Positions 1-64,000 of a DNA stretch of 64,000 nucleotides are shown here, in pieces; the first letter of the stretch is position 1, and each line of letters starts with the position of its first letter. The translations under genes were made by a program, and so were the position numbers. The DNA lies in contig VMGJ01000003.1 of assembly GCA_007376485.1 (NCBI GenBank), positions 17,252 through 81,251 on the forward strand, given 5' to 3'. Source of the stretch: Parcubacteria group bacterium Licking1014_17. Its GTDB lineage: Bacteria > Patescibacteriota > Minisyncoccia > 2-02-FULL-40-12 > IGHO2-01-FULL-4-A. Under the pieces are notes generated by a model that did not search any database, was not told the DNA's origin, and saw nothing but the letters and a program-made list of their open reading frames with translations.

Positions 1-1701
<1,701 letters not shown>

Positions 1702-1709
1702 CAATCAAA

Positions 1710-3122
1710 ATGACGAAAAATGAAAAGATCAAAGAGCAGTTTGATAGATTAGCCGACAAAAGGGATTACTGGAAAAATAAAAATCGTTTCTATTACAGCG
1801 TTCTTGAAAGTTTCGTCTCTTTTTTGGTGCCTCAAAATAAACGAGTGCTTGAAGTTGGTTGCGGGACCGGCGATCTTCTGGCAAAATTAAGGCCGAGCCA
1901 TGGCGTGGGTATAGATATAAGCTCGAGAATGGTTGAAATAGCGCGCAGAAAATACCCAGATGGGAATTTGGCTTTCCGGGTAAAAAATGTATCTGAATTA
2001 TCGGAGAAATTCGATTATATCGTGGTATCGGATACAATCGGTTATTTGGATGATGTTGAGGATTTTTTTAGGCAACTACGAAAACTCATTGAGCCGAACG
2101 TACGAGTGGTAATTACCCAATACAGCCAATTATGGGAACCAGTGTTTAATTTGGCATCAGTTGTCAGGATGAGAATGCCTTCGCCAGACCAGAATTGGCT
2201 GTCAAAAAATGATATAGAAAATTTTTTGAGTATCGCCGGGCTTGAAGTTATTAAAAAAGGATCAAAAATTCTCATCCCAAAATACATCCCACTTTTATCG
2301 AAAATATCCAATAGATACCTCGTAAATTTGCCAATTTTTAAGTCTCTCGGAACGGTAAATTATTTCGTTGCCAGACCGGTCTTGTTCAACAAAATACCCA
2401 ATCCCTCGGTTTCGATAATAGTTCCGGCACGTAATGAAGTCGGAACAATAATAGACATAGTTAACGAATTGCCGCAAATCGGGAAAAATACTGAAATTAT
2501 TTTTATCGAGGGTCATTCTACCGACAACACGCTCGATGAGATAAAAAAAGCTTTAGCCATCAAAATTCAGGGTAAATCAATACGCTATGCGGTCCAGGAT
2601 GGCAAGGGCAAGGGCGATGCTGTCAGAAAGGGTTTTGATATGGCTACCGGCGATATATTGGTAATTTACGATGCCGATATGACCGTCCCGCCAAAGGAAG
2701 TAGAAAAATTTTACAGGCTGATAGCTGAAGGATGCTGTGATTTTGCCAATGGTTCCAGGTTGGTTTACCCAATGGAAAAGCAATCAATGAGAACCCTAAA
2801 CTACATTGGTAATAAATTTTTCAGCATTGTATTCAGCTGGCTTTTGGAACAGAAGATAAAGGATACTCTTTGCGGTACCAAGGCGCTTTGGAAAAGAGAC
2901 TACGAGGAAATAAAGAGAAACAGAAAATTTTTCGGCAATTTCGATCCATTCGGAGATTTTGACCTGCTTTTCGGCGCGGCAAAGATAAACTTAAAAATTA
3001 TAGATGTGCCTGTCCATTATCGCGATAGAAAGTACGGCGCCACCAATATCAGTCGGTGGAAGCATGGGTGGTTATTGCTGAAAATGGCTTTTTTTGCCAT
3101 GAAAAAAATTAAATTTATCTAA
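1710..3122 (+). CDS. bifunctional class I SAM-dependent methyltransferase / family 2 glycosyltransferase
   Basis: The N-terminal half carries the SAM motif I VLEVGCGTGDLL. The C-terminal half has the GT2 signature (SIIVPARNE, DGKGKGDAV, YDADMT). Single uninterrupted 470-aa ORF. Confidence 0.7.
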   Translation: MTKNEKIKEQFDRLADKRDYWKNKNRFYYSVLESFVSFLVPQNKRVLEVGCGTGDLLAKLRPSHGVGIDISSRMVEIARRKYPDGNLAFRVKNVSELSEKFDYIVVSDTIGYLDDVEDFFRQLRKLIEPNVRVVITQYSQLWEPVFNLASVVRMRMPSPDQNWLSKNDIENFLSIAGLEVIKKGSKILIPKYIPLLSKISNRYLVNLPIFKSLGTVNYFVARPVLFNKIPNPSVSIIVPARNEVGTIIDIVNELPQIGKNTEIIFIEGHSTDNTLDEIKKALAIKIQGKSIRYAVQDGKGKGDAVRKGFDMATGDILVIYDADMTVPPKEVEKFYRLIAEGCCDFANGSRLVYPMEKQSMRTLNYIGNKFFSIVFSWLLEQKIKDTLCGTKALWKRDYEEIKRNRKFFGNFDPFGDFDLLFGAAKINLKIIDVPVHYRDRKYGATNISRWKHGWLLLKMAFFAMKKIKFI

Positions 3123-3123
3123 T

Positions 3124-3798
3124 ATGGAAAGTAGGGATCATTTTGATGCCATAGCCGCAGATTATGATTTTTGGAAAAAAAAGAATTGGTATTACTATGA
3201 AAATCTAAAGAAGATTTTCATAGTAATAATTCCCGAGGGATCAAAAGTACTCGAGATAGGTTGTGGTACGGGCGACATCTTGGCGTCGCTTAAGCCACAA
3301 CAAGGGTTAGGAATCGACATCAGTTACAAAATGGTAGAACTAGCCAACTTGAAATATAAATCCAATAAAAATTTATCTTTCGAAGCAAGGGATATAACAA
3401 AGACAAATGAATTGTTGAATTATCCCTACATTTTAATGGTTGATGTCCTGGAGCACATAGAGAATCTGCAAGACTTTTTCCGACATCTGAATAAAATTAC
3501 ATTAAGCGCTTCAAAAATAATAATCTCCGTGGCGAATCCTTTATGGGAACCTATTCTTTCAATCGCTGAAAAATTAAAACTAAAAATGCCCGAAGGACCT
3601 CACAAAAGGTGGCGATTAAGTGATTTAGAAAATTGGTTTAAAAATTCGGGGTTTTCTATCGTTGATACAAATTATCGCCTATTGATTCCCAAAAAAATAC
3701 CGGCAGCGGACTTTATAAACGCGCGTTTCTATAAACTATCCCTACTGAACCGGCTGGGAATGATCAAATATTGGATATTGAAAAAAAACATTCACTAG
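3124..3798 (+). CDS. class I SAM-dependent methyltransferase
   Basis: VLEIGCGTGDILASL motif I, a paralog of the N-terminal domain of the preceding gene. Starts 2 nt after the upstream stop. Confidence 0.7.
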   Translation: MESRDHFDAIAADYDFWKKKNWYYYENLKKIFIVIIPEGSKVLEIGCGTGDILASLKPQQGLGIDISYKMVELANLKYKSNKNLSFEARDITKTNELLNYPYILMVDVLEHIENLQDFFRHLNKITLSASKIIISVANPLWEPILSIAEKLKLKMPEGPHKRWRLSDLENWFKNSGFSIVDTNYRLLIPKKIPAADFINARFYKLSLLNRLGMIKYWILKKNIH

Positions 3799-3811
3799 GA
3801 AAGAAATTTTT

Positions 3812-6301
3812 CTACTTTTCCGAGGCAGAGACTGACACTATTGTGTTGTTTTTTAAAAACAAAAATAATAATGTCCCAAATATTATTATGCCTATAATCC
3901 CAAACATAAGATTAATGGCACCCGGCTGATCTTGGTATTTAATTTCAACGATACCCGAACCCTCAGGAATTAAAACACCAAGATATGTAACGTTGCCCAA
4001 AAAAGTTTTCAAAGGTTGTGATGGTGGTACATTGCCATCGCCCCAAAATGCTTTCCAGTATTTATCATATGTTACTGGGAGAATCAGTATGCCTGGTAAA
4101 TCGTTATTTTTGATTTCAATCAATCTGTATCCATCGTCCTTTTTCAAAATTTTAAGTTGCGGAAAATGTTTTGAAATCGTTTCTTGGTTTTTCAAAACCG
4201 GTTCGGTTACTATGGCGAATTCATTGGGATTCCAGTTTGAACTAAAGAAATAAGAAAGCGCTTCATTTCTTTCCGTGATTAATTTTTCCTTACGGACAAA
4301 AGTATATTCCGGATAGTTGGTTTTTCGCTGCCAGAGAGATAGTCGATCCGCCGTGAATAATTTTTCCCACTCGGGGTTACGGATAATTAGGTCTTCGGAA
4401 CCTATTACGGTATTAACCCCATTAAGAACGAAGTAGCGGTTAGTAGCCTCCGAAAATTTAATACTCGGCTCGCTCATTCTGAGAGTCCCCAGGTCATTAT
4501 TTAGATAAGCAACGCTTTTCTTGAATTCATCAAACTTTACGGATGGGTCCAGATTTTTTTCAAAAATAAAACGATGGTAATTAAAAAGATCCGCATAAGA
4601 ACTATACATGGGGTTACGATAGCCGGTTATCGTGGAAAGTCCTAGTTGCAGAGGGCTGTTCTGGTGTACTCTCGCCCCTTTCGGTGTTTGTATCAATGCA
4701 ACTCGATCAATTTCCGGATATTTTTTGACCAAGCTTCCAAACTCGGTTTCCGGATAAAATAATTTGCTTGAATTAATGGCAAATGCCACCGGTGCCGCGC
4801 GTAAAAATAATCGCGCGAAGGAGGGAATTATCAAACTGAGTACAATCAGAAAAGTGGCAATGCTTTTTACCAGTCCTTGATTTGCCTCGGGGTTTTTACG
4901 GCTCAAAATAAACATCCCTAGCAAAAAAATCGCCGAGCTCGCGGAAATATAAATTGCTTCAATTAATATCTGGCGATGGCGAAGGTATCTGAAAACTGCA
5001 AAAACTGGAATAAAGACCACCATATATAACAAGGCGACCCCAATAATCCACTGAGCTCTTTTGCTTAATTGAAACTCCCCCCTTATTAGACTTCGCAAGG
5101 CATAGACGGTGGCAAAACTACCAAGCAAAAAAAACAAACCGGACGCGCGTATTGAAGTTTCTTCCCTAAAAGGACTGCCGATAATAACACTCAGAATAAA
5201 TTGGGTAATTCCGGTAAAATACAGAAGCCAAAAAAGAACCATCGTTGTGTAACCGCGATACCGTCTCCAAAATACATAAATACCGATGAAAAACAGAATC
5301 AAAAAAACTGGACCGGGGCTGAATACGCCGGCTGTGTTAGATCCATAAAGACCATAAAATTGTGAATTCCCGAAAAGAACACTGGTCAACTTGCGGTGGA
5401 ATTTAATCGGTTCGTAGCCAATCCATCCCAAGGGATCAAGGGCATAGTCCTTATGCTTTAACAACTCCGAAAGACTGAGATCGATATTTAGCTTGTTTGA
5501 CACGGAGAGAAACGACAAATGCCTTTCCAGAGAAAAATTTAAAACCAAAGCGGTCGCTCCAAACAAAATTCCAGTGACTATCAGCATAACCAAATACCTC
5601 TTTTTTTCGGCGGCAAAAAAATAGCCGACCCCCAATAATACAAAACATAAGCCAGCATACAAGTACAACTGGAAAAAGGCGGAAAGTAAAATACAAAAAA
5701 ATCCGGCTGTTGCCAGAAAAATAAACAGCCTTTTTCTGAAATAAAAATAAAACTGCACCATTCCTAACGTCGCCATTTCGTAACCGATAAGCGACATATT
5801 GTAGGCATCACCAAGAAAAAAATAAGAACACGTAATAGATAAAAATCCGAAAATAACAGAATAAAATATCTCAAATTTTAGAGAACGGGCTATCAGATAA
5901 CCCAAGGTAAAACTGATAAATAAGTATGCCAGCGCGGAAAAATTGGCACTTGAAGTAGTTGGTAAAAATTTATTGAAAAGACGGGTTAAGGTATGGGCAT
6001 TACCGGTATATCCCGCCGTAATCGGATAGCCGTTCATCACTCTTTCCGTATACGAATTCTGGTAGGAATTTTTGGCAAGATAATCAATTTCACCGGCAAT
6101 GAAATTGCTCTCAAAAATATAATCACCATCGCGCTCTTGGCTGCAATTCACCGGAGGATTCAACGACGACCAGGGATAATAACCTCGGCAATAAATCTGA
6201 TCCACCGGCAAAAATGTTTTGCCGGTTAGGTGCAAAACCGTACCAAACAGAGACAAAACAACAGCAAATAAAAATAAAAAAATAATTTCTTTTCTATACA
6301 T
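3812..6301 (-). CDS. YfhO-like large membrane protein (putative GT-C-type glycan transferase/polymerase)
   Basis: 829 aa. Many TM helices in the first ~450 aa, then a soluble domain, then a single C-terminal TM helix. This is the typical YfhO-family architecture. Overlaps the downstream GT2 gene by 8 nt. Confidence 0.5.
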   Translation of the reverse strand: MYRKEIIFLFLFAVVLSLFGTVLHLTGKTFLPVDQIYCRGYYPWSSLNPPVNCSQERDGDYIFESNFIAGEIDYLAKNSYQNSYTERVMNGYPITAGYTGNAHTLTRLFNKFLPTTSSANFSALAYLFISFTLGYLIARSLKFEIFYSVIFGFLSITCSYFFLGDAYNMSLIGYEMATLGMVQFYFYFRKRLFIFLATAGFFCILLSAFFQLYLYAGLCFVLLGVGYFFAAEKKRYLVMLIVTGILFGATALVLNFSLERHLSFLSVSNKLNIDLSLSELLKHKDYALDPLGWIGYEPIKFHRKLTSVLFGNSQFYGLYGSNTAGVFSPGPVFLILFFIGIYVFWRRYRGYTTMVLFWLLYFTGITQFILSVIIGSPFREETSIRASGLFFLLGSFATVYALRSLIRGEFQLSKRAQWIIGVALLYMVVFIPVFAVFRYLRHRQILIEAIYISASSAIFLLGMFILSRKNPEANQGLVKSIATFLIVLSLIIPSFARLFLRAAPVAFAINSSKLFYPETEFGSLVKKYPEIDRVALIQTPKGARVHQNSPLQLGLSTITGYRNPMYSSYADLFNYHRFIFEKNLDPSVKFDEFKKSVAYLNNDLGTLRMSEPSIKFSEATNRYFVLNGVNTVIGSEDLIIRNPEWEKLFTADRLSLWQRKTNYPEYTFVRKEKLITERNEALSYFFSSNWNPNEFAIVTEPVLKNQETISKHFPQLKILKKDDGYRLIEIKNNDLPGILILPVTYDKYWKAFWGDGNVPPSQPLKTFLGNVTYLGVLIPEGSGIVEIKYQDQPGAINLMFGIIGIIIFGTLLFLFLKNNTIVSVSASEK

Positions 6302-7007
6302 TCAGGTTTTTTCTTAGGCGGAATATGTATTTTATGGTTCTCCATATGGTTTTCAGCCGCCCCCTGAAACTTGGTGCCGATTTAGAGGTACCGTGCATCC
6401 TCTTTCCAAATTCAACCAGAAAATCTATAATTTCATATTTTTTCGATTTGGCTATGTATAACAAGTAAAGATCCAGTGAAAAATCCGATGGCGGCTTGGA
6501 AAGGTAGGCGACAAATTCACGTCCGAAAAGTTTCGGCTGGGCGTTAATCTCCCTAAAAATCCTGCCAAGAACTATTGAAGAGATAGTCGACATGCCACCA
6601 GTCAGAACAGACTCCAAAAATCTCCTCTCAATACGACGGCCTTTGATGATGCATTTTTTTCCATCCCGAATGTTTTGTAAATATAACTCATAGGCCCTAA
6701 AAACATCTGCCGGATCGGTTTGAAGGTCGGCGTGTGTCCAGCAGATAACATCACCGATAGCGGCTGAAACGCCCGACATGATGGCGCTGCCATAGCCTTT
6801 ATTAACATCGTAACTCACCGCTTTCATGAACGGGAATCTGCCTGATGCCTCCGCCTCTTTAAGACAAACTCCTGTTTGATCTTTTGATCCGTCATTTACG
6901 CAAACAAGTTCAAAATTACGGTTCTTAACAAATTTCAAAAACTCATTTAACACCAGTAACACGTTTTTCTCCTCATTATAAAACGGTATGACTATTGAAA
7001 ATTTCAT
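6294..7007 (-). CDS. family 2 glycosyltransferase (polyprenyl-phosphate sugar synthase-like, DPM/GtrB type)
   Basis: N-terminal FSIVIPFYNEEKNV, VCVNDGSKDQT and HADLQTDP motifs. Confidence 0.7.
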   Translation of the reverse strand: MKFSIVIPFYNEEKNVLLVLNEFLKFVKNRNFELVCVNDGSKDQTGVCLKEAEASGRFPFMKAVSYDVNKGYGSAIMSGVSAAIGDVICWTHADLQTDPADVFRAYELYLQNIRDGKKCIIKGRRIERRFLESVLTGGMSTISSIVLGRIFREINAQPKLFGREFVAYLSKPPSDFSLDLYLLYIAKSKKYEIIDFLVEFGKRMHGTSKSAPSFRGRLKTIWRTIKYIFRLRKNLNV

Positions 7008-7777
7008 TTTTTGTTCAGTTTAAAATAATTACTCCAGTATTCATATGTTTTCAGCTCAAACGGCGTGCCCCAGCAAAGAAATTTATCCACGTTGAAGATA
7101 TTTACCTTTAGATTGTTACCAATGGCAACGTTCATGCACTCATCAAGGGAAAATTCCGGCCCGCTTTTTATATTCTCTCTAATCATTTGCTCAATATTGT
7201 CAAAACACAATTTGGCCCTTCTAAACGTAAAGTGGCCGACGACGGCATGGTCCTCAAGTGGTGAATTGCTTATAGGTGTTTTATAGAAAACCCTGACTAC
7301 GCGGCCACTCTTTATTTTTATCCACCCATAGGAGGTTGGACTAATTTCCATGGGAGGATAATGGTTGAAAGACCACACCAACACATCTGACCTTTTTATT
7401 GTGCTATCAAATTTAAATTTGTCATATATCACGCCGCTATCGCAAGTGCCTACGGTTAATATTGATTCAGGATCAATGAGTTTTTTTGCAGCGAGACAGC
7501 TATGGGCTTGACCCTTTAATTCTCCTTTTTGAATTGCAATTTTTGATTTTGGATAATACCGCTTCAGAACCTTATCCAGAGAAAATTCATTGACTTGTTT
7601 TTCTGAAACGATAAAAACCAAATCATCGGCTCGGGGCAGACACCGGGTAGCCGCTACGATCATCGGCACGCCGTCAACGGAGATCAGGGGCTTGAGAACA
7701 TGATAACCGGCATCGCTGAATCTTTTGCCTAAGCCGGCTACCAAGACAAGGTTTGTTTTTGTTTTTTTACCGCTCAT
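7004..7777 (-). CDS. sugar-phosphate/phosphocholine nucleotidyltransferase-like (LicC/NTP_transferase family)
   Basis: N-terminal LVAGLGKRF...KPL motif of NTP-transferases. The C-terminal CWGTPFELKTYEYW resembles the LicC family. Confidence 0.55.
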   Translation of the reverse strand: MSGKKTKTNLVLVAGLGKRFSDAGYHVLKPLISVDGVPMIVAATRCLPRADDLVFIVSEKQVNEFSLDKVLKRYYPKSKIAIQKGELKGQAHSCLAAKKLIDPESILTVGTCDSGVIYDKFKFDSTIKRSDVLVWSFNHYPPMEISPTSYGWIKIKSGRVVRVFYKTPISNSPLEDHAVVGHFTFRRAKLCFDNIEQMIRENIKSGPEFSLDECMNVAIGNNLKVNIFNVDKFLCWGTPFELKTYEYWSNYFKLNKK

Positions 7778-8537
7778 TGTTATTGTTCAGAAAAAATTCG
7801 GACCAATACAGATAATCCCGCAAATCGCTAGGCGTCCCCCATTGGCAGAAATAATTTATCGGATAGATACCGCAATTCAAACCATCTTTGATCATCTCGT
7901 TATAAACCATGCTTACGTAATATTCGCCGTTTATTTTTTGTTTTTTATTCACTAGTTTCATAAAATACTTTTTCATCATTGCGCCTGATTTAAAATAATA
8001 AGCACCGCAGGAATGCCAGGAATCAAATTTGTTCGGAGTAAAAGAATGTTTTTCCATTATTTCAAGAATTCGGCCTGACGGTTCTGATTTTACGCCAGCG
8101 TAGAAATTATACCTAAGAAGGTGAGGATGAAAACCGGTATAACAGACAACGGCACCATCCAAATTGTCAAAAACAATTTTTCTCTTGAAATGACCAAAAT
8201 CCCAATGCATATTGAAGTCGCAATAATTAACAATAGCCGGTTCTTCGTCGGCAATATTTTTGAAGCATTCGACAATACTTGATACTGGACCGGAGTTTTT
8301 ATAATCAATTAACTGGATTTTGCCGCTCGGACATACTTTTTTAAGAATTTTTTCCAAATTAAAATTTCTTGCGTGGATTTTGTTGCAGATGAATAAAAAG
8401 TTTTTCTCACCCGGAAAAAGACGAATGACGTGTTCTATCATGCACGCGTCGTCAATTTTAATCAGAGGCTTGGGTTTCTTATAGCCCGCCCTGATAAACC
8501 TCTCACTCAAACCTGCCATTGGTATAATAATCTGCAT
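7767..8537 (-). CDS. nucleotidyltransferase-like paralog (LicC/NTP_transferase family)
   Basis: MAGLSERF...KPKPLIKI at the N-terminus and CQWGTPSDLRDYLYW at the C-terminus. Clear tandem paralog of 7004..7777. Confidence 0.55.
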   Translation of the reverse strand: MQIIIPMAGLSERFIRAGYKKPKPLIKIDDACMIEHVIRLFPGEKNFLFICNKIHARNFNLEKILKKVCPSGKIQLIDYKNSGPVSSIVECFKNIADEEPAIVNYCDFNMHWDFGHFKRKIVFDNLDGAVVCYTGFHPHLLRYNFYAGVKSEPSGRILEIMEKHSFTPNKFDSWHSCGAYYFKSGAMMKKYFMKLVNKKQKINGEYYVSMVYNEMIKDGLNCGIYPINYFCQWGTPSDLRDYLYWSEFFLNNNNER

Positions 8538-8541
8538 AATT

Positions 8542-9213
8542 TTAGCCGGCCAAGATCCCGGATAGCGTTATCTTCTTAAATCCAAGTTCTTTGTTAATTA
8601 TTATTGTACGTATGCCTAGTTTTCTTGCGCCAGCGACGTCGCGTTTGCGATTATCACCCACCATCACTACCTGACTTGGCTTAAGCCCACATTTTTTTAG
8701 CGCAACCCTAAAAATAGCCGCCGAGGGCTTATCACCACCAGCTTCTTCCGAAGTAACCACAAAATCAACGAATCTATCCAGAGCCAATTTTGAAATTTTT
8801 TCAAACTGCACTCTGGCTGTCAGGTCGGTGATAACCACCGTCTTCAGTCCAGCCTTTTTTATTGACCGTAAAAATTCCAGGATTCTAGGACGCAGGTGGA
8901 TTTTATCCATGAAGGATTTCCAGAATACGGCTTCGGCCCGCATAACAATTGTTATAGGAGTCAAGTTGGTTAACTCCTCTAAACAACCCTGAATATATAG
9001 AAACCTTGAATGACTTGAGGCCAGTCCTTTAAGATTAGAATGCGTTTTTTTTCTAGCCCTATTATAAGCTGTGGCTATTTTTTTCTGCGGAATATTTAAT
9101 TTGCCGCTTAAATAATCAAACACCGCTTTTCTTCCGGCCGCATCGCACTCAGCGTAAGAATATAAGGTGTCATCTATATCTATAAAAATTCCATTGATTT
9201 TTTTTAATCCCAT
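8542..9213 (-). CDS. HAD-superfamily hydrolase/phosphatase
   Basis: Motif I FIDIDDTLY (DxDxT) near the N-terminus. A later VMVGDNRKRD matches motif IV. Confidence 0.65.
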   Translation of the reverse strand: MGLKKINGIFIDIDDTLYSYAECDAAGRKAVFDYLSGKLNIPQKKIATAYNRARKKTHSNLKGLASSHSRFLYIQGCLEELTNLTPITIVMRAEAVFWKSFMDKIHLRPRILEFLRSIKKAGLKTVVITDLTARVQFEKISKLALDRFVDFVVTSEEAGGDKPSAAIFRVALKKCGLKPSQVVMVGDNRKRDVAGARKLGIRTIIINKELGFKKITLSGILAG

Positions 9214-9794
9214 AAATTTCCAAACTTAAGGTCAACCATCACGGCATCTGGAGTGTATTTTAGCTTTTTCAGCTTGCGCCGGTATTTCAAAATGTCATCC
9301 GGCCGCCCCCAGCGATCCGGCGAAACCAAACAGGTTTTAAATCCTGATATTTTATTGATAATTTTCTTATCGAGTGGCAACGTTGTATTTGTGTCAATCC
9401 AGAGCCAGTCTAATTTACTTTTTTGTTTTATCGCCATTTCAACGGGTTCGTCTTCGCTATAACGCACGGCGATTTGCCTTATTCCGCTACGAACGGCACG
9501 GTATAAATATGGAAATTCAACGTCCAAAAGAAAATATTTGCTTTTGGAAATCTTGTGTTTTTGTGCGAGTTTTATACATGTTTGTTCTATACCTGATTCC
9601 TTGATGTTGAAAATCAAAAAAGCATGCTCAAAGTTCTTTAAATATTCATCCAAATCATCACCGTCTCCCGGTTCGTGATTTAAATAAACCTTTCCGCTTC
9701 GATTATCATGTCTAACATCAATTTCCACGCCCCAGTTTCCCGGTACTTTAGCCAAGTCTGCGATTTTATTGATTCGATGCGCTATTTTTATCAT
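9204..9794 (-). CDS. hypothetical protein, possible GDPD/PI-PLC-like phosphodiesterase
   Basis: Weak motif resemblance only: an N-terminal IAHR and EIDVRHD...YLNHE pattern. Confidence 0.3.
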   Translation of the reverse strand: MIKIAHRINKIADLAKVPGNWGVEIDVRHDNRSGKVYLNHEPGDGDDLDEYLKNFEHAFLIFNIKESGIEQTCIKLAQKHKISKSKYFLLDVEFPYLYRAVRSGIRQIAVRYSEDEPVEMAIKQKSKLDWLWIDTNTTLPLDKKIINKISGFKTCLVSPDRWGRPDDILKYRRKLKKLKYTPDAVMVDLKFGNLWD

Positions 9795-10612
9795 TTTAAT
9801 ATTGCGTATTTATTCTTCCTATATTTTTCCTGGCGCATATTCCGAATTTTTTTCACTTCGCTCGCGGAAAGAAAGTTTGGCGTTTTCCCCAGTTTTGAAA
9901 TTGAATCAAGTATGTAATTATGCGCTGAATATAATTCAAAAAATAATTCTTTTCGCTCCAGGGCAATATCCATCTTATTCTTTGTGAAAAACACGACAGA
10001 ATCCGGAAAAAGATGATTATTAACATCACATCTCTCTTTTAACACTTTAAAGGGAACTATGCCATTTTTCTCCAGATATTTTTTTGCATATAAATCAGTG
10101 ATCATCATTAAATCAAGAGCTTTTTGAGCGCTATTGTGATGTGTTATTAACCCATGATTTTGTAAAACTATAACCGATGGCAATGTTTTGTTTTTACGAA
10201 TGGCCTTTTTTAACTCTCGGCCTATATCGGCCCCCGGCCGCCTGAATCGCAAGAACAAGAAAGGTAACTTTATTATTTTTCTTAATTCCTGCTCGCCATT
10301 CTTCATACAGCTGAAAACATTAATAGACACCGAGTGTGCATGAATAACATATTTAGAATCAATCAGAACATGTAGGAACGTTTCTATTGAAGGGGTGCTG
10401 GAATCACCGTTAGCGACAACGATCATATCTGGTGAGTTTTTAACCTTGATGTAACCGTAATTTTTCCTAATATCGCGCAGGCAAAAACCCGATGCCTTAA
10501 TAACAATATGGCCGTTAGTTTTTATGGATACATTTCCACCCGGACCCTGAACCAGATCCGGCAAGCTCCCAATGTATTTTGAGATTCTAAGAAAATGTTG
10601 CATTTTTACCAT
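9791..10612 (-). CDS. class II aldolase/adducin-domain protein (fuculose-P aldolase / ribulose-5-P 4-epimerase family)
   Basis: GPGGNVSIK and HAHS motifs typical of class II aldolases. Confidence 0.6.
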   Translation of the reverse strand: MVKMQHFLRISKYIGSLPDLVQGPGGNVSIKTNGHIVIKASGFCLRDIRKNYGYIKVKNSPDMIVVANGDSSTPSIETFLHVLIDSKYVIHAHSVSINVFSCMKNGEQELRKIIKLPFLFLRFRRPGADIGRELKKAIRKNKTLPSVIVLQNHGLITHHNSAQKALDLMMITDLYAKKYLEKNGIVPFKVLKERCDVNNHLFPDSVVFFTKNKMDIALERKELFFELYSAHNYILDSISKLGKTPNFLSASEVKKIRNMRQEKYRKNKYAILK

Positions 10613-11333
10613 TATAAAAGTTATAGAGATAATTTATAAAGAATATCTGATGTACACCCATAAGTCCCGATTCAAACTTGGGGCTACCCTCAACAAGATC
10701 ATTCAGGTTTGGATAAAGCGAATAGGCAACCTTTTCAATTTCAGCCGAATCAACATCACCTTGAATGCATAATTGCTGATAATCAATGGAATGATATTTG
10801 TGTTCGATTTCTAATCTCAGAAGTTTAAGTTCCGCTACGAGGGCGTCTATTTTAATCGAGTTCTTTAGTAAATATCCTAAGGACAAAAAACCGTTTTTGT
10901 CGGTAGTGTAATGAATTGACCAGTCGGCAAATTGTTTTTGAGGATGGATAAATTTTTCCGCATCGGGACGGCGTTTTTCAATTTGTGCGCTAACTGTCTG
11001 GGCTTGATATTTTCTTTCTTTCTGATCACGTAAAATCTTCCATTTCATCCGCAATACCTCGTCTGCTTCCATGTATATTTTAAGATCTGGGAGATTTCTC
11101 ATTTTATCCAGCAAAAAGGTCATCAGACCCTGAAAAACGATGAATTTATTTGGGTGTATTTTAATAGGATCCGTAAATTTCCCGGAATCATGGTCGTAAC
11201 AGACACGATCTATAATTTCCCCGCGCATCAACGTTTCCGCATGTTCGTAATCCGTATGGATATAATTACCCCTGGGGGTCCAAATGTGTGATGTCTTGCC
11301 AATGCGGATCGCTACGTTCCCACCTATGAACAT
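10587..11333 (-). CDS. C-terminal remainder of the PRK/uridine-kinase-family domain, displaced by a +1 frameshift
   Basis: Starting at RGNYIH, ...CYDHDSGKF...IHPNKFIVFQGL continues the PRK/uridine-kinase fold exactly where the previous ORF stops. Removing one G from the GGGGG run at 11275-11279 fuses the two ORFs into ...THLDPRGNYIH... Confidence 0.6.
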   Translation of the reverse strand: MFIGGNVAIRIGKTSHIWTPRGNYIHTDYEHAETLMRGEIIDRVCYDHDSGKFTDPIKIHPNKFIVFQGLMTFLLDKMRNLPDLKIYMEADEVLRMKWKILRDQKERKYQAQTVSAQIEKRRPDAEKFIHPQKQFADWSIHYTTDKNGFLSLGYLLKNSIKIDALVAELKLLRLEIEHKYHSIDYQQLCIQGDVDSAEIEKVAYSLYPNLNDLVEGSPKFESGLMGVHQIFFINYLYNFYNGKNATFS

Positions 11334-13062
11334 CGTCGCCGTTAATGACGACAGTTTTATTATCGCCGGTAATTTTTTTAAGCGTGTCGACGAGCGTTGA
11401 CTTGCCCACGCCTGAGTCTCCAGCTATTGCGATAAGAAAACGCTCTCTGGTCTTTTGAAAAATCTGGTTGCTTTGCATTCCCATCTTATAGGACCAAGCT
11501 AGTAGGACGGCCACGGAAATTTCTAGAGCTGTGAAAAAAATATTTTCCACGATAAATCCTTTGTTCCCGAGAATTTCAAACAAAGTTAGACCGCGCAGAA
11601 ATGAAGGTACCACTGATCTCAAGCTTTCAAATACATCTGAATTTTTCGTGAATGAGAAGAAAAGAATGAAAAAAACATTTACTACGGCAAAACTTATGAT
11701 CGGCGCTTTTTTAAATTTAATAATAAAGAAAACTAAAAACGGAAGCGCCCAGTAATACCATCCGGGCATGGGAGGAACCAGCACAATAAGCGCAGTATAG
11801 GTCAAACCAATGGCTAATATAAGTGAGTCTGAATTTAATTTCTTATAAGAGCCAAATTTGTATATTATCAGAAGAATTGCAGCTGGAACGACAAATAGCG
11901 TTACGTCTCTAAAATAGAAGGGTATAGCCAGAGAAAATATCCTTTGCTGTTCCGGATTATTGAAAACCATGTTTAAAAATCCACCTGAAAGTAAATATGG
12001 ATTCAAAGCCACAAAAGTTAGAAATGAAGCTACCAAATATGATGCCATTTTGGAAAAGCGAACCCCGTTCCGGTAGAGATAGATCAGGTAAAATGGCAAA
12101 GCAGCAATGACGTGTGTTTTTGCCGCAATGCCCAAGCCAAGAATAATAAAAGATAGCAGCTGTTTTTTTCGCACCAAAAAAATTATGGAGAGCATGAGAA
12201 GCGCCGTCGGTATGACGTCTAGTTGGCCATGGAAGTAGTTTATGAAAAATAAAATCGGCGAAGCATAATAAATCCACAAAATCTTTTTTCCATGGGTCGG
12301 AAGCAACGAGCACAAAGATAAGTAGATCAAAACATCAAAAACTAAAATGGGAACCCTCAAAAGAAAAAGCTCCAAATTCAGATTATTGAGCCAGTCAAAT
12401 GGCAATAATTGTTTAGCTGCAATTAGCGGCAATCCCTCAAAAATAAGCATGCCTGAAGGATATGGAAATGGCGTCACAGACAAGGCGTTGAAATATTCGT
12501 ATGGGTTTTTAAAGGTGGCCGCAAAATAATTAATGAAAGGTATAAACCCATTTATTATATAGTGCGAGCCAAATAAAGTTCCGCTAATCAACTTGATTGC
12601 GGAAATAATCCAAAAAGAAATACCAAGATAAGGAACAAATTTCAAAACCCTATCTCGGGATGCATGATTAAAAATCAGATATTTGAGCCCGAAGAAATTA
12701 CTCAAGGTGGAAAAGCAAATTCCGAAAATATTGGCTATAAGAGGGTGCAGTCCGAATTTGACAAGCACACCCAAAACAACAACACTTAGGACCAGGGATG
12801 AAATATAAACTCCTGTATAAAGAATTAATTCAGTGGCTCTGCGTTTAATTACGGGCTGAAATGTCCATCTTCTATTGAGTAGGTATCCAAAAACTAAGCC
12901 ACTGACATATCCGACAACCGTAGCCAAATAGTAATTGACAGAAAAAATTTGAAGGAGCAAAAAAAATAGCCCGTAATTAATAACAGTGCTTAAAGATCCA
13001 ACAACAATAAACCTAGTAAATTGATTGTTTTTTAAACGCATAAACGTCCCAATCGGGCTCAT
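11266..13062 (-). CDS. N-terminal part of a frameshifted gene: GtrA-like domain + large polytopic membrane domain + Walker-A region of a PRK/uridine-kinase-family kinase
   Basis: The N-terminus (FIVVGSLSTVINYGLFFLL...RRWTF) is GtrA-like. About 12 TM helices follow. The C-terminal IAIAGDSGVGKST is a near-exact match to the phosphoribulokinase/uridine kinase P-loop. The ORF stops at 11266. Confidence 0.6.
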   Translation of the reverse strand: MSPIGTFMRLKNNQFTRFIVVGSLSTVINYGLFFLLLQIFSVNYYLATVVGYVSGLVFGYLLNRRWTFQPVIKRRATELILYTGVYISSLVLSVVVLGVLVKFGLHPLIANIFGICFSTLSNFFGLKYLIFNHASRDRVLKFVPYLGISFWIISAIKLISGTLFGSHYIINGFIPFINYFAATFKNPYEYFNALSVTPFPYPSGMLIFEGLPLIAAKQLLPFDWLNNLNLELFLLRVPILVFDVLIYLSLCSLLPTHGKKILWIYYASPILFFINYFHGQLDVIPTALLMLSIIFLVRKKQLLSFIILGLGIAAKTHVIAALPFYLIYLYRNGVRFSKMASYLVASFLTFVALNPYLLSGGFLNMVFNNPEQQRIFSLAIPFYFRDVTLFVVPAAILLIIYKFGSYKKLNSDSLILAIGLTYTALIVLVPPMPGWYYWALPFLVFFIIKFKKAPIISFAVVNVFFILFFSFTKNSDVFESLRSVVPSFLRGLTLFEILGNKGFIVENIFFTALEISVAVLLAWSYKMGMQSNQIFQKTRERFLIAIAGDSGVGKSTLVDTLKKITGDNKTVVINGDDVHRWERSDPHWQDITHLDPQG

Positions 13063-13069
13063 GTCCGAA

Positions 13070-14113
13070 TCAGTTTATGATCTTATTTTCTCGGATGAAT
13101 TTCTTTATTTCTTCCGGCGAAAGAAGAGATTTGTGCGAATAATGTGCTTTGTGGTTGGTCTTGCCTGGTCTTCCAATTTTATAACGGGGCAATTTTTGAT
13201 ATGGAGCGAGTTGCGGAAGAATCACCAGCATATCTTTAGTCTCTATAATATTGCCAGATTCGTGCTCGGCAAAAAGACTTTCGTGTATTTTTTCACCTGC
13301 TCTCATACCGGTAAGAATAACCTTAGGTCTATTTTTAAGACCACGGATTTTTACATATTCATCAATCAGTGAATTAGCTAAATCTTCTATTTTAACAGCC
13401 TTCATTTTGAAGACAAAAATTTCGCCTCCTTGCATTAAGTGAGTTGCATTGACTATTAGCTCAACGGCTTTATTCATTGGCATGAAAAATCTGGTTATCT
13501 CAGGCGAAGTAACAAAAACAGGTCCGCCTTTTTTAATTTGATCTAAAAACAAAGGGATCACAGAACCATTAGACATTATAACATTGCCAAATCTAACACT
13601 AGAAAAAACTGGAAATTTGCGCCCCTTATGAAAATTAGCGGCCGTAATTATTTTTTCTCCCAGTAGTTTTGAAGCGCCTAGCGTTCCCGTCGGATTCACG
13701 GCTTTGTCGGTACTAATATACACAACTCTCTCTACATTGTTATGGATAGCAGCATCGATAACATTTTGAGTTCCCAATACATTAACCTTAACTGCTTCAA
13801 ACGGATTGTATTCACAAAATGGTACATGCTTGTAGGCTGCTGTGTGATAAATGATATTTACTCCCTCAGCCGATCTTCTAATACGATCGGCATCGCGTAC
13901 ATCACCAAGAATAAATCTAAATTTTTCGTCTCTTGTTTTTTTATCTAGACTCTGCTCGAATTTAAAAAGAGAGAATTCGTGAATATCTAATATTCTTATT
14001 GCCTTTGGTTTATATTTTAAGACTTCTAATGCAAGTGCGCCACCAATAGAACCGGCTCCCCCAGTTATAAGTATATTCTTGCCTTTTATGATTTTTTTAG
14101 CATCCTTAACCAT
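13070..14113 (-). CDS. UDP-GlcNAc 4,6-dehydratase-like (PseB/CapD/FlaA1 family) short-chain dehydrogenase
   Basis: ILITGGAGSIG Rossmann motif and YISTDKAVNPTGTLGASKLLGEK matching the CapD/PseB family. First gene of the nonulosonic-acid cluster. Confidence 0.75.
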   Translation of the reverse strand: MVKDAKKIIKGKNILITGGAGSIGGALALEVLKYKPKAIRILDIHEFSLFKFEQSLDKKTRDEKFRFILGDVRDADRIRRSAEGVNIIYHTAAYKHVPFCEYNPFEAVKVNVLGTQNVIDAAIHNNVERVVYISTDKAVNPTGTLGASKLLGEKIITAANFHKGRKFPVFSSVRFGNVIMSNGSVIPLFLDQIKKGGPVFVTSPEITRFFMPMNKAVELIVNATHLMQGGEIFVFKMKAVKIEDLANSLIDEYVKIRGLKNRPKVILTGMRAGEKIHESLFAEHESGNIIETKDMLVILPQLAPYQKLPRYKIGRPGKTNHKAHYSHKSLLSPEEIKKFIRENKIIN

Positions 14114-14823
14114 TTGTTGTGGAATTTATTTCTGTTTCTATAGATAATTTCGGCATTTATAAAGTCATTAATATCGTCCAGATCCAACGATTGCCATCTG
14201 TCCATGATATATGGCCTAATCCTCGCTTTTAAAAAAGAACGCGTTTTTATAAAAACCTCGCGCGATATCAGATATATTGCAGAGCCATTGAGTCGGTATG
14301 TAGCCTGCAATGATTGTCTGTTGGTCTTTCTTATCCAATTCTTATTAAACAAAATATCAATAAAACCATCCTTGATCCCATAAAGCAATTGTTCCGTCGA
14401 ACACATAGAGACTACTCCATCACAATCACCACTATTTAAAATATTTATACAATTGTCAATATCTCTGGAGGTTCTAAGCGGCGAGGTTGTCTGAAGCAAT
14501 AAAATGTAATCTGGAATATAATTCTCGTCCCTTTTCAGTTTTTCTATAAGATGAAGGATTGTATCAACAATAGGACTGGAGTCGGTTGCTAACTCCTTTG
14601 GCCTCAAAAATGGCACCTCAGCATTAAAGCGCCTCGCTATCTTGGCATACTCCTCACTATCTGTTGAAACAATCAGCCTATCTATGTGCCTAGATTTTAA
14701 CGCCTCACTAATGGTGTAATAAATAAGTGGCTTACCGCAAAAACTTTTTATATTCTTATCTTTTATCCCCTTACTGCCACTACGGGCGGGAATAATTGCC
14801 AGAACTTTTTTATTCTTTACCAT
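14086..14823 (-). CDS. CMP-nonulosonic acid synthetase (acylneuraminate/pseudaminate cytidylyltransferase family)
   Basis: N-terminal LAIIPARSGSKGIKDKNIK...GKPLI is the CMP-NeuAc/CMP-Kdo synthetase signature. Confidence 0.7.
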   Translation of the reverse strand: MVKNKKVLAIIPARSGSKGIKDKNIKSFCGKPLIYYTISEALKSRHIDRLIVSTDSEEYAKIARRFNAEVPFLRPKELATDSSPIVDTILHLIEKLKRDENYIPDYILLLQTTSPLRTSRDIDNCINILNSGDCDGVVSMCSTEQLLYGIKDGFIDILFNKNWIRKTNRQSLQATYRLNGSAIYLISREVFIKTRSFLKARIRPYIMDRWQSLDLDDINDFINAEIIYRNRNKFHNKWLRMLKKS

Positions 14824-14827
14824 AATT

Positions 14828-16153
14828 CTAGTTATATTTCTGGAAAACGCCTTTCACTGTCGGTCCTATAAGTTCTTTTTCCAATTTGTCATCGGAGATA
14901 GCCACAGCCAGCTTGGATAGCGCCTGATCGAAAACTTTCAATGTATCCGAAATTTCCTTTCTCTTGTGTGAAAAGGAGACGGCGAAATAACCCTGGAACA
15001 AAATATTTCTACTGACAATTTCCTGCAGAAAAACAGTTCTTATCAACGCTGAAGATTCACCCTTCTTGTCAAAAAAACCCATGCTCAGGTTCGGCGGAAA
15101 CCCAAATACCTTGACGTGATTTTCTATGCCGCGTTTAGCAATCAATTTTTGCAGGCCATTCTGAAGGAGTTTGCCCATTTTCCAAAAATGGTCGGTAACA
15201 CGTTTATTCTTCATTTCTTCTATAGTCGCCATACCTGCGGCCAAAGAAATAGTTTCGGCGCCATGGGTGGTTGAGATAAGAAAAACTTTCGGCGATTTTT
15301 TCTGAATTATTCCCCCAAGTTCCATTATATCTCTGCGTCCGGCAAGTACGGCCAAAGAATAGCCATTGGCAATGCCCTTCCCATATGTTGAGAGGTCTGG
15401 TTTTATGCCAAAATATTTTTGAGCACCGCCTAATCCCCATCTGAATCCGGTTATCATTTCATCAAGAATAAAAACAGCTCTGTTGGCATGGCATAAGTTC
15501 TGTACGGATTTGAGAAAATTATCCCGGGGCGGTTCTGAGGTGGCTGCCTCCATGATTACGCAAGCAATTTTGTTTCTATAGTCGTTGAAAAGTTTTTCTA
15601 AAGTACTAATGTCGTTATACCTGAAACATAGGGTGAGTTTTCTAATTTCCTCCGGGACGCCACTGTCACAGGCCGTGGTTCCGATAAACCAATCGTCATA
15701 ACTGAAGAAAGGGTGGTCTTTGCAAAATGCGATATATTTTCTGCCCGTGTGGGCGCGGGCAAGCTTTATTGCGGCCGTGGTTACGGTTGATCCATTTTTG
15801 GCAAATTTTACCATCTGTGTAGCCGGCAACACTTTTATCAGGTAATCGGCAAGTTCAAATTCAATCGCATGGGGACGACCAAAGTTAGTACCTTCTTTCA
15901 TTTGTCTTGAAACGGCATCGTTGACTTTTTTATAACAGTGGCCCAAAGAAACAGAACGCAAACCCATGCACCAGTCCAGATATTTCTTTCCGTTTTCGTC
16001 CCAGACATAAGCACCGGCTCCTTTAATAATTACCTTCGGAGCATTTGCGGGAAACTGATCATCACCCTTGGAATAAGTATGCGCCGCACCGGGAATAAGC
16101 CGATGTCGTTTATCAATAAGTTTTTTTAACTTTGATTTGTTCATAGCGACCAT
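14828..16153 (-). CDS. class III (GSA-aminomutase-like) PLP-dependent aminotransferase
   Basis: DEMITGFRWGLGGAQ...STYGKGIANG pattern of class III aminotransferases. Confidence 0.65.
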   Translation of the reverse strand: MVAMNKSKLKKLIDKRHRLIPGAAHTYSKGDDQFPANAPKVIIKGAGAYVWDENGKKYLDWCMGLRSVSLGHCYKKVNDAVSRQMKEGTNFGRPHAIEFELADYLIKVLPATQMVKFAKNGSTVTTAAIKLARAHTGRKYIAFCKDHPFFSYDDWFIGTTACDSGVPEEIRKLTLCFRYNDISTLEKLFNDYRNKIACVIMEAATSEPPRDNFLKSVQNLCHANRAVFILDEMITGFRWGLGGAQKYFGIKPDLSTYGKGIANGYSLAVLAGRRDIMELGGIIQKKSPKVFLISTTHGAETISLAAGMATIEEMKNKRVTDHFWKMGKLLQNGLQKLIAKRGIENHVKVFGFPPNLSMGFFDKKGESSALIRTVFLQEIVSRNILFQGYFAVSFSHKRKEISDTLKVFDQALSKLAVAISDDKLEKELIGPTVKGVFQKYN

Positions 16154-16935
16154 TATAAAGCGGTCCAGCCGCCATCCACAATAAGATTATGACCAGTAAC
16201 ATAGCTTGAAGCATCAGACATTAGGAATATTAACGCTCCACATATGTCGCCTGTTTTAGCCATACGGCCCAATGGTGTTTTTTTTGAATAATTTTCCACG
16301 AATTTTTTATCTTGTCCGGCGTATATTCCTCCCGGAGTTATGGTATTGGCTCTTACACCATACCTGCCGAAAGTCGTTGCCAGATAACGTGTAAAATTAA
16401 TCAGTCCCCCTTTCTGGAAACAATAATACTCCGGACAATTAATCTTATCATCGGGGTAAATTGACTGATCGGGTCCTACAACACCATAAATTGAAGCGAT
16501 ATTTATCACGCAACCGCTTCTTTGTTTTTTCATAATTTCCAAAGTTTTTTGAGTAATCAGAAAAACACCGTTAATATTTACATCAGTTGTTTTCTTGAAA
16601 TCGTCTAGGTCTCGCTTTAAAAAATCGGAAACAGGAGCTCGGAGAACGGCATTATTAACTAAGCCATCAATGCGGCCGAATTTTTCAAGGAAATTACGTA
16701 AACAACTTTGAACAGATTCCGGTTTGGTTATATCCAATTTGAGCATTGCGACCTGGCGATCGTATTTACTGAATTTACTTCTTGCTTTTGAAAGTAATTT
16801 GGGATCAATATCGGCGATACCCACATTTGCGCCGCTTTCAAGGAGAGCTTCGGCGAAAACAACGCCCAAAAGACCTGCCCCGCCAGTTACAATAATGCTT
16901 TTATCTTTGAGTAAAAACGATTTCTGGTTAAACAT
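16153..16935 (-). CDS. SDR-family oxidoreductase
   Basis: VTGGAGLLG Rossmann motif, NNA..., and a catalytic Y/K region (IYAGQ). Confidence 0.65.
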   Translation of the reverse strand: MFNQKSFLLKDKSIIVTGGAGLLGVVFAEALLESGANVGIADIDPKLLSKARSKFSKYDRQVAMLKLDITKPESVQSCLRNFLEKFGRIDGLVNNAVLRAPVSDFLKRDLDDFKKTTDVNINGVFLITQKTLEIMKKQRSGCVINIASIYGVVGPDQSIYPDDKINCPEYYCFQKGGLINFTRYLATTFGRYGVRANTITPGGIYAGQDKKFVENYSKKTPLGRMAKTGDICGALIFLMSDASSYVTGHNLIVDGGWTAL

Positions 16936-16946
16936 ATAGGCGTTTA

Positions 16947-18056
16947 TTATAGCATTTTAAATAGCTCTCGGCAAATATACTTAACATCATCCTTGGAAAT
17001 ACCAATGTAAAAAGGAAGTGCGATTGAACCGTTGCTTATTTTCTCAGAAACCGGAAAATCGCCGCGCTTGAAATTAAAACTTTTCCTATAAAAACTGAAC
17101 AGATGAATCGACGGAAAGTAAGTTTTGGCATGAACCCCCGCCTTGTCCAGATTTTTTATTATCTCATCCCTTTGCTTGCGATTTTTGTTGACGGTTATCA
17201 CATATACAAACCAAGAATGATCCCTGCCGGGACCGATTACTGGCGGATTAATGACGTCAGAATCTTTTAGAAATTCGTTGTACCAGCCGGCAATTTCTTT
17301 TTTCTTGTTTATCAGAAAATTTATCTTTTTGATTTGTGAAACTCCAAGCGCAGCACTCATTTCATCAAGTCTGTAGTTATATCCGAGATATTTATGATCA
17401 AGCCAACCCATGTTTGCCGCCCGACCCTGGTTTCTCAAACTGCAGCACAATGCATGAATGCGCTTATTGTCGGTGACGATAATTCCGCCTTCTCCGGTGG
17501 TCATTTGTTTATTTGGATAAAAGGCAAAGACAGCAACGTTGCCAAAAGTTCCGGCTTTTTTTCCGTGATATTTCGCTCCAATACTCTCACAGGCGTCCTC
17601 TATTATTTTTAGTTTATATTTCCTCGCAATTTTAATAATGCGGCCCATGTCGGCAGTTTGACCAAAAACATGTACAACTAGAATTGCCTTGGTTTTGGAA
17701 GTTATCTTTGATTCTATTTTTTCCGGGTCAATGTTAAAGGTTACAGGCTCAATGTCCACAAAAACTGGCTTGGCACCAACATATAAAATAGCATTTGACG
17801 AAGCCACAAAAGAAAATGGGGTCGTAATAACTTCGTCGCCAGCACCGATTCCTATAGTGATTAATGCTAAATGTAGACCGGCCGTACCGCTATTTACGGC
17901 ACATGCGTGCTCGGTCCCGATAAAATCGGCAAATTTTTTCTCAAATTCAACAACCTTGGGACCGATACTTAAATAAGGAGTGTCTAAAACGCTCAGAACC
18001 GACCTTTTGTCGTCTTCGTCTATAAAGGGCCGAGCTATTGGATAGGTTTTTTTCAT
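16947..18056 (-). CDS. DegT/DnrJ/EryC1/StrS-family sugar aminotransferase (PseC-like)
   Basis: Typical DegT family features: a VNSGTAGLHLAL-type motif, HVFGQ..D and IIEDACESIGA. Confidence 0.75.
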   Translation of the reverse strand: MKKTYPIARPFIDEDDKRSVLSVLDTPYLSIGPKVVEFEKKFADFIGTEHACAVNSGTAGLHLALITIGIGAGDEVITTPFSFVASSNAILYVGAKPVFVDIEPVTFNIDPEKIESKITSKTKAILVVHVFGQTADMGRIIKIARKYKLKIIEDACESIGAKYHGKKAGTFGNVAVFAFYPNKQMTTGEGGIIVTDNKRIHALCCSLRNQGRAANMGWLDHKYLGYNYRLDEMSAALGVSQIKKINFLINKKKEIAGWYNEFLKDSDVINPPVIGPGRDHSWFVYVITVNKNRKQRDEIIKNLDKAGVHAKTYFPSIHLFSFYRKSFNFKRGDFPVSEKISNGSIALPFYIGISKDDVKYICRELFKML

Positions 18057-18100
18057 TTTTTGATTATTGAAAGGCCCGGAATTGACCGAGCCTGAAGGTA

Positions 18101-18520
18101 CTATTTCTTAATTTTCTTTACGACTTTGGCTGGCACGCCGAAAGCTATGACGTTACCAGGAATGTCGTGATTGACAAAGCTAAAGGCGCCAACGACCGAA
18201 TTTTTGCCGACGGTGACGCCAGGCATTATAACGCTATGGGAACCGATTCTGCAACCGGCCCCGAGCGTTACTCTGCCTTGCTTGTGATCAATGGTGGAAA
18301 CCGAATAAACGGAACAGTGCGAACCGATTTCTACCCCTTCACCTATCTCAACGCCATGTAAGGCGTTAATGTAGGTAAATGCGCCGATGTCGGTATTTTT
18401 TCCCAGCTTTAAATTTTCCGGGTGTTGGACCATCCAGTTCCACTTGGTAAGTCTGCCATGCTTAATTTCTGGCATTTTCCAGTTGTGAAATCTGGGTTTT
18501 TGAGTTTTTTTCTCTGTCAT
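18101..18520 (-). CDS. hexapeptide-repeat (LbH) sugar N-acetyltransferase
   Basis: Repeated [LIV]G..xx[IV] hexapeptides (IGAFTYINALHGVEIGEGVEIGSHCSV...). Confidence 0.65.
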   Translation of the reverse strand: MTEKKTQKPRFHNWKMPEIKHGRLTKWNWMVQHPENLKLGKNTDIGAFTYINALHGVEIGEGVEIGSHCSVYSVSTIDHKQGRVTLGAGCRIGSHSVIMPGVTVGKNSVVGAFSFVNHDIPGNVIAFGVPAKVVKKIKK

Positions 18521-18534
18521 GATTCTCCTTTCGT

Positions 18535-19188
18535 TTATTTCCTATAACACTTTAACAATTCAAATGATTCAGCAAACTTGAAACCCGATTCTGATGCTCT
18601 TTTTTCCGCCAAGGCTTTAATTGCCCTCAACGACCGCGGGTGAGGATATGTCATTAATTCGCTTTTGTAAGCTTTCATGGCCTTGATTTTATATTTTAAC
18701 GTATCGCTTATGTCTTCAAAAACATTTGCCCTAAAAGAGCCCATTCCCCATTCGGTTTCGGATAGTGTTTCATAGGTATAAATTTCTTCAACCGAACATT
18801 TCCCTATCGGCCGTGTAGCGACAAGACAGGCTTCATAAACAAGCCGATGATCGAAATGCAAATCATCACGATGAGGAATATAAATTGCTTTTGGCACAAA
18901 ATTTTTGATTATTTCCTTTATTTTAAAATTAAGATCTTTTTTGGGAATGGAATCTAATTTGGCCGCCGGAAAACCAAGAAAATATTTTTCCGCAACACCT
19001 AATACAAAACAGGCTCTTGTGATTTCCTTTTCCTTATTTTTTATATACGCAGCCGTCCATTCCGGTTCATATGCCTGGGTGACAAAACAGACGCGTATTT
19101 CGTCGCCCTTACTAGCTCTTTTTTTAATAGTACCGCCGCAACCGAGAACCTCATCGTCGGCATGGGGAGCCACAATTAAGATTTTCAT
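18535..19188 (-). CDS. PIG-L/LmbE-family deacetylase
   Basis: N-terminal ILIVAPHADDEVLGCGGTI and HRDDLHFDH motifs of the LmbE family. Confidence 0.65.
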   Translation of the reverse strand: MKILIVAPHADDEVLGCGGTIKKRASKGDEIRVCFVTQAYEPEWTAAYIKNKEKEITRACFVLGVAEKYFLGFPAAKLDSIPKKDLNFKIKEIIKNFVPKAIYIPHRDDLHFDHRLVYEACLVATRPIGKCSVEEIYTYETLSETEWGMGSFRANVFEDISDTLKYKIKAMKAYKSELMTYPHPRSLRAIKALAEKRASESGFKFAESFELLKCYRK

Positions 19189-19259
19189 TTATCGTTGGGT
19201 TGGATGCTAAATGCCTCAGCAAGATAACATGCCTATAAAAATAGTCAATCGTATTGGAA

Positions 19260-20429
19260 CTAGTAGGTTATGGCCTTTTTGAGCAAATTCGGTGTCAAAG
19301 AAAAATTACTAAGTATGCGTGCAATTTTTTCGCCGGTGCCACCTTTGCCATAGGGATTTCTGCAATTTTTGACTTTCCGCAGATATGTTTTGTCAAAAAT
19401 ACATTTTCTGATCGCTGTGACTATTTTTCTTCTATCATGTGGAACGTCAATCACATTAGAGGATCTTTCGCGGCCTTTTTGGCGTATTCCAATATTGACC
19501 ACCGGAAGGTGAAACACAGAGGTCTCAATGATGCCGCTGGAAGAATTACCAGCCATAACATTGACTAAATTCATCAAACTTAAATAGTCAGTTCTTGGAA
19601 TACTTTTGTATGTCTTAAGAAAGGGGTATTTGGCGGTATATTTTTCCAATACTTTGATCATGGCTCGCCCGCCGGCATCGGCATTCGGATATATAATTAC
19701 CGACTGGTAACCCAAAAACACCAATGCTTTCAGGGTTTCTTCCATCTGTTTGCCTGCCATTTTCAGTTCGGTGGTCACTGGATGTTGGATCACAAGAATC
19801 GCCGGCTCCGCCGGATTCAAATTATATTTTTTGAAAATTTCATCCGGTGATATCAATTTCTCATCTTGAATAAAATCAAGACCCGGAGCACCAACCATAA
19901 AGACCCTGTCTTTTTCTTCGCCCATTTTAATTATCCTTTTCCTGCTGTTCTCTGTAGCAGGAAAATGTATATGAGCAAGCTTTGTTATCGTGTGTCTGAT
20001 AACTTCATCTACATTTCTGTTCTTATCCCCTCCGTGTATATGGGCAACGGGTATGTTCGAATATACACTAGCAATTGATGAAGCAAACGCTTCAACTCTA
20101 TCGCCAAGCACTAAAACAACATCGGGTTTAATCTTTTTAAAAGCATCTACCAGGCCCAAAATACCAACACCAACCGATTTGGCCATGCTTTCTGCAGAAT
20201 CATCCACTGGCGTCATCTTAACCGTCGCATTTATATTAAAGCCATCCTTATTTATTTCTTGAAAAGTTGACCCAAATTCAGACTCCAGGTGCATACCACA
20301 GGCCACAATTGCCAAGTCGAGCTTGCTATTTTTAGCGATTGCTTTCATTGTCGAACTCAAAAGACCGTATTCTGCTCGACTACCGGTTACAATGCATATT
20401 CTTCTTTTCTTGTTTTTATTTTTCATCAT
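19260..20429 (-). CDS. neuC: UDP-N-acetylglucosamine 2-epimerase (NeuC/WecB family; likely the hydrolysing NeuC type)
   Basis: ICIVTGSRAEYGLL, GDRVEAFA and HIHGGD motifs characteristic of UDP-GlcNAc 2-epimerases. Confidence 0.7.
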   Translation of the reverse strand: MMKNKNKKRRICIVTGSRAEYGLLSSTMKAIAKNSKLDLAIVACGMHLESEFGSTFQEINKDGFNINATVKMTPVDDSAESMAKSVGVGILGLVDAFKKIKPDVVLVLGDRVEAFASSIASVYSNIPVAHIHGGDKNRNVDEVIRHTITKLAHIHFPATENSRKRIIKMGEEKDRVFMVGAPGLDFIQDEKLISPDEIFKKYNLNPAEPAILVIQHPVTTELKMAGKQMEETLKALVFLGYQSVIIYPNADAGGRAMIKVLEKYTAKYPFLKTYKSIPRTDYLSLMNLVNVMAGNSSSGIIETSVFHLPVVNIGIRQKGRERSSNVIDVPHDRRKIVTAIRKCIFDKTYLRKVKNCRNPYGKGGTGEKIARILSNFSLTPNLLKKAITY

Positions 20430-21192
20430 TTTTTACAATATCGGCATCCCAAATAATTATTTTTTTGTCATCTCTTACAATATAGGCGCCCTTATAGGGC
20501 CTGGCAAGAGCCCTAATTTTCGCATAGATCAACTCGGGCGCATCTTCGCTTTTTATTTCATTGTCGGAAAATTTTCTCTTTGGAAAAAGAGTTGCCCTTT
20601 TTTCATTCTGGGCAATTCTGGGAGCTTTGCCTTCGGTTAGAAGCGGCAAGTATTTTCTTACAAGTTTATGGCCACTGGCAATTACTTTATCATATACATC
20701 GCCGGCAAAATCGTTTGCTTCAATAATAAACTTCTCCTGACCTATTATGTCACCGGCATCAACTTTGGTTGACAAGTAAAACATTGATAAACCCGATTTT
20801 TTAACACCGCATAGAATGCTGTTTATTATAGGAGCTGGTCCCCGGCCATAGGGCAGAAGGGTGGGATGAAAACCGACAACTCCCTTTGGCGGCAAGTTTA
20901 ACAATGAGTCCGAGATGATTTGTCGCCAACCACAAGCCACAATTAAATCTGGAGCAAGTTTTTTTATCTTGTCTATATTTTCATTGATATTATCCACTCT
21001 TATTATTGGAATTTTGAAACGATTCCATTCTTTAAATGGGACACTATCGTACATAACCGTTTTACTGTCTTCTTTTAAAGTAACTATAGCAACAATTCGA
21101 ATATCCCTTATTAAAATCGCCGACTCAAGCAACTCAATGCCAAGTTTATTTGCCGACATCCAAATAATTTTCATTTTTTTACCTTTTTGCAT
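20416..21192 (-). CDS. formyltransferase-family protein (Fmt/PurN-like N-domain)
   Basis: KIIWMSAN...VVGFHPTLLPYGRGPAPI resembles the formyl-transferase catalytic domain. Confidence 0.55.
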   Translation of the reverse strand: MQKGKKMKIIWMSANKLGIELLESAILIRDIRIVAIVTLKEDSKTVMYDSVPFKEWNRFKIPIIRVDNINENIDKIKKLAPDLIVACGWRQIISDSLLNLPPKGVVGFHPTLLPYGRGPAPIINSILCGVKKSGLSMFYLSTKVDAGDIIGQEKFIIEANDFAGDVYDKVIASGHKLVRKYLPLLTEGKAPRIAQNEKRATLFPKRKFSDNEIKSEDAPELIYAKIRALARPYKGAYIVRDDKKIIIWDADIVKNDEK

Positions 21193-21195
21193 ATT

Positions 21196-22248
21196 TCAAA
21201 AATCGCTAATTTTAAGCTTTTCATCTTTTCTGACTGGACGTCGGATCTTTCTTCCAATAAATTTCATATATTCTGACGGCGGAACACCATACCCCGGCCT
21301 CTTTGCTTCTAAATCATTAGGTTTGATTATGTCGCCGTCTTTTTTGGGTCTGGTGTATACAATGCTTTTTCTTACTAATTTAACAATCTTGAGTTCGCTG
21401 AGTGTCGGCTTTTTGTTTGGATTTCCGAGCATAATTTCAACTTCTCTTATGACCTTAATTTTTTCCAGCAATTCTGTCGGATTAGACGAAGCAATGTGAT
21501 CTGGGCCTTCCATATTTTTGTCCAATGTAAGATGACACTCGTAAAGCGAGGCGCCCAAAGCAACAGAAGCAATTGCAGCTTGATGATCCACAGTGTGATC
21601 CGAATAACCGATAGGAATCTTAAAGTTTTTAATCATATTGGGAATTACTGAAAGATTTACTTCTTCGGGCCGACATGGATATTCCGTAGTACAGTGCATG
21701 ACCGCAATGTGCTTAACGCCGCGTTGATATAAGCACCTAATCGTTCGGCGTATTTCTTCCATTGAAGACATGCCGGTACTGATGATAATCGGTTTCTTGG
21801 TTTTTGCTATTTCGTCTAAAAGAATAAAATTATTCAAATCTCCGGAGCCGATTTTATACACCAGAATACCGATTGACTCCAAAAAATTTACACTCTGTCT
21901 GCCTCCATGAGGAGTCGATAAAAACATAATTTTTTTGCTCTTGCATCTCTTAATTATTAATTTGTAAAAACTCTCTTTCAGCTCCAATTCCTCGAGCATT
22001 GCTAACTGAGTTCGCTTGCGACCGGTATTTTTCATTTGATAAGGTGCCATTTTACTTAGGCCAGTCACAACGTTTTCTGCTCTGAATGTCTGAAATTTGA
22101 TTGCATTGGCACCGGCTTTTGCTGCTGCATCTACTAGTCTTAGTGCTAAATCCAATTTGCCATTATGATTAACGCCGGCTTCAGCAATGATAAAAACAGG
22201 ACAATTTGCGCCTATTTTTTTATCACCAATTTTAATGATAGCAGTCAT
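21196..22248 (-). CDS. neuB: nonulosonic acid synthase (NeuB/PseI/LegI family) with C-terminal SAF domain
   Basis: Typical NeuB family features: AIKFQTF, the core YSDHT, and a C-terminal antifreeze-like domain. Confidence 0.8.
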   Translation of the reverse strand: MTAIIKIGDKKIGANCPVFIIAEAGVNHNGKLDLALRLVDAAAKAGANAIKFQTFRAENVVTGLSKMAPYQMKNTGRKRTQLAMLEELELKESFYKLIIKRCKSKKIMFLSTPHGGRQSVNFLESIGILVYKIGSGDLNNFILLDEIAKTKKPIIISTGMSSMEEIRRTIRCLYQRGVKHIAVMHCTTEYPCRPEEVNLSVIPNMIKNFKIPIGYSDHTVDHQAAIASVALGASLYECHLTLDKNMEGPDHIASSNPTELLEKIKVIREVEIMLGNPNKKPTLSELKIVKLVRKSIVYTRPKKDGDIIKPNDLEAKRPGYGVPPSEYMKFIGRKIRRPVRKDEKLKISDF

Positions 22249-22334
22249 TTATATTAATTTTAGAACAAAATAAAAGAAAAAGTCAATATCAAAAGCAATT
22301 TTTGCAGTAAATGACGAAAATATAAAAACCGAGG

Positions 22335-23843
22335 TTACAATTCAGGAGACTTGATGTGTTTTATTATACGGTCTGAAATCAGACGAATATCCCGGTTGTT
22401 TAGAAGTTTGGCCATGTCTCTTTCGGCCTGCATCTCTGTGAAGTTTATCGAAAAAGAATCCTCCATCAGAGCAGAAGCAAAATCTATCAATTCATCTTCC
22501 TTGTGAACATGATTTTCTAACAGTTGTTTAATCAGCAATGGCAATTCGCTGATATTTTGGCAATTTTTAACCATGGAAAGCGAATTGTAGTAAATTGAAC
22601 CGAAGGTAATGACAGGTTTTTTCAGCAAAACAGATTCCCAACCGGGAGTGCCTGTAATGATAGTGGTTAATTTGGCATTTTTTATTATTTCTATTGAATC
22701 TGTCTCGGTTTTAATGAGCCTTACGTTGGGTATTTTTTTCAATTGCCTATAAAAATTAGGATCGCGGTATCCAGTCATGGTCGGGTGCTCTTTGACATAT
22801 AGCTTAAAATTAATGGGCAACGATTGAGCAATGGCCATGGACATCCAAAGCTGGTCCATAAAATAGGGAGCATACATCAAGAGTGTCAGTTCGGGTTCAA
22901 ATTGAAGAGGAAAGAAAACATAATTTTCATTGTAATCAGGGGCATCAAATTTAGGTAATCTATATTTGCTGGTCCATAGCAGAAAGTTGTGTCTCAAAAA
23001 ATCAATCGGCGAATAACTGAAAACTTTGGGAAAAGAATTATCAAACCAGCCGAAGGTTTTATTGATGAAGTTCTTCATAAATAGCGAAAATTTCCTCCAT
23101 CGGCCCTGGGAAAGTGTATTCCACACCTCGGACGGCCTTACGTAATAGGGCTTCGTGGGTTTGTTTCTGAAATTGTTAATCCACGCGATTGCCTCGTTCC
23201 TGAAAGGGCTTGAATGTTCTCCTGCCCTTATTTTTTTGAACAGTCGATCAGTGCCCGTAAAAACGCCGAAAAGACTTTCGGTGATTCCAGCTTTGTCGGA
23301 GGGGCGGGTTACTCCCAAAACCAGAGTTTTTATCCCCAATCCCCGCGCAACATGATAAAGAAGATTCACACCCATTGCGCCGGCGTCGGTAAAAATTACA
23401 AAGTCAGGCTTGCACTCCATTAGCATTTTCTCAATTTTTTTGATTCTTATCTGGAGCTGCTGTTTTATTTGGTAGTGATTGAAAATCGGGCTAAATTTGG
23501 GGTAGAATTGCCGGGGCCAGTTAATAGACATATGCCTGTCGCTGTAAAATTCCTGCCAAAAGTAGGGATGGCCATATTTTTTTTCAGAAGAAGCAAGATA
23601 ATCTTTATCGACAACTTCATCCTTGGCTTCAATTGCCAGAAAGTCGTCCACAATTATCTGGTCATACTTAATATCTTCCTGGTCGTTGATAAAATCCAGG
23701 GCCTTCTTGCCATAAAGGTACCCGCACCAATTGCTGACGCCAAATCTGCTTCTCAAGTCCAGCACCATCGCGTGCTGCCATCTAATATATGAACGGTTAA
23801 AAAAAATACAACCTCTCATTTGTTTATAATTATTTAAAACCAA
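22335..23843 (-). CDS. capsule-polysaccharide-biosynthesis-like protein (KpsS/LpsZ-like putative glycosyl/nonulosonyl transferase)
   Basis: 502 aa. The central segment FVIFTDAGAMGVNLLYHVARGLGIKTLVLGV resembles the Capsule_synth family. The assignment is tentative. Confidence 0.35.
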   Translation of the reverse strand: MVLNNYKQMRGCIFFNRSYIRWQHAMVLDLRSRFGVSNWCGYLYGKKALDFINDQEDIKYDQIIVDDFLAIEAKDEVVDKDYLASSEKKYGHPYFWQEFYSDRHMSINWPRQFYPKFSPIFNHYQIKQQLQIRIKKIEKMLMECKPDFVIFTDAGAMGVNLLYHVARGLGIKTLVLGVTRPSDKAGITESLFGVFTGTDRLFKKIRAGEHSSPFRNEAIAWINNFRNKPTKPYYVRPSEVWNTLSQGRWRKFSLFMKNFINKTFGWFDNSFPKVFSYSPIDFLRHNFLLWTSKYRLPKFDAPDYNENYVFFPLQFEPELTLLMYAPYFMDQLWMSMAIAQSLPINFKLYVKEHPTMTGYRDPNFYRQLKKIPNVRLIKTETDSIEIIKNAKLTTIITGTPGWESVLLKKPVITFGSIYYNSLSMVKNCQNISELPLLIKQLLENHVHKEDELIDFASALMEDSFSINFTEMQAERDMAKLLNNRDIRLISDRIIKHIKSPEL

Positions 23844-23847
23844 ATGG

Positions 23848-24756
23848 TTATAGATAACTGCGAAATCTTAGGAATAGCCGGTATGCTTTCTCCCCCACCA
23901 ACAAAAACAATAAATTAGCGTACGCCCTTATATTTACCGGATTTATTTTTAGGGCATTCCAAAATAAAACCAAGGCTTCGCGCCTTTTTTCAGGGTAGCA
24001 CATTCGTCCCATTATTAAAAGATGGTTGCTATGTGCTTTGCGGTATTTTTTGTATAAAGGAAGGTGCTTTGAAAGCCCAAATTCATATTCATTAATTCTG
24101 TTATCAATATTCAATTTACTAGTGACAGTTTCCGCATGCCGGTAATATTTATACAAAGGTTCATGAATAAAATCCAAGCTATACTTTTGGGCAATTCTCA
24201 GCCACATATCCCAGTCATCTCCGAACCTAAACTGTTCATCAAAATATCCAACATCCGACAAGACACTGCGTTTAACTATAACTCCGCTGGAGCAAAAAAT
24301 TACGTTTCTCACCAACAATTCTTCCAGATAATTTTCAGATTTTGTAATTCTATAAATGCGTTCTTCATCATGTAGTTCGTCAATGATAAAAGCATCACAT
24401 CCAACCAGGGCTGTGTTATTCTTCCTTGGATGGTCCATCAAATAAACCTGCTTTTCTAGTTTTTTCGGCAGCCACTCGTCGTCATGATCTAAAAAAGCAA
24501 TTAGTTCACCAATAGAGTTTTTTATGCCGGTGTTTTTGGGTCCGGCAGGACCACCGGAATTTTCTTGATATATATACCTAATCCTCGGGTCATTATTTTG
24601 AAATTCGCTGATAATTTCCTTTGTGTTATCAGTAGAACCGTCGTCAACTACTATAAGTTCCCAGTCTCTGAAACTTTGATTTGAAACGCTTTCAATGGTT
24701 CTTTTTATATTTTTGGCACTGTTGAATGCTGGTATAATTATTGAAACTCGTGGCAT
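23848..24756 (-). CDS. family 2 glycosyltransferase
   Basis: VSIIIPAFNSAKNI, VVDDGSTDNT and the DHDDE motif. Confidence 0.7.
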   Translation of the reverse strand: MPRVSIIIPAFNSAKNIKRTIESVSNQSFRDWELIVVDDGSTDNTKEIISEFQNNDPRIRYIYQENSGGPAGPKNTGIKNSIGELIAFLDHDDEWLPKKLEKQVYLMDHPRKNNTALVGCDAFIIDELHDEERIYRITKSENYLEELLVRNVIFCSSGVIVKRSVLSDVGYFDEQFRFGDDWDMWLRIAQKYSLDFIHEPLYKYYRHAETVTSKLNIDNRINEYEFGLSKHLPLYKKYRKAHSNHLLIMGRMCYPEKRREALVLFWNALKINPVNIRAYANLLFLLVGEKAYRLFLRFRSYL

Positions 24757-24760
24757 GTTT

Positions 24761-25744
24761 TTATTTTCTGGCCGTTAGATAAAGTCCCTGGCCTTTCTTG
24801 CTGGCAATGAAAAGAATTACTGCTATCGGCCCAAAAACCACAGATAGGACTTTATCTTTCAAAGCTCCAAATTTAGAAACAATATCTTTATATTCATTTT
24901 TAGGATTTTCAGCGTTTCCCATGTTCGTTTTTTTATTTTTGGATTTTATCAGTTTTCTAATAAAAACTCCAAGTCCTAATCTTAACTTTGAGATGATGTA
25001 ATCTATTGGCAACTCCTCTCTAATGGAAATAGATTTGAAACCAATGGTTTTAGCCATTTCCAGTAAACAACTTTTATTCCATCTGGTAAGGTGATGATAG
25101 GGAAAATCCCAAAATTCATTTTTTGAACCTATACGAGAACGATTTGGCGTGCTTAGACAAAAATAACCTCCGATTTTAATGGACTTGAAGACGGCTTCTA
25201 AAAATTCCTTCGGATTATCAAGGTGTTCTATTATTTCAAGTCCGGTAATGACATCATATTCGTCATTATGCTTATTTAAAAAATTTAAAATATCATCTGA
25301 ATAGACATCTGTAAGACCGTAGTTTTTAGCAGTATTAATCTGATTTTCGTCAAAATCTATGCCAATAGTGTTAAAACCGGCTCTTTTAGCTTCAACTAAA
25401 AATCCACCGGTCCCGCAGCCGACATCAAGCAATTTGCCATTTCTAATTCCCGCCCGCGAAAGGGCATTCAAAAAATACTTATTTATTTTTCTGTTCCGCG
25501 CCATCCAAAGAAAAAAGTCTTTATCTACGACATCGCGATGCCTCAAATTTTGCTCGCAATTCTTATACCATTCTGGTCCCGGATTTTTAAAAGGAGACCA
25601 AAATTGGACTCGGCAAAAACGACACTCAAAAAGAGAGAAATCATCGGTGTCTGATTTGAAATTAGAAATAAACTCAAACCCGCCGATTTTACTTTTACAT
25701 ACCGGGCAAATTAAGGGTTCTATTTGAGTAGGCGGTCCTGACAT
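24761..25744 (-). CDS. class I SAM-dependent methyltransferase with N-terminal Cys4 zinc ribbon
   Basis: CPVCKSK...CRFCRV ribbon, then LLDVGCGTGGFL motif I. Confidence 0.65.
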   Translation of the reverse strand: MSGPPTQIEPLICPVCKSKIGGFEFISNFKSDTDDFSLFECRFCRVQFWSPFKNPGPEWYKNCEQNLRHRDVVDKDFFLWMARNRKINKYFLNALSRAGIRNGKLLDVGCGTGGFLVEAKRAGFNTIGIDFDENQINTAKNYGLTDVYSDDILNFLNKHNDEYDVITGLEIIEHLDNPKEFLEAVFKSIKIGGYFCLSTPNRSRIGSKNEFWDFPYHHLTRWNKSCLLEMAKTIGFKSISIREELPIDYIISKLRLGLGVFIRKLIKSKNKKTNMGNAENPKNEYKDIVSKFGALKDKVLSVVFGPIAVILFIASKKGQGLYLTARK

Positions 25745-25755
25745 GTTTGAGAATA

Positions 25756-26463
25756 TTATTTTACTTTAAGCAGATAACCTCGAGGATTAAAGGTAAGAAA
25801 GAATTTATTACCAACGTCACTAATAATAAAATTTTTATTTTCTTTTAAAAATTCATCTAATGCTTCCATTGGTCCTGGCCCGTGGTCGGGGAAAACAGGG
25901 TGTCCATTTACGTTAGTGTCCTCAACTATCAGATATTGGCCCAGCGTAACAATATCGCTATACAATCTTAATTCTTTCAATACATGTTCTTTGCTGTGAT
26001 CCGAATCTAAAACAACCATGACTTTTTGTGCATTTTTTACGGAATTTCTGACTTTATCAAACATCTCCAAAGAAACAGATGACCCCAAAAAATATTTTAT
26101 TCTCGGGTGTGCCGGCCTGTGAATATCTTCAATGTCTATTGTTATGACTTCGCCATGATGAATAATGTCACAGATTGATGCAAAAAATAAGGCGCCACCA
26201 CCACGAAAAGTGCCACATTCAATTATTAGGTCCGGCTTTAATTTATAAATCAACTCCTGGTAAATCCAGAGATCTAGTGGACACTTCCTCACGGGAATAC
26301 CTAAAAAGTGGGTATCTTTGTAAGTTTTACCAAGTGTGGCGGCAGAATAATACAATTCGTGAAACTGGTTTACAATTTCCTCTTTATTTCCCGAGCTTAT
26401 AAAGGCTTTTTCGCGGATAATCCGCCGCAAGAATTTTAATTCCTTTTTAATCGTTTTAATCAT
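25756..26463 (-). CDS. CmcI/cephalosporin-hydroxylase-family protein (putative sugar O-methyltransferase)
   Basis: DLIIECGTFRGGGALFFA motif typical of the CmcI family. Confidence 0.5.
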   Translation of the reverse strand: MIKTIKKELKFLRRIIREKAFISSGNKEEIVNQFHELYYSAATLGKTYKDTHFLGIPVRKCPLDLWIYQELIYKLKPDLIIECGTFRGGGALFFASICDIIHHGEVITIDIEDIHRPAHPRIKYFLGSSVSLEMFDKVRNSVKNAQKVMVVLDSDHSKEHVLKELRLYSDIVTLGQYLIVEDTNVNGHPVFPDHGPGPMEALDEFLKENKNFIISDVGNKFFLTFNPRGYLLKVK

Positions 26464-26570
26464 ACAGAAACATCAAAAAAAACAAGATTATTCAGTAAAA
26501 TGATAATAGCAAGACAGGAGTTCTTAATCAAATTGACCCAATGCTTGCTAATCTAGACAAAATATGGATA

Positions 26571-27650
26571 TCAATTTATATTTTCAATTAAAATCTCTAA
26601 TTTGTCTACATGGTCATCCCATGTGAATTCCCGGCTGCTGACAATTTTTTTTGCTTCTTGCGCAAGAAAAATAAGTATTTGGGGATTTTTAAAAAGCCTC
26701 CAAGTTGCGTTGGCTATGGCATGCGCATCTTTAGGCGGCACAATGACTCCAGAAAGGCCGTCACGGACAACTTCGGGTATACCGCCTACGGGAGTTGCTA
26801 TTACCGGCAAACCGGCAGCCATAGCCTCAAGAACAGCGTTGGGCATGCCCTCCCACAGTGAAGGAAAAACCAATAGGTCGGCTTCGCTATATGGCGGACT
26901 GCGCCTGCCTAAAAATTTTACATACTTTCCAATACCGAGTTTTTTTACTAATTCTTCCAGTATTTTTTGGCGACGGCCATTGCCGACCAAAATTAATTCA
27001 CAATTAATTCCCGGGAAATTATCTTTGATTATTTTGATTGCCTGAATTAAATAATCCTGACCTTTCTGAATCGTACTCATGGATCCTACATTCAACAACT
27101 TAAAAACGTCGCCGCGGTTATGTTTCGGGATGTTAAAATAAACCGAATCAATGCCGTTACGTATGACTGAAATCTTTTCCCCGGGGATGTAGATCTGACA
27201 GATTAAATCTTTTCTTACGGCTTCGCAATTAGTATAGAATTGGTCAATCTGCCGTTGGGTGGCCCGATTAAACAACTTATTAAAAAAGCCATGTCTTATC
27301 AAAATATTGCTTTCCCGCACTATAAAATTAAATCTGGGCGCAAATATTTTGGCAACTTTAAAAATCATGGTTGAGAAAAGAGAACCGCTTACCACTGCGT
27401 CCGGCTTATTTTTGCGAAGCCACCTAATAAGCTTAACCATTTCTTTTAAATCCAAAAACGAGGCGAAATAAAAAGGTAAGAAATGATCGGTCTTTATTTT
27501 AAGTTCGCTCTGAAGTTCGTTATGCTGATTTTTAAGCATTGGGAAAACAAACACTTCATGACCTCTTCTGGTCATACCATTGACTTCGTGGATAAGAGCA
27601 TACTCACTGCCGCCCTGAGCTAAATCATGTGTTGTAAAAATAATTTTCAT
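26571..27650 (-). CDS. GT4-family glycosyltransferase
   Basis: C-terminal EGMPNAVLEAMAAGLPVIATPVGGIPEVV signature of retaining GT-B GT4 enzymes. Confidence 0.7.
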   Translation of the reverse strand: MKIIFTTHDLAQGGSEYALIHEVNGMTRRGHEVFVFPMLKNQHNELQSELKIKTDHFLPFYFASFLDLKEMVKLIRWLRKNKPDAVVSGSLFSTMIFKVAKIFAPRFNFIVRESNILIRHGFFNKLFNRATQRQIDQFYTNCEAVRKDLICQIYIPGEKISVIRNGIDSVYFNIPKHNRGDVFKLLNVGSMSTIQKGQDYLIQAIKIIKDNFPGINCELILVGNGRRQKILEELVKKLGIGKYVKFLGRRSPPYSEADLLVFPSLWEGMPNAVLEAMAAGLPVIATPVGGIPEVVRDGLSGVIVPPKDAHAIANATWRLFKNPQILIFLAQEAKKIVSSREFTWDDHVDKLEILIENIN

Positions 27651-27657
27651 ATCTTTA

Positions 27658-29139
27658 TTAATTCCTCAACCGTCCTTTTTCAAAATATTCGCCAGAGGAA
27701 CCGATGGAATTAAGATCGGAAAGATTGGCACGATCACCGGTTCCTTTCGTGTTTTTTATGTTTTTGGCCGCTATGATACCCATTTCCAAAGAATGATCCT
27801 GGTTAGTGTATTTAAAACGCCCCGGGCGGCCAATGTACTGAAGATTATTAAAATTATCAAGGTATTTTTTTACTATACCCAGATTTTTTTTATAATCAAC
27901 ATCATAAACCGGGTAATCTTTGCCACCACGAAATACATAACAATTCCTGACTTCCTTCGCATTAAACAAGCCGTATTTTTCAAAAAACGGAAGAACTAAA
28001 GAAAGCAGTTCGTGACCGGAAGAATTGTGACGTTTATCCCCTTCGTTGCAAAAAAACTCAATAAAAAGAGATGTTTTATCCGGCGGCGACATTTTGGGAC
28101 TAAAATTTTTCATCTCGCTTACTCTATCAAAGGGTATCCCCGATTCCGGAAAATAAATCCATTGGTTTTTAGAAACATAATTTTTATCCAATGTTATAAA
28201 TAAACAAACTTGGCTGCGATACTTGAGATATAAGGCCGCATCCAGCACTTCTTGGGGAGGCAGAGGATCTAGTAATTTTACAAAATCAGTTAAGTGTATA
28301 GACTCAATTAAATTTTTAAGCTCAAAGGTTTGTATTTCCCCGCCCATATTCATTTCCACTGAAATAATTCTACTGTCCCTGTGTTTAACGCCTATGGGAA
28401 AACTTTGAAAATATATGGGATGGCCATGTTCTATTATCCTACTTTTAATGGTCTCATAAATTGTACCTGTTCCATAAATCGGATAATAAAATTCATCAAT
28501 GATAGTTTTTATAGAAGCTTTCCTCCTGAAAAGCATTTTCTTAATTAAACTAAGCAACAGTGAAAAAACGTTTAATCCGGCAATTCTTTGTTGGGCCCAG
28601 TCAGCATGGAGTTTAGACGAATCCATCCCCCATATTTTTTCTGTGTAATTAATAATACTGAAATGGGCCAGTGCCCTGCCGAAATTTGCTAGGGCGTAAT
28701 CCTTAAAGTTGTGTATAGGCTTCCTAAAAATTTTGTATTTTATAAACGCCAGGAGATAATCAATACTCATATTGAAAATTTTTGCCGGACCGACAATGCG
28801 TGCGGCCTGGATATAATTTATTGGATAATCAAAAAACCTACCGCCAATGAATTGTTGAGTATGTCTTTCAATCCTTTGCCAATCATCGCCTATTATTTCC
28901 TCGACAAATTTATAAAGACGCTGATTTTTTGAAAAAAAACGATGAGGACCGTAGTCGGTACGGAACACCAAATTTTCCTCTTTTACCAAATAAGTACGCG
29001 CTAAACCTCCAACTGCGTCATTTTTCTCAAAAATGGCAAAATTATATCCGTTCCTGCTTAATTCATAGCCGGCAGCTAATCCAGCTGGTCCGGCTCCGAT
29101 AATAATAGTTTTAAAATATTTAGATTCTTCCGGTTTCAT
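27658..29139 (-). CDS. FAD-dependent oxidoreductase (amine-oxidase / UDP-galactopyranose-mutase-like)
   Basis: N-terminal IIIGAGPAGLAAGYEL...FEKNDAVGGLA dinucleotide-binding fold. Located in the glycan locus. Confidence 0.5.
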   Translation of the reverse strand: MKPEESKYFKTIIIGAGPAGLAAGYELSRNGYNFAIFEKNDAVGGLARTYLVKEENLVFRTDYGPHRFFSKNQRLYKFVEEIIGDDWQRIERHTQQFIGGRFFDYPINYIQAARIVGPAKIFNMSIDYLLAFIKYKIFRKPIHNFKDYALANFGRALAHFSIINYTEKIWGMDSSKLHADWAQQRIAGLNVFSLLLSLIKKMLFRRKASIKTIIDEFYYPIYGTGTIYETIKSRIIEHGHPIYFQSFPIGVKHRDSRIISVEMNMGGEIQTFELKNLIESIHLTDFVKLLDPLPPQEVLDAALYLKYRSQVCLFITLDKNYVSKNQWIYFPESGIPFDRVSEMKNFSPKMSPPDKTSLFIEFFCNEGDKRHNSSGHELLSLVLPFFEKYGLFNAKEVRNCYVFRGGKDYPVYDVDYKKNLGIVKKYLDNFNNLQYIGRPGRFKYTNQDHSLEMGIIAAKNIKNTKGTGDRANLSDLNSIGSSGEYFEKGRLRN

Positions 29140-30511
29140 TTTTATATTTACCGCTGATCAACCGCCGAATTTCCGAGAGAGCGGGTCTCATACTGCCAAA
29201 AAATGATAACAGTAGGAACGGCTGTGCGGGTATACGATAGCGAACATCATAAGAAACTGGGCCAGTCAGTAACATAAATAATATTATAAAAAGAAAAAAG
29301 AAGATAAAATTAGGATCAAATTTCCTATAAAATACAGAATAAAAACTTAAAAGCAATGCTACCCCCCAGAATGCAGACTCAACAAGGTAGCGCCAATGGT
29401 CAGTGGTTTTACGCCAAAGAGATACAAAAGATTTATTCTCGGCCGCCGGATAGCCGGGATGAATAGTTCTGTTGTAAATCTGAATTGCGGATTCTATATC
29501 ACTTTTGAACAAAAAGATGATGCTCCCCTTAATGTGAAAAGTTATATAACCAGCCAGATTGGGCGCCAAATATTTTTTTATCAATGCCAAAATCTTATCT
29601 TGATTTTGAAGAAGCCGCAGATTACCTATACGATTCAGTTCGTTCTGGTAGGATATAAACTCTTCCGGATTTGATTCCCGATTTTTCTCCAAAAAAAGCA
29701 TCAAATTATAATTAGCGAAATTATAGGTGGATAAGGAAGAGAGTGAAAAAACTTTACTTATCCGATAATTTCTTACGCACCAGGGAACCAGCACTACACA
29801 TGACCCGAGAATCATAAAAAACACAGCTAAGACCAATCGGGTTTTAATTTTAACTCTAATCAGCCCAATGAGGGTAATGATTAGTACTAGAACTATGAGA
29901 TAAAGACCTATGGATCTTACTAGGGTCAGGCATCCCAATATTAACCCGCCAGAGAATGCCCAGTAATAATTTATTTCGAAAATTCTTTTAATATACAGAT
30001 AAGTAAAAAGAATGACCAAAAAGACGAATAGGATATCAGAATAAATAACTGCAGTGTAAAAAGAGGTAATCGGATTAATTCCATAAAACAAACCGGCGAA
30101 GAAACCGGCTTTGGGAGAATAGATCTGGCATCCGATTAAAAAAATTAATAAGGAAGTTATTAATAATAGTATAATCTGGAAAAACGGTAAAATCTTTGGA
30201 TTTTTAAAAAACAACAAAATACCAGCCAAAAATAATGGATATCCGGGAGTTCTAAGAGTATCCGGTGCCCCCAAGGAAGAATCAATAGTAAAAACACCTT
30301 TCTCTACAATATTTTCAGCCAGTGTCAGATACTCAGTGGAATCATTTCCCCTAGTAGGATAAATCCTCTGATATAAGCTGCCGCCCTTGTATGACCATGA
30401 CAAAAAAAACGCATAAATAATAAAATTTATCGAAAAAACCAAAATCATCAAAATTTTCCAATAATTACTTTTCAAATCGAGTTTAAACAATTTTCCTTTT
30501 TTCGGCCGCAA
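29120..30511 (-). CDS. GT-C-fold membrane glycosyltransferase (ArnT/PMT_2-like)
   Basis: 463 aa with more than 10 TM helices. N-terminal DSTEYLTLAENIVEKG...RTPGYPLFL resembles the PMT_2/ArnT loop. Confidence 0.5.
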   Translation of the reverse strand: MRPKKGKLFKLDLKSNYWKILMILVFSINFIIYAFFLSWSYKGGSLYQRIYPTRGNDSTEYLTLAENIVEKGVFTIDSSLGAPDTLRTPGYPLFLAGILLFFKNPKILPFFQIILLLITSLLIFLIGCQIYSPKAGFFAGLFYGINPITSFYTAVIYSDILFVFLVILFTYLYIKRIFEINYYWAFSGGLILGCLTLVRSIGLYLIVLVLIITLIGLIRVKIKTRLVLAVFFMILGSCVVLVPWCVRNYRISKVFSLSSLSTYNFANYNLMLFLEKNRESNPEEFISYQNELNRIGNLRLLQNQDKILALIKKYLAPNLAGYITFHIKGSIIFLFKSDIESAIQIYNRTIHPGYPAAENKSFVSLWRKTTDHWRYLVESAFWGVALLLSFYSVFYRKFDPNFIFFFLFIILFMLLTGPVSYDVRYRIPAQPFLLLSFFGSMRPALSEIRRLISGKYKNETGRI

Positions 30512-31031
30512 TTTTGCGACTAAATTGTATGTTGCGTATTTTCATAAAACCCAAAAAATTAAGGGGCAAATCACTACGGACAGTTTTTCGGGCTTTATTG
30601 ATATAAAATATCACTTCCCAACGCCGATAACAATATTTTACTTATTCGCTCAAAATGATGATATAACAGGACATTTTAATGTTGACATAATAGTTAATTA
30701 ATAGTAGGTATTAATGGGCATATAAATTACCCCTGAAATCGGAGGAAGGCGTGGAAAAAAGCAGAGAAGATAAAGTTGCAATTTACCTGAGGTTCAAAGA
30801 CAGGACAATAAAATTCAGAATATGCCCAGAGGATGTCCGGTTGGATGTTACTCTGGATATTGAAGATTGGGGGTGGCAACATTCAGGTGTTGATAGCCCG
30901 CCGAGATGAAGATCATATACTAGTATGGTCAAACGTTGGCAGTTCTTTCACTATTACAAGAGAATCATCTGGGCGATGGCGGATTAGTAAATCCTGAAAG
31001 CCTACAAATTGGTCGGTGAAAGCCGGCCTTT

Positions 31032-32204
31032 TCATTCAGATAAAGAAAGTAACCAACTTTCCATTTTTCCAGCGACAATCTCGTGGCTGAAATTTTTTAA
31101 TATGTGCTCCCGGCCCGCTCTGCCCATATTTTTTCTTAGATTTTCGTCATTGGCCAGTCTTAGGATTACCTCGCTTAATTGTGCCGGGTCTTTGGGCTCG
31201 ATTAAAATTCCAGTTTCATTATTTAAAACTACTTCTGATATGGAGCCGGTATCGGTTGAAATTACCGGCAATTCGCAGGCGGAAGCCTCGGCGATGGAGT
31301 ATCCAAACTGTTCCTCCCAGCCACCGAACGGTTCCGAAGGATAGGCGAAAATGTCGGACGAAGAGAATACGCCGGGCAAATCCTCGTTGGCCAGCCAATT
31401 TATAAAAATAACTTTGTCAGTAATATCCAATTCATTTGCCAATCTTTCAGCTTGGGATATTAAGGGACCGGTGCCAATAATCATCAGTCGGGCATTGGGC
31501 ATGGTTTCATAAACAACTTTAAAAGCTCTAATTAGAGTCAAGACGCCTTTTCTTTCATCAATCACACCAGCAAAAGTAATGACAAAATTATCATCCAGGC
31601 CATATTTCGTGCGGAAATTGGACTTGGCCGTCGGCTGGAAAAGTTTAGTATCAACACCTGAAATCGGTGCACGCAAAAACTTGAAACCAGCTGGAGCATA
31701 GTCCCTTAAAATCTGTTCAGATTTGTGATTGCCACAGATGGCACCGGCGGAATTAGCGACATTTCTTCTTACTACACTTTCCGTAATCTTCAGTTTCATG
31801 CCGTTTAGGCGTTCCCGGTAATGGACATTCTGCCAAGTAAAGAAAACATTTTTCAGCTTCATTTTTCTGGCGATATGACTATTGAATAGTGTCGTCAATA
31901 AATTTGGCTCGGAGGCCGAATAGAGTATGTCGCCAGGGTTGGCAGATTGTTTAAGTATTTTACCGATAGCTGGCATCCAGCCTTTTAATAGCCCCTTGAC
32001 GATGGGATAATTAGAACCGTAAAAAAAAGCTTTGACTGGGATAATTTTAATATCATCCCTGATCGGAGGAACTATGAAGCCGGATCTAGTTTTCCATTTA
32101 GCTGGTAACAAGAAAGTCAGGTTTTTCTTATTTTTAAAATAGTCAAAAACCTTAAAATATCTCTCATAGACGTATGGATATGAAGTTACAAAAATTTTAG
32201 GCAT
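31032..32204 (-). CDS. GT4-family glycosyltransferase
   Basis: EPFGGWEEQFGYSIAEASACELPVISTDTGSISEVV motif. Confidence 0.7.
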   Translation of the reverse strand: MPKIFVTSYPYVYERYFKVFDYFKNKKNLTFLLPAKWKTRSGFIVPPIRDDIKIIPVKAFFYGSNYPIVKGLLKGWMPAIGKILKQSANPGDILYSASEPNLLTTLFNSHIARKMKLKNVFFTWQNVHYRERLNGMKLKITESVVRRNVANSAGAICGNHKSEQILRDYAPAGFKFLRAPISGVDTKLFQPTAKSNFRTKYGLDDNFVITFAGVIDERKGVLTLIRAFKVVYETMPNARLMIIGTGPLISQAERLANELDITDKVIFINWLANEDLPGVFSSSDIFAYPSEPFGGWEEQFGYSIAEASACELPVISTDTGSISEVVLNNETGILIEPKDPAQLSEVILRLANDENLRKNMGRAGREHILKNFSHEIVAGKMESWLLSLSE

Positions 32205-32240
32205 TTCGGGTAAAAGGGTAGTTTTTAAATCCGGGACTGT

Positions 32241-33311
32241 TCAATTTTTGTGCACCGCCTCAATTTTTTTACTTATTTCACCTATAAATTTGCCACAAAT
32301 AATCTCCGGCGTGAAGTTCTCGCTAAATAATTTCTTGGCGTTTAAAGAAATTTCCGATCTAAGTTTATCATCATTTTTCAATATCAAAATGGCATCCGCG
32401 ATGGCATCGGGGTTCGCCGGTTCAACAAGATAGGCATTTTCTTTGTGTTTTAAAGCGTTCCTCACTGCCGGATTGTCTTCGGTAATTATCGCCTTGCCCA
32501 TAGCCATGTATTCATAAACTTTCGTCGGAACAACCATAAGCGCCTTAGTAGTTTTTGCAAAAACCCCTAAACATACGTCAAACTCGGCGATATAATCCGG
32601 CAACCTTTCCAAGGAAACTCTAATTCCTATAAATGTTACATCATCTAACTTTAAATTATATGCTATTTTTCTCATTTCATCATAAGTTTGCCCATTGCCT
32701 AACAACTTAAATTCAATATCCTTGTGGTTCTCGAGTAATTTTGCCGCCCGCAATATATATTCTATGCCATGAAGAGGAATATATGTTCCCTGAAATCCGA
32801 CTGTAAATTTTTCATGGCGGGGAAGAGGCAGGAGTTTAAATATTGAATCATCGGCTCCCACAGGAATTACCAAAAATTTGTCTTTTTCCGCGCCAAATTT
32901 TTCAACAAAATATTTGACGTGTTCCCATGTGTCCAAAACCAAATAATCCGCCAGCCGCACGGACAGCCAGTCCAGCAGATAATAATACAGCGCTCTCGCC
33001 GAATACCTGCTTGATTCGCCTCTGTCTTCGATTACGGTGTTATACAAGGAGATAAAAGAATCCAGCACGACGGGTTTTTGGGTTATTAATTTCGCGAATA
33101 AAACCATCCCCTGGCCGGCAAAACCGATAAACATAAAATCGTACTTATTCCTGACTACCCAATGTTTTTTAAAAAGTCCTATAACATTTAGGGGAAAAGT
33201 TGATCTATCATTGCATTCAATTACATCAACGCCGGCTTCCTTAAAACCCTTCAATAATATTCTATTTCTGGTGTTTTTTACGTTGTATCCTCCGAAATAG
33301 CAAATTCTCAT
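32241..33311 (-). CDS. GT4-family glycosyltransferase
   Basis: GT-B two-Rossmann architecture. C-terminal E-x7-E-type motif (YEYMAMGKAIITEDNPAVRNAL). Confidence 0.6.
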   Translation of the reverse strand: MRICYFGGYNVKNTRNRILLKGFKEAGVDVIECNDRSTFPLNVIGLFKKHWVVRNKYDFMFIGFAGQGMVLFAKLITQKPVVLDSFISLYNTVIEDRGESSRYSARALYYYLLDWLSVRLADYLVLDTWEHVKYFVEKFGAEKDKFLVIPVGADDSIFKLLPLPRHEKFTVGFQGTYIPLHGIEYILRAAKLLENHKDIEFKLLGNGQTYDEMRKIAYNLKLDDVTFIGIRVSLERLPDYIAEFDVCLGVFAKTTKALMVVPTKVYEYMAMGKAIITEDNPAVRNALKHKENAYLVEPANPDAIADAILILKNDDKLRSEISLNAKKLFSENFTPEIICGKFIGEISKKIEAVHKN

Positions 33312-33317
33312 AATAAT

Positions 33318-34382
33318 TTACGCGGCTTTTAAAACGGTGACTAATTTTTCGACTAAGTTTTCTTTTGAATGATCCCTTATTATTATATCCCTGGATATCT
33401 TACGGTAATTGGCCGCATTAGATTCTGGTAGCTTAAACAATTCACTCAGTTTCGCCGCTAAATCGTCCGCGTCTCCTTCTTTAAATAAAAAATTGTTCTT
33501 CATATCTTCATCATAATATCTTTGGAGAGCCTTATTTGAAGCCAAAACCAAACAGCCGGATGACATTGCCTCAAGGATGGTTTTATCAAAACTTCCTGTA
33601 GGCGTGAGATTAATAAAAATTTCCGCCCGTTGGTAGTACGGGCTTATTTCTTTATGGGAAATCCGGCCGAGCCAACTTATTTTTTCCTCAAGGCGCAGCT
33701 CTTTCGCCTGATTTTTCAGTTTTTCCAGATATTTTTCGTCGGCTTCGGAACTCGCTCCTCCGGCGATTGCAAGTTTCATTTTGCTGAAAATATCAGGATT
33801 TTTTTCTCCGATTATTTTCAATGATGAAAGCAAAACACCCAATTTTTTAATCGGCGAAATTCTTCCGAGGAAAAGTAGCGAATTTTTTTCCCTGACGGCA
33901 TCATTGGGCGTGAAATAACTTATATCAATCCCCTGGCCGACCGCCGCCAGTTTTTTGGTTTTGAAAGGAAAAGCTTCCGGCACGGAAGTTATGATTTTAT
34001 CGCAGAAAAAGGCGGCTTTTCTTAATTTCAAAGAATCTTTCCAGACGGCGTACCACATCACGAGCTTTTTACCCAGAAAATATTTTGCCGGTGCGGAAGC
34101 AATAGCCCAAATGGGTGCCATAAAAGCAAAAATCAGGTCATATTCGCCGCGCAAACGCCAAAGCAGGCGCCAGTAACCAAGCATCCGCCCGACTAGCGAA
34201 GGATTATTTTTTTTATCAAGTGAATAAACGGCAATGTTCGGGTGATTCTCAAAACGTCCAGCGTGTTGGGTGATTACGGAAATTTTTTCCATGTTTCGGG
34301 CAAGCCCGTAAACCCAGCCCGGAAAAAAGCCCAGAAGGTCGTCGTTTTCGTCAAGTTTGTTTACAAAAATAAGTAATTTCAT
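33318..34382 (-). CDS. GT4-family glycosyltransferase
   Basis: C-terminal FDKTILEAMSSGCLVLASNKALQRY motif, GT-B fold. Confidence 0.6.
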   Translation of the reverse strand: MKLLIFVNKLDENDDLLGFFPGWVYGLARNMEKISVITQHAGRFENHPNIAVYSLDKKNNPSLVGRMLGYWRLLWRLRGEYDLIFAFMAPIWAIASAPAKYFLGKKLVMWYAVWKDSLKLRKAAFFCDKIITSVPEAFPFKTKKLAAVGQGIDISYFTPNDAVREKNSLLFLGRISPIKKLGVLLSSLKIIGEKNPDIFSKMKLAIAGGASSEADEKYLEKLKNQAKELRLEEKISWLGRISHKEISPYYQRAEIFINLTPTGSFDKTILEAMSSGCLVLASNKALQRYYDEDMKNNFLFKEGDADDLAAKLSELFKLPESNAANYRKISRDIIIRDHSKENLVEKLVTVLKAA

Positions 34383-35488
34383 GGACGCATATATTGTTTA
34401 AGTCCATCTACAAACTTGGCGATTGCTTCTTTCTTCTCGTACGCAGTCGCGGTTTTAACGCATTCTGCCGCCATTTTTGGTAGCAATTCTTCATCTGAAA
34501 TGGCTTTTTTGATTGTTTCCGCTATTTCCTGGGCATCCCAGCCCACAAGCCAGCCATTTTCCCCGTTTGAAACAATATCTTTCATTAAGCCGACTTTCGT
34601 GGAGATAACCGGCACACCGCAAGCCATCGCCTCAAGCGCCACCCTCGGACCGCCTTCATTAAAAGAAGTAACAGCCAGTATTTTTGATTCGTTGATTAAT
34701 TCAGCCACTTCTTTTGAGTCTTTCACCCAGCCGGCGTATTTTATTCTGCCGCCAAGATTATATTTTTTAATGAAAGACTCAACTTTTTTTTCTTCCGGTC
34801 CCCTGCCGACGACTACGGCATTGACGCCGGATAATCGGACTGAATCCAAAAACAGATCTATTCCTTTATTATCGGCAAGTCGCCCGACAAAAATCACATC
34901 ATATTTTTTTTCCAAGCCAAGCGGCTTGAAAGTTTCCAAGTCCAAATATATCGCGTTCAAAAAAACGATTTTATTTTCCGGAACGCCGGCGGTTATTAAA
35001 AATTTTGGCGTTTGGGTTTTATTCATCACCTGCACGGCGGCGACGTTTTTAGCGTCTCGAGCAATAAACTTTTTAGCCAGCCAGCGGTAAAAAGATTCTT
35101 TTATGCCCGCTGATTTAGGATAGCCCGGAACGTGAAAAATCTGCAAAACATAAGGAATTTTATTTTTTCTCCACAAAAGCCAGGTTCCAAAACCATTATA
35201 AAACGGCGGATATTCCTGGACGGTCATCAAATTATAATAATGCTCCCGCGCCAGCTTGTTGCCGCATTTTTTGATCCAAAACGGCTGGAATATTTTATGC
35301 CATGGCGACGGATGAATAAAGACATTGCCGAAAACACAGCCCGGGTCGGTATTATTTTTTCCGGTGCATATTATATCGATTCTGTCCCAATACTTATACA
35401 ACTCCCCGAGTGTATTATAAAAAGCGCCCCTTACGCCGGAAAGTATGTCAGCCGCGCTGTTTCCAGAAATCATTAAAAGTTTAGTCAT
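34379..35488 (-). CDS. GT4-family glycosyltransferase
   Basis: EGGPRVALEAMACGVPVISTKVGLMKDIV motif. Overlaps the upstream gene by 4 nt. Confidence 0.7.
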   Translation of the reverse strand: MTKLLMISGNSAADILSGVRGAFYNTLGELYKYWDRIDIICTGKNNTDPGCVFGNVFIHPSPWHKIFQPFWIKKCGNKLAREHYYNLMTVQEYPPFYNGFGTWLLWRKNKIPYVLQIFHVPGYPKSAGIKESFYRWLAKKFIARDAKNVAAVQVMNKTQTPKFLITAGVPENKIVFLNAIYLDLETFKPLGLEKKYDVIFVGRLADNKGIDLFLDSVRLSGVNAVVVGRGPEEKKVESFIKKYNLGGRIKYAGWVKDSKEVAELINESKILAVTSFNEGGPRVALEAMACGVPVISTKVGLMKDIVSNGENGWLVGWDAQEIAETIKKAISDEELLPKMAAECVKTATAYEKKEAIAKFVDGLKQYMRP

Positions 35489-36674
35489 TGGTCATTTTTT
35501 CATACACATCAATAAATTTGCCTATTTGCAGGTTTATGTCGTAATTCTGCGATTCCTCAATGGCTCGGCCGGACATATATTTTTTCAATTCATCATTTTC
35601 CAGAATTATCTTGATTCTCTGGGCCATCCTGTCCACGTAATTTTCTCCCCTCGCGACCACGAAACCGGTATTGCCCGACTTTATGATTTCCGGCACCGCC
35701 CCAACGCCCAAAGCAACCACCGGCACTCCAGCCGCCATTGCTTCAATGATTGTTATCCCAAATGGCTCATAGAGCGACGAAGTGAGAAAAACCGTCGCCT
35801 GCCGGAAATAATTGCCGATTTCAACGGGCGAAACCTGGGGAATTAGTTTTACTTCATTTATCACGCTCATTTCCCTCGCCAGTTTTTTCAACCTTTCTTC
35901 AATTACTTTACTGCCGCCACCGACCATGTAAAGCAAAAACGGGACTTTACAGATATCTTTAACCCTGCGCGCGACATGAATCTGGGCTTCCACGTTTTTC
36001 CACGGGACAAATCTCTGAACCGAAAGTATTATCGGCCTTTGAAAAGTTTCCGGCCTGATTTGCCCTCCTTCGCTGTTTAGGGGTCGATATGATTCAACAT
36101 TAATAAGATTCGGCAGAACGACAACTTTTTCCGGTTCAATGCCGAGATGATTCAGTAGAATATTTTTTTGAAACTCGGATTGCGCCCATATTAAATCGTA
36201 AAGCCCCAACATTTTTTTCTCTAATCTCAGCAGGAATTTGGTTTTGGCGCTGAAATCAAAAACTTTTTCAATATCCATCACCGCCAGTTCGTCTTTATTG
36301 ATTGTCTCGTAAACATAATCGCCGGCGTATTTAATAAGCATTGGCACTTTTCTTTTGGAGAAAAAACGGCCGGCGATATAACCCAGCTTCCTGACGCTGT
36401 TCGCCTGGACAAGGGATGGCTTGAAATCAAGCCAGATATTTTTTAAGGCCCGCTTCAGCCGGAAATACCTGATTACCGAAGAAAAAATCGGATAATTCCG
36501 CCTCACGTAAAAAACGCGCACGCCGTCTTTCTCTTCAACTAAACTTTTGTCGCCAAAAGTCAGAACGCAAACCTTAATCCCCCGCGCGGCAAGTGCTCGA
36601 GCTTGGTCGTAAACCTGTTTTGCCGGTCCCCCGATTTTTGGCGGATAAACGCCGGTAATTAATAATATATTCAT
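35481..36674 (-). CDS. GT4-family glycosyltransferase
   Basis: EPFGITIIEAMAAGVPVVALGVGAVPEII motif and an N-terminal GGPAKQV motif. Confidence 0.7.
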   Translation of the reverse strand: MNILLITGVYPPKIGGPAKQVYDQARALAARGIKVCVLTFGDKSLVEEKDGVRVFYVRRNYPIFSSVIRYFRLKRALKNIWLDFKPSLVQANSVRKLGYIAGRFFSKRKVPMLIKYAGDYVYETINKDELAVMDIEKVFDFSAKTKFLLRLEKKMLGLYDLIWAQSEFQKNILLNHLGIEPEKVVVLPNLINVESYRPLNSEGGQIRPETFQRPIILSVQRFVPWKNVEAQIHVARRVKDICKVPFLLYMVGGGSKVIEERLKKLAREMSVINEVKLIPQVSPVEIGNYFRQATVFLTSSLYEPFGITIIEAMAAGVPVVALGVGAVPEIIKSGNTGFVVARGENYVDRMAQRIKIILENDELKKYMSGRAIEESQNYDINLQIGKFIDVYEKMTND

Positions 36675-36682
36675 TTATATCG

Positions 36683-37375
36683 CTAACTCATGTCTATTAA
36701 CCCAAAATACAACACCGCCATTAAGCCCTTCAGACCATCTATCCAGCGAATTTTTTTGCCCTCCTTAAAACTTCTCGGTTTATAATAAATGGGCACTTCG
36801 GCAATTTTGAATTTTCTTAATCTGGCGGTGATTTCGGCTTCTACGGCGAATCGGTTGGAAACGAGCCTTCCAGCCAGGTAATTAATCACCCTTCTGTTAA
36901 AAACCTTATACCCGACGTATATATCGGAAAGTTTCTGCCGGTTGATAATATTGGAAACAAAAGACAAAAACCTCACGCCGTAATAAAAGGAGGAATATAT
37001 ATGCCTATTTGATTCATAATACCTATTCCCAAAAATTACATCATACCCCCTCGATAAAATCGGAAATAACAGCGCCGGATAATTTTCTATGCTGTATTCC
37101 AGGTCCGCGTCCTGAATGATGGCAAAATCACCCGTGGCTTTTTTCAAGCCGTTTCTGACAGCCGTGCCCTTGCCTTTATTTATTTCATGGAAGATTTTTA
37201 CATAACGATCGGACAGGCTATTGATAATATCGCGGGAGCCGTCTTTGGAACAGTCGTCAATCAGAATAATCTCCTTATTGACGTCTCCGATATTCACAGC
37301 TTCAACCCTTTTTAACACTTCAGGGAGGTTTTTTTCTTCGTTATAAACAGGAATAATAATGCTTAATGTCTCCAT
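36683..37375 (-). CDS. family 2 glycosyltransferase (polyprenyl-phosphate sugar synthase-like)
   Basis: LSIIIPVYNEEKNL, IDDCSKDGS and QDADLE motifs. Confidence 0.7.
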   Translation of the reverse strand: METLSIIIPVYNEEKNLPEVLKRVEAVNIGDVNKEIILIDDCSKDGSRDIINSLSDRYVKIFHEINKGKGTAVRNGLKKATGDFAIIQDADLEYSIENYPALLFPILSRGYDVIFGNRYYESNRHIYSSFYYGVRFLSFVSNIINRQKLSDIYVGYKVFNRRVINYLAGRLVSNRFAVEAEITARLRKFKIAEVPIYYKPRSFKEGKKIRWIDGLKGLMAVLYFGLIDMS

Positions 37376-37381
37376 AAATTT

Positions 37382-38725
37382 TTATATAAAAATCAGCAGA
37401 AATATAAGACCTTGCACCGGCAAACGATAAGACGCCGCCGCCACGGGACCGGTGAGCACGGCAAAGTAAGCGATTACGATGGCAAAAAAAGCCAGAGCGA
37501 TAAGTGATTTTTTGTTTTTCTCCTGGATGCGGCGGTAAATATTGCACAGGATAAAGGCGTAAATAACTACCCAGAACAATTTCCCGATCCCAAAAAGAAT
37601 CATGTTGTCGAAACTTCTGCCAAATACGTAGGATACAACATCCTTAAAGTTACCCGACTTTAGCATTAACGTTATTGATTCGCTGTTATGGAAATTAATA
37701 CCTACAAGAGGATAAAATTTTTGATAGCCGTCATTGATTAAAAACGGGCATATAGTAAGAATGTGTGCGGCAACGTAGTCAAGCGGGTCGGCTCCGATTA
37801 TTTGGAGGGCGTTTTGCCTCAAATAGTTCCCATATTTGGGATCGTATAAATCCATATTGCCGCTTATACCCAAATCCTTTTCTGCCTTGCTCATAAGCTG
37901 ATTTTGGGCTTTAGTGAAAGAAATATTCTTTTGCGAGGCCAGCGCCAATGCCGCGTTGTAAAGATACAAATTATAAGAAGGGAGTGATGAAATCTGTAGG
38001 CTTTTGAAATCAACATAATTCCTAATTACCCACGGGCTTATAATCACAACAAACACCGCCACGAATACTATTGCTTTCTTAATATACACCCTGGCAATGC
38101 CCCATTTCAAGAAAAATGCGATTAGAAACAAAACGGGAATAAATTCAGCGATAGGCTTGGTCAAAACAGCCAGTGCGAGCGCAACGGCGGAAATCACCAG
38201 ATTCCGGCGGACCGGTTTGAAAAGAACCTTCAAAAAAGCAACGGACGCAATGGTTATCAAAGCCGTGAATATGGAATCGGGCGTAATAATATTGGTATTG
38301 AAATTGGAAAACGGCTCAAGAGCAAACAAAAACGCCGACCAAAAAGCCGGTTTCTCGCCGAAGATATTTTTTATGCCTCGATATAAATAAACGACGGCAA
38401 AAGATATAATCAATCCTTGTAAAACATATGCCGACACCACCCATAACCTGCCGGACAAAAAATTAACCGCGAATAAAAATATCGGGTAGAGCGGAGTTCT
38501 GAACATGGTCGGCGATAAAGGAGCTTGGGCGTCCATTGAAAATACGCCGTGTCTGAAGAGATTTATGCCGGCGTTAAGATACTGGGTGGCGTCATTGTCG
38601 GTAAAATGAATATCCTGCCCGAAGCGCCAAATAACGGTGGCGGCGATAATGAGCTTGAATAAGAGGCTCAGAATAAAGAGCAGCCGCGCCCGGTTTAAAA
38701 CAGGTTGTATTTTAGCGTTGTCCAT
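37382..38725 (-). CDS. polytopic membrane protein (putative GT-C-fold glycosyltransferase)
   Basis: 447 aa, more than 10 TM helices, embedded in the glycosyltransferase operon. Confidence 0.45.
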   Translation of the reverse strand: MDNAKIQPVLNRARLLFILSLLFKLIIAATVIWRFGQDIHFTDNDATQYLNAGINLFRHGVFSMDAQAPLSPTMFRTPLYPIFLFAVNFLSGRLWVVSAYVLQGLIISFAVVYLYRGIKNIFGEKPAFWSAFLFALEPFSNFNTNIITPDSIFTALITIASVAFLKVLFKPVRRNLVISAVALALAVLTKPIAEFIPVLFLIAFFLKWGIARVYIKKAIVFVAVFVVIISPWVIRNYVDFKSLQISSLPSYNLYLYNAALALASQKNISFTKAQNQLMSKAEKDLGISGNMDLYDPKYGNYLRQNALQIIGADPLDYVAAHILTICPFLINDGYQKFYPLVGINFHNSESITLMLKSGNFKDVVSYVFGRSFDNMILFGIGKLFWVVIYAFILCNIYRRIQEKNKKSLIALAFFAIVIAYFAVLTGPVAAASYRLPVQGLIFLLIFI

Positions 38726-38770
38726 AAAATTTGATTCCGTCGTCTCGCCTTATTTTTTTCGCCTCCATAA

Positions 38771-40498
38771 TTATTTTTTTGAGACAATATCCGTTGAATA
38801 TATTCTTATTTCGGGACCATATTGTTCATTCAGCCATAATTCCTTAAACGGATTATAAAAATCTCCGGGAAACGAGGAGGTTCTCCCATTATAGGTGTCG
38901 CCGAATGGAGAAAATACGGCGCGCAAATCCAAATTATTATTGGCATATTCAAAAAGATGGGTCTTATCCCTCATAAAACCGTCCCCGCTGGATAAAACTA
39001 TATAAGATACCCTTTTTTCTTTTAAAAATTCGGGATAGTCGCCAATTTTAAAATACCAGTCATATAGCAGATAACGCGCGGAAGGCGGATATTTTTTATC
39101 TTCAATACTTAATAAAATTCTGTTGTGCCGGCTGGCTGTCTTTACCAAACCGGAAAGTTCGTTGGCTTTTATGCCGTCTTTTGTCGGCAGAATATCCAAT
39201 ATTTGCCTGTCTTCAAGCAACGGCTCCGACGCACTCACGTTGCCGACAATCCAATCCGTAGCCATTTTACGCGTGTCGGGCAAGGTTAGTATAGATATGA
39301 GCCGAAGGTCTTGCAGTAAAATAAAAGCCCCGAAAATTACGCCGATAATTTGTACCGGATATTTAAGGGGAGAACTTGACGCAGAATTATATATTACCGC
39401 CACCGCAATTCCCGAAAGAATAATCATCATTATTTCCAAAGGAATCAGGAACCGCGGCGGAGTAAAACTGTACAAACCGAAAATAATCACAAAAACAGTC
39501 AAATAAACAATGCCGCCGTAATTGCAGCCCTTGATTAATCTTGCCAGTATTTTTTTCTTCCAGAATATAATCAGCCCCGCCAAAGCCACGATGAGAAGCA
39601 CCGGATCATAAACAAGCAGACCATGGGCTATTTGATAAAAACCTTGGCCATTAAACGAAGATACGTCATGTGCCCCGCCGGATAGCGCGATGTCAAAACC
39701 CCCTGCCCCACCGAATGTCTTGACAAACGACAAAAAAAGATAAGGATAACTTATAAAAATTAAAAATAGAGAGCCAACGCCGGAAAAAACTAAAAATTTA
39801 AGCCGGCTGATTTTTTCTCCCAATATTTTCTTGTTAAAAAGCGGAATTAATAGAAAAACACCGGCAAGAAAACCATTCTGCAGGATGCCGGCGGCGAAAC
39901 CAATGCTTAATCCCAGAAGCAAAGCCCTCCAAGCCGATGGCCATTCCGTAAAAAACAAATATAAATAATAAGCCAGCAATAGCGCGAAGCCGGCTATTAT
40001 ATGCGGCCTTTCGAATTTTCCGAAATGAAATAACAGTAAATTAAAAGCCGAAAAGAACGCCGCCGATAGCGCGGCAATTTCCGGCTTTGGCAATTCCAAT
40101 TTTCTTGCCAATTTGCCGGTGGTGTAAAAAGCCAGCGGAATTATTAAAATCCCAAAAAATATTGATATTATGCGGGAAATCAAAAATGAAACGTCGGGAT
40201 TCAAAACGGTGTATTGAATGAAGTTGGAGATCGAACTAAAACCGCCGGTCAGCTTGCCTGCCAGAAACCAGATTCCGTGAACGAAAAGAATCAGATATGG
40301 GGTGATGAAAGGATATTTTACGGGACTGGAAAACGCGTCTAAATTGCCTCTCCGAACGCTTTCGCCGATGTCCATCGCTTCGGAAATATTCTGGGTATCG
40401 CCGATATAGCCCAGCCCGTAATGCAAGCCATAAAAGCGAAGACCCGTGGAAATAAGCAGTATGAGTAAAAATATTATGATTACATTTCTTGAATTCAT
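38771..40498 (-). CDS. polytopic membrane protein (putative GT-C-fold glycosyltransferase, ArnT-like)
   Basis: 575 aa. A TM-rich N-terminal 2/3 plus a soluble C-terminal domain. Same operon as the other transferases. Confidence 0.5.
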   Translation of the reverse strand: MNSRNVIIIFLLILLISTGLRFYGLHYGLGYIGDTQNISEAMDIGESVRRGNLDAFSSPVKYPFITPYLILFVHGIWFLAGKLTGGFSSISNFIQYTVLNPDVSFLISRIISIFFGILIIPLAFYTTGKLARKLELPKPEIAALSAAFFSAFNLLLFHFGKFERPHIIAGFALLLAYYLYLFFTEWPSAWRALLLGLSIGFAAGILQNGFLAGVFLLIPLFNKKILGEKISRLKFLVFSGVGSLFLIFISYPYLFLSFVKTFGGAGGFDIALSGGAHDVSSFNGQGFYQIAHGLLVYDPVLLIVALAGLIIFWKKKILARLIKGCNYGGIVYLTVFVIIFGLYSFTPPRFLIPLEIMMIILSGIAVAVIYNSASSSPLKYPVQIIGVIFGAFILLQDLRLISILTLPDTRKMATDWIVGNVSASEPLLEDRQILDILPTKDGIKANELSGLVKTASRHNRILLSIEDKKYPPSARYLLYDWYFKIGDYPEFLKEKRVSYIVLSSGDGFMRDKTHLFEYANNNLDLRAVFSPFGDTYNGRTSSFPGDFYNPFKELWLNEQYGPEIRIYSTDIVSKK

Positions 40499-40502
40499 CC
40501 GA

Positions 40503-41660
40503 TTAATTTAGTATTTTTCTGTAATTATCGGCAATCAAATCCCAGTTATATTTGTTCCGCACTAATTTCTTTGCCCGCGAGGCAAGATTTTGCCTTAGAT
40601 TATCGTCGGCTAAAATCGCGTCTATGGCTAGAGCAATTGATTCCGGATTGTTTGGTTTACAGGCAATTCCGGTTTCGCCGTCCTTAAGAAAATTTGGAAT
40701 GCCGCCGACAAGAGTCCCGACTATAGGCACCTCCATAGCCATTGCCTCCAAAAAAGCCGTCCCGAGGCCTTCCGAAACGGATGGGCGCGCGAATATGTCA
40801 GACATCGCCAGATATTTGGGCAGGTCGTCGTGTTTTACGGAACCCGCGAATATAACTTTATTTTTTAAACCTAAATTGGACGCAAGTTTTTCCGCTACTC
40901 CCCGCAAATGGCCATTGCCGACAAGCAATAATTTCCAGTTTTTTGTTTTCAACAGCGAACAAGCCACGATAAGGTCTAAAACGCCGTTTTTGGGCACCAA
41001 ACGCGACACGCTTATGATTACTTTTTCGTCCTTATTAATTCCCAGCAGGTTTTTCTCCGATTCCGCCTCGCCGGCATATTTTTCTTTACCGAAAAGTTCA
41101 ATATCAACGCCGTTGGGAATGACAAAGATTTTATTTTCGGAAATGCCCTGCTTGGCAATATATGATTTAAGATAATTACTAATAACCACAATTTTGTCCG
41201 CTTTTTTTATGATTAATTTACGGAAAATACTTTTTAATATCCCCTGTTTATCCAGGCTTTCGCCTTCCTGGACATTCAGGACAAACTGTTTCCCGTAGAA
41301 AATTTTATAAAGCCAGGCGGCGCCACCTCCCTGGGACGCCTGGAGCGCAAAAATATAATTATAGGGACCTTTTTTTTGGGTAAGCCGGGCGGATTTTATG
41401 AAAGCCGAGATTGGGAAAAATATTTTAGGCACGAAAAAGTTCGTAAGAGAAAACCTACCGCCGCAGCGAAAAACATCCGTGTTGCCGATGCGCTCTTCGC
41501 TTTTCAAATCCCGGTCATACGATCCTCCCCGCGAATTAAATCTTGAGGTGATAAGGTCAAAATGAAAATCCGGCAATCTGTCGGTAATATTTTTTACCGC
41601 CAGCTCGGCGCCGCCGATAGAAGGAAGATAAGATGTCGTAAAAATTAAAACTTTTTTCAT
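40503..41660 (-). CDS. GT4-family glycosyltransferase
   Basis: SEGLGTAFLEAMAMEVPIVGTLVGGIPNFL motif. Confidence 0.7.
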   Translation of the reverse strand: MKKVLIFTTSYLPSIGGAELAVKNITDRLPDFHFDLITSRFNSRGGSYDRDLKSEERIGNTDVFRCGGRFSLTNFFVPKIFFPISAFIKSARLTQKKGPYNYIFALQASQGGGAAWLYKIFYGKQFVLNVQEGESLDKQGILKSIFRKLIIKKADKIVVISNYLKSYIAKQGISENKIFVIPNGVDIELFGKEKYAGEAESEKNLLGINKDEKVIISVSRLVPKNGVLDLIVACSLLKTKNWKLLLVGNGHLRGVAEKLASNLGLKNKVIFAGSVKHDDLPKYLAMSDIFARPSVSEGLGTAFLEAMAMEVPIVGTLVGGIPNFLKDGETGIACKPNNPESIALAIDAILADDNLRQNLASRAKKLVRNKYNWDLIADNYRKILN

Positions 41661-41662
41661 TG

Positions 41663-43411
41663 TTATTCGGCAAATTCTATACTAATATCTTTCGCGTCGG
41701 TCAGGGAAAAATAATAATTGGCGGTTTTCTTGTCGCCAAGACCCGAGTACGCCTTGCCTAAAATCAGCAAAACATCCCCATCCCTGGATTCTGCCTTAAT
41801 TTCACTGCCAATAAAAGAGATGGCTTCTTTCGGTTTGCCGGAATTAATTAGGCTTAAAGCGTATACTTTTGTCCGGTATAAACTCGGTTCTTTATGATAT
41901 AAATCCCCGAACAATTCCGCCGCTTCGCCGTATTTTTTCTGGAACATCAGGAGGCGGGCAAGATTCCATTCCGCCGTCTGGTATTCGGGATTAATCTCAA
42001 ACGCTTTTTTGTAATAAGATATGGCGTCGCCGATTCTGCCCTCATGGGCGGCTAACGCGCCTACGACGCTCAAAGTCGGCAAATGCTCGGGGTAAATTGA
42101 ATACGCCTGAATGGCTAAAGGATTGGCTTTATCCCACCGGTTGATTTTCATGTATTCCCGGGAAAGAAGCGCCATCGCATGAACGCTATTTGGCGACTGC
42201 GCCACGGCGCTTTCAAATAAGGTCACATTATTTAACCAATCATTATTGCGATTCACAGTAATAATGACATAAATAATACAAATAAGCCCCAAAAAAGGAT
42301 ATGAAAGATATCTGACCCATTTCTTCCGGGTAATATAAACAATGGTGGTGGCGGTTATAACGGCGATGCCTGCCGATGAAGCATAAAACATCCTTTCGGC
42401 CATTATTGTGCCGATAGGCAAAACGAAATTGGAAACTATAAAATAAAAAGCCAATAAAAGCGCCGCCCCCAGGCCCAGGGCGGTTTTTTTCGTCCGGTCC
42501 CCAAAAATCAGCAAAAGTAATCCGGCAAAAATAAGTAGGCCTAATATAACATAGAGATTAAAAAAATTATTAAGAACCGGAATTTGGTTGTAAGAATAAT
42601 CCGACGAGAGGTGGAATGGAATAAATGTTTTATAGATATAAAGAAGCATTATTTTTAAAGCCGTGAACACGCGCGCCGGCAAAGCCAAAGACGCCAGCGG
42701 GTTATAAACAAAAGCAACCTTAACCGAAAAAATATATTCCTTGAGCGCTATGTACCGCAGAATAAAATAAAGCGCTACCGCTCCCCAATACGGCGCTAAT
42801 TTGTAAAAAACTTCTTTTATGTTTTTGCCCTGACGGATCCACAGCCACCAGACGGCCACCGCTATCAGCCCCAGGCCGCTTTCTTTGGAAAGCATTCCCA
42901 ACAGAAAAAATACCGCCCCCGTCCAATATTTTTCTTTATCTAAAAACAACAGGCTTAAAAGCGAGAAAAATAAGATAAGAACATCCGCCCTACCGGAAAT
43001 GTATGTGACCCCCTCGGTATGTATGGGCATGACAGCGAATAAAATAGAAGATAGATAAGCCAGGCGTTCATCTGAAAACAATTTCCGAGCCAGGACGAAA
43101 ATCAAAAAAATATTCAAGCCGTGAATAATTATATTAACTACGTGGAAGCCGGCCGGATTTGAACCAAATAAATAATTAAAAGCGTAGGAGACCAGGGTGA
43201 AGGGCCTGTAAAGACCAGATTCCGGCTGGTTATAAAATGGTTTGAAAATAAGAGTGGGAATTGAACCTAAACTTCTAATATCCTGGTTTTTTTCTATGGA
43301 TGAATAATCATCAAGAACAAAACCGCCCCCTATGCCATTGCCAAATAAAATAAAGGCCAAAACTATGGCTCCCGTGCATATCAGTAATAGTTTTTTTCTG
43401 TCGGATTTCAT
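41663..43411 (-). CDS. PMT/ArnT-like GT-C membrane glycosyltransferase with C-terminal TPR repeats
   Basis: The N-terminal membrane domain carries a DDYSSIEKN...GLYRPFT loop. The C-terminal ~180 aa show TPR-like repeats (AIQAYSIYPEH..., YKKAFEINPEY..., LARLLMFQKKYGEAAELF). Confidence 0.6.
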   Translation of the reverse strand: MKSDRKKLLLICTGAIVLAFILFGNGIGGGFVLDDYSSIEKNQDIRSLGSIPTLIFKPFYNQPESGLYRPFTLVSYAFNYLFGSNPAGFHVVNIIIHGLNIFLIFVLARKLFSDERLAYLSSILFAVMPIHTEGVTYISGRADVLILFFSLLSLLFLDKEKYWTGAVFFLLGMLSKESGLGLIAVAVWWLWIRQGKNIKEVFYKLAPYWGAVALYFILRYIALKEYIFSVKVAFVYNPLASLALPARVFTALKIMLLYIYKTFIPFHLSSDYSYNQIPVLNNFFNLYVILGLLIFAGLLLLIFGDRTKKTALGLGAALLLAFYFIVSNFVLPIGTIMAERMFYASSAGIAVITATTIVYITRKKWVRYLSYPFLGLICIIYVIITVNRNNDWLNNVTLFESAVAQSPNSVHAMALLSREYMKINRWDKANPLAIQAYSIYPEHLPTLSVVGALAAHEGRIGDAISYYKKAFEINPEYQTAEWNLARLLMFQKKYGEAAELFGDLYHKEPSLYRTKVYALSLINSGKPKEAISFIGSEIKAESRDGDVLLILGKAYSGLGDKKTANYYFSLTDAKDISIEFAE

Positions 43412-43461
43412 TTTGGAATTGGCGCTTCCAAACCAAGGAATTATGTGATATTTTACATTAT

Positions 43462-44676
43462 ATGGGCTTAATTAGCAAATTGCCGGAACAAAATGTTGGC
43501 ATGAAAAAAAGGGTGCTTTTTATTGTAACGGTATCCGAGTGGGGCGGTGCCCAACAGTTTTTATTCAAGCTTATTCGGGGTTTATCCGGAAAAAATTTGG
43601 AATTTTTGGTGGCTGTGGGGAACGACGGGGACGGAACTTTTTACAATAAACTTGCCGGCATGATTAATGTCGTGACTTTAAAACAGCTAAAAAGAAATAT
43701 CAGTCCTGTCAGCGACATAAGGGCTCTTTGGGAAATCAAAAATCTGATTGAGCACTGGGAGCCGGACACGGTTTTTCTGAACAGCTCCATAGCGGGCTTC
43801 ATCGGTTCGGCGGCAGTCAGATTTTTGGTAAAGTCCCCCAAGCCCAGAGTTATCTATCGCATCGGCGGATGGGTTTTCAACGACCCCAAGCCAAAATGGG
43901 AACGATGGCTGTATATCTTGCTTGAAAAAATAAGCTCGCGCTGGAAAGACGTAATTGTCGTCAATAATCTGCCTGATTACAGACAAGCCGATAAATACGG
44001 GATTAAACCGCGTGAGAAACTGGAGTTGGTTTATAACGGCATTGATCCCTATACTTTAGACCTTCTCCCAAAAGAAGAAGCCCGTGGATTGATTCTTGAC
44101 CGCATCGCGAAAAAAACGCCCGCGGCTTACAACCCCGCCTATATTGTCGGGACAATAGCCAATTTTTATAAGACCAAGGGTCTTGAATACCTGGTCAGAA
44201 GCGCGAAATTGCTGCTTGATAAAATTAGAGAAAGAGATACCGGACTGAAAATTCTCTATGTAATAATCGGCGACGGCGAAGAGAGGATGAATCTGGAAAA
44301 AACGATAAAGGAGCTGAATCTCAAAGATAATGTCTTTTTATTCGGCAGAGTTGAAAACGCGCACCGTTACCTGCCGGCATTCGATGTTTTTGTTTTGCCG
44401 TCATTAAAAGAGGGTCATCCTTGGGCGCTTATTGAAGCAATGGCGGCGAAAATCCCCGCGGTTGTAACTTCCGTTGGGGCAAATATTGATATTATCGAAA
44501 ACGGGAAAAACGGGCTGTTAGTGCCCCCGGGAAATTCCGAAGCTCTCGCGGAAGCCGTTGAATTAATGCTCTTGAACGAACATTTAAGATTAAAAGTGGC
44601 TATCGGAGCCCATCAGACGATAGTCCTGAATTTCGACCTCAATAAAATGGTCTCAAGAATCGAATCCTTATTGTAG
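43462..44676 (+). CDS. GT4-family glycosyltransferase (probable true start at the MKKRVLFIV methionine, 43501)
   Basis: EGHPWALIEAMAAKIPAVVTSVGANIDIIENGKNGLLVP motif. Only plus-strand gene in this part of the locus; it diverges from the upstream operon. Confidence 0.7.
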   Translation: MGLISKLPEQNVGMKKRVLFIVTVSEWGGAQQFLFKLIRGLSGKNLEFLVAVGNDGDGTFYNKLAGMINVVTLKQLKRNISPVSDIRALWEIKNLIEHWEPDTVFLNSSIAGFIGSAAVRFLVKSPKPRVIYRIGGWVFNDPKPKWERWLYILLEKISSRWKDVIVVNNLPDYRQADKYGIKPREKLELVYNGIDPYTLDLLPKEEARGLILDRIAKKTPAAYNPAYIVGTIANFYKTKGLEYLVRSAKLLLDKIRERDTGLKILYVIIGDGEERMNLEKTIKELNLKDNVFLFGRVENAHRYLPAFDVFVLPSLKEGHPWALIEAMAAKIPAVVTSVGANIDIIENGKNGLLVPPGNSEALAEAVELMLLNEHLRLKVAIGAHQTIVLNFDLNKMVSRIESLL

Positions 44677-44677
44677 T

Positions 44678-45256
44678 CTAATAAGCAATACTAATTATCG
44701 TTTCGCCGGAGCATTGGGATTCGAATATTTTCAAGTCGCCGTTCACAAACTTGCCGTAAGTAACACGCGCGGTAAGAGAATATTGTTTATAGGGCGCAAT
44801 ATCCTTTTTCATGGTGGCGGTAATATCGTGCTCGCCATCGGGTATTTTCAGGCCTGAAAATATATTCGGACCGACATCAAAGTCCGCTCTGGGTTTAATG
44901 TCCCAGTAAACAAGCCTGCTCGGATGGTCTATATTTTTATAACTTATTTTCGCGTTCGTGCTCTGATAAGTATTTGGGGATATGTACGTAATAATGCCCG
45001 AAATCGAGCAGATTGCCGCGGGAAGATTGCCAATCATTGTATTGACGGGAACGGTCGGCATTGGTCTCGGGGATGTTGGGGCTGGCGAAGGACTCTTTGA
45101 GTCCGGCTTGGGCGGCGTACTGAATGAGATTATTGCTGATGGGTTCGGCGATTCCTCGGCAGGATTTTGTTCTTCTTTTGAAAAATAGGCTGCAATAATC
45201 AAGAAAACTCCCACTATCAAAACTAATAACCAAAATATTTTAATTCTGTTGCTCAT
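44678..45256 (-). CDS. signal-anchored secreted protein with Pro/Ser-rich linker, unknown function
   Basis: N-terminal hydrophobic helix. The PNPSAIISFSTPPKPDSKSPSPAPTSPRPMPT low-complexity linker is followed by a ~120-aa globular region. Confidence 0.5.
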   Translation of the reverse strand: MSNRIKIFWLLVLIVGVFLIIAAYFSKEEQNPAEESPNPSAIISFSTPPKPDSKSPSPAPTSPRPMPTVPVNTMIGNLPAAICSISGIITYISPNTYQSTNAKISYKNIDHPSRLVYWDIKPRADFDVGPNIFSGLKIPDGEHDITATMKKDIAPYKQYSLTARVTYGKFVNGDLKIFESQCSGETIISIAY

Positions 45257-45305
45257 AGCTTATTTAATACACAAAAAACATCAAAATACAAGCCGCCCCC
45301 CAACC

Positions 45306-45332
45306 AAAAACCGCCTTTCGGCGGTTTTTGGT
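45306..45332. terminator. bidirectional rho-independent terminator (copy 1)
   Basis: Perfect hairpin AAAACCGCC-tttc-GGCGGTTTT flanked by A- and T-tracts, immediately 3' of the 705-aa gene. Confidence 0.7.
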
Positions 45333-45368
45333 TTGCATAACCCCGTGTTGAGGTTATGGCGCCTATGC

Positions 45369-47486
45369 TTACAGCTTCGAGAATGTTGGACCGTTCATCG
45401 GGAGGGTTCTTAATATGCCGGCCGTTGAGCCCGTAGCTTGGTTACCAGACGTCCAATTGATTAAACCATTTTGATTATCTCTCAATGCCAACTGAAAGAA
45501 ATCTCTCCTATGGGGAAACCCCGAAAAATTAATTTCAATCCGATACGTTCTGGAACTTCCGGCGCTGATTTCAATATCGTTGCCCGGCGGCAAAAAATCC
45601 AGGATTAGCGGCGCATAAACATTGGGATTGTCCCCGGCTCCTCTTATCGTATCAACGCTTTTGATAGTGCCGTCACTCGCATCATAGGTGGTAGCGACCA
45701 AATCAGTCGCCGCAGAATCACCGGAAGCCACAGCGTCAAAAACAATCGAGCCCGCCGGCAATGAACTGTTATCAAGCCATAATACCGAGTCTGGCGCGCC
45801 CATTGCCGTTATCGTAAACTTAATAACATCATTGGTGTTAACGGGTTCATAGCCGCTGGTCGGTACCATATGAAATTCCGGATAAACCTGGTAAACATAT
45901 ATGTCATTGCTTTTTACGTCATTTATACCCGGAGAGGCGCCATTAAGAACCTGGCCTGAAATTTCGCCAACCGCCCGAAAACTGTCGGTAGTTGAACCTT
46001 TATAATTATCGGAGAAATCAATGGAAAAAAACTTATTATTGGTCGCACCCTGCGATTTGGTTTTGAGATCGGCTTTAACCAATAATTCAGCGGAGGAGTC
46101 CTTGGGTATGTAAGGTCTTGAGTCGCCGGTAAAGGCAAAAATAGCGACACCGCTCGAGTCCGGCATGGCATTTTGGGTCAACTCCTGGCCACTTTTGTTT
46201 TTATAAACAATAGTCGTGTTCGCTACATTGCCGGCAAAATTGATCTTCTCATTAGCGTCCAGCGGCGTGAGTGTTACGCGCTCGATAAAAAAAGCGTCGT
46301 TGCCGGAGGTCACTCTGAATCTGCTGAATTCCGTACCTGTCTGTCCCCAGAACTTAGCCCCGCGCGTTGGCGTCATGGGTGATTGTGAGATATTAAGGAT
46401 TCCAGAACTACCCACAGTTACAATTATCTTTGGGTTAGTAATCCCATTGGGCGGTGCGTCATATGATGCGTGTACTACTCCCCCGACATCATCCGTACCC
46501 GTAATATCCGTGGTAGATTCGATATCAAAGGATAGTGAATCGCTGGAACCAGAAGTGGCGTTTGATGATATATCCCCTTTTACTAATAACCTTTTCGTCG
46601 TACCAGCAGAGATAGTCCAATTGCACGCGCTAAACTGGATAGTGCTGACTGACAAGCTAAGGTTATTAGCCGTTATTATGCAATCCAAAGGCTTACTGGT
46701 ATCGCCTTCAAAAAGCCGAATGGCTGTTATCCTATCGCCTATTGATAAGCCATCATCATTTTGGGGCAGGCTTAGGGATTTCGCGAAAATCATTCCATCA
46801 TCCGAAATATAGCCGGTAAGTTTTATGTCGGTAACATTTACACTGGTACTATCCACGGCGGTAAAGTTTACGCCAAGCATTTCCACGTTGGTGGCCCCTT
46901 TTGCGTAGATTCCGGACTTGGGGTTATCCGCGGGAGTTAGAATTAGCGGACCGCTTAAAACGGGATTTTTCCTAACGACCTCCACTTTATTTACATAGAG
47001 AATCGGCTGGGAAAGTACCGAAGAGCCGGCCAGCAGGCGTATGGTCATTTTATGCCTGCCATCGGCAAAACTTACGCTCTGGCTGTATTTTTTCCACGTA
47101 GCGTTATTATCCACGGTGAAGGTCCGGTAGTTTCTCCCGTCAACTGACAATGCCATTTTAGGCCATTGCTTCAGGGTAGTCCCGGTAGGCTCACCCTCTG
47201 CATAAATATCAACGCTGTAACTCGCCGTGCTTTCAAAATCAAAAGTTTGGGACATCCAACTACTGCCTTTCATCATCACCGTCCCCGAGGCGGTTGATTG
47301 ACATTTAACATACCCGCTTTTTGATTCAATAAATTTGCAACCGCTGACTATGGTTGATGCGTCTTCGGCTGGTATTTGAATCAGCGCCAATTGTCTGCCG
47401 GGTATGTCGGTAAATCCGATAAACAAAAGAAACGCGGCAATAATAACCGCATAACCCGTAATTATAAGAAAATTTTTCTTAAACAT
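45369..47486 (-). CDS. large secreted/cell-surface protein (paralog of 47664..51317), beta-rich Thr/Ser/Gly/Asn-rich
   Basis: N-terminal signal anchor. Long collinear blocks are shared with the 1217-aa neighbour: AKFWGQTGTEFSRFR, SRPYIPKDSSAELLVKADLKTKS, FTITAMG. Both share the C-terminal motif LPMNGPTFSKL. Confidence 0.6.
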   Translation of the reverse strand: MFKKNFLIITGYAVIIAAFLLFIGFTDIPGRQLALIQIPAEDASTIVSGCKFIESKSGYVKCQSTASGTVMMKGSSWMSQTFDFESTASYSVDIYAEGEPTGTTLKQWPKMALSVDGRNYRTFTVDNNATWKKYSQSVSFADGRHKMTIRLLAGSSVLSQPILYVNKVEVVRKNPVLSGPLILTPADNPKSGIYAKGATNVEMLGVNFTAVDSTSVNVTDIKLTGYISDDGMIFAKSLSLPQNDDGLSIGDRITAIRLFEGDTSKPLDCIITANNLSLSVSTIQFSACNWTISAGTTKRLLVKGDISSNATSGSSDSLSFDIESTTDITGTDDVGGVVHASYDAPPNGITNPKIIVTVGSSGILNISQSPMTPTRGAKFWGQTGTEFSRFRVTSGNDAFFIERVTLTPLDANEKINFAGNVANTTIVYKNKSGQELTQNAMPDSSGVAIFAFTGDSRPYIPKDSSAELLVKADLKTKSQGATNNKFFSIDFSDNYKGSTTDSFRAVGEISGQVLNGASPGINDVKSNDIYVYQVYPEFHMVPTSGYEPVNTNDVIKFTITAMGAPDSVLWLDNSSLPAGSIVFDAVASGDSAATDLVATTYDASDGTIKSVDTIRGAGDNPNVYAPLILDFLPPGNDIEISAGSSRTYRIEINFSGFPHRRDFFQLALRDNQNGLINWTSGNQATGSTAGILRTLPMNGPTFSKL

Positions 47487-47600
47487 AAGTGTAACTTTTG
47501 GCCGGCAAGGCGGTTTTTATGCTACGTATCGCCGGCAAATTAGTTGTATGCCACTAATTATATATTAAAAAATAAAAAACTTATTCACAGATGGCAAACC

Positions 47601-47627
47601 AAAAACCGCCTTTCGGCGGTTTTTGGT
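47601..47627. terminator. bidirectional rho-independent terminator (copy 2)
   Basis: Same hairpin, 3' of the 1217-aa gene. Part of a ~110-bp near-identical duplicated block (45304-45414 / 47599-47699). Confidence 0.7.
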
Positions 47628-47663
47628 TTGCATAACCCCGTGTTGAGGTTATGGCGCCTATGC

Positions 47664-50600
47664 TTATAGCTTCGAGAGCGTTGGTCCGTTCATCGGGAGC
47701 AAGCGCAGCGTGCTGGTCGTTGAAGCAGTGTCGGCATCCGCAAGCGAACCGGCTGAATCAGCAACCCAGTTAATCAAGCCGTTTACGTCATCGCGCAAGA
47801 TCAATTGGAAGTAGTCTGATTTGTCATTGAAGCCGGAGAATCCAACTTCAATGCGGAATGTCTTGGATGTGCCACCCGAGATTTCAACGTCTTTGCCGGG
47901 CGACCCGAAGTCCAAAGTCAGCGACGCATAGTAAGACGGACTGTCGCCAACCGCGGAAATCGTGTCCGAACTGATAACCGAACCGTCGGCCATGTCATAG
48001 GTCGTAGCCGTCAGGTTTGTCGTTGTCGTATCACCCGAAGCGACGGCTTCAAACTTGATTGAGCCGGAACCAGTAGCAAGGTTGTCGAAGTACAGCTTGG
48101 AATCGGAAAGACCCATGGCTGTAATCGTGAACTTCAGCACGTCCTTGGTACCCAAAGGCTCGCCGGCGGAGATAGCCACCTGGTCAAGCTTTGGAAACAC
48201 ACGGTAGACGTACATATTGTTGCCTTGCTTGGCGGCAGCCGCGGCATCAATGATACCGGTTGACGCACCATCAATAACTTGGCTTGAGCCGGCGCCAATC
48301 GCTCTGAAACCGTTGGCGGTTGAACCGTTGTAGGTCTTAGAGAAGTCGATTGAGAAGGCAACGTTGTTGGTCGCGCCTGACGACTTGGTCTTCAGGTCCG
48401 CCTTCACAATAAGGTCGGCGCTCGAGTCCTTAGGAATATAAGGCCTGCTGGTGCCGGCAAACGCGAAGGAGACCGAACCAGCCGAGTTAGGCGAAGCGCT
48501 CTGGGTCAGAAGGTTACCGAGAGCATCGGTGTAAGTCACCGAAATGTTATTCACATTATTAACCTCGTTGGTTGATTCACCCGAAGCGCTGGCAATCAAC
48601 GTGAAGCGTTCAATGTAGAAAGCCTCATTCGTAGAAGTCAGCCTGAATCTGCTGAATTCGGTGCCGGTCTGGCCCCAATACTTAGCTTCTTGAGACGGGG
48701 TGGATGGCGATAGCGAAATCGTCATGGAGCCGGTATTGTTGACCCTTATTTTCACAGTCGGCGATGCGGCGGCGCCGTTCGGAAGAGTCGCGTCCGCGTT
48801 CACCGTCTGGCTGGAATCGTCAAGGGCTGTTATATCGGTCGTAGCGGCGACATTAAACGCTATGCCGTCATACGTACTGGACGGAGTGTTCGTCGAGAGG
48901 TCGCCCTTAACCAAGAGTTTCTTGGTCGCGCCGGCAGGAATAGACCAGTTGCAGTTGTTGAACTGAATGGTGCTTGTTGACGAACTTAGATTGTTTGCAA
49001 CCATGACGCAGGATAACGCTGTCCCTGCATCGCCGTCGTACAGCTTAACTCCCGACACTAGATTGCCGACTGACATTGTGGCATCGGCGTCGGATAGGCC
49101 CAGCGACTTGGCGAAGGTCGAGTTGTCATCCGAAACATAACCGGTAAGAGTTATATCGGTGACTTTCAGACTTGAACCAAGAGCCGCCTTGAAGGTCAAG
49201 CCAAGCAAATCAACATTGGCAGTTCCCTTAACATAGGTCGAGCTCTTTGGGTCGCCGGCAAGACCGAGCGTCAATGACGATGTTGAAACCGTCATAGCAT
49301 TGCCGCTTATATCACCGGACGGACTAAAGTCAGCCAAAACGACGGCAGTGTTGGTGCCGCTGTACTTGGCAACAGTCAAGTCGCCGGATGAAGTAGCAAG
49401 AGTGCCGTAGCCGTAGAGAATCGCTTTGATAATACTGTTGTTGGCTATGGCAAGAGTTCCGCTGTTAGATGTCTTGAGGTCGGCGGTTACCTGAAGGGTC
49501 TTGGTCTCTCCGGTAAGCATTTCCATGGTATCAGTGAAATCCTTATAGAGACCGTTCTTGGAACCCGGGCAGGCCGCTGTTATAGCGATAAAGGCAGAAC
49601 CGTCGGAAGGACCGACAAAAACCGTACCCGTGCTCTTGTCTTTAACCTTGATGTCTTCAAGGTCGGTAACGTTTTGCGCCGCGCTGTAGTCATCATAAGT
49701 GCCATCGCCGTTGATGTCCGTGCAGATAACGATTCTGTGCTTTTTTAGCTCAATGGCCTTAGCGGCATTGATTGTGTATTCTAACAGCACATTATCCTGC
49801 GAATTGTCGGCAATATTGGAAGCCGAAGGACCGGAAAAACTCAAAGTGATTACTCCGCCTTGCAGTGTTATGGCATCAGCATCGGATGCGGTCTCAAGCC
49901 CGTTATTGGCCGAAGATAAAGCCATACCAAAACCATATTGATCGCCAACAACATAAACATCAGAATTCAGCTCAAAGTAGAGCTCAACTGTCTCGGCTTT
50001 CTTGCCGCCCAAGTTTCCGTAAACCTGGAATATTTTGTTGTTGCCTTTCTCAATCTTCACGCCCGAACCGAGGTCAAACACCACATAGCCGTTTGACATA
50101 TAACCATCGGCTACTTTCGAACCGCCGGTTTCAAGCGCTAGGCCGGTGATGTCGGCATCCTTTACGGTGCCGTTGTTAATTAATCTCAATCCCCTTACCC
50201 AGCCGGCTTCCGTGGCAGTCGTAATCTTGAATTCGGAAAGTTTGACATGCTGGGCTCCGACATTCGGATTGGAAAGCGAGCCCGATTTGGCAACAGTAAG
50301 AGTGCCACCGTCGCTTCCCGACATTGTGAAGTTAGCGCCAACAATCGGGAAATATCCGCCAAGCGTGCCCGAGGACAAAATTACGTCACCGGACGAAACA
50401 ATATCGAAGTGATTAACATTTCCCCCGGTCGCACTGAGGTCGGCTTTAACTGTAAGGTCTTTTGTGCCATTAACCGAGATGCCCAAGCTGACAAAAGTAA
50501 CCTTACCTGTTGACGAAGACAAACTTTTACCTGAAGTCAGACGGTTGGAACCATCATAGATGTAAACGTTGTCAATATCATCTACGGAACCAGCACCATT

Positions 50601-51317
50601 GCGAGTGATTGTAATGCTGGAAACAGTGCCGGTACCGGTCAATCTGATCTTGGTAAAAGCGATGCCTTGGGCGTTCTTGGTAACGGTTTGACCAGCCGGA
50701 GTGTCGGGAGATAAAGCAACATTAACATTCCCCGCTACCGGCGGTATTGTTGAACCCGGTGTTCTTGTGTAAACGGGAATCTGCGACAAAGAGGTATAAG
50801 GAGTTGAGCTTTTCGGGTACCAACTTTCCTCCCTTGTATTTATGCAGAATACTTTCTTGAAGAAATCGGGGTCTTGCGCCACCGCGTCGCCGCCAGTCAT
50901 CTGGACGGGGTGAAATACGCCGGTATCTTCGCCGGTTACTTCAACCGCCCAAACTTGCTGGGCATTGGTTTCACAATTTCGATACAACCCAGAGGTCGGG
51001 AAAGCATCTCTGACCGTGGGGGTAACATTCTTAACATTGGCAAAACCGCCCAAGTGGGCGTACATGCCAAATATGGCAGGATTCAAAAACAATCTCTTGA
51101 ATCCCAAGTCGTTGACAATATAGACGTCCGGATCGCTGGAGCCGGCAGCACTGATAGTGTTGCCCTCTGTTAATCCGTAGTCGCTCGGTTTGGCTGCGCC
51201 AGCATTTCTGGCTGTCACAAAGATCAAACCGACGGCGAGCACAACGACAAACGCCGCCGCTATAAACGGTAATGATTTTCTTAAATTACTCATGTGTATT
51301 ATTATTTCCATTCTCAT
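47664..51317 (-). CDS. very large secreted/cell-surface protein (1217 aa; probable true start at the MSNLRKSLPFIAAAFVV methionine, 51293)
   Basis: Signal-peptide-like N-terminus. Repetitive beta-rich T/S/G/N composition. C-terminal third is paralogous to the 705-aa protein and ends LPMNGPTLSKL. Confidence 0.6.
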   Translation of the reverse strand: MRMEIIIHMSNLRKSLPFIAAAFVVVLAVGLIFVTARNAGAAKPSDYGLTEGNTISAAGSSDPDVYIVNDLGFKRLFLNPAIFGMYAHLGGFANVKNVTPTVRDAFPTSGLYRNCETNAQQVWAVEVTGEDTGVFHPVQMTGGDAVAQDPDFFKKVFCINTREESWYPKSSTPYTSLSQIPVYTRTPGSTIPPVAGNVNVALSPDTPAGQTVTKNAQGIAFTKIRLTGTGTVSSITITRNGAGSVDDIDNVYIYDGSNRLTSGKSLSSSTGKVTFVSLGISVNGTKDLTVKADLSATGGNVNHFDIVSSGDVILSSGTLGGYFPIVGANFTMSGSDGGTLTVAKSGSLSNPNVGAQHVKLSEFKITTATEAGWVRGLRLINNGTVKDADITGLALETGGSKVADGYMSNGYVVFDLGSGVKIEKGNNKIFQVYGNLGGKKAETVELYFELNSDVYVVGDQYGFGMALSSANNGLETASDADAITLQGGVITLSFSGPSASNIADNSQDNVLLEYTINAAKAIELKKHRIVICTDINGDGTYDDYSAAQNVTDLEDIKVKDKSTGTVFVGPSDGSAFIAITAACPGSKNGLYKDFTDTMEMLTGETKTLQVTADLKTSNSGTLAIANNSIIKAILYGYGTLATSSGDLTVAKYSGTNTAVVLADFSPSGDISGNAMTVSTSSLTLGLAGDPKSSTYVKGTANVDLLGLTFKAALGSSLKVTDITLTGYVSDDNSTFAKSLGLSDADATMSVGNLVSGVKLYDGDAGTALSCVMVANNLSSSTSTIQFNNCNWSIPAGATKKLLVKGDLSTNTPSSTYDGIAFNVAATTDITALDDSSQTVNADATLPNGAAASPTVKIRVNNTGSMTISLSPSTPSQEAKYWGQTGTEFSRFRLTSTNEAFYIERFTLIASASGESTNEVNNVNNISVTYTDALGNLLTQSASPNSAGSVSFAFAGTSRPYIPKDSSADLIVKADLKTKSSGATNNVAFSIDFSKTYNGSTANGFRAIGAGSSQVIDGASTGIIDAAAAAKQGNNMYVYRVFPKLDQVAISAGEPLGTKDVLKFTITAMGLSDSKLYFDNLATGSGSIKFEAVASGDTTTTNLTATTYDMADGSVISSDTISAVGDSPSYYASLTLDFGSPGKDVEISGGTSKTFRIEVGFSGFNDKSDYFQLILRDDVNGLINWVADSAGSLADADTASTTSTLRLLPMNGPTLSKL

Positions 51318-51959
51318 CGCCAGCAGGATTTATAATCCTGATGCCGACAAGAGATTAATCCCTAACGCCTTTACGGGTTCTCTCTGTTATGTTCAGTTGC
51401 AAACCCGGAGTCTGGCCGCGTTATCGCTGGAAGCTGTTTTAATAGTTTTTATATTGCAGCTGCCAGTCTTGCCCCGACCGCTTAAGACTCTTATTTGGGA
51501 ACCTTATAAATTAACTCCTGGCATTCCAAACAACATTCATCAGATTTTAAGCCATTTTCTAGCCAGCCTCGAATATCGGTTTTTAGCCCATATCCGGGGC
51601 AGACTAGTAAAAAACTCACCTCTTTTAGGCTACTAAAAACAATCCAATAATCGCGTAAATTATAGATTTTTTCATCTTTTTACCCGTTTGCTCTTGCAGA
51701 TAATATCAAAACTCTTCCGCGCAGTCAACCAAAAAGACACGACTGTCCGCGGCTAATATTATCATTTACCTAACTACAAACAGTGACGTGTAAGGGTTTC
51801 AAACCTTACACCACACATACTATATTGGCCCCGAAACTGCTATTTATTATAACAACTAACAAATAGCTTTAAAATACTTTCAAGCCCAAAATTGTGGATA
51901 ATTGCAAATAATCACATAATCGAGGCACTGCTAATGACGTCGGGGTACCCGTAAAGATA

Positions 51960-52096
51960 GCGACATAAATGACAAAATTACTATGTCATAGTGACAAAAA
52001 CATTTATGTCACGATATATGACACAGTGACACAATTAGATTGCGACATAAATGACAAATTGACGTGTCACTATGACATAATTGTCATTTATGTCGC
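51960..52096. promoter_or_regulatory. dense array of TGTCA/GCGACA-type repeats (3 copies of a 16-17-bp unit plus three TGTCA-Nx-TGACA palindromes)
   Basis: GCGACATAAATGACAA at 51960-51975 and 52042-52057, and its reverse complement at 52081-52096. TGTCAtagTGACA at 51985-51997. TGTCAcgatataTGACA at 52006-52022. TGTCActaTGACA at 52065-52077. Confidence 0.55.
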
Positions 52097-52608
52097 TATA
52101 GGTTGTCTATCTTCCATATTTTGTCACCTTTGACAAATATGATATTGACGCTTATATCGGAAGAAACTTTATATATGTAAGTGGCGCTCTTGTCGTCCTC
52201 CTTTTTTAAGAGCCACCCGGCTCTCGCCTTTTCAAATTCTGCTATAAGTTTATCCGTTATCCCCTTGTCTTCGCTGGCTATAAACGTTTTTTCCCAGCTT
52301 TCCTGCTTGGATGTCACAAAATAACGGCTCGCAAGTTTAAAATCCTTGCTCTTCAAAGCATCCATAAATAGGTCATAAGTTTCCTCCGGCGTAGCGCCAC
52401 CGATGATATCACCGCTGGCAATAATCGGTTCAGAACCATTTTCTCCCGCGGTTTTATCGCCCTGTATTTTTTTCAATATTCCGGAGAAGTTCAACATACC
52501 CAAAATTGCCGATAGAGCAACGACTCCAAAAATAATGGTGATTATCCAATTTTTACGGAAAAACCCATTGCTCCTTCTGGAGTCGCCAGATATTGCCGGG
52601 TTGTTCAT
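52096..52608 (-). CDS. small membrane-anchored protein (N-terminal TM + ~130-aa extracytoplasmic domain), unknown function
   Basis: 170-aa ORF. Hydrophobic helix WIITIIFGVVALSAILGML. Shares an operon with the upstream regulator gene. Confidence 0.5.
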   Translation of the reverse strand: MNNPAISGDSRRSNGFFRKNWIITIIFGVVALSAILGMLNFSGILKKIQGDKTAGENGSEPIIASGDIIGGATPEETYDLFMDALKSKDFKLASRYFVTSKQESWEKTFIASEDKGITDKLIAEFEKARAGWLLKKEDDKSATYIYKVSSDISVNIIFVKGDKIWKIDNL

Positions 52609-52632
52609 CGATCTAATTTTAACATTACGGAA

Positions 52633-53265
52633 TTAACTCGGCAATCGCGGGATGAAGTAAAACACGCTTTTACCCTGAACTTCCTTCAAAATCACGTTAT
52701 TTTCCAGTAATTCGGAGATTTTTCTCTGGATTGTTCTCCTGCTTATATTTTTAAATTCGGTGTAAACTTCCGAGTTCTGTACCCTCCCTTTTTTAGAAAT
52801 AAAATCAATTATTTTATCCTGCAAATCGCTGGGGGCCCGCCCTCTTTTTCTATTTGCCATACTTTTTTTTATCGTCTTAACCGGTTTATTTTCAGAGATA
52901 TCTTTTCTGGCATCAATTTTTTTCGCTTTTCTCGGAGTAATATTCTTGGCCGGAGAGGATATTACAAGCTTCAAAAGCAATAAATCTTTTTCAATAATCA
53001 TTGTTTGGGACAGGGTTTCGGAAAATAAATGCCGCATTATATACATAACCGATAGGCAGTGATCTAGATAATAACCGATTGATTTCGAGGAAACTTCGTC
53101 AATTTTACCGTTTTCGGTAACAAAAATTGCCGAAATATCGGCAATTTTTCTGGATTCCGTAAAACAAATTTCGCTAAAAAACTTATCAGGCAAGTTTTTG
53201 GCTAAAGTCTCAAGCTCGACGGCCAGATTAATGACAAGGCGCAAGGATGAGTTGTTATCGCTCAT
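52633..53265 (-). CDS. DNA-binding regulator with C-terminal winged-helix HTH (start uncertain: 53265 ATG or 53319 GTG)
   Basis: C-terminal IIDFISKKGRVQNSEVYTEFKNISRRTIQRKISELLENNVILKEVQGKSVFYFIP is a clear wHTH. It is preceded by a basic linker. The N-terminal ~120 aa are of unknown fold. The gene is flanked on both sides by TGTCGC/TGTCA repeat arrays. Confidence 0.55.
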   Translation of the reverse strand: MSDNNSSLRLVINLAVELETLAKNLPDKFFSEICFTESRKIADISAIFVTENGKIDEVSSKSIGYYLDHCLSVMYIMRHLFSETLSQTMIIEKDLLLLKLVISSPAKNITPRKAKKIDARKDISENKPVKTIKKSMANRKRGRAPSDLQDKIIDFISKKGRVQNSEVYTEFKNISRRTIQRKISELLENNVILKEVQGKSVFYFIPRLPS

Positions 53266-53343
53266 TACATAGACATATAGCACAACGCGACACCGCGTCA
53301 ATGCTTGTCGCAATAACACCCATTGTGTCGCGATGTCATTATT

Positions 53344-53398
53344 TGTCGCTATTATGTCGCGATATTGTCGCTATGTTGTCGCGATTCTGTCACTATCT
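53344..53398. promoter_or_regulatory. five tandem 11-bp direct repeats (iteron-like; consensus TGTCGC(G/T)AT(A/T)n)
   Basis: TGTCGC(or TGTCAC) recurs at 53344, 53355, 53366, 53377 and 53388 with exact 11-bp phasing. Two further copies lie at 53306 and 53326. Located between the htrA stop and the regulator start. Confidence 0.6.
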
Positions 53399-54664
53399 GG
53401 AGCTTAATGTCACAGTGACATTCATTTGGCTACCTTGTCGCAGAACTAATAGTGTCACAGTATCACCGCTGCTGTATTTTTGTATTAAGGCGCTAAGAGG
53501 ATTATCGGCTGTCACCTTCGTGCCATTAACTTCAAGAATTATGTCGTTCTCCTTAATGCCGGCTTTATCCGCCGGAGAACCGGGTGCCACGGCTATTTCA
53601 GTCGCGTTCGGGCCCTTGATGACCAAAGCTCCATAATCCACGGCCAGATTATTGCTGTCTTTGATATCCGGGGTAATCATCACATATCTTACGCCAAGGT
53701 AGGCATAAGTAATTTTGCCGGTTTTTGCCACCTGTTGTATATCTTTTTTGGCAATATTAATGGGTGTCGCAAAGCCGATATTCTGAGCCCCGCTGACAAT
53801 AGCCGTGTTTATCCCCATTACTTCTCCGTTCAAGTTGAGCAGCGGACCGCCGGAATTTCCGGGATTAATAGCGGCATCTGTCTGGATTAGCTGCGACAAG
53901 CTTTCCGAAGAACCGCCGGCGCTATCGGATGCCGTTATGGAACGGGAAAGTCCTGAAACCACGCCCCTGGACACGGTGTTGGAAAATTGCCCCAGCGCGT
54001 TTCCGATAGCTATGGCGGTTTGTCCTATCTGAACCTTGGTTGAATCGGCTAATGGCAGGGCTTTTAAGCCGGATACCGGTATTTTAATCACGGCGACATC
54101 ATTAACGGAATCCATGGCTAAAATTTGGGCGGTAAACTCCCTGCCGTCGCTCAAAATAACCGTGAAAGCGGCGCCGTCGATATTGACAACGTGCCTGTTG
54201 GTTAAAATCATACCGTCGGAACTCACGACAAATCCGGTTCCAGCGGCTACCTGCTGTTTTTGTGTTTGGGGCTGTGTCGGAGTTTGGGGCTGATTTTGGC
54301 ACTGATTGCCGAAAAACTGTCTGAAGAATGGGTCAGAACAAAGGTCTTGGAGTGGATAAGTTCCATTTTGGACTACCTGCAGATCTTTTGTTGCGATTAT
54401 GCTGACAACCGAAGGGCTTGACTGCTTAACAACATTTATAATTTTTGCCTCATCGCTTGTGCCGGGTACATAAGCTGGCGGTTGCTGGGTTGCCAAAGAA
54501 GAAGCCGGACCCGAACTCTGAATGTTGTTAGGAATTGTCATTAGAGCCGCTTCGTATCCGAAAATGGCTCCAAAAATCCCCGATATTATAATGCTGGCCA
54601 CTATTGCGCTTATAACAGTATTTTTTTTAACAAAGTTTGCTATTTTTTCTATTATTTTCTCCAT
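53393..54664 (-). CDS. htrA: HtrA/DegP-family periplasmic serine endoprotease with PDZ domain
   Basis: N-terminal TM anchor. The trypsin fold shows TNRHVV (His), a D, and the GNSGGPLLNLNGEVMGINTAI catalytic Ser motif. C-terminal PDZ-like domain. Confidence 0.85.
   Translation of the reverse strand: MEKIIEKIANFVKKNTVISAIVASIIISGIFGAIFGYEAALMTIPNNIQSSGPASSLATQQPPAYVPGTSDEAKIINVVKQSSPSVVSIIATKDLQVVQNGTYPLQDLCSDPFFRQFFGNQCQNQPQTPTQPQTQKQQVAAGTGFVVSSDGMILTNRHVVNIDGAAFTVILSDGREFTAQILAMDSVNDVAVIKIPVSGLKALPLADSTKVQIGQTAIAIGNALGQFSNTVSRGVVSGLSRSITASDSAGGSSESLSQLIQTDAAINPGNSGGPLLNLNGEVMGINTAIVSGAQNIGFATPINIAKKDIQQVAKTGKITYAYLGVRYVMITPDIKDSNNLAVDYGALVIKGPNATEIAVAPGSPADKAGIKENDIILEVNGTKVTADNPLSALIQKYSSGDTVTLLVLRQGSQMNVTVTLSSR
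53407..53421. promoter_or_regulatory. 15-bp perfect palindrome ATGTCACaGTGACAT (same half-site family), inside the 3' end of htrA
   Basis: Direct reading; the half-site TGTCAC matches the repeat family at 51960-52096. Confidence 0.45.
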
Positions 54665-54809
54665 AGATAATGGCTTTTTTAACCAAAAAGCCGGTTATTT
54701 AACCAGTAATCGGCCCTATGTATTACATTATATAATATAACGAAAAAAGAAATCAAAAAGTTTTGGGGGCGGAGCGAACCCCGCTCAAAATTTTCTGTGA
54801 AAATTTTGA

Positions 54810-54901
54810 GCAGGATACTTGAATTAGTCCGAACCGCTTTCGCCGCCTGCGGCGGCGAGGAAAACCCCCCGCGAAATTCTGAAAATGCGGCGAAGCCGCG
54901 C
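54810..54901. repeat. inverted repeat R1, ~92 bp, G+C-rich; partner at 55891-55982
   Basis: The reverse complement of 54810-54901 aligns with 55891-55982. The inner ~60 bp are identical and the outer ~30 bp about 85% identical. The flanking 12-bp-stem hairpin at 54783-54811 is not repeated. Confidence 0.8.
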
Positions 54902-54943
54902 CGATGACAATTTCAAGTTTTTCTTTTGGCGGCAAATTCTTTG

Positions 54944-54989
54944 TTCTTTGAATTATAAAAAAGAGGGGGTCGCTTTCGCAAACCCCCTC
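54944..54989 (-). terminator. rho-independent terminator for the 55013..55675 gene
   Basis: On the minus strand: GAGGGGGT-loop-ACCCCCTC hairpin followed by CTTTTTTAT. Confidence 0.6.
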
Positions 54990-55012
54990 GGTTGAGAAGA
55001 TAGATCTCCGCT

Positions 55013-55675
55013 TCATTGAATACGGCCGGTGAGAAATCCTTTTGCGTTCTCATCCCAGAGAATCTTTCGCGGAGTGGTTTTGGTGACACCAGCTTGCGTC
55101 ACCACACCATCAAGTCGTCCGTTGAAGAAAATCGGAACTCCTTCTCGTAGAGCAGACGAACTCACAGTGTCATTCGCTCGAACGCCGTTGAGAAGCTGGC
55201 TCACACCCCGATTGACGAGATGAATTCCGCCTTTCTCGATCCAGGTTCCGCAGTCATAGGTATGAAGCGAAATCGGTTCGAGAACTTCCTCGCGCATGAG
55301 GTTCTCGCCGGTGATGACGAGAAAATCGGCATCGCTCGGCTGAATGGGAACCTGCTCGGTAACTGGTCCACGAAATAGGCGGTTCCTCTTTACTTCCTGG
55401 AAGCCAGGATGACGCACCGCCGATCCAAATGCGATGACCGCCACGATGTCATCGAGTGGAACGAGGGTGTGATTCACTTTCCATCCCGTCACCAACTTGT
55501 AGAGGTCGGCGAGGTTGATGTAGAAATCTGTGATTGCAGAATTTTGGAAGAATCCTCCGCCCGGATGAACGTATGCTTTTCCGTTCGGGAAATACAGTCT
55601 TCCAAGGCGTGTTGCCTCGAAATACTTCGTGAAATCATCCATGTGCAGAACGGTCTCAACTGCTGTGCTTTTCAT
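55013..55675 (-). CDS. putative Pol-beta-superfamily nucleotidyltransferase, horizontally acquired cargo gene (the ORF extends to 55714, but the start at 55675 is preceded by AAAGGAG)
   Basis: AFGSAVRHPG...PSDADFLVITG fits the hG[GS]x(n)Dh[DE]h nucleotidyltransferase motif (compare kanamycin NTase GSLARGE...SDIDLVVI), with an insertion. Codon usage and G+C are clearly higher than in flanking genes. A strong SD lies 7 nt upstream of the second ATG. Confidence 0.45.
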   Translation of the reverse strand: MKSTAVETVLHMDDFTKYFEATRLGRLYFPNGKAYVHPGGGFFQNSAITDFYINLADLYKLVTGWKVNHTLVPLDDIVAVIAFGSAVRHPGFQEVKRNRLFRGPVTEQVPIQPSDADFLVITGENLMREEVLEPISLHTYDCGTWIEKGGIHLVNRGVSQLLNGVRANDTVSSSALREGVPIFFNGRLDGVVTQAGVTKTTPRKILWDENAKGFLTGRIQ

Positions 55676-55749
55676 CGGTTTTCTCCTTTCAAGGAACTTG
55701 TATTTAGGCCACATTGCCTACGCTTGTAAGAATATAGCATATATGATGC

Positions 55750-57675
55750 TTGAAGTCAATAGTAAACAAAAAATCAGCATCTTTGCTGAAAATTATCTTA
55801 AAAAATCCTTATGAAAATTTTTCTTTTCTGCTTCTACAAAATATGGTTCGAGCCGATGTTTTTAACGGGTTCTTTTGCGGTTTTGATTCGTGCGGCTCCG
55901 CCGCCTTTCCGGATTTTCGCGGGGGGACTTCCTCGCCGCCGCAGGCGGCGAAAGCGGTTCGGACTAATTCAAGTATCCTGCACCACGTTGGAAAAGTCAA
56001 TGCCTCGCCCCGCCTTCGGCGGGTCTCGGCGACCAAATCGTACGGATTTTTCGGGGTAAAAAGAAATTCCCGATTCCGGATTGAAGCTCAACTTGTTGAG
56101 CTCAAAGAATTTGCCGCCAAAGAAAAACTTGAAATTGTCGCTTCCTTTCAGGAAGCCAAAACCGCAAAAGAACCCGGGCGAATTAAATTCGCAGAAATGT
56201 TGTCATTGATTGAGAGAGGGAAAGCAGACGGGATAATTTCATGGCATCCGGATCGTCTCGCAAGAAATTCTGTGGATGGCGGAAAGATTATTCACTTTGT
56301 TGATCGCGGCTTGATTCGTTCCCTCAAATTTCCCTGCTTCTGGTTTGAACCGACACCACAAGGATTATTCATGCTGAACATTGCTTTCGGACAAAGCAAG
56401 TATTTTGTAGACAATTTGCGAGAGAATGTAAAAAGAGGTTTGCGGCAGAAAATCAGAAATGGAGTATGGCCAAGTTGGGCTCCAATTGGCTACACTAACA
56501 ACCCCAAAACGCGCGGTATTGATATTGATAGCGACAAAGCCCCTAAGGTAAAGAAATTGTTTGAAATGTATGCCACCGGAGAATACTCTCTCAACATCCT
56601 CGCAAATTGGTGTGAGAAAAAGAAACTGCTCACTAACGCCGGAAACAAAATATCATTAAGCAATGTTCAGCATATTCTCCAAAACCCTTTCTACATTGGG
56701 TTGATGAGATACAAAGGGGAAATTTTTGAGGGAACACACGAACCGTTAATCTCAAAGAAACTTTTTGATAAATGTCAGGAAGTTATGGTAAAGCGTGGGA
56801 AAGTGAGGCCAGACAGGAAACACTATTTTGCTTTTCTTGGCCTGATGAAATGCGCCTCGTGTGGTTGTTCAATTACGGCTCAATACGCAAAAGGAAATGG
56901 TGGTATTTACACTTACTATCGGTGTACAAAAAAGCGAGGCAAGTGCCAAGAAAAGTATCTTGATGAAAAACAGCTTTTAACACAAATTAAAAACTTCCTG
57001 CAAAAAGTTTCTTTGTCGAGCCAAGACACCGAGAAAGTTTTGGCGGCATTAGGCACAGAAGAAACACAAGCGAAACAACAAGCACAAAGTGAGGCGGTAA
57101 ATCTAAAAGAGCAGTTAGCTCAAATTGAAACAAAGCTCCAGAAATTGCTGGACGTATATCTCGATGATGCACTTACTCAAAAAGAATACGCCACCAAAAA
57201 AGATGTCCTCATTTCCCAAAAGGTCGAGTTAAACGAAAAAATCACCGACTTTGAGCAAAAAGGGGTGTCTTGGCTCGAACCGGCTCGTGAGTTTGTAAAA
57301 TCCTTGAATCAAGCCGCTAATTTACTTGAATCAGAAAATCTTTCCGAAATGACAACATTTCTGAAAAACATCGGCTCGAACCATATTTTACGGAATCGGG
57401 AATTTCTTTTTACCCCGAAAAATCCGTACGATTTGGTCGCCGAGACCCGCCGAAGGCGGGGCGAGGCATTGACTTTTCCAACGTGGTGGTCGTGTTCTGC
57501 CATTGAACCACACCCGCGTTGCCAAGGGGGTTTCGGCGAAACTTCGCCGAAACCCCCTTGGCTGAATTTTTATTTTTTATTTATCCAGTCGGTAACGGAC
57601 TGCCAGAATTTACCCCATGCGTCCGGTTGCCCGGCGCTTTTTTCAATCACGCTCGTTTCTTTATTTTTTGAGTAA
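55750..57675 (+). CDS. large serine recombinase (resolvase/invertase-type catalytic domain + recombinase domain + zinc ribbon + coiled coil). True start and stop are uncertain because the ORF runs through repeats S, R1', R2 and R2'
   Basis: WHPDRLARN (the catalytic DRLxR of serine recombinases), GTHEPLISKKLF, the zinc ribbon CASCGCSITAQY...YYRCTKKRGKC and the coiled-coil C-terminus all match large serine recombinases (A118/Bxb1/TnpX-like). The first in-frame ATG/GTG/TTG before the catalytic region is at 55843 (inside S) or 55750. There is no canonical start just upstream of the putative catalytic Ser (KRNS at aa 104-107 or RVS at aa 91-93). Confidence 0.75.
   Translation: MKSIVNKKSASLLKIILKNPYENFSFLLLQNMVRADVFNGFFCGFDSCGSAAFPDFRGGTSSPPQAAKAVRTNSSILHHVGKVNASPRLRRVSATKSYGFFGVKRNSRFRIEAQLVELKEFAAKEKLEIVASFQEAKTAKEPGRIKFAEMLSLIERGKADGIISWHPDRLARNSVDGGKIIHFVDRGLIRSLKFPCFWFEPTPQGLFMLNIAFGQSKYFVDNLRENVKRGLRQKIRNGVWPSWAPIGYTNNPKTRGIDIDSDKAPKVKKLFEMYATGEYSLNILANWCEKKKLLTNAGNKISLSNVQHILQNPFYIGLMRYKGEIFEGTHEPLISKKLFDKCQEVMVKRGKVRPDRKHYFAFLGLMKCASCGCSITAQYAKGNGGIYTYYRCTKKRGKCQEKYLDEKQLLTQIKNFLQKVSLSSQDTEKVLAALGTEETQAKQQAQSEAVNLKEQLAQIETKLQKLLDVYLDDALTQKEYATKKDVLISQKVELNEKITDFEQKGVSWLEPAREFVKSLNQAANLLESENLSEMTTFLKNIGSNHILRNREFLFTPKNPYDLVAETRRRRGEALTFPTWWSCSAIEPHPRCQGGFGETSPKPPWLNFYFLFIQSVTDCQNLPHASGCPALFSITLVSLFFE
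55838..55863. repeat. 26-bp repeat S (AAAATATGGTTCGAGCCGATGTTTTT); inverted copy at 57364-57389
   Basis: Exact reverse-complement match. The left copy lies 27 bp outside R1'. The right copy abuts R2'. Confidence 0.75.
55891..55982. repeat. inverted repeat R1' (partner of 54810-54901), abutting R2
   Basis: See R1. The R1/R1' pair brackets the nucleotidyltransferase gene. Confidence 0.8.
55982..56079. repeat. inverted repeat R2, 98 bp; perfect inverted partner at 57391-57488
   Basis: The reverse complement of 57391-57488 is identical to 55982-56079 over the full 98 bp. The R2/R2' pair brackets the serine-recombinase core, and both copies lie inside the recombinase reading frame. Confidence 0.85.
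57364..57389. repeat. repeat S' (inverted copy of 55838-55863)
   Basis: Exact match in reverse complement. Confidence 0.75.
57391..57488. repeat. inverted repeat R2' (perfect partner of 55982-56079)
   Basis: See R2. Confidence 0.85.
57521..57583 (+). terminator. strong rho-independent terminator 3' of the recombinase gene
   Basis: 20-bp perfect stem GCCAAGGGGGTTTCGGCGAA-ac-TTCGCCGAAACCCCCTTGGC followed by TGAATTTTTATTTTTTATTT. Confidence 0.8.
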
Positions 57676-57944
57676 ATAATTACAACGTGCTCGTCGGGCT
57701 TTTTGTAGTTTAAATACAATCTGGCAAGTTTATCAAGCCGCTGGTCAATTTCTCCTGAAACTGTCGGCGAAGGCGATGTTTCCTCCACTTGAGTTAGTTC
57801 CGTAACTTTTTTATTTAAGCTTTCAAGTTTTCTGCCGGCGATTACCGCCGAAGGTATTATTCTATACAAAGAAACAAACATAAAACCGGCTACAAGCAAC
57901 AGCCCTATAGTCAACCAGCCCGATTGCAATAATTTTCTGAACAT
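57570..57944 (-). CDS. small membrane-anchored protein, unknown function
   Basis: 124 aa with the N-terminal TM helix LTIGLLLVAGFMFVSLY. Overlaps the next gene's stop by a few nt. Confidence 0.45.
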   Translation of the reverse strand: MFRKLLQSGWLTIGLLLVAGFMFVSLYRIIPSAVIAGRKLESLNKKVTELTQVEETSPSPTVSGEIDQRLDKLARLYLNYKKPDEHVVIIYSKNKETSVIEKSAGQPDAWGKFWQSVTDWINKK

Positions 57945-57946
57945 AA

Positions 57947-58414
57947 TTAACGGATGCGGTTGATGGTTTCCGTGATTCCGTCAGGATCCTTCACTTTTTT
58001 TATAGTCAGCGGATTATCGGATACAGTTCTCAAAACAACATCGCCGTAATCAAAAACTGTTGGCATCAGCCCTTCTTTGCGGTAGCCGACCTCGGAAATG
58101 TCCTTGTACAAAAGTTCAACCGTGGCTCTTGAAAACATGCCTTTGCGCTCGCTTCTGACTACCCGTTGGTTAGTCAGCCATAAGACGTTGTCGCCTCCGG
58201 AAAAAGTCTTGTAGATAACCATTATCAAAGCAAGGCTAACCGCAATTATAACAACCTGATTCCAGTAGCCGAAGAAATCAAAACTAGTCATAAATCTCAA
58301 TACAAAAAGCAGGACGATAATCAAAATCCAGAAAATATACGTTGGCAGGAGAAAAATCCAGTGGCGAGACGTGACCTTTATTAATTTTTCGTTTTGCCGT
58401 AGAATTAGTTTCAT
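57947..58414 (-). CDS. membrane-flanked bacterial PH-domain protein (YdbS/bPH_2-like)
   Basis: Two N-terminal TM helices, then ...LWLTNQRVVRSERKGMFSRATVELLYKDISEV, typical of the bPH_2 family. Confidence 0.5.
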   Translation of the reverse strand: MKLILRQNEKLIKVTSRHWIFLLPTYIFWILIIVLLFVLRFMTSFDFFGYWNQVVIIAVSLALIMVIYKTFSGGDNVLWLTNQRVVRSERKGMFSRATVELLYKDISEVGYRKEGLMPTVFDYGDVVLRTVSDNPLTIKKVKDPDGITETINRIR

Positions 58415-58554
58415 AAGTTTGTGATTAATTATTTATGACCAAGAGAACAATCAAGATTATAACCATCGCGATGTCCATCATGACTATTTTTGCGATGATT
58501 GCTTTTACCCTCGTCGCGGTTTTGAGACTCTACTAATCGAATTATAACCTAAAG

Positions 58555-60357
58555 CTACTTTTTTAGCATCTGGATAAAAACCGAATGGGGGATGTTCACT
58601 TTCCCCGATTCTTTCATGCGCTTTTTGCCCTTTTTCTGCTTTTCAAGCAGTTTTTTCTTGCGGGTTATGTCGCCGCCGTAAAGATAACCGGTTACGTCTT
58701 TTCTCATGGCGCTCAATGTTTCCCTGGCTACAATTTTTCCGCCGATTGCCGCCTGAACGGAAACCGCGAAAAGCTGGCGGGGGAGTATCTTTTTCAATTT
58801 TTCCACAATCCGCCGGCCTTCGTCGTAAGCGTTTTTTTCCGGCACGACTCTTGAAAACGGCTCTACTCTCTCGCCCGCTATTAAAATATCAAGGCGGACC
58901 AGATTCGCCTCCTCCCAGCCGTCTTCCTCGTAATCCATCGATGCGTAGCCGGAGCTGATACTTTTCAGTTTGTCGTAAAATTCCGTAATAATTTCCGAAA
59001 GCGGTACGCGATACTCCAGAATAATCACCTCATGCCCAAGATAGCTCGTGGCGATATAACGGCTTCGGATTTCCGACATCAGATTCATCAAGGCGCCCAG
59101 ATAACTTGAAGGGCTTAAAAGTTTAAGTTTAATCATCGGCTCCTCTATTTTTTTAATTAAATTGGGGTCGGGGATTAATGAAGCCGATCGGATTTTAACC
59201 GCTTCGCCGTTATTGGTGATTACATGGTATTCAACCGACGGCGTGGAAATTATAAGCGACAAATCAAACTCCCGGCGCAGGCGTTCGCTCACGATTTCCA
59301 CGTGCAGCATCCCCAGAAATCCCAGCCGGAATCCCCTGCCGAGCGCCGGCGAAGATTCGGGTTCGTATGTCAGCGAAGCATCGGTAAGTTTTAATTTTCC
59401 CAAGGCGTCTCTTAGCCCGTCATAGCTTTCGCTGTTCTCGGGATAAAAACTGGCAAAAACCATCGGCTTCGGTTCTTTGTAGCCCGGCAATGCCAGTGAA
59501 GCCCGCTCGTTTTCATTAAAATCGCCGGCTATGGTGTCGCCCACCCTGACCTGCCCGACATTTTTCAGCCCGGTAGCGATGTATCCGATGTCTCCCGCTT
59601 TGATTTCCGAATCCTTCCTCAATTCCGGCGCGAAATAGCCGACCTCGATCACTTCGCCGCCCGCCCGTGAAGACACCAGTTTTATCGTATTGCCCGCTTT
59701 CAAACTCCCGTCAAAAACGCGCGCGTAAGCAATCACCCCCTTGAACTTATCAAAAACGGAATCAAAAATTAGGGCGCGAAAAGTTTTTATTTCCGATTCC
59801 CGCGGGGGCGGAACTTTTTCAATCACTTCTTGGAGAACTTTTTCCACCCCTTCTCCGCTTTTGGCGGAAATTCTAAGAATATCCTTTGATTCTATTCCGG
59901 TAAGCACGTTAATTTCTTCTTCAACTTCTTTGACTCTGACGTTCACGAGGTCAATTTTATTTATAACGGGAATAATCACCAGCCCCTGCTTTTTCGCGTG
60001 GCTGTAATTCGCCAGCGTCTGCGCCTGGACCCCTTTTGTCGCGTCAACCAGAAGAATCGCGCCCTCAACGGCGGCTAACGACCGCGAAACCTCGTATGAA
60101 AAATCTACATGCCCGGGGGTATCTATGAGGTTTAATATATATCCCTCGGTGCCAGTAGAATAGCGCATCCTCACCGGCTGGAGTTTAATGGTAATCCCCC
60201 GCTCCCGCTCAAGTTCCATTGAATCAAGATACTGGGCGTGCATCGCCCTTTTTTCAATCGTCCCCGTCAATTCCAAAAACCTGTCCGCCAGAGTGGACTT
60301 GCCATGGTCAATGTGCGCTATAATGCAGAAGTTTCGAATTCTTTCGGAATCGTTCAC
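58555..60357 (-). CDS. lepA: elongation factor 4 (LepA)
   Basis: The N-terminus IRNFCIIAHIDHGKSTLADRFLE, DTPGHVDF and the characteristic LepA C-terminal domain ...RKKKLLEKQKKGKKRMK are all present. Confidence 0.92.
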   Translation of the reverse strand: MNDSERIRNFCIIAHIDHGKSTLADRFLELTGTIEKRAMHAQYLDSMELERERGITIKLQPVRMRYSTGTEGYILNLIDTPGHVDFSYEVSRSLAAVEGAILLVDATKGVQAQTLANYSHAKKQGLVIIPVINKIDLVNVRVKEVEEEINVLTGIESKDILRISAKSGEGVEKVLQEVIEKVPPPRESEIKTFRALIFDSVFDKFKGVIAYARVFDGSLKAGNTIKLVSSRAGGEVIEVGYFAPELRKDSEIKAGDIGYIATGLKNVGQVRVGDTIAGDFNENERASLALPGYKEPKPMVFASFYPENSESYDGLRDALGKLKLTDASLTYEPESSPALGRGFRLGFLGMLHVEIVSERLRREFDLSLIISTPSVEYHVITNNGEAVKIRSASLIPDPNLIKKIEEPMIKLKLLSPSSYLGALMNLMSEIRSRYIATSYLGHEVIILEYRVPLSEIITEFYDKLKSISSGYASMDYEEDGWEEANLVRLDILIAGERVEPFSRVVPEKNAYDEGRRIVEKLKKILPRQLFAVSVQAAIGGKIVARETLSAMRKDVTGYLYGGDITRKKKLLEKQKKGKKRMKESGKVNIPHSVFIQMLKK

Positions 60358-60414
60358 AGCAATAAATTAACACGTTTCCGGAATATGATAAAGACTTTTT
60401 AATTGGCGGAATTT

Positions 60415-62892
60415 TTACTTGAATTCCACCGAGAATTGGCGGTCGGTTTCGAGGTCTGACGAGGAGAAGGCGATGGTTTCTTTTACGCGCATCAAGGGAT
60501 CGTTTGAAGTGATAATTTTGTCGTCTGGCGCTTCTATTGAATAATTAATTTTATCTTTGTTCGTGCCCGGCTGTTTTTGCCACAAAAGATTGTAATTCGC
60601 GTTCTTCATCGCGAGAGCTAAGGGTACTTTGTAGGTAATCCTGACGCCTTGCGTGTTTTTCGGCAGGATATTCATCCAGAAGCCGAAAACGGTCTTGCCG
60701 GATTCTTCAAACACGTCCGCGCCGTAAATCGGCTGGCTGATGGTGGCTTCAAGCGCCGCCAGGTCTGGATCAACGGTAAAATTCTTGCCCGCATATTTAA
60801 CCAGTGGCTTGATGGAAACAATGGATTCGCCCTCGATATTTTCCAAGGTACTGCCTCTGGGCACGTAAACTCTCACGTAAGAGCTGTTCTCCGTATTGTA
60901 AAATTTATGATTTTTGTCGCCGCCGTTATGCTGGCGGTAAATAGAGAGCATATGGAGGGCGTTGTTACCGACGATACTAACGTCAAGTTTCATGGAATTT
61001 TCCGTCACCGCGTCCGCCTTTGAGCCCTTTATATTCGTAAAATTAACCTGCAGATAATCGCCGCCCGAATCGGCAATCGCTCCCGCCGCCCCCAGTTTTT
61101 CGACTGCTTTTTGCAGAGAAGCGTCTTTGAAATAGGCAAGGGCGTGTTTTTCTTGAACGTCCCCGATTATCGCCGTCATTAAATCACGCCACTGTTCCTT
61201 GCCCTGCCCGGCGAATTTTTCAAAAAGTTTCGGCTGTAAATCTTTCAATATCTGTTTGGGTCTGTCCCTGTTGCCCTTGTTTTCAACGACATCCTGGACT
61301 TCGGCGACAAAATTATCAGTCGTGAGGGTCAAATTGTAATCGGGCATTTCAATCGGGCCGGTAATTTTCAGGATATCGGTAATCAATTTGGGAGTAATCG
61401 CGAAAACGCCGCTGACTTTCTGCCCGTCTTCCTTTTCAAAATATTCGGCGAATTTTTTGGCGGAAGCGGAGAAATCAGCGAACCAGCCGACATCGCGCAT
61501 CGCCCATGTCTGGGTTATGCCCTGAAGCTGTTTCGGCGGGATAATTTTTTCTTTCATTTGCCCGTCCGGATTGTAAATATCGTCAACCTTGACGAAAGCC
61601 AGATAGCCCTTGTCGAACGTCAGCAGAGCGTAGCTTCCGGGAAATCCGCCCGTAGGCCTTAGTTCGCTGTTATTCTGCATAAGCATCAAATACGTAACGG
61701 GACCTCTTTCGCCCAAAAAATTCAAAGCCAAATTGGAATAATCAACGGCGTTATTTATATATGAAGAAAATTCAGGAAGCTTGTCTTTGAAACCAATAAA
61801 AGTTTCTCTTTCGCTTTCCGGAATAATTGACGCGCTGACGCCCGCCAGCAGGTCTTTGGCGTTTTCTATATCAACCGCCGCCTCCGCGAGGGAATTTTTC
61901 AGGTCATTGATGAATTTCACCGGCGGATTGGCACTCGACGTTTCCGGAGAAGTCATTATCTTCAGCAGATTTGTCGTGTATAAGACATCCAGCGACTGGG
62001 ATAAAATCTTTCCGGCTTCGGACAGGTTTTTACCCGCTTCCATAAGATTTCTCGCCGAAACGACTTTATCAACGCCGGGAATAGCGCTAAGCGAACTTAT
62101 AATACTGGCTCCGAACATATTCATCGTTCGCGACGCCGATTCAAGCTCCGACTCCGCTTTGGCGAAATTATCGGCGGCGGCTTTGAAATCAAAAGCGGCG
62201 AGATTTTCTTTCGCCTGGCTAAAACTATTCATCGCGCTCAAACCTTTGCCGACGATGCCATGAATGGCTCTCGTCGCTCCGAAGTAGCCGAGACAGCCGA
62301 TTAGTACCAGCGATGCCGCGATTGGCACTAATATTTTCAACCTGTATCTCAAAGCGCTCCTGTCTTTGGGAATCAAAACAGCCGGATGATTATCCACGAA
62401 AGTTTTTGTCTCTCTTTTTCTTTGCAAAAGTTTTCCCAGACGCGCCATTGACGGTTTAAACCACGCGAGGCATGGTTCGTACTCGGGTTCGGGTAATATT
62501 GTGCGACGTGAGGGGAATGTGGCGACGGCTTCTGGTATAGCTGGCGCGACTGCCGCCAAAGAAGCAACGGTTGCGATTCTCTCTCTGGCTTTCTGCCTTC
62601 CCGTTAGTTCCTTATCCGTGACCGCTTTTCCAATCCGCACCGCTCCCCCGTATTTTATTAATTCCGACAAATCGGCTGTCGGCTCGTTAATCAATTGGCA
62701 AAATTCTTCCGAAACCATCTGCTTCATAGCGTGCTTGCTGGCGTGCGAAACTCCCGGCTTAACAGCGCCTTTGTATTTATTATTTGTCTTATCTTCTCTC
62801 TTCTCCGGCTTAGTTGCCTCAATCTCCTGTTCTTTCACATACGAAGCCAAAACCACCATCGGTTCGCCAGTGGGTATAATATCGAACATCAT
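60415..62892 (-). CDS. large membrane-anchored protein (single TM ~aa 185-205 counted from the MMFD start, large extracytoplasmic domain), unknown function. The ORF is open to 63075, but the first 61 codons overlap a highly structured element, so the start at 62892 is preferred
   Basis: 886-aa ORF. The N-terminal 61 codons (MSTIERSECLDKGWQPNQ...CGFCCI) have non-protein-like composition and coincide with nested perfect palindromes. MMFDIIPTGEP is the next start. 57 bp upstream of lepA on the same strand. Confidence 0.5.
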   Translation of the reverse strand: MMFDIIPTGEPMVVLASYVKEQEIEATKPEKREDKTNNKYKGAVKPGVSHASKHAMKQMVSEEFCQLINEPTADLSELIKYGGAVRIGKAVTDKELTGRQKARERIATVASLAAVAPAIPEAVATFPSRRTILPEPEYEPCLAWFKPSMARLGKLLQRKRETKTFVDNHPAVLIPKDRSALRYRLKILVPIAASLVLIGCLGYFGATRAIHGIVGKGLSAMNSFSQAKENLAAFDFKAAADNFAKAESELESASRTMNMFGASIISSLSAIPGVDKVVSARNLMEAGKNLSEAGKILSQSLDVLYTTNLLKIMTSPETSSANPPVKFINDLKNSLAEAAVDIENAKDLLAGVSASIIPESERETFIGFKDKLPEFSSYINNAVDYSNLALNFLGERGPVTYLMLMQNNSELRPTGGFPGSYALLTFDKGYLAFVKVDDIYNPDGQMKEKIIPPKQLQGITQTWAMRDVGWFADFSASAKKFAEYFEKEDGQKVSGVFAITPKLITDILKITGPIEMPDYNLTLTTDNFVAEVQDVVENKGNRDRPKQILKDLQPKLFEKFAGQGKEQWRDLMTAIIGDVQEKHALAYFKDASLQKAVEKLGAAGAIADSGGDYLQVNFTNIKGSKADAVTENSMKLDVSIVGNNALHMLSIYRQHNGGDKNHKFYNTENSSYVRVYVPRGSTLENIEGESIVSIKPLVKYAGKNFTVDPDLAALEATISQPIYGADVFEESGKTVFGFWMNILPKNTQGVRITYKVPLALAMKNANYNLLWQKQPGTNKDKINYSIEAPDDKIITSNDPLMRVKETIAFSSSDLETDRQFSVEFK

Positions 62893-62939
62893 TATATCGC
62901 TCTCGAATTTTTCTTCCACTGGATTAATTATACAACAAA

Positions 62940-63116
62940 ATCCACAAAGCACTTGTGGATGAAAGGGCGTTCGCCGATATGCTTTTTCGGGACTGGATTT
63001 TCTCCAGCGAAGAAAATCCATCTGGTTAGGTTGCCACCCCTTGTCAAGACATTCGCTTCGCTCAATCGTTGACAAGACCCTGCTGGCGGCAACCTAAGCA
63101 GCCCGAAAAAGCATAT
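62940..63116 (-). promoter_or_regulatory. highly structured 5' leader: a three-way-junction fold (15-bp outer stem enclosing two hairpins), followed on the transcribed strand by an 8-bp hairpin plus a U-tract (candidate attenuator or riboswitch-like element)
   Basis: Outer stem ATATGCTTTTTCGGG (62977-62991) / CCCGAAAAAGCATAT (63102-63116). Inner hairpins GGATTTTC/GAAAATCC and TTAGGTTGCC/GGCAACCTAA, the latter with an inner CTTGTCAA/TTGACAAG stem. Terminator-like ATCCACAA-agcac-TTGTGGAT (62940-62960) is followed by UUUUGUUGU on the minus-strand RNA. Confidence 0.45.
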
Positions 63117-63175
63117 TGGCTCACTTACTGTTTTATTTGTTACCAAAATCTCCGCTATTGTTTCGAATTGAGATA

Positions 63176-63216
63176 ATTTATAAAAAGAAAAGGGCTGGAG
63201 TTTTTAATTCCAGCCC
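63176..63216 (-). terminator. rho-independent terminator of the 63237..63713 gene
   Basis: Minus strand: GGGCTGGA-attaaaaac-TCCAGCCC followed by TTTTCTTTTTAT. Confidence 0.65.
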
Positions 63217-63236
63217 GCGGGCCAAGAACCGAAAAG

Positions 63237-63713
63237 TTACTTATGGGAGAGAATTATGCAGCCGGGACCTAAGCCTGCGTAGCGAGGGTGCACGATGGAA
63301 ATGGCACGGACGCGCCACCAACGGTGAAGCAAGCCCCAGCGCGCATGTACAGCCCAAGGAATTCCTCTTCTGTCCTCGATATACGCAAGTAATCCTCCCC
63401 AGCCTTTGGGCTGGATCTTGACAAATTCATAGAAGTGGGCAAGTTTTATGATACGCTTTTCGGGACTCAGCTCGTCCATGATTTCGTAACTAAGGGAAGG
63501 TCGAGTTATACTGCCGAGTATTATCTCCGCTGGTCCGATATCTTCCTCAATAAGATCCAGGAAATTTTCCTCGAAATTGTTTTCGAGAGAAAATTTAATT
63601 CCGTCTGAGTTTCTAGGCCCGAAAGTGTCTTTGGCGACAAAACGTTTACAACCGGGGATTTTAATATCTACCACGATAATTCTCCTCTCAAGAGTGGTCA
63701 TAGAAAGCCACAA
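63237..63713 (-). CDS. hypothetical protein
   Basis: 158-aa ORF with a proper terminator. No recognisable motifs. Confidence 0.4.
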   Translation of the reverse strand: MWLSMTTLERRIIVVDIKIPGCKRFVAKDTFGPRNSDGIKFSLENNFEENFLDLIEEDIGPAEIILGSITRPSLSYEIMDELSPEKRIIKLAHFYEFVKIQPKGWGGLLAYIEDRRGIPWAVHARWGLLHRWWRVRAISIVHPRYAGLGPGCIILSHK

Positions 63714-63902
63714 AGATACAGTGTTTTTGCATTTTAAAAAAACAACTTACCAAGAACTACATACAAACAAAAAAGGGAGTTGTCGTCAAGTAAACGGACT
63801 GATGTCCTATGGCATTACCACAAAGCCCCAACCCTCAATTTAAAACTTCTGCGGAGATTTTGAATCAAATAGAGGAGCGAACAGCGGAAAGCCGAGTCCG
63901 AA

Positions 63903-63936
63903 AGCCAGCCCCCACCGGCGCGCCGGTGGGGGCTGG
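63903..63936. repeat. 34-bp perfect G+C-rich palindrome GCCAGCCCCCACCGGCG|CGCCGGTGGGGGCTGGC, tip of a longer imperfect rod
   Basis: Direct reading. The flanking GCGG/CCGC and CCGAG/CUCGG pairs extend the helix. The window ends at 64000. Confidence 0.5.
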
Positions 63937-64000
63937 CGAGGGAATGCTCGGAAGGTATTCCGCGTATGTGAACGACGAATATTTGCCAAAATCGAAGCTC

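Follow-up and report, generated by a model that had tools for sequence, protein, structure and literature searches.

A probable family of small serine-recombinase elements that insert behind tRNA genes of CPR bacteria and keep an inverted copy of their own joined ends

Introduction

In a 64-kb stretch of Parcubacteria DNA (64,000 nucleotides, hereafter the window), a large serine recombinase (LSR) gene and a second gene, here called the cargo gene, lie next to each other, each bracketed by long inverted repeats. What does this arrangement represent: a pair of invertible cassettes, a mobile element, a mosaic of functionless repeats, or an error of assembly? The window is a metagenome-assembled contig, and inverted repeats of 100 bp can cause mis-joins in such assemblies.

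We conclude, with a probability of roughly 0.85, that positions 54810-57488 represent a single integrated copy, no longer functional, of a group of related integrative elements of CPR/Patescibacteria, 2.5-3.1 kb long and each made up of one LSR gene and a single variable cargo gene. The elements insert behind tRNA genes and keep an inverted copy of their own joined ends between the two genes (Table 1). This family is very common in these ultra-small bacteria, yet apparently undescribed.

Results and discussion

Layout of the element

Comparison of the repeats with the 64-kb window by BLAST agreed with the places given for them in a preliminary description of this locus: R2/R2' (98 nt at 100%, E 4e-51), R1/R1' (101 nt at 88%, 54810-54910 with 55881-55981, or 90 nt at 92%; E 1e-29) and S'/S (26 nt at 100%, E 4e-8). 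No additional copy of R1, R2 or S was found in the window, so these are not dispersed repeats of the REP or MITE type, a possibility raised at the time, and repeats of the R1, R2 and S types occur together with the LSR gene in all fetched loci. Three inverted pairs, A'/A, B'/B and C/C', had been overlooked.

Several of the shorter inverted copies are placed directly against the long arms: A' adjoins R1 with zero gap, lying at +1 of R1 as it also does in the majority of 41 loci, and B' adjoins R1'. Since A', B', S' and X adjoin arms in this way, gap-free three- and four-way junctions are possible within one strand. The partner of X, X', belongs to the 5' leader of the LSR gene and is deleted in the window; the X/X' pair is present in the independently assembled element L002 and in seven other loci.

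The two outer ends of the element do not form an inverted repeat; each has its partner inside the element (R1' for R1, R2 for R2'), and the ends themselves have just a weak pseudo-symmetric motif in common. A transposon, IS or MITE with terminal inverted repeats was rejected because the outer ends do not mirror each other. The block had also been described as rich in G+C, but the contrast is weak (block 45.3%, window 41.5%, htrA 46.9%, lepA 48.7%), and the terminators assigned to it (54767-54814 and 57521-57562) fall beyond the borders of the element, in what reads as host sequence.

Table 1. Features of the element and its target in window coordinates
Feature	Position	Strand	Remarks
R1, left end of element	54810-54905	+	inverted repeat with 55886-55981
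A', inverted copy of LSR codons ~29-41	54906-54943	+	97% reverse complement of 56103-56139
Likely cargo-gene terminator, hairpin then T-run	54963-54990	-	read from sequence
Cargo gene, 220-aa uncharacterised protein	55016-55675	-	stop codon 55013-55015
Cargo promoter-like site TTGACT-17-TATATT, TG before	55731-55759	-	consensus scan only
X, arm of 30-nt inverted repeat	55811-55836	+	reverse complement of L002 5501-5526
S', inverted copy of LSR codons ~449-457	55838-55863	+	contains GGTTCGAGCC
B', inverted copy of LSR codons ~47-53	55866-55885	+	100% reverse complement of 56157-56176
R1', inverted copy of R1	55886-55981	+	
Sigma-70-like motif TTGACT-17-GATACT spanning the R1'/R2 junction	55972-56000	-	motif evidence only
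R2, inverted copy of LSR 3' coding end and P arm	55981-56078	+	
Deletion scar	56079	+	compared with L001, L002; protein alignment
5'-truncated LSR gene, codon 21 to ..TFPTW end	56080-57488	+	PF00239, PF07508, PF13408
A, partner of A', within LSR ORF	56103-56139	+	
pal, 17-nt hairpin/palindrome GCTTCC-TTTCA-GGAAGC between A and B	56140-56156	+	
B, partner of B'	56157-56176	+	
pal2, hairpin GCGAAT-TAA-ATTCGC between B and C	56178-56192	+	
C, partner of C'	56192-56207	+	16 nt at 100% with 57348-57363
C', adjoins S	57348-57363	+	
S, partner of S'	57364-57389	+	one base upstream of R2'
R2', LSR 3' coding end ..RNREFLFTPKNPYDLVAE..TFPTW	57391-57488	+	conserved in homologues
Target tRNA gene remnant, 5' acceptor strand and D arm only (GCGGGTGTGGTTCAATGGCAGAACACGAC)	57489-57518	-	

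Distribution

The LSR family comprises at least 447 loci in GTDB species genomes of CPR/Patescibacteria. The layout of Table 1 is also found in two independent assemblies, L001 and L002, and in 41 of the 51 GTDB loci that retain the R2 pair, persisting even where the LSRs are only 56-63% identical. L001 carries the same cargo as the window element (97% amino acid identity) between different flanks, and four listed genomes each hold two to three element copies. The occurrence of family elements at different targets and in different genomes argues for mobility, and the suggestion of a novel small mobile element fits an architecture that adjoins many different tRNA genes in many genomes.

Alternatively, the foldback could be a chimeric join introduced by an assembler or by amplification, given the metagenomic origin of the contig, the resemblance of inverted segments with short junctions to amplification chimeras, and an LSR gene that appears broken at a repeat border. 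However, more than 40 contigs, put together in unrelated studies by unrelated assemblers, show the same order (R1, A', X, S', B', R1', R2, R2'), with arms that co-vary between loci, which makes an artefact scarcely credible.

Recombinase gene

The LSR of the window is 84-89% identical to full-length relatives (P0002, P0003 and P0004) and matches PF00239, then PF07508 (E 1.3e-18) and the PF13408 zinc ribbon (E 1.4e-8), in keeping with its earlier identification as a large serine recombinase; its first 20 codons are absent, however. The match to PF00239 (Resolvase) covers the profile only from position 15 onward, and R2 stands in place of the missing codons 1-20 (MKYIIYARKSTEEDDRQVLS). The scar marks the loss of about 105 bp that relatives possess, made up of X', the ribosome-binding site and the first 20 codons with the catalytic serine. 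The catalytic-serine resolvase domain is therefore lacking in the window copy but present in relatives such as P0002. Family LSRs are ~490 aa long with Recombinase and zinc-ribbon domains, and relatives align through residue ~430 to the SPbeta and A118 integrases, for which structures have been solved.

R2' had been placed beyond the recombinase core, whereas it comprises the gene's own conserved 3' coding end together with one att arm, and R2 is its inverted copy. The truncated frame stays open into host DNA to 57675. Judged from its sequence, the window copy is dead and would be unable to move or invert by its own enzyme; the idea of a fixed degenerate remnant thus holds in part, namely for this copy.

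Cargo gene

The slot between R1 and R1' is occupied by one hypervariable gene, and cargo proteins are unrelated between elements. In the window, the cargo protein has 85 homologues, all unnamed, and no match in Pfam or PADLOC. Residues G84, S85, D115 and D117 are invariant (a GS...DxD motif), and the predicted model (pLDDT 84.5) has its best PDB matches in the ANT(4') and HalB nucleotidyltransferases. The best Foldseek matches are nucleotidyltransferases, though with weak scores (E 2.5e-3 to 2e-2, TM 0.27-0.31). This suggests a protein with a Pol-beta-type nucleotidyltransferase-like fold, at fold level only; the nucleotidyltransferase named in the preliminary description finds support in the fold and none in Pfam. 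A site equivalent to the likely cargo-gene terminator is predicted in L002 (4252-4229).

tRNA targets and attachment sites

R2' doubles as the right end of the element, the P arm, and finishes in TGGTG, the reverse complement of the ..CACCA of a tRNA. The adjoining tRNA remnant is 30 nt long, ~45 nt of the 3' part having been lost, and ARAGORN reported zero tRNA genes in the 64-kb window. The remnant matches best to the tRNA-Gly gene adjoining the L059 element, at the 5' end of that gene, and relatives carry an intact tRNA at the matching position. In ~50 of 60 loci, an opposite-strand tRNA gene starts at the final ~5 nt of the match to the LSR, the target tRNAs having at least 13 different identities, and the C-terminal tails of the LSRs read as reverse-complemented tRNA. 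Both boundaries recur: the left boundary of R1 agrees with L001, L002 and 41 other loci, and the right boundary of R2' is common to 41 loci.

The first ~30 nt of R1 correspond to an attP-type P' half-site, with the core G on the TGGTG side followed by CAGGATACTTGAATTAGTCCGAAC with a T-loop mimic, and the core common to both ends co-varies with the tRNA acceptor end. The TCGAAC-type T-loop motif lies at +23 in R1 versus +18 in the tRNA, a shift of exactly 5 bp, in 28 of 29 loci. The zinc-ribbon motif of LSR sites is known to lie 5 bp nearer the centre in attB than in attP (PMC3783163), and the family displays this shift expected of serine integrases. Read from these motifs, the two attP arms are the beginning of R1 and the end of R2'.

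The LSR is predicted to recombine attP with attB. attP would consist of the right end (the end of R2', P arm) joined to the left end (the start of R1, P' arm), the two meeting across a 3-8 nt core that copies the tRNA 3' end, while practically any tRNA gene could supply attB at its acceptor/T-arm end. The T-loop would be imitated by the P' arm 5 bp further out, the place that zinc-ribbon motifs take in attP relative to attB. Once integrated, the element would immediately follow the 3' end of an intact tRNA, and its LSR gene and the tRNA would be convergent.

Could the recombinase instead flip the cargo gene at R1/R1' and its own gene at R2/R2', as a phase-variation switch? Invertible or excisable cassettes had been proposed for this locus, and the bracketing of each gene by long near-perfect inverted repeats, whose arm identity is kept as expected of recombining arms, is consistent with such a switch. 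So is contig L083, where the LSR is followed by R2'R1-B-S-cargo(+)-A-R1', the order expected from inversion at R2/R2'; but L083 could equally be the product of a mis-join at a 100-bp repeat, and the contig breaks off at R2. A', B', S' and X are in the canonical orientation in ~36 of 41 loci (A' at +1 of the distal R1, B' at -1 of the proximal R1') and in the opposite orientation in none, so flipping is unsupported. Furthermore, the LSR gene is convergent on a tRNA in the ~50 of 60 loci noted above, both genes have promoter-like sites of their own inside the segments, so that a flip would alter little, and the enzyme is an LSR of the phage-integrase type, catalytically dead in the window. Inversion is thus very improbable.

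Covariation of the repeat arms

Across 33 elements, 92.8% of cells are paired versus 78.9% in shuffles; none of 500 shuffles reaches the observed pairing, and slid controls give 37-50%. R2:R2' is 99.3-99.9% paired over these elements, with at most four pair types per column. The four shorter inverted copies of LSR-gene segments are likewise kept complementary to their partners across the family. S/S' is 96.8% paired in the 33 elements, with covariation, B/B' is 96.4% paired, B' following synonymous changes in the gene, and C/C' is 91% paired across the family. pal occurs in three compensated variants (95-97% paired), one of which alters the protein, and pal2 is 94% paired with compensatory changes. 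Together, R1' and R2 reproduce the joined ends in inverted form inside the element (attP*), between two divergent genes: the copy is exact, is kept in more than 40 independent assemblies and co-varies with the ends (99% paired).

This complementarity might have no function, if a single ancient series of template switches made the mosaic and gene conversion between arms, together with descent, has maintained it. Decay breaks fall at segment borders (R2 against the end of A in L044, R1 against B in L057, R2-S'-C in L075), which is what template switching at inverted repeats would give; the arms behave as exact DNA copies, almost without one-sided G:U states, and the internal core has been lost in some loci (L006, L023). 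However, conversion alone is unlikely to have kept B' and S', only 20-26 nt long, 96-97% complementary while following synonymous changes, or pal and pal2 intact through compensatory changes that once cost two amino acids, and the full layout is retained in 41 of 51 R2-pair loci despite LSR divergence to 56%. We consider functionless repeats unlikely.

Less likely again is an action at the RNA level, in which a leader containing X, S', B' and R2 would pair with the LSR mRNA at its 5' leader, codons 47-53 and 3' end and shut off recombinase synthesis. The four leader segments all complement parts of the same-strand LSR transcript, and a few G:U states occur in the conserved coding-region hairpins. 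Against this, G:T is not in excess of A:C on either strand, evolved RNA structures do not typically contain perfect helices of 100 bp, R1 and A' are located beyond the cargo gene, and an Rfam search gave no match. Since G:T mismatches are as frequent as A:C, RNA pairing, single-stranded DNA pairing and DNA copying are not distinguished by these data as the basis of the complementarity.

Role of the internal copy

The sigma-70-like motif across the R1'/R2 junction is directed toward the cargo side, its 17-bp spacer contains the crossover core, and the same arrangement occurs in 41 of 42 elements. The internal copy would keep an intact joined-ends sequence inside the integrated element, where it would be the only one with both promoter hexamers and would fire toward the cargo. 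Hairpin-plus-T-run sites lie between this putative promoter and the cargo gene, so it may not drive the cargo. The internal copy could be more than a conserved regulatory region, although we put the odds at somewhat below even; within a single strand, pairing of this copy with both ends would place them side by side.

An extension of this idea, which we consider improbable, is that the repeat network is a self-splinting device for single-stranded element DNA. In a strand acquired, for example, through natural transformation, the pairs R1/R1' and R2/R2' would form, and the continuous R1'R2 would keep the 3' terminus of R2' next to the 5' terminus of R1, as at the junction between Okazaki fragments. 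An exact element circle could then be closed by host flap removal and ligase without an excision factor, the fold being locked by gap-free three- and four-way junctions at A:A', B:B', S:S', X:X', C:C', pal and pal2. The closed junction would rebuild both attP and the promoter, and integration via the closed copy would destroy that promoter. If so, linear single-stranded DNA would be enough for an element to become established in any host with tRNA genes, which would fit the occurrence of 75-92% identical recombinases across many CPR lineages.

The circular intermediate itself is presumed. No free circle was seen, and neither an empty target site nor a circle was found for the window copy; a circle-type junction (S-R2'-R1-A') occurs in just one of 86 fetched loci and in one JGI contig, both of which resemble tandem arrays. 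Two equal attP sites in a circle predict a second integration arrangement, via the internal copy, that is essentially absent. This near-absence needs a separate explanation.

Comparison with known systems

One likeness is to serine-integrase (LSR) integrative elements and prophages, such as those with the A118/LI integrase of Listeria or SprA of SPbeta, which share with the family the Resolvase, Recombinase and zinc-ribbon domains, a short attL/attR core and an attP motif 5 bp further out. The present elements differ from these in their size (~2.7 kb with one cargo gene), in targeting not a single locus but the generic tRNA 3' end, whichever the tRNA, in having one att arm inside the recombinase ORF, and in carrying an internal inverted attP copy and inverted gene fragments. 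Furthermore, no recombination directionality factor is evident in the family, and excision is therefore unexplained.

Circle-junction promoters have reportedly been described for Tn4451/Tn4453 (TnpX; by Lyras and Rood in 2000) and for IS911. As in those circles, the joined ends would assemble a promoter with the -35 from one end and the -10 from the other, but the present family keeps an intact junction inside the integrated element, pointing away from the recombinase gene, and we infer both its circle and its promoter activity. Tycheposons are said to be small tRNA-adjacent integrative elements that shuttle variable cargo in streamlined genomes; the family described here differs from them in its single-gene cargo, recombinase lineage and double inverted-repeat layout, and in inserting at the very CCA end with a repeat of just 3-8 nt.

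Folded single-strand sites are reportedly used by tyrosine recombinases at CTX phage attP(+) and integron attC (Val and colleagues, 2005), with arms totalling ~100 nt. The likeness lies in two inverted sequences that could build a duplex recombination site within one strand, although single-strand use by the present family is purely conjectural. Finally, Hin/Gin/Cin and the shufflons resemble the family in having a serine recombinase gene beside DNA bracketed by inverted repeats. These systems have small invertases acting on 26-34 bp sites, and both orientations coexist in populations, whereas the family has an integrase-type LSR, arms of ~100 bp and one orientation in ~36 loci.

The window block and its relatives

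Comparison with related loci identifies the block at 54810-57488 as a defunct small integrative element, and both the identity of this element and its mode of integration are well supported. The recombinase frame matches the Pfam families Resolvase, Recombinase and Zn_ribbon_recom, the first of these only from profile position 15 onward. In alignments with full-length relatives, R2' codes for the conserved C-terminal end of the protein (..RNREFLFTPKNPYDLVAE..TFPTW), and the first 20 codons (MKYIIYARKSTEEDDRQVLS), including the catalytic serine, are absent, with R2 in their place. Two unrelated metagenome contigs, L001 and L002, show the same segment order as the window: L001 carries the same cargo (97% at the amino acid level) between different flanks, and L002 holds a 274-aa cargo of another kind between R1 and R1'. 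In both, about 105 bp separate R2 from the point matching window position 56080, comprising the X' inverted-repeat arm, a ribosome-binding site and codons 1-20; exactly this stretch is missing from the window. L002 also contains another, more distantly related gene for a large serine recombinase (1749-3467; 572 aa) 2 kb from the element, with ~66% nucleotide similarity over its 5' part and an adjoining HTH gene.

The break points of decayed copies in other genomes coincide with segment borders: R2 is fused to the end of A (L044), R1 is fused to B and on into the gene (L057), R2-S'-C leads on into the gene (L075), the internal core has been lost (L006 and L023), or R1 adjoins R1' with no gene between them, leaving the cargo slot empty (L024, ~3760-3860). 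The 105-bp loss in the window belongs to this decay series, and such border breaks fit template switching or recombination at the repeats.

Among the scored candidates of a protein search with the window recombinase, 6,502 proved to be relatives; the best of them are 72-92% identical and spread over many CPR lineages. One genome was also scanned for each GTDB species, which gave at least 447 encoding loci, 80 of which were fetched. Self-comparison of the fetched loci recovered R2/R2' (~100 nt, mostly 98-100% identity) wherever upstream DNA sufficed, as well as R1/R1' (~90-106 nt, arms 700-1400 bp apart) and shorter inverted pairs. This layout persists with recombinases just 56-63% identical to P0002, a full-length relative of the window recombinase. 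Together, these comparisons argue that the architecture is a family trait and no artefact. Many recombinase-bearing contigs measure only 1.7-3.4 kb, and fetched loci often stop at the element, breaks in assembly that were probably caused by the 100-bp inverted repeats or by an element present in multiple copies. Some carriers come from bins with non-CPR names: L007, L014, L020, L049 (Gammaproteobacteria), L075 (Deltaproteobacteria), L033 (Latescibacterota) and L053 (Woesearchaeota). These names may reflect binning contamination or mislabelling and not true hosts. A phage origin of the element was rejected since IMG/VR yielded only two partial matches to the recombinase, and PADLOC gave no defence-system match for it.

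Within the window, the preliminary description had placed R1/R1', R2/R2' and S'/S rightly but had overlooked the A, B and C pairs, which were recovered by BLAST (see table). When the block was compared by BLAST with all 64 kb of the window, no further copies of R1, R2 or S turned up; the repeats are thus local, far beyond chance, and the idea that they are dispersed repeats is ruled out. Two other proposals fared less well. The suggested G+C-rich island was dropped because the contrast is weak (block 45.3%, window 41.5%, htrA 46.9%, lepA 48.7%), and the terminators assigned to the element lie just outside it. These flanking hairpins are strong, the right one having a 19-bp stem and then a T-run, and we read them as probable host terminators around the tRNA gene that once stood here; we do not count them as parts of the element. 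Rfam, run over 52000-60000 with permissive E-values, gave two chance-level matches only.

Features of the element in the window, with pairing of the named arms across the alignment of 33 elements
Feature	Coordinates	Description	Pairing in 33 elements
Left flanking hairpin	54767-54814	outside element	
R1 / R1'	54810-54910 / 55881-55981	101 nt at 88% (90 nt at 92%)	
A' / A	54906-54943 / 56103-56139	reverse complements	
Cargo gene	55016-55675	minus strand, between R1 and R1'	
S' / S	55838-55863 / 57364-57389	26 nt, identical reverse complements	96.8%
B' / B	55866-55885 / 56157-56176	reverse complements	96.4%
R2 / R2'	55981-56078 / 57391-57488	98 nt, 100% complementary	99.3-99.9%; up to four pair types per column, one-sided changes almost nil
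Internal junction motif	56000 -> 55972	promoter-like, faces cargo side	
Recombinase gene	56080-57488	plus strand, 5'-truncated	
pal	56140-56156	hairpin in ORF	
pal2	56178-56192	hairpin in ORF	
C / C'	56192-56207 / 57348-57363	reverse complements	91%
Discarded pair	56371-56386 / 56658-56673	lineage-specific or chance	61%
Further pair	56753-56767 / 57001-57015	inside recombinase ORF	98%
Further pair	57016-57030 / 57264-57278	inside recombinase ORF	88%
tRNA remnant	57489-57518	30-nt 5' fragment, closest to tRNA-Gly	
Right flanking hairpin	57521-57562	outside element	

Integration at tRNA genes

In about 50 of 60 loci, ARAGORN placed the start of an opposite-strand tRNA gene at the last ~5 nt of the recombinase match. 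These tRNAs are diverse (Arg, Val, Lys, Phe, Ile, Leu, Glu, Ala, Asn, Gln, Met, Gly and Ser), and most recombinase tails past TFPTW read as reverse-complemented tRNA. The start of the left end equals the finish of the right end over 3-8 nt in 41 loci (for example TGGTGC, TGGTGG, TGGCTCCG, TGGCTG and TGGCGG), and this shared core is the reverse complement of the neighbouring tRNA's acceptor end plus CCA. Furthermore, R1 bears a T-loop-like motif (TAGTCCGAAC, TAGTTCGAAC) that lies exactly 5 bp farther from TGG than the tRNA T-loop in 28 of 29 loci, which is how Rutherford et al. (PMC3783163) described the zinc-ribbon motif to be displaced in attP relative to attB. We conclude from these sequence relationships that the end of R2' and the start of R1 probably represent the P and P' arms of attP, and that the target is likely the generic 3' end of tRNA genes. 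ARAGORN found neither a tRNA nor a tmRNA gene anywhere in the 64-kb window; the 30-nt fragment abutting R2' is the sole tRNA-like sequence seen.

The internal R1'|R2 junction is an exact inverted copy of the right and left ends joined. A' directly follows the distal R1, and B' directly precedes the proximal R1', in most of the 41 loci (~36), with S' ~22 nt and X ~50 nt farther out. None of A', B', S' and X was ever in direct orientation among these loci, which speaks against the invertible cassettes first suggested for this block. In L083 the cargo lies downstream of the recombinase and the contig ends at R2, a layout that would also be the product of a mis-join through the 100-bp repeat; true inversion and mis-join are indistinguishable both there and in L084, whose cargo is likewise downstream. 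The junction S-R2'-R1-A', expected of a circle or of integration through the internal copy and sought as S-N(180-210)-A', occurred in one of 86 fetched loci and in one JGI contig. Both cases look like tandem arrays, not circles, and neither form found support in the loci covered. Cargo modules flank the recombinase on both sides in L084 (1-4377), and two elements stand head to tail in L087 (1-2475), R2' being joined to R1; this suggests insertion of one element beside another, or arrays.

The cargo slot

The window cargo protein has no match in Pfam or PADLOC, and its 85 homologues are all unnamed. A structure model built from 38 homologues (pLDDT 84.5) gave as best PDB matches kanamycin nucleotidyltransferase ANT(4'), Hailong HalB and a nucleotidyltransferase-like protein (E 2.5e-3 to 2e-2, TM ~0.3), and G84, S85, D115 and D117 are invariant. 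The original label of nucleotidyltransferase is therefore plausible at the level of fold, though the family is uncharacterised. Across 41 loci, the longest ORFs between R1 and R1' are nearly all mutually unrelated and usually opposite in strand to the recombinase; they include SAM methyltransferases, PsbP-like proteins, NAD(P)HX dehydratase, NUDIX, radical SAM, MOSC and HNH proteins, among others.

Conservation and possible roles of the internal copy

Where R2' runs into R1, a promoter-like motif spans the core in 41 of 42 elements: a TTGnnn first hexamer, a 17-bp spacer holding the core and a TAnnnT-type second hexamer, agreeing with consensus at 8.5 of 12 positions on average. Where the element meets the chromosome, host DNA replaces one of the hexamers, and the internal copy has the only complete motif. 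Hairpin-plus-T-run sites separate it from the cargo gene's own promoter-like site, so a putative junction transcript may be short. A conserved regulatory region, with the only intact candidate junction promoter, is likely part of the answer to what the internal copy does.

The inverted arms covary closely. Among all cells of the named pairs in 33 elements, 92.8% are paired, compared with 78.9% in shuffled controls (no shuffle out of 500 was as high) and 37-50% in slid controls. Third-position synonymous changes in codons 47-53 are tracked by B', and compensatory changes keep both pal and pal2; the pal variants are GCCTCTT/AAGAGGC, GCTTCC/GGAAGC and GCCTCGC/GCGAGGC, the last altering the protein from ASFQEA to ASLCEA. 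The two further pairs in the ORF lie in DNA that is nearly invariant, third codon positions included, and the right arm of the second contains a T-loop-like motif (GGCTCGAACC), as does S. The pair at 61% was discarded as not conserved.

G:T mismatches are as frequent as A:C, leaving no RNA-strand signature. The arms behave like exact DNA copies. An RNA-level brake on the recombinase, formed by the internal copy and its satellites, is a quite improbable reading. That this copy and its satellites are a functionless relic maintained by conversion strikes us as unlikely.

R1-A', B'-R1', A-pal-B, B-pal2-C and C'-S are contiguous without gaps; 2 nt separate S' from B', and single nucleotides separate R2 from X', X from S' and S from R2'. 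Since the arms abut in this way, one strand could fold into a pair of four-way junctions plus a three-way junction, leaving hardly any base unpaired. The full pair set takes three bracket layers and is thus pseudoknotted. In the folded strand, R1'R2 would keep both element ends side by side. The full self-splinting model, in which the internal copy and satellites are a single-strand device for bringing the ends together, is in our view quite improbable.

Significance

CPR bacteria have tiny genomes, and to our knowledge little has been described of how they gain genes. The family is common, with over 6,500 related proteins and, in species-level genomes, at least 447 loci, and every copy brings in a gene of its own, for instance one for a methyltransferase, NUDIX hydrolase, radical-SAM enzyme or NAD(P)HX dehydratase. 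These elements may therefore be a major way for CPR bacteria to acquire genes singly. A serine integrase recognising the universal T-loop and tRNA CCA end, with the textbook 5-bp attP/attB offset, would find a target in almost any genome, possibly of interest to builders of integrase tools. The window itself holds a smaller message, a dead remnant that also destroyed its tRNA gene.

The inverted copy of the joined ends, with its exactly abutting inverted gene fragments, is a layout that demands a mechanism; we found no description of it for any recombinase element in the literature searched, the coverage of which is incomplete, leaving novelty unproven. In general kind, the element is one already known, a serine-integrase element at a tRNA gene, and the integrases of SPbeta and A118 are relatives of its recombinase.

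What the first reader, a model, noticed from the sequence alone, without database searches (positions are those of the whole stretch)
55013..55675. Foreign cargo gene encodes a probable Pol-beta-fold nucleotidyltransferase (resistance-, toxin- or defense-type NTase?)
AFGSAVRHPG...(insertion)...PSDADFLVITG reproduces the hG[GS]...Dh[DE]h core of minimal nucleotidyltransferases. The gene has its own strong SD (AAAGGAG, 7 nt upstream) and terminator. Its composition is unlike the host's, and it is delivered next to a serine recombinase. This is the pattern of an accessory gene such as an antibiotic nucleotidyltransferase, a CBASS/Abi-type NTase or a toxin. The 17-residue insertion between GS and DxD, and the ~100-residue N-terminal region, match no family I can name from memory.
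Basis: partly seen in the sequence, partly recalled or inferred. Interest (0 to 1): 0.6.

Follow-up and report, generated by a model that had tools for sequence, protein, structure and literature searches.

The report
Divergent nucleotidyltransferase, cargo of recombinase element
The gene is real and encodes an uncharacterised, strongly diverged member of the DNA-polymerase-beta-type nucleotidyltransferases, and it sits in the swappable cargo position of a small serine-recombinase mobile element that inserts beside tRNA genes in ultra-small (CPR) bacteria.

Summary
Window 55013-55675 (- strand) is a 220-aa ORF with an AAAGGAG Shine-Dalgarno 7 nt upstream, a promoter-like site and a hairpin terminator.

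It matches no Pfam, NCBIfam, PADLOC or PHROG model. About 180 family representatives exist in CPR bacteria, DPANN archaea and phage-like contigs. dN/dS is 0.07-0.2.

Two AlphaFold models (pLDDT 85.7 and 96.8) both retrieve only Pol-beta nucleotidyltransferases from the PDB: ANT(4'), Hailong HalB, 3c18 and Tam41. The matches are weak (E about 1e-3, TM about 0.3). One family member passes Pfam's threshold for PF18765. The NTase reading is therefore supported.

It is not a member of the ANT/Lnu, CD-NTase, HEPN-MNT, MenT or Hailong families. Their models or partner genes are absent.

The gene occupies an 835-nt cargo slot in a roughly 2.7-kb element. That element is built around a large serine recombinase that is very common in CPR bacteria and abuts tRNA 3' ends. 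Sibling elements carry unrelated genes in the same slot.

The window's recombinase lacks its first 20 codons, including the catalytic serine, and the adjacent tRNA is a stump.

The substrate and biological role remain unknown.

The parts
55013..55675 (-). CDS of the 220-aa divergent minimal nucleotidyltransferase (GS at residues 84-85, DxD at 115-117, GGIHLVNR at 149-156)
55683..55689 (-). Shine-Dalgarno AAAGGAG, 7 nt before the ATG. It is invariant in 9 related cassettes.
55731..55759 (-). Promoter-like site TTGACT-17-TATATT with extended TG. The -35 hexamer and much of the -10 region are conserved in 9 cassettes.
55774..55789 (.). Small conserved hairpin TCAGCA..TGCTGA plus T-run, upstream of the promoter and inside the cargo-specific segment
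54957..54989 (-). Intrinsic terminator of the NTase gene (GAGGGGGT..ACCCCCTC followed by T6)
54963..55797 (-). Cargo-specific segment: promoter, gene and terminator. This is the only part of the element with no counterpart in sibling elements L059 and L060.
54810..54910 (-). Scaffold arm A, the outer left end of the element. It is an inverted copy of 55886-55981 (88% over 101 nt). In related loci A ends in a tRNA-3'-end-like GCACCA.
54906..54943 (-). R1 copy: 37-38 nt matching recombinase coding sequence 56103-56139 with one extra base
55811..55885 (-). Scaffold U2 (55811-55837), U1 (55838-55863) and R2 (55866-55885). U1 copies recombinase sequence 57364-57389. R2 copies recombinase sequence 56157-56176.
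55886..55981 (+). Scaffold arm A, inner copy
55982..56078 (+). Scaffold arm B: a perfect inverted copy of the recombinase's own 3' coding end
56079..57493 (+). Large serine recombinase gene lacking leader, RBS, start codon and codons 1-20 (MKYIIYARKSTEEDDRQVLS, catalytic Ser). The deletion is about 100 nt relative to L007, L059 and L060. The gene contains R1 (56103-56139), the palindrome GCTTCCTTTCAGGAAGC (56140-56156), R2 (56157-56176), and U1 then B at its 3' end (57364-57488). The natural stop is lost, so the open frame runs on to 57675.
57484..57517 (-). tRNA stump: a 5' half of a tRNA followed directly by CACCA, abutting the recombinase 3' end. This is the remnant of the tRNA target.

Best explanation
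The gene encodes a stand-alone, probably catalytically active, strongly diverged minimal nucleotidyltransferase of the Pol-beta superfamily.

The NTase core is beta1-GS, then DxD on the next core strand, then a helical hairpin ending in REGVP. Three additions elaborate it: an N-terminal extension of about 55 residues, a basic beta-hairpin inserted between GS and DxD, and about 35 C-terminal residues.

Inferred mechanism: G84 and S85 position an NTP. D115 and D117 bind Mg2+. Residue 152, which is His here and Asp in 12% of the family, may be a third ligand. The enzyme would transfer an NMP to a hydroxyl group on a macromolecular acceptor. An RNA or DNA 3' end is the likeliest acceptor and a protein side chain the next likeliest.

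The gene is a self-contained transcription unit with its own promoter, Shine-Dalgarno and terminator. It sits as exchangeable cargo, divergent from the recombinase gene, in a roughly 2.7-kb large-serine-recombinase element that lies against tRNA 3' ends in CPR bacteria.

The same family occurs in phage-like gene arrays and as solitary insertions in DPANN archaea. Its role is therefore most likely in conflict between mobile elements and hosts (defence, counter-defence or element maintenance), not in recombination.

Shown here: the gene, its signals, purifying selection, the fold class, the cargo position and the defective recombinase. Inferred: catalysis, the acceptor and the biological role.
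For: These are ANT(4'), HalB, 3c18, ANT(4')-IIb and Tam41, at probability 0.9-1.0 and E 7e-4 to 3e-2. BFVD hits are mostly phage proteins annotated as nucleotidyltransferases.

Sequence: family member P0213 (E 9e-9 to the family profile) scores 28.1 bits on PF18765 Polbeta, above the 26.9 cut-off. Eight of 73 distant members hit PF18765. The family profile's best PDB hit is a 120-aa 'nucleotidyltransferase domain-containing protein', 9xbd. It aligns the GS, DxD-FLV and REG(I/V) motifs in the correct order at E 0.032.

Conservation and selection: G84 137/137, D117 124/137, D115 105/137. dN/dS is 0.07-0.2.

Cargo status: the scaffold is 86-99% identical to elements L059 and L060, which carry 274-aa and 146-aa ORFs instead. 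The cassette occurs with conserved flanks in at least 8 different genomic contexts.

No conserved neighbour gene was found across 55 loci. Phage-like contexts appear.

The GS-DxD insertion is basic, with a median of 7 K/R against 3 D/E.
Against: The window protein itself passes no Pfam, NCBIfam, PADLOC or PHROG threshold.

The family profile has no significant PDB sequence hit.

Structural similarity is shallow: TM about 0.3, rmsd 5-9 A, 125-143 aligned columns.

A conserved third acidic residue is missing. Residue 152 as a metal ligand is my inference and was not checked on coordinates.

No biochemical data exist, and no partner or substrate was identified. An IMG/VR scan with two exact-peptide patterns found no viral copy, so 'phage-like context' rests on gene-array appearance only.
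Confidence: 0.6

Rival explanations
1. It is an orphan MNT-type 'antitoxin-like' enzyme. It would nucleotidylate and so neutralise a HEPN-type RNase or another toxin encoded elsewhere in the host or in a competing element. That is a counter-defence or anti-addiction role.
For: The closest sequence relatives are minimal NTases (PF18765; 9xbd). The GSxx(R/K) and C-terminal REGVP motifs resemble my recollection of MNT motifs. The family occurs in phage-like arrays and mobile cassettes.
Against: No conserved partner gene, and hence no recurrent HEPN gene, lies next to it in 55 loci. The N- and C-terminal extensions and the basic hairpin are absent from classical MNTs. No target is known.
Confidence: 0.2
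2. It is a toxin or abortive-infection NTase that modifies tRNA or RNA 3' ends, in the manner of MenT or AbiEii.
For: It has the NTase fold, a basic insertion suited to nucleic acid and a mobile-element context.
Against: No antitoxin gene sits in the 835-nt cargo segment or recurs beside it. It does not match AbiEii/MenT-type Pfam or PADLOC models. MenT structures are not among the fold hits. The gene is kept intact in a decaying element, which would be odd for an unneutralised toxin.
Confidence: 0.1
3. It is an accessory factor of the recombinase, such as a directionality factor or another mobility protein of the element.
For: It sits beside the recombinase in the window and in L007. A 41%-identical homologue lies in the same ~5-kb region of contig L047 as a 41%-identical recombinase, with the recombinase at the contig end. 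Solitary one-gene insertions are bracketed by direct repeats of tRNA 3' ends or terminator tails.
Against: Sibling elements with 86-99% identical scaffolds carry unrelated genes in the same slot. Most family members have no recombinase nearby. The recombinase family has more than 7500 hits, against about 180 representatives for this family.
Confidence: 0.05
4. It is an antibiotic (aminoglycoside or lincosamide) nucleotidyltransferase.
For: The top structural hits are ANT(4') enzymes.
Against: No hit at E<=1 in NCBIfam, which to my knowledge includes NCBI's resistance-gene models. The helical C-terminal domain of ANT(4') is absent from the model. TM is only about 0.3. The hosts are uncultured CPR/DPANN organisms and their viruses.
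Confidence: 0.04
5. It is a catalytically dead NTase-fold protein serving as a binding or scaffold module.
For: The third carboxylate is not conserved. S85, D115 and residue 152 are each replaced in a minority of members.
Against: G84, D115 and D117 are conserved in 77-100% of 137 members, and purifying selection is strong.
Confidence: 0.1

Closest known systems
Minimal nucleotidyltransferases (MNT; Pfam PF18765 Polbeta / PF01909 NTP_transf_2, clan NTP_transf)
   Same: Both have a GS motif after beta1 and DxD at the start of the next core strand. Both have a short helical C-terminal part ending in REG(V/I). The core is of similar size. One family member passes the PF18765 threshold.
   Different: This family has about 55 extra N-terminal residues, a basic beta-hairpin of about 17-25 residues between GS and DxD, and about 35 extra C-terminal residues. 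It has no adjacent HEPN partner. The window protein is below every Pfam threshold.
Hailong HalB (PDB 9dbh/9dbi/9dbj)
   Same: It has a similar length (about 216 aa) and is among the best structural matches (E 1.5e-3, 16-21% identity over about 125-131 columns).
   Different: HalB works with the membrane effector HalA in a two-gene operon and primes oligo-dA synthesis on its own tyrosine (review PMC13434031). No HalA-like or any other partner gene is present here, and no tyrosine is conserved in 60% or more of the family.
Kanamycin nucleotidyltransferase ANT(4') (PDB 1kny, 6un8)
   Same: It is the best Foldseek hit to the NTase core (E 7e-4).
   Different: ANT(4') has a helical C-terminal domain and acts on a small-molecule substrate. 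TM is about 0.3 and identity 12-17%. No resistance-gene HMM matches.
Mobile elements driven by large serine recombinases, such as serine integrases of phages and the staphylococcal cassette recombinases CcrA/B (comparison to those systems from my own knowledge)
   Same: The neighbouring gene has the Resolvase + Recombinase + Zn-ribbon architecture, with NCBIfam similarity to CcrB and XisF. The element lies against a tRNA gene.
   Different: This element is tiny (about 2.7-3 kb), with one recombinase and one swappable cargo gene. The recombinase's last codons overlap the tRNA 3' end. There are 96-98-nt inverted scaffold repeats and copies of recombinase coding sequence (R1, R2, U1) at the cargo boundaries.

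Membership tests
Pol-beta nucleotidyltransferase superfamily (fold level) | hG[GS] motif after the first core strand | tested here: met
   AFGSAV; G84 in 137/137 and S85 in 102/137
Pol-beta nucleotidyltransferase superfamily (fold level) | [DE]h[DE]h on the adjacent strand | tested here: met
   D115-A-D117-FLVIT, predicted strand 115-122. D115 in 105/137; D117 in 124/137 plus 8 Glu.
Pol-beta nucleotidyltransferase superfamily (fold level) | Third catalytic carboxylate on a later strand | tested here: inconclusive
   No invariant acidic residue was found. The candidate position 152 is His in 86, Asp in 17 and Asn in 9 of 137. Model coordinates could not be inspected.
Pol-beta nucleotidyltransferase superfamily (fold level) | Structural similarity of the core to solved NTases | tested here: met
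Pfam PF18765 Polbeta / PF01909 NTP_transf_2 | Score above the curated gathering threshold | tested here: not met
   The window protein has no hit at E<=1. Relative P0213 passes PF18765 (28.1 against 26.9 bits), so the link is transitive only.
HEPN-MNT toxin-antitoxin module | Adjacent HEPN-domain partner gene | tested here: not met
   The cargo segment holds one gene. Neighbour clustering over 55 loci found no recurrent partner, and no HEPN family appears in the Pfam-annotated contexts.
Antibiotic NTases (ANT, Lnu) | Match to a curated resistance-gene HMM or the KNTase C-terminal helical domain | tested here: not met
   No NCBIfam or Pfam hit. The C-terminal part of the model is a short helical hairpin plus beta strands.
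CD-NTase (CBASS) | Match to CD-NTase/SMODS models and an adjacent effector gene | tested here: not met
   No PADLOC or Pfam hit, and no adjacent effector.
Hailong (HalA-HalB) | Two-gene operon with the transmembrane HalA effector | tested here: not met
   The gene is monocistronic with its own promoter and terminator, and no partner recurs. Structural similarity to HalB is weak. I do not know whether PADLOC 2.0.0 includes Hailong models.
MenT / AbiEii NTase toxins | Match to AbiEii/DUF1814 models and an adjacent antitoxin | tested here: not met
   No Pfam or PADLOC hit, and no adjacent gene.
Large serine recombinase (neighbouring gene, not the finding itself) | Resolvase catalytic domain with its N-terminal serine nucleophile, plus Recombinase and zinc-ribbon domains | tested here: not met
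   All three domains are present. The Resolvase match starts at profile position 15, and the first 20 codons of intact homologues (MKYIIYARKST...) are deleted. This is a disabled copy.

The most novel reading that the evidence does not exclude
The cargo position may be a genuine cassette-exchange site run by a large serine recombinase, a functional analogue of an integron. In that reading this NTase is one plug-in cassette that has moved between CPR bacteria, DPANN archaea and their viruses.

Four observations do not exclude this reading. The boundary sequences R1 and R2 stay 100% identical while synonymous sites of the cargo are saturated. R1-palindrome-R2 also lies inside the recombinase's own coding sequence. 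The same arrangement occurs between two different cargo genes in L023. Unrelated genes occupy the same slot in sibling elements.

A further speculative layer is that the NTase acts on tRNA or RNA 3' ends, the same structures beside which the cassettes insert.
Probability: 0.15. Interest if true: 0.75.

Novelty: new variant of a known kind. Interest (0 to 1): 0.45.

Why it matters
CPR bacteria and DPANN archaea have tiny genomes in which most accessory genes are unannotated.

This result puts a name and a testable active site (G84/S85, D115/D117, H152) on a family of about 180 representative 'hypothetical proteins' shared by both groups and by phage-like contigs.

It also exposes the vehicle. 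This is a very abundant, very small serine-recombinase element that abuts tRNA genes and has a single exchangeable cargo gene. Cataloguing what fills that slot would be a direct way to find conflict or fitness genes in organisms that cannot be cultured.

The enzyme is an ordinary kind of protein in an unusual form. Its value depends on what it nucleotidylates.

Tried and rejected
1. Direct family assignment failed. Pfam, NCBIfam, PADLOC, PHROGs and PDB sequence searches with the single protein gave nothing, and PDB profile searches gave nothing significant.

3. Structured RNA, intron or tRNA-like explanations for the conserved flanks were rejected. Rfam gave no hit at gathering thresholds and only noise at E<=5. 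ARAGORN found no tRNA in the window. Arms A and B fold no better than shuffles.

4. I considered an AEP primase (DxD + His) or a DDE/PD-(D/E)xK nuclease or transposase. I rejected these because DxD sits at the start of a strand after a GS strand, as in NTases, and all fold hits are NTases.

5. My first element model was wrong. It held that the recombinase ends at ...HIL, with recombinase and NTase originally on the same strand. Intact homologues end ...RNREFLF.PKNPYDLVAE....LTFPTWC, so arm B is the recombinase's own 3' coding end. Canonical elements L059 and L060 have cargo and recombinase divergent, as in the window.

6. An SSV-like model, in which the integrase gene is split by integration at R1/R2, is not supported. 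No half of the 17-nt palindrome remains at the junctions.

7. Long antisense ORFs inside the gene and the small ORF across U2/U1/R2 are broken or context-dependent, so they are not genes.

8. A scan of IMG/VR for relatives found none.

9. The other cargo proteins (L059 274 aa, L060 146 aa, L023 88 aa) have no Pfam or PADLOC identity.

10. Literature searches found no description of this family or element.

Full report
**The observation**

Window 55013-55675 on the - strand is an ORF of 220 codons starting MKSTAVETV. An in-frame ATG at 55714 would add 13 residues. Homologues start at MKS, and the Shine-Dalgarno AAAGGAG (55683-55689) sits 7 nt before the 55675 start.

A sigma-70-like site, TTGACT-17-TATATT with an upstream TG, lies at 55759-55731. 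A GC-rich hairpin followed by T6 lies at 54957-54989, with -24.1 kcal/mol and z = -3.3 against shuffles.

The gene is 51.3% GC against 41.5% for the window, and only 2.7% of equal-sized windows reach that value. Host genes nearby are also 46-51% GC, so the contrast is modest locally.

**Is it a real gene?**

The exact protein is annotated as a hypothetical protein of 'Parcubacteria group bacterium Licking1014_17'.

- A word-indexed search found 85 relatives. An exhaustive profile search found 181 representatives at E<=1e-3. Nearly all listed are about 200-260 aa and none carries a source annotation beyond 'hypothetical protein'.
- Pairwise dN/dS against eight cassette homologues is 0.07-0.2, even where dS exceeds 2.
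- Relatives occur in Saccharibacteria, Yanofskybacteria, Microgenomates, Pace-, Woese- and Nanoarchaeota MAGs, and in two bins labelled Gammaproteobacteria.

**What fold?**

The protein matches nothing in Pfam, NCBIfam, PADLOC or PHROGs, and has no PDB sequence relative. Three independent lines nevertheless agree on the Pol-beta NTase fold.

1. An AlphaFold model (pLDDT 85.7, pTM 0.83) retrieves only Pol-beta nucleotidyltransferases among its top 25 PDB hits. These are ANT(4') at E 7e-4, Hailong HalB at 1.5e-3, the 3c18 'nucleotidyltransferase-like protein', Tam41 and ANT(4')-IIb. A second model, of the Yanofskybacteria homologue P0014 with a deeper alignment (pLDDT 96.8, pTM 0.91), gives the same list apart from one non-NTase hit at rank 23. 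BFVD hits are mostly phage proteins annotated as nucleotidyltransferases.

2. Eight of 73 distant family members hit PF18765 'Polbeta'. One of them, P0213, is linked to the family profile at E 9e-9 and has a short GS-DxD spacer. It scores 28.1 bits, above the 26.9 cut-off.

3. The family profile's best PDB hit is a 120-aa 'nucleotidyltransferase domain-containing protein', 9xbd, at E 0.032. The alignment places GS, DxD-FLV and the C-terminal REG(I/V) in the right order.

The similarity is shallow: TM about 0.3 over 125-143 columns. No close structural relative is solved.

In the model the core is helix 55-63, strand 77-83, then G84-S85, then strand 115-122 carrying D115 and D117, then further strands and a helical hairpin at 158-178.

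The additions are as follows:

- residues 1-54;
- a beta-hairpin at 92-110 between GS and DxD. The whole GS-DxD spacer is basic across the family, with a median of 7 K/R against 3 D/E and a median length of 35;
- the last ~35 residues.

G84 is invariant. D117 is Asp in 124 of 137 members and D115 in 105. A third invariant carboxylate is missing. Position 152 (GGIHLVNR) is His in 86, Asp in 17 and Asn in 9. My suggestion that it is the third metal ligand is an inference.

**Which NTase family?**

None of the named ones.

- There are no matches to resistance-gene HMMs, CD-NTase models or AbiEii/MenT models.
- The ANT(4') helical domain is absent.
- No partner gene was found. Neighbour clustering over 55 loci yielded no recurrent neighbour beyond synteny within one lineage, so HEPN-MNT and Hailong (HalA-HalB) fail on a defining feature.
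- One relative, P0201, is fused to a protein-kinase domain. This is a single case.

**The surroundings**

The adjacent ORF is a large serine recombinase with Resolvase, Recombinase and Zn-ribbon domains. Its family is very abundant in CPR bacteria:

- more than 7500 hits at E<=1e-60;
- 75-92% identity across Adler-, Kuenen-, Moran-, Giovannoni-, Lipton- and Brennerbacteria;
- an intact length of about 490-500 aa.

Intact homologues begin MKYIIYARKSTEEDDRQVLSIEAQ and end ...RNREFLF.PKNPYDLVAE....LTFPTWC. The last codons, TGG TGC, are the reverse complement of a tRNA ...GCACCA end.

Two sibling elements, L059 and L060, show the canonical layout. In recombinase orientation it reads:

- arm A (inverted), then R1 (inverted), then a terminator;
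- the cargo gene, pointing away from the recombinase, then its promoter;
- U2, U1 and R2 (all inverted), then arm A, arm B and a leader;
- the recombinase, whose own sequence contains R1, a 17-nt palindrome, R2, U1, and arm B as its 3' end;
- then the reverse complement of a tRNA gene, which is tRNA-Arg(CCT) in L060.

The window has the same scaffold:

- the recombinase body is 86.6% identical over 1409 nt;
- the U2-U1-R2-A-B block is 96% identical over 268-283 nt;
- the left A and R1 are 88-90% identical.

Only 54963-55797 has no counterpart. That 835-nt segment is the NTase promoter, gene and terminator. L059 carries a 274-aa ORF there and L060 a 146-aa ORF, both without Pfam or PADLOC identity. 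L007 carries a 97%-identical NTase beside the same recombinase in a different host context.

The NTase is therefore exchangeable cargo of this element. 'Foreign cargo delivered next to a serine recombinase' is correct.

**State of the window copy**

Relative to L007, L059 and L060, about 100 nt are missing. The deletion removes the leader, the RBS, the start codon and codons 1-20, including the serine nucleophile. The Pfam Resolvase match accordingly starts at profile position 15.

The 98-nt perfect inverted repeat (55981-56078 and 57391-57488) is arm B and the recombinase's own 3' end.

The tRNA next to it is a stump: a 5' half followed directly by CACCA, at 57484-57517. The natural stop is lost and the frame runs on to 57675.

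The element is probably immobile on its own, yet the NTase ORF is intact.

**Recombinase-less derivatives and solitary copies**

The cassette with nucleotide-conserved flanks recurs in at least eight other contexts. In several of them arm B starts directly after the 3' end of a different tRNA gene: Leu(CAA) in L025, Ile(GAT) in a Saccharibacteria MAG (L013) and Arg(TCT) in Yanofskybacteria (L001). The far end is arm A, which itself ends in ...GCACCA.

R1 and R2 are 100% identical between the window and Yanofskybacteria although dS is about 2. These boundary sequences are therefore under constraint.

L023 has two cassettes in tandem, separated by R1, a short palindrome and R2.

More distant homologues are solitary insertions bracketed by direct repeats of the target:

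- about 125 nt starting at a tRNA-Glu 3' end, in a metagenome contig (L056), with the same repeat start in a Pacearchaeota MAG contig (L017);
- 13 nt of a tRNA-Ser 3' end (L033);
- 17-19 nt of intrinsic-terminator tails (L009, L019).

Others sit in same-strand arrays of small unannotated ORFs that look like phage early regions. A pattern scan of IMG/VR found none.

**Most likely mechanism**

I commit to an active stand-alone NTase. It would bind NTP-Mg2+ at G84/S85/D115/D117 and transfer an NMP to a macromolecular hydroxyl group.

My rough split for the acceptor is:

- a nucleic-acid 3' end, about 40%. The reasons are the basic hairpin and the structural neighbour HalB;
- a protein side chain, about 30%. 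The reason is that the nearest sequence relatives are MNT-type;
- a small molecule, about 15%;
- inactive, about 15%.

The role is most likely in conflict between mobile elements, viruses and hosts. The reasons are that the gene is monocistronic moron-like cargo, that it is interchangeable with other unknown genes, and that it is shared by CPR, DPANN and phage-like contigs. None of this was tested biochemically.

A role as a recombination accessory factor is unlikely because unrelated genes fill the same slot.

**Novelty and score**

This is a new, architecturally distinct subfamily of a very well known enzyme superfamily, carried by a mobile element I could not find described. The gene alone is of moderate interest. 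The element with its cargo slot is the more unusual part, and I followed it only partly.

Noticed in passing
window 54810-57517; L059 3484-6540; L060 3675-6540: A compact (about 2.7-3 kb) element: one large serine recombinase plus one divergent cargo gene. It is framed by 96-98-nt inverted scaffold repeats (A/A and B/B). The recombinase's last codons overlap the 3' end of a tRNA gene. The recombinase family has more than 7500 close relatives across CPR phyla. I found no description of the element in the literature library.
   Followed up: partly
window 56103-56176, with copies at 54906-54943 and 55866-85; L023 556-679: Recombinase coding sequence R1 - GCTTCCTTTCAGGAAGC - R2 reappears split at the two borders of the cargo cassette. 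It stays 100% identical in loci where the cargo's synonymous sites are saturated. In L023, R1 - a different palindrome - R2 separates two cassettes. This could be a recombination or exchange site, but the mechanism is unresolved.
   Followed up: partly
window 56079 (junction) and 57484-57675: The window's recombinase lacks about 100 nt (leader, start, codons 1-20 with the catalytic serine). It has lost its natural stop, and the neighbouring tRNA is reduced to a 5' half plus CACCA. This is a decaying element copy.
   Followed up: yes
L056 4660-4790 and 5835-5960; L017; L033 717 and 1491; L019 5914 and 6680; L009 5895 and 6731: Distant NTase homologues are single-gene insertions bracketed by direct repeats of the target. 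The repeats derive from tRNA 3' ends (including in a Pacearchaeota archaeon MAG) or from intrinsic-terminator tails. No recombinase was seen in the flanks examined. How these move is unexplained.
   Followed up: partly
L001/L007/L023/L025/L030/L031 downstream flanks (for example L007 1697-1740): A hairpin insertion of about 42 nt (ACTGAAATTCGTTAGAATTTCAGT...), flanked by a CGCCAA duplication, interrupts R1 in most cassettes. It is absent from the window copy and from the recombinase gene.
   Followed up: no
P0201 (481 aa): One family member is fused to an N-terminal Ser/Thr protein-kinase domain (Pkinase E 2.6e-30). This is a single case and might hint at protein-directed chemistry.
   Followed up: no
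L047 1-4751: A 41%-identical NTase lies about 3.5 kb from a 41%-identical serine recombinase that sits at the contig end. The ORFs between them look to me like a MoxR-type AAA ATPase and a VWA/metallopeptidase-type protein, plus two paralogous unknown ORFs, but I did not run a domain search on them. A pheS-like gene follows the NTase.
   Followed up: no
window 47664-51317 (-): A 1217-aa ORF with a signal-anchor-like N terminus and 50.7% GC, the highest in the window. It is probably a large surface protein. I did not examine it.
   Followed up: no

Follow-up and report, generated by a model that had tools for sequence, protein, structure and literature searches.

How can a recombinase gene be read in a single open frame through the inverted repeats that surround it? 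In the window, i.e., the whole 64-kb stretch of DNA analysed here, the listing of open reading frames contained an ORF of 641 aa with a TTG start (55750..57675, plus strand), which appears in the public annotation as a “recombinase” of 630 aa. The repeats around this ORF are far beyond chance. In addition to the perfect repeats R2 and S (Table 1), R1 (54810-54910 versus 55881-55981) is 88% identical over 101 nt and 92% over 90 nt, and extra inverted copies of recombinase coding DNA were found at 56103-56139 versus 54906-54943, 56157-56176 versus 55866-55885, and 56192-56207 versus 57348-57363; no further copies of R1, R2, or S occur within the 64-kb window. The earlier note on this DNA offered two explanations, namely a repeat insertion that had turned the gene into a pseudogene, and an inversion between the repeats that regenerates an N-terminal coding segment. 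Indeed, no stop codon interrupts the frame in S, R1', R2, S', or R2', and the peptide HHVGKVNASPRLRRVSATKSYGFFGVKRNSRF is also encoded on the minus strand (ORF 57309..57503), as that note stated. The peptide AGGxPRRRRRRKRFGLIQVSC is encoded by both R1 and R1' (ORFs 54753..55016, minus, and 55811..56059, plus); however, it does not belong to the recombinase frame, in which R1' reads RGGTSSPPQAAKAVRTNSSILH.

The search recovered 6504 homologs of the window recombinase, the best intact ones being 89–92% identical. The intact relatives (75–92% identical) number in the thousands, all of them in Patescibacteria, and are large serine recombinases: PF00239, PF07508, and PF13408 were present in nearly all of the 120 listed homologs. 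The protein alignment showed that the homologs all begin with MKYIIYARKST..., with the intact N-terminus MKYIIYARKSTEEDDRQVLSIEAQ / MKYIIYARKSTEEDDRQ, that the homology of the window ORF ends exactly upstream of IEAQ, and that the first 20 homolog residues are replaced in it by leader-derived sequence. The Pfam scan of the window ORF recovered the Recombinase domain (PF07508, E=1.8e-18, residues 262-348) followed by the zinc beta-ribbon (PF13408, E=1.8e-8, residues 362-417), which is the order required of large serine recombinases. What the ORF lacks, compared with an active member of this group, is the N-terminal catalytic domain with the nucleophilic Ser and the preceding beta-strand; the match to Resolvase (PF00239) covers profile positions 15-145 only, and positions 1-14 are without counterpart.

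At the nucleotide level, the window is missing 102 nt at 56078|56079 relative to the closest intact relative, locus L087, which carries 102 nt extra between ..GATTCCG and GATTGAAGC... The same junction was seen in alignments with L001 and L002 and in the protein alignment with homologs. In intact relatives, the T' box directly precedes the start codon; it was lost together with the ribosome-binding region, the ATG, and codons 1-19.7 (MKYIIYARKSTEEDDRQVLS), among them the codon for the catalytic serine, i.e., the S of the YARKST motif (S10-equivalent). No copy of the deleted N-terminal segment was found in the 64-kb window by tblastn and sequence search, the sole match to the 102 nt being 55814-55835. 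The serines of RVS and KRNS, earlier put forward as catalytic candidates, both lie in the reverse complement of C-terminal codons and are unaligned with the nucleophile of YARKST. Homologs do have the standard short N-terminus whose existence had been left open, but no internal GTG or TTG start was missed, the N-terminus being deleted in the window.

The leader S-R1'-R2 ends about 44 nt upstream of the standard start in every intact relative, and its boxes lie at matching offsets in approximately 45 loci. By comparison of these loci, S/R1'/R2 is a conserved non-coding leader and not an insertion. Thus, the pseudogene explanation was correct in that the gene is dead, but the cause was the 102-nt deletion, the repeats being the normal leader of every intact relative. 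The stop-free frame of the leader varies among loci, and gene callers emit ORFs of 99-104 aa or N-terminal extensions there. A small Arg-rich leader protein (AGGxPRRRRRRKRFG) was considered and rejected, as the open frame is not the same from locus to locus and the indels are not multiples of three.

The motif NIGSNHILRNREFxFxPKxxYxLVAE...LxFPxWC is conserved among homologs, and therefore S' and R2' are true C-terminal codons. The supposition that the repeats are non-coding in relatives thus holds for the 5' copies; the 3' copies (S', R2') do code for protein and are conserved. The last ~60 codons of the ORF (57489-57675) cross the remnant of a tRNA gene and a terminator hairpin before running antisense through the following gene. 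The remnant retains nt 1-30 of tRNA-Gly (the acceptor 5' strand, the D arm, and the anticodon-stem 5' strand), with about 40 nt deleted, and is not a functional tRNA; ARAGORN called no tRNA gene at the window repeats or the remnant. The 102-nt deletion joined a stop-free frame in the leader (S, x, r1, a), itself non-coding, in frame to the remaining codons, and at the 3' end the frame continues through the truncated tRNA-Gly gene and the terminator. The deletion, the leader fusion, and the 3' read-through together indicate that the 641-aa ORF is an annotation artefact of a recently inactivated gene. On sequence comparison, the window was shown to hold a decayed copy of a conserved tRNA-linked large-serine-recombinase locus. 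The overall account, in which a dead copy in the window belongs to a tRNA-linked locus and the attachment-site, inversion, and cassette model described below applies to its relatives, was given a probability of roughly 80%.

The 470 remaining codons contain zero stops and zero frameshifts, which means that either the inactivation is recent or the truncated protein is still in use. In the latter case, the gene product would persist as a DNA-binding protein devoid of catalysis (with recombinase domain, zinc ribbon, and coiled coil), the recurrent 5' deletions would be selected and not accidental, and such a protein could serve, e.g., as a repressor or a dominant-negative immunity factor for the attachment sites. 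The undamaged codons, 92% identical to an intact homolog, are in line with this, as are the independent 5' deletions adjoining arm a in L042, L073, and L106 and the 5'-truncated recombinase copies in L055 and L059. However, T', the ribosome-binding region, and the start codon are gone, in-frame starts occur only far upstream in the leader, and the damaged adjacent tRNA, together with the drift of the r1 copies in the window to 88-92%, fits general decay. Retention of a functional protein is therefore unlikely, and we favor recent inactivation.

Table 1. Features of the recombinase locus, with positions in the 64-kb window.
Feature	Positions	Strand	Remarks
Outer box r1 (= R1)	54810..54910	-	Inverted repeat, blastn, mapping to L001
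Box A'	54906..54946	-	Copy of recombinase nt 83-119 (KEFAAKEKLEIV), fused directly to outer r1; 97% over 38 nt
Terminator-like hairpin and T run after variable gene	54961..54990	-	Read from sequence GAGGGGGTTTGCGAAAGCGACCCCCTCTTTTTT
Variable gene V	55013..55714	-	233-aa ORF, annotated as 220 aa
Box T	55811..55836	+	Inverted partner of T', mapped by comparison with intact relatives
Box S	55838..55863	+	Non-coding inverted copy of codons NIGSNHIL (S'); reverse complement of 57364-57389 (26 nt, 100%)
Box x	55866..55885	+	Non-coding inverted copy of codons KTAKEPG (box B)
Inner box r1 (= R1')	55886..55985	+	Ends ..GTTCGGACTAATTCAAGTATCCTGCACCA; proposed P arm of attachment site
Arm a (= R2)	55981..56078	+	Inverted copy of last 98 nt of gene; reverse complement of 57391-57488 (98 nt, 100%); left limit of invertible segment and proposed P' arm
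Deletion junction	56078..56079	+	102 nt absent relative to L087
Large serine recombinase remnant	56080..57488	+	IEAQLVEL... to ...LTFPTWW; retains Resolvase profile positions 15-145, Recombinase domain, and zinc ribbon; Pfam, homologs, alignment, tblastn
Perfect 17-nt hairpin in coding sequence	56140..56156	+	GCTTCC TTTCA GGAAGC, encodes ASFQEA, between boxes A and B
Box B	56157..56176	+	Coding partner of box x
Box C	56192..56207	+	Coding partner of C'
Span with three long-range perfect inverted repeats in coding sequence	56371..57278	+	15-16 nt: 56371-56386/56658-56673; 56753-56767/57001-57015; 57016-57030/57264-57278; repeat search, blastn
Box C'	57348..57363	+	Native C-terminal codons
Box S'	57364..57389	+	Native C-terminal codons (C' + S' = EMTTFLKNIGSNHIL)
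Arm a' (= R2')	57391..57488	+	Native last 33 codons (RNREFLFTPKNPYDLVAE...LTFPTWW); right limit of invertible segment; ends at CCA of opposite-strand tRNA
Target tRNA-Gly remnant	57484..57517	-	nt 1-30 joined directly to ACCA; compared with tRNA-Gly(ccc) of L057
Perfect 20-bp hairpin and plus-strand T run, terminator-like	57521..57562	.	Inverted repeat; the artefactual ORF passes through

In intact relatives, the locus is ordered as outer rc(r1)-rc(A), the V gene(s), T S x r1 a T', the recombinase gene ending in S' a', and a tRNA gene on the opposite strand, the CCA end of which adjoins a'. The outer r1 module occurs in 45 of 54 related loci. It has a high GC content and hairpins, and in relatives it terminates in a tRNA-like ..GCAC(CA) end that marks the far boundary of the locus; its junction with box A is shared by nearly all relatives. 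Box S occupies -287..-261 in relatives, where it is 97% paired with 11 positions altered on both sides, and box x is 95% paired with 8 positions altered on both sides.

Arms of 100 nt, 98-100% identical to each other in any one locus, bracket the recombinase gene, arm a being located at -144..-44 in nearly every related locus. Across 37 loci, a:a' is 96-99% paired, and 84 of 96 positions have changed on both sides between loci. The two r1 copies behave likewise, with a median identity of 98.8% within a locus versus 74% between loci. It is unusual that arms identical within a locus are nevertheless 25-35% divergent between loci; recurrent inversion or arm-to-arm conversion would keep them identical. 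In two metagenome loci, L102 and L105, the a..a' segment is flipped with the whole gene intact, the flipped gene of L105 being an intact 499-aa frame. By comparison of these loci, inversion of the a..a' segment is real, and its agent may be either the recombinase or homologous recombination. One orientation predominates (55 loci versus 2-3 flipped). The earlier idea that the repeats bracket an invertible segment was thus borne out, except that the flip leaves the coding sequence unchanged.

The coding sequences themselves also contain inverted repeats. Recombinase genes have 3-8 long-range perfect inverted repeats versus about 0.1 expected, and the window remnant has 5 repeats of >=12 nt versus 0.09 expected from 200 synonymous-codon shuffles; these repeats recur at matching positions in relatives. 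In relatives, both sides of the stem of the hairpin at 56140-56156 have changed (GCCTCT..AGAGGC, GCCTCG..CGAGGC), and with the stem the encoded residue alternates between Q and C/H/D/S. It is unusual for a protein-coding gene to hold so many perfect, conserved long-range inverted repeats and for one of them to dictate an amino-acid switch. Together with the arm identity, this feature makes a link between recombination, DNA secondary structure, and coding constraint directly testable. As a separate observation, such dense intragenic repeats have no role in the classical integrase scheme.

The repeats might instead fold a single RNA strand, with the 5' leader pairing with the mRNA 3' end and internal segments and thereby controlling translation or stability, unrelated to DNA recombination. 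The strong two-sided covariation in T:T', S:S', x:B, and a:a', the compensatory changes in the intragenic hairpin, and the nested helices of the coding sequence with their tidy three-way junctions are all compatible with such folding. We regard it with the same skepticism as the retained protein, however, because G.T and A.C mismatches are equally frequent (441 vs 479), which argues against single-strand wobble tolerance, the perfect identity over 100 nt is more than selection for pairing would require, the partners r1 and A are located at the far side, past another gene, and DNA inversion at a:a' was directly observed. Moreover, the main pairs cross and cannot all form in one molecule: T:T', S:S'/x:B, and a:a'/r1:r1 intersect each other, so that one planar fold for all repeats was rejected, and the crossing repeats make more sense as the homology blocks of two units in permuted order. 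Rfam gave no match at gathering thresholds in the 64 kb, and a scan of 54600-57700 at E up to 1 gave four sub-threshold matches, the best with E = 0.03 and 23 bits against a gathering threshold of 59.6 bits. RNAalifold found no consensus among 19 r1 copies, since the hairpins differ in length and the copies are not aligned in register.

We also considered whether the inverted repeats and/or the 102-nt deletion could be chimeric joins introduced by the metagenome assembler or by amplification. The source is a metagenome-assembled genome, and the contigs of relatives often break inside or beside the element; nevertheless, such an artefact is very improbable given that the architecture is repeated with locus-specific arms in more than 45 independent assemblies from different studies, that similar, non-identical 5' deletions occur in other assemblies, and that the near-identical neighbour L087 was assembled intact. 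Least credible of all is a coding switch, in which inversion at R2/R2' (or R1/R1') would supply the N-terminal segment with the Ser of RVS or KRNS as nucleophile: although the frame is open through the repeats and the arm-bounded segment does invert in relatives, R2 is the reverse complement of conserved C-terminal codons placed in the non-coding leader, the arms are identical so that inversion swaps orientation only, the flipped loci still start with MRYILYARKST, and, with the first Resolvase positions and the missing codons absent from the window, inversion cannot rebuild the lost N-terminus there.

Returning to the conserved tRNA-linked locus, we asked how its recombinase may act. Serine integrases recombine two sites of ~40-50 bp, attP and attB, that share a central dinucleotide; in the integration/excision cycle, attL x attR yields attP + attB, usually with a directionality factor. 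In 55 loci, the recombinase 3' end adjoins the CCA end of a tRNA, with at least 13 amino-acid specificities represented. In 26 of 29 loci, a GTTCG box is spaced 24 nt from the end of the tRNA, and in r1 the corresponding distance is 29 nt. The last ~6 nt of r1 match the 3' end of the target tRNA, with 5.9 nt shared between the r1 end and the tRNA end of the same locus versus 4.0 when loci were permuted. The identity of inner and outer r1 ends after N73-C74 in about half of the loci, and partial tRNA 3' fragments lie beside the element in some of them. In the model of the LI serine integrase, the ZD motif of attP is 5 bp more distant from the centre than that of attB (PMC3783163), and the GTTCG spacing of 29 versus 24 nt corresponds to this attB/attP offset. 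To judge from the geometry, the recombinase would recognise r1-CCA|a as an attP-type site and the tRNA 3' end as an attB-type site; the T-loop GTTCG box would be the motif of the zinc-ribbon domain, with r1 placing it 5 bp farther out than the tRNA does, and strand exchange would fall at about N73-C74. On the host side, the half-site (B') showed no conserved motif among loci. The loci yielded neither an empty site nor a circle junction free of ambiguity; in L081, which has no recombinase, an arm remnant persists. The contig order of L104 is as expected for a circle, which is only suggestive. The inverted inner copy of the r1|a junction is a further observation that has no role in the classical integrase scheme.

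Upstream of the recombinase, one or two variable genes are flanked by recombinase-derived boxes. The V gene of the window has no Pfam domain; it carries promoter-like and SD-like signals of its own, and its transcription leads away from the recombinase. Among its homologs, those in L087 (97%) and L081 (72%, a remnant without recombinase) are flanked by the same boxes, and a 42% homolog in L088 has no boxes. In other loci, the V position is occupied by unrelated genes, and V proteins are almost all mutually unrelated. V was rejected as conserved cargo, the 233-aa protein of the window having no homolog in the other 80 loci. The V units would be cassette-like derivatives of the recombinase unit.

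Comparison with known systems placed the enzyme with the large serine recombinases (A118/LI, Bxb1, phiC31, and TP901-1; TnpX and TndX; CcrAB of SCCmec), with which it shares the Resolvase, Recombinase, and zinc ribbon domains, a gene at the edge of the unit with its 3' end running into the proposed attachment site, and a common box whose distance from the putative exchange point is 5 bp greater in the site of the element than in that of the host, as in the attP/attB model of the LI integrase (PMC3783163). Unlike in these systems, the 3' ends of many different tRNA genes are targeted instead of a single locus, the outer half-site of the host is unconserved, and an inverted full r1|a junction inside the unit brackets the gene with 100-nt perfect inverted repeats, so that it can flip; moreover, copies in one genome are old and divergent, no gene beside the recombinase was conspicuous as a candidate directionality factor, and the window copy is without the catalytic serine.

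The topology alone is shared with the Hin/hix, Gin/gix, Cin, and Pin systems, in which the recombinase gene also lies within a segment bounded by inverted repeats and both orientations occur in nature. In Hin/Gin-type systems, a small serine invertase with an HTH at its C-terminus acts on crossover sites of 26 bp with the aid of a Fis-dependent enhancer. In contrast, the locus encodes a three-domain large serine recombinase of ~490 aa versus ~190 aa in the invertases, its ~100-nt arms overlap the last 33 codons of the enzyme, it is not known to have an enhancer, and one orientation strongly predominates.

Integrons consist of an IntI-type tyrosine recombinase, attI, and attC-bounded cassettes. 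Similarly, the recombinase gene of the locus is divergent from one or two promoter-proximal units, each with a single unrelated gene, and these units are co-oriented and separated by a conserved hairpin-rich stretch of ~200 nt. However, the enzyme is a serine and not a tyrosine recombinase, the arrays are very short (one or two units), the inter-unit sequence (A-r1-B-S'-T') is made of recombinase-gene pieces, and the whole locus is anchored to a tRNA gene. The locus differs from an integron in its enzyme and unit boundaries, and its units are putative cassettes. The locus also resembles tRNA-targeting genomic islands and tycheposon-like elements, which insert at the 3' ends of tRNA genes, in that a tRNA-like 3' end (r1 ..GCACCA) is repeated directly at the far boundary and partial tRNA 3' fragments accompany some loci. 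It differs from these islands, mostly served by tyrosine integrases, in the serine recombinase, the proposed exchange at the discriminator/CCA and not in the tRNA body, a whole unit of only ~3 kb, and the internal inverted-repeat architecture.

Full-text literature searches found no description of such a recombinase locus. A widespread and apparently undescribed recombinase locus is present at tRNA gene ends in candidate-phyla-radiation bacteria. A more tentative interpretation, which we hold to be possible but rather doubtful, is that it represents a new Patescibacteria serine-recombinase system at tRNA 3' ends, combining T-loop/CCA recognition, flip-flop of its own gene, and exchange of single-gene cassettes between hairpin-forming boxes derived from the recombinase (a serine counterpart of the integron) with a repeat network, including coding repeats that override amino-acid choice, as a folded-DNA substrate or a footprint of recombination. 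If true, a recombinase acting on the T-loop/CCA end that many tRNA genes have in common would be a serine integrase with many natural target sites, whose targeting rule can be read. This would make it interesting for genome engineering and a first handle on gene flow in candidate-phyla-radiation bacteria, where mobile elements are poorly known. The immediate consequence is corrective, as the public 630-aa “recombinase” annotation and the idea of a coding switch both rest on a dead gene with an accidental frame.

As to the origin of the loci, a phage source was rejected, just two partial matches occurring in viral contigs. Copies inside one genome share 65-89% identity in DNA, and recent intragenomic transposition was rejected on account of these values.

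The recombinase ORF and the inverted repeats R1, R2, and S described in the earlier note were recovered by the ORF listing and by repeat search with sequence comparison in the window, respectively; every pair is inverted, and no further copies of the three were found within the 64 kb. The recombinase coding DNA also has three additional inverted copies, and three perfect inverted repeats of 15–16 nt lie within the gene, none of them previously noted. A Pfam search detected Recombinase and zinc-ribbon domains, and a Resolvase match that begins only at profile position 15. The protein search yielded 6504 relatives at E ≤ 1e-10, and those with names belonged to Patescibacteria or unclassified bacteria. 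The 100% match, annotated as a 630-aa "recombinase", came from Parcubacteria group bacterium Licking1014_17; the long frame is thus also present in the public annotation. The best intact homologs were 89–92% identical.

Positions of the main features in the window and in related loci (L numbers, loci in other genomes or metagenomes)
Feature	Position	Description
Recombinase ORF	55750-57675	TTG start, 641 aa
R1 (outer box r1) and R1' (inner r1)	54810-54910 / 55881-55981	88-92% match
R2 (arm a) and R2' (arm a')	55981-56078 / 57391-57488	reverse complement, perfect, 98 nt
S and S'	55838-55863 / 57364-57389	perfect match, 26 nt
Inverted copy of recombinase coding DNA	56103-56139 / 54906-54943	
Inverted copy of recombinase coding DNA	56157-56176 / 55866-55885	
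Inverted copy of recombinase coding DNA	56192-56207 / 57348-57363	
Hairpin in CDS	56140-56156; relatives, nt 120-136	17 nt, perfect, 6-bp stem
Long-range inverted repeats in CDS	56371-57278; relatives, whole CDS	conserved, perfect, 12-17 nt, 8-11 in the gene
Box A, joined to R1	54906-54946	copy of recombinase nt 83-119
Variable gene	55013-55714	233-aa ORF, annotated start 55675
Signals of variable gene	55750-55800 / 55700-55770 (minus)	small terminator-like hairpin (CAGCAAAGATGCTG, then T run), promoter-like pair, AAGGAG site
tRNA-Gly remnant	57517 to 57484	nt 1-30 plus ACCA
bPH_2 membrane protein	57947-58414 (-)	just past tRNA remnant
Arm a, related loci	-144..-44 from ATG	~100 nt, 98-100% identical to reverse complement of last ~100 nt of gene
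Box x, related loci	about -258	mirrors codons KTAKEPG
Box S, related loci	about -287	mirrors 27 nt preceding the gene-end segment mirrored by arm a
Box T, related loci	about -315	mirrors T' just upstream of ATG
Flipped segment, L102	7229-8916	contig stops short of second arm
Flipped segment, L105	7022-8780	
Tandem units, L002	-2434..-290 from ATG	
Tandem units, L075	-2618..-284 from ATG	
Remnant, L081/L084	3745-4932	without recombinase

In the protein alignment A1, every homolog has a normal short N-terminus, beginning MKYIIYARKSTEEDDRQVLSIEAQLVELKEF, and the homology of the window protein is lost directly upstream of IEAQ, where R2 ends. At the other end the homologs continue through S' and R2' (NIGSNHILRNREFLFxPKxxYxLVAE...LTFPTWC) and part ways only past TWC, where translation enters the antisense tRNA; S' and R2' therefore belong to the native C-terminal coding sequence, of which S and R2 are inverted copies. 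Thus, the earlier view that repeat DNA encodes both ends of the protein holds for the C-terminus, whereas the N-terminal S and R2 are leader DNA. The proposed catalytic serines (RVS or KRNS) are located in this leader, and neither candidate aligns with the nucleophile. The peptide AGGxPRRRRRRKRFGLIQVSC is indeed encoded by R1 and R1', but in a frame different from that of the recombinase.

Of the intact loci, L087 is the closest, with 97% identity in the neighbouring gene. Relative to it, the window lacks 102 nt between ..GATTCCG and GATTGAAGCTCAA, which take in the T' box, a spacer, the start codon (ATG), and 59 coding nt; the only counterpart elsewhere in the window is box T, the inverted partner of T'. 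The remaining 470 codons contain no stop and no frameshift. This loss, together with the failure of the candidate serines to align with the nucleophile, indicates that the window gene is a recently inactivated pseudogene (probability about 0.9); its long frame is open because the leader by chance contains no stop. As originally put, the reading-through of the repeats is an artefact, the gene being a pseudogene. The suggestion that a repeat insertion had disrupted the gene was right as to the outcome and wrong as to the cause, which is the deletion relative to L087. The alternative, that inversion between the repeats regenerates an N-terminal coding segment, is not supported, since flipping cannot supply the missing codons and the whole gene inverts in L105. 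Comparable 5' deletions adjoining arm a occurred independently in L042 and L073, and copies truncated at the 5' end were found in L055 and L059. Only a remnant of the target tRNA-Gly is left in the window; the r1 copies have diverged, and a and a' are still 100% identical. A bPH_2 protein is encoded beside this remnant, and the variable gene of L056 encodes an unrelated one, which is probably a coincidence.

The repeats belong to the normal layout of a locus type that is widespread. Among the best 80 loci of 447 confirmed encoding stretches, 55 have a tRNA gene on the opposite strand whose CCA end is overlapped by the gene's 3' end, the tRNAs being Arg, Leu, Lys, Phe, Ile, Val, Ala, Gly, Gln, Glu, Asn, Met, and Ser. 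The order of the leader boxes is constant in almost every locus with sufficient flank. In an alignment of 37 loci, 88.7% of pairing cells were paired, versus 78.7% in shuffles and 38–50% with the partner slid; helices T, S, x, and a were 88–99% paired, and two-sided changes were observed at 110 positions. The leader is stop-free over ~100 codons in nearly all relatives, and gene callers placed 99–104-aa ORFs or N-terminal extensions over it; a protein-coding role was ruled out because the open frame differs between relatives. A partial tRNA 3' fragment lies between the intact tRNA and arm a in L002, L011, and L048, and the tRNA is represented by such a fragment only in L034, L049, and L105; these fragments may be traces of earlier insertions or imprecise events. 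Several genomes carry copies at different tRNAs (L026/L036/L072, L009/L057, L048/L067, and L062/L064). Their DNA is only 65–89% identical; the same-genome copies are old lineages, not recent duplicates, despite 75–90% identity between proteins from different Patescibacteria classes. Almost no such locus was found in viral contigs, and no description in the literature searched; the locus type appears to be an undescribed variant of serine-recombinase systems.

In relatives, the arms bracket an invertible segment. The metagenome scan revealed six loci with the diagnostic order r1-a-S. In both L102 and L105, inversion relative to the leader covers the whole [T'-recombinase-S'] segment enclosed by a and a'; in L105, the segment is inverted relative to the tRNA 3' fragment as well, and its gene has an intact 499-aa frame starting MRYILYARKST. 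The flipped gene follows immediately on the tRNA (fragment) and points the same way; all 55 tRNA-linked genome loci have the opposite orientation. L104 is only suggestive of an excised circle: it has the expected order, but its contig begins inside r1. In L106 and L073, S and C extend the inner arm and the recombinase 5' end is lost. If flipping recurs, through the enzyme or through homologous recombination, this would account for the arms being kept identical.

For the intact family, the order on the tRNA strand is tRNA-CCA/a ... r1-CCA/host, which would correspond to the attL...attR layout of an integrated element with r1-CCA/a as the putative attP. In 26 of 29 loci, the GTTCG T-loop box, the only block common to r1 and all tRNAs, is 24 nt away from the end of the tRNA and 29 nt away from that of r1. 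This offset resembles the LI integrase, whose zinc-ribbon-domain motif lies 5 bp further out in attP than in attB (PMC3783163). At its end, r1 agrees with the final ~6 nt of the tRNA targeted at the same locus (mean 5.9 nt versus 4.0 with loci permuted), as in CAGCCA with tRNA-Gln and CCGCCA with tRNA-Ser. Identity between outer and inner r1 ends after N73-C74 in about half of the loci, which places the predicted exchange point there. The host-side half-site shows no conservation, and no empty site was recovered among the related loci. On these sequence comparisons, the balance tips slightly toward the attachment-site model; given the divergence of same-genome copies, movement would be ancient or rare.

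A second, inverted r1 joined to box A is located ~1 kb further upstream in 45 of 54 loci, and the two r1 copies of one locus share 98.8% identity, versus 74% between loci. Between this outer module and box T sits a single gene of 0.6–1.0 kb, unrelated from one locus to another (methyltransferase, NAD(P)HX dehydratase, MOSC, bPH_2, Metallophos, and secreted proteins) and, in every locus where its strand is clear, pointing away from the recombinase. The variable gene of the window carries signals of its own, which insulate it from the leader: a small terminator-like hairpin, a TTGACT-17-TATATT promoter-like pair on the minus strand, and, ahead of the annotated start, an AAGGAG site. In L002 and L075, two complete units [B S' T' - gene - A r1], whose genes are unrelated, stand in tandem beside the recombinase and divergent from it, an integron-like layout made of recombinase-gene fragments; a second A box further upstream was found in L001, L029, and L052. 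In L081/L084, the first ~36 nt of arm a come after tRNA-Arg(tct) and are joined via the shared GTCGCCTCGCTT to the boxes hairpin-B-S'-T'; next come a homolog (72%) of the variable gene in the window and then A-r1. L088 carries a 42% homolog without boxes. Viewed as blocks of homology, the unit [B S' T' V A], where V is the variable gene, corresponds to the recombinase unit [T' N A hairpin B (C...C') S'] circularly permuted, with the C...C' stem-loop taken out and N swapped for V, which accounts for the crossing of the inverted pairs. A cassette reading of the V units is tentative and somewhat doubtful.

In 10 of the 11 copies tested, the CDS contained 3–8 perfect inverted repeats with a length of 12 nt or more, and in the remaining copy one, at conserved positions, versus 0.05–0.15 in synonymous-codon shuffles; long-range repeats were 30–80 times commoner than in such shuffles. 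The repeats are arranged as nested three-way junctions, and an Rfam search gave no match. G.T and A.C mismatches were about equally frequent (441 versus 479), which argues for a putative DNA-level cause rather than a one-strand RNA fold. The stem of the CDS hairpin is kept by compensatory double changes (GCTTCC..GGAAGC, GCCTCT..AGAGGC, and GCCTCG..CGAGGC), and with them the residue before Glu switches between Q and C, H, D, or S (ASFQEA, ASLCEA, ASFHEA, ASLDEA, and ASHSEA); at this hairpin, nucleic-acid pairing overrides protein sequence.
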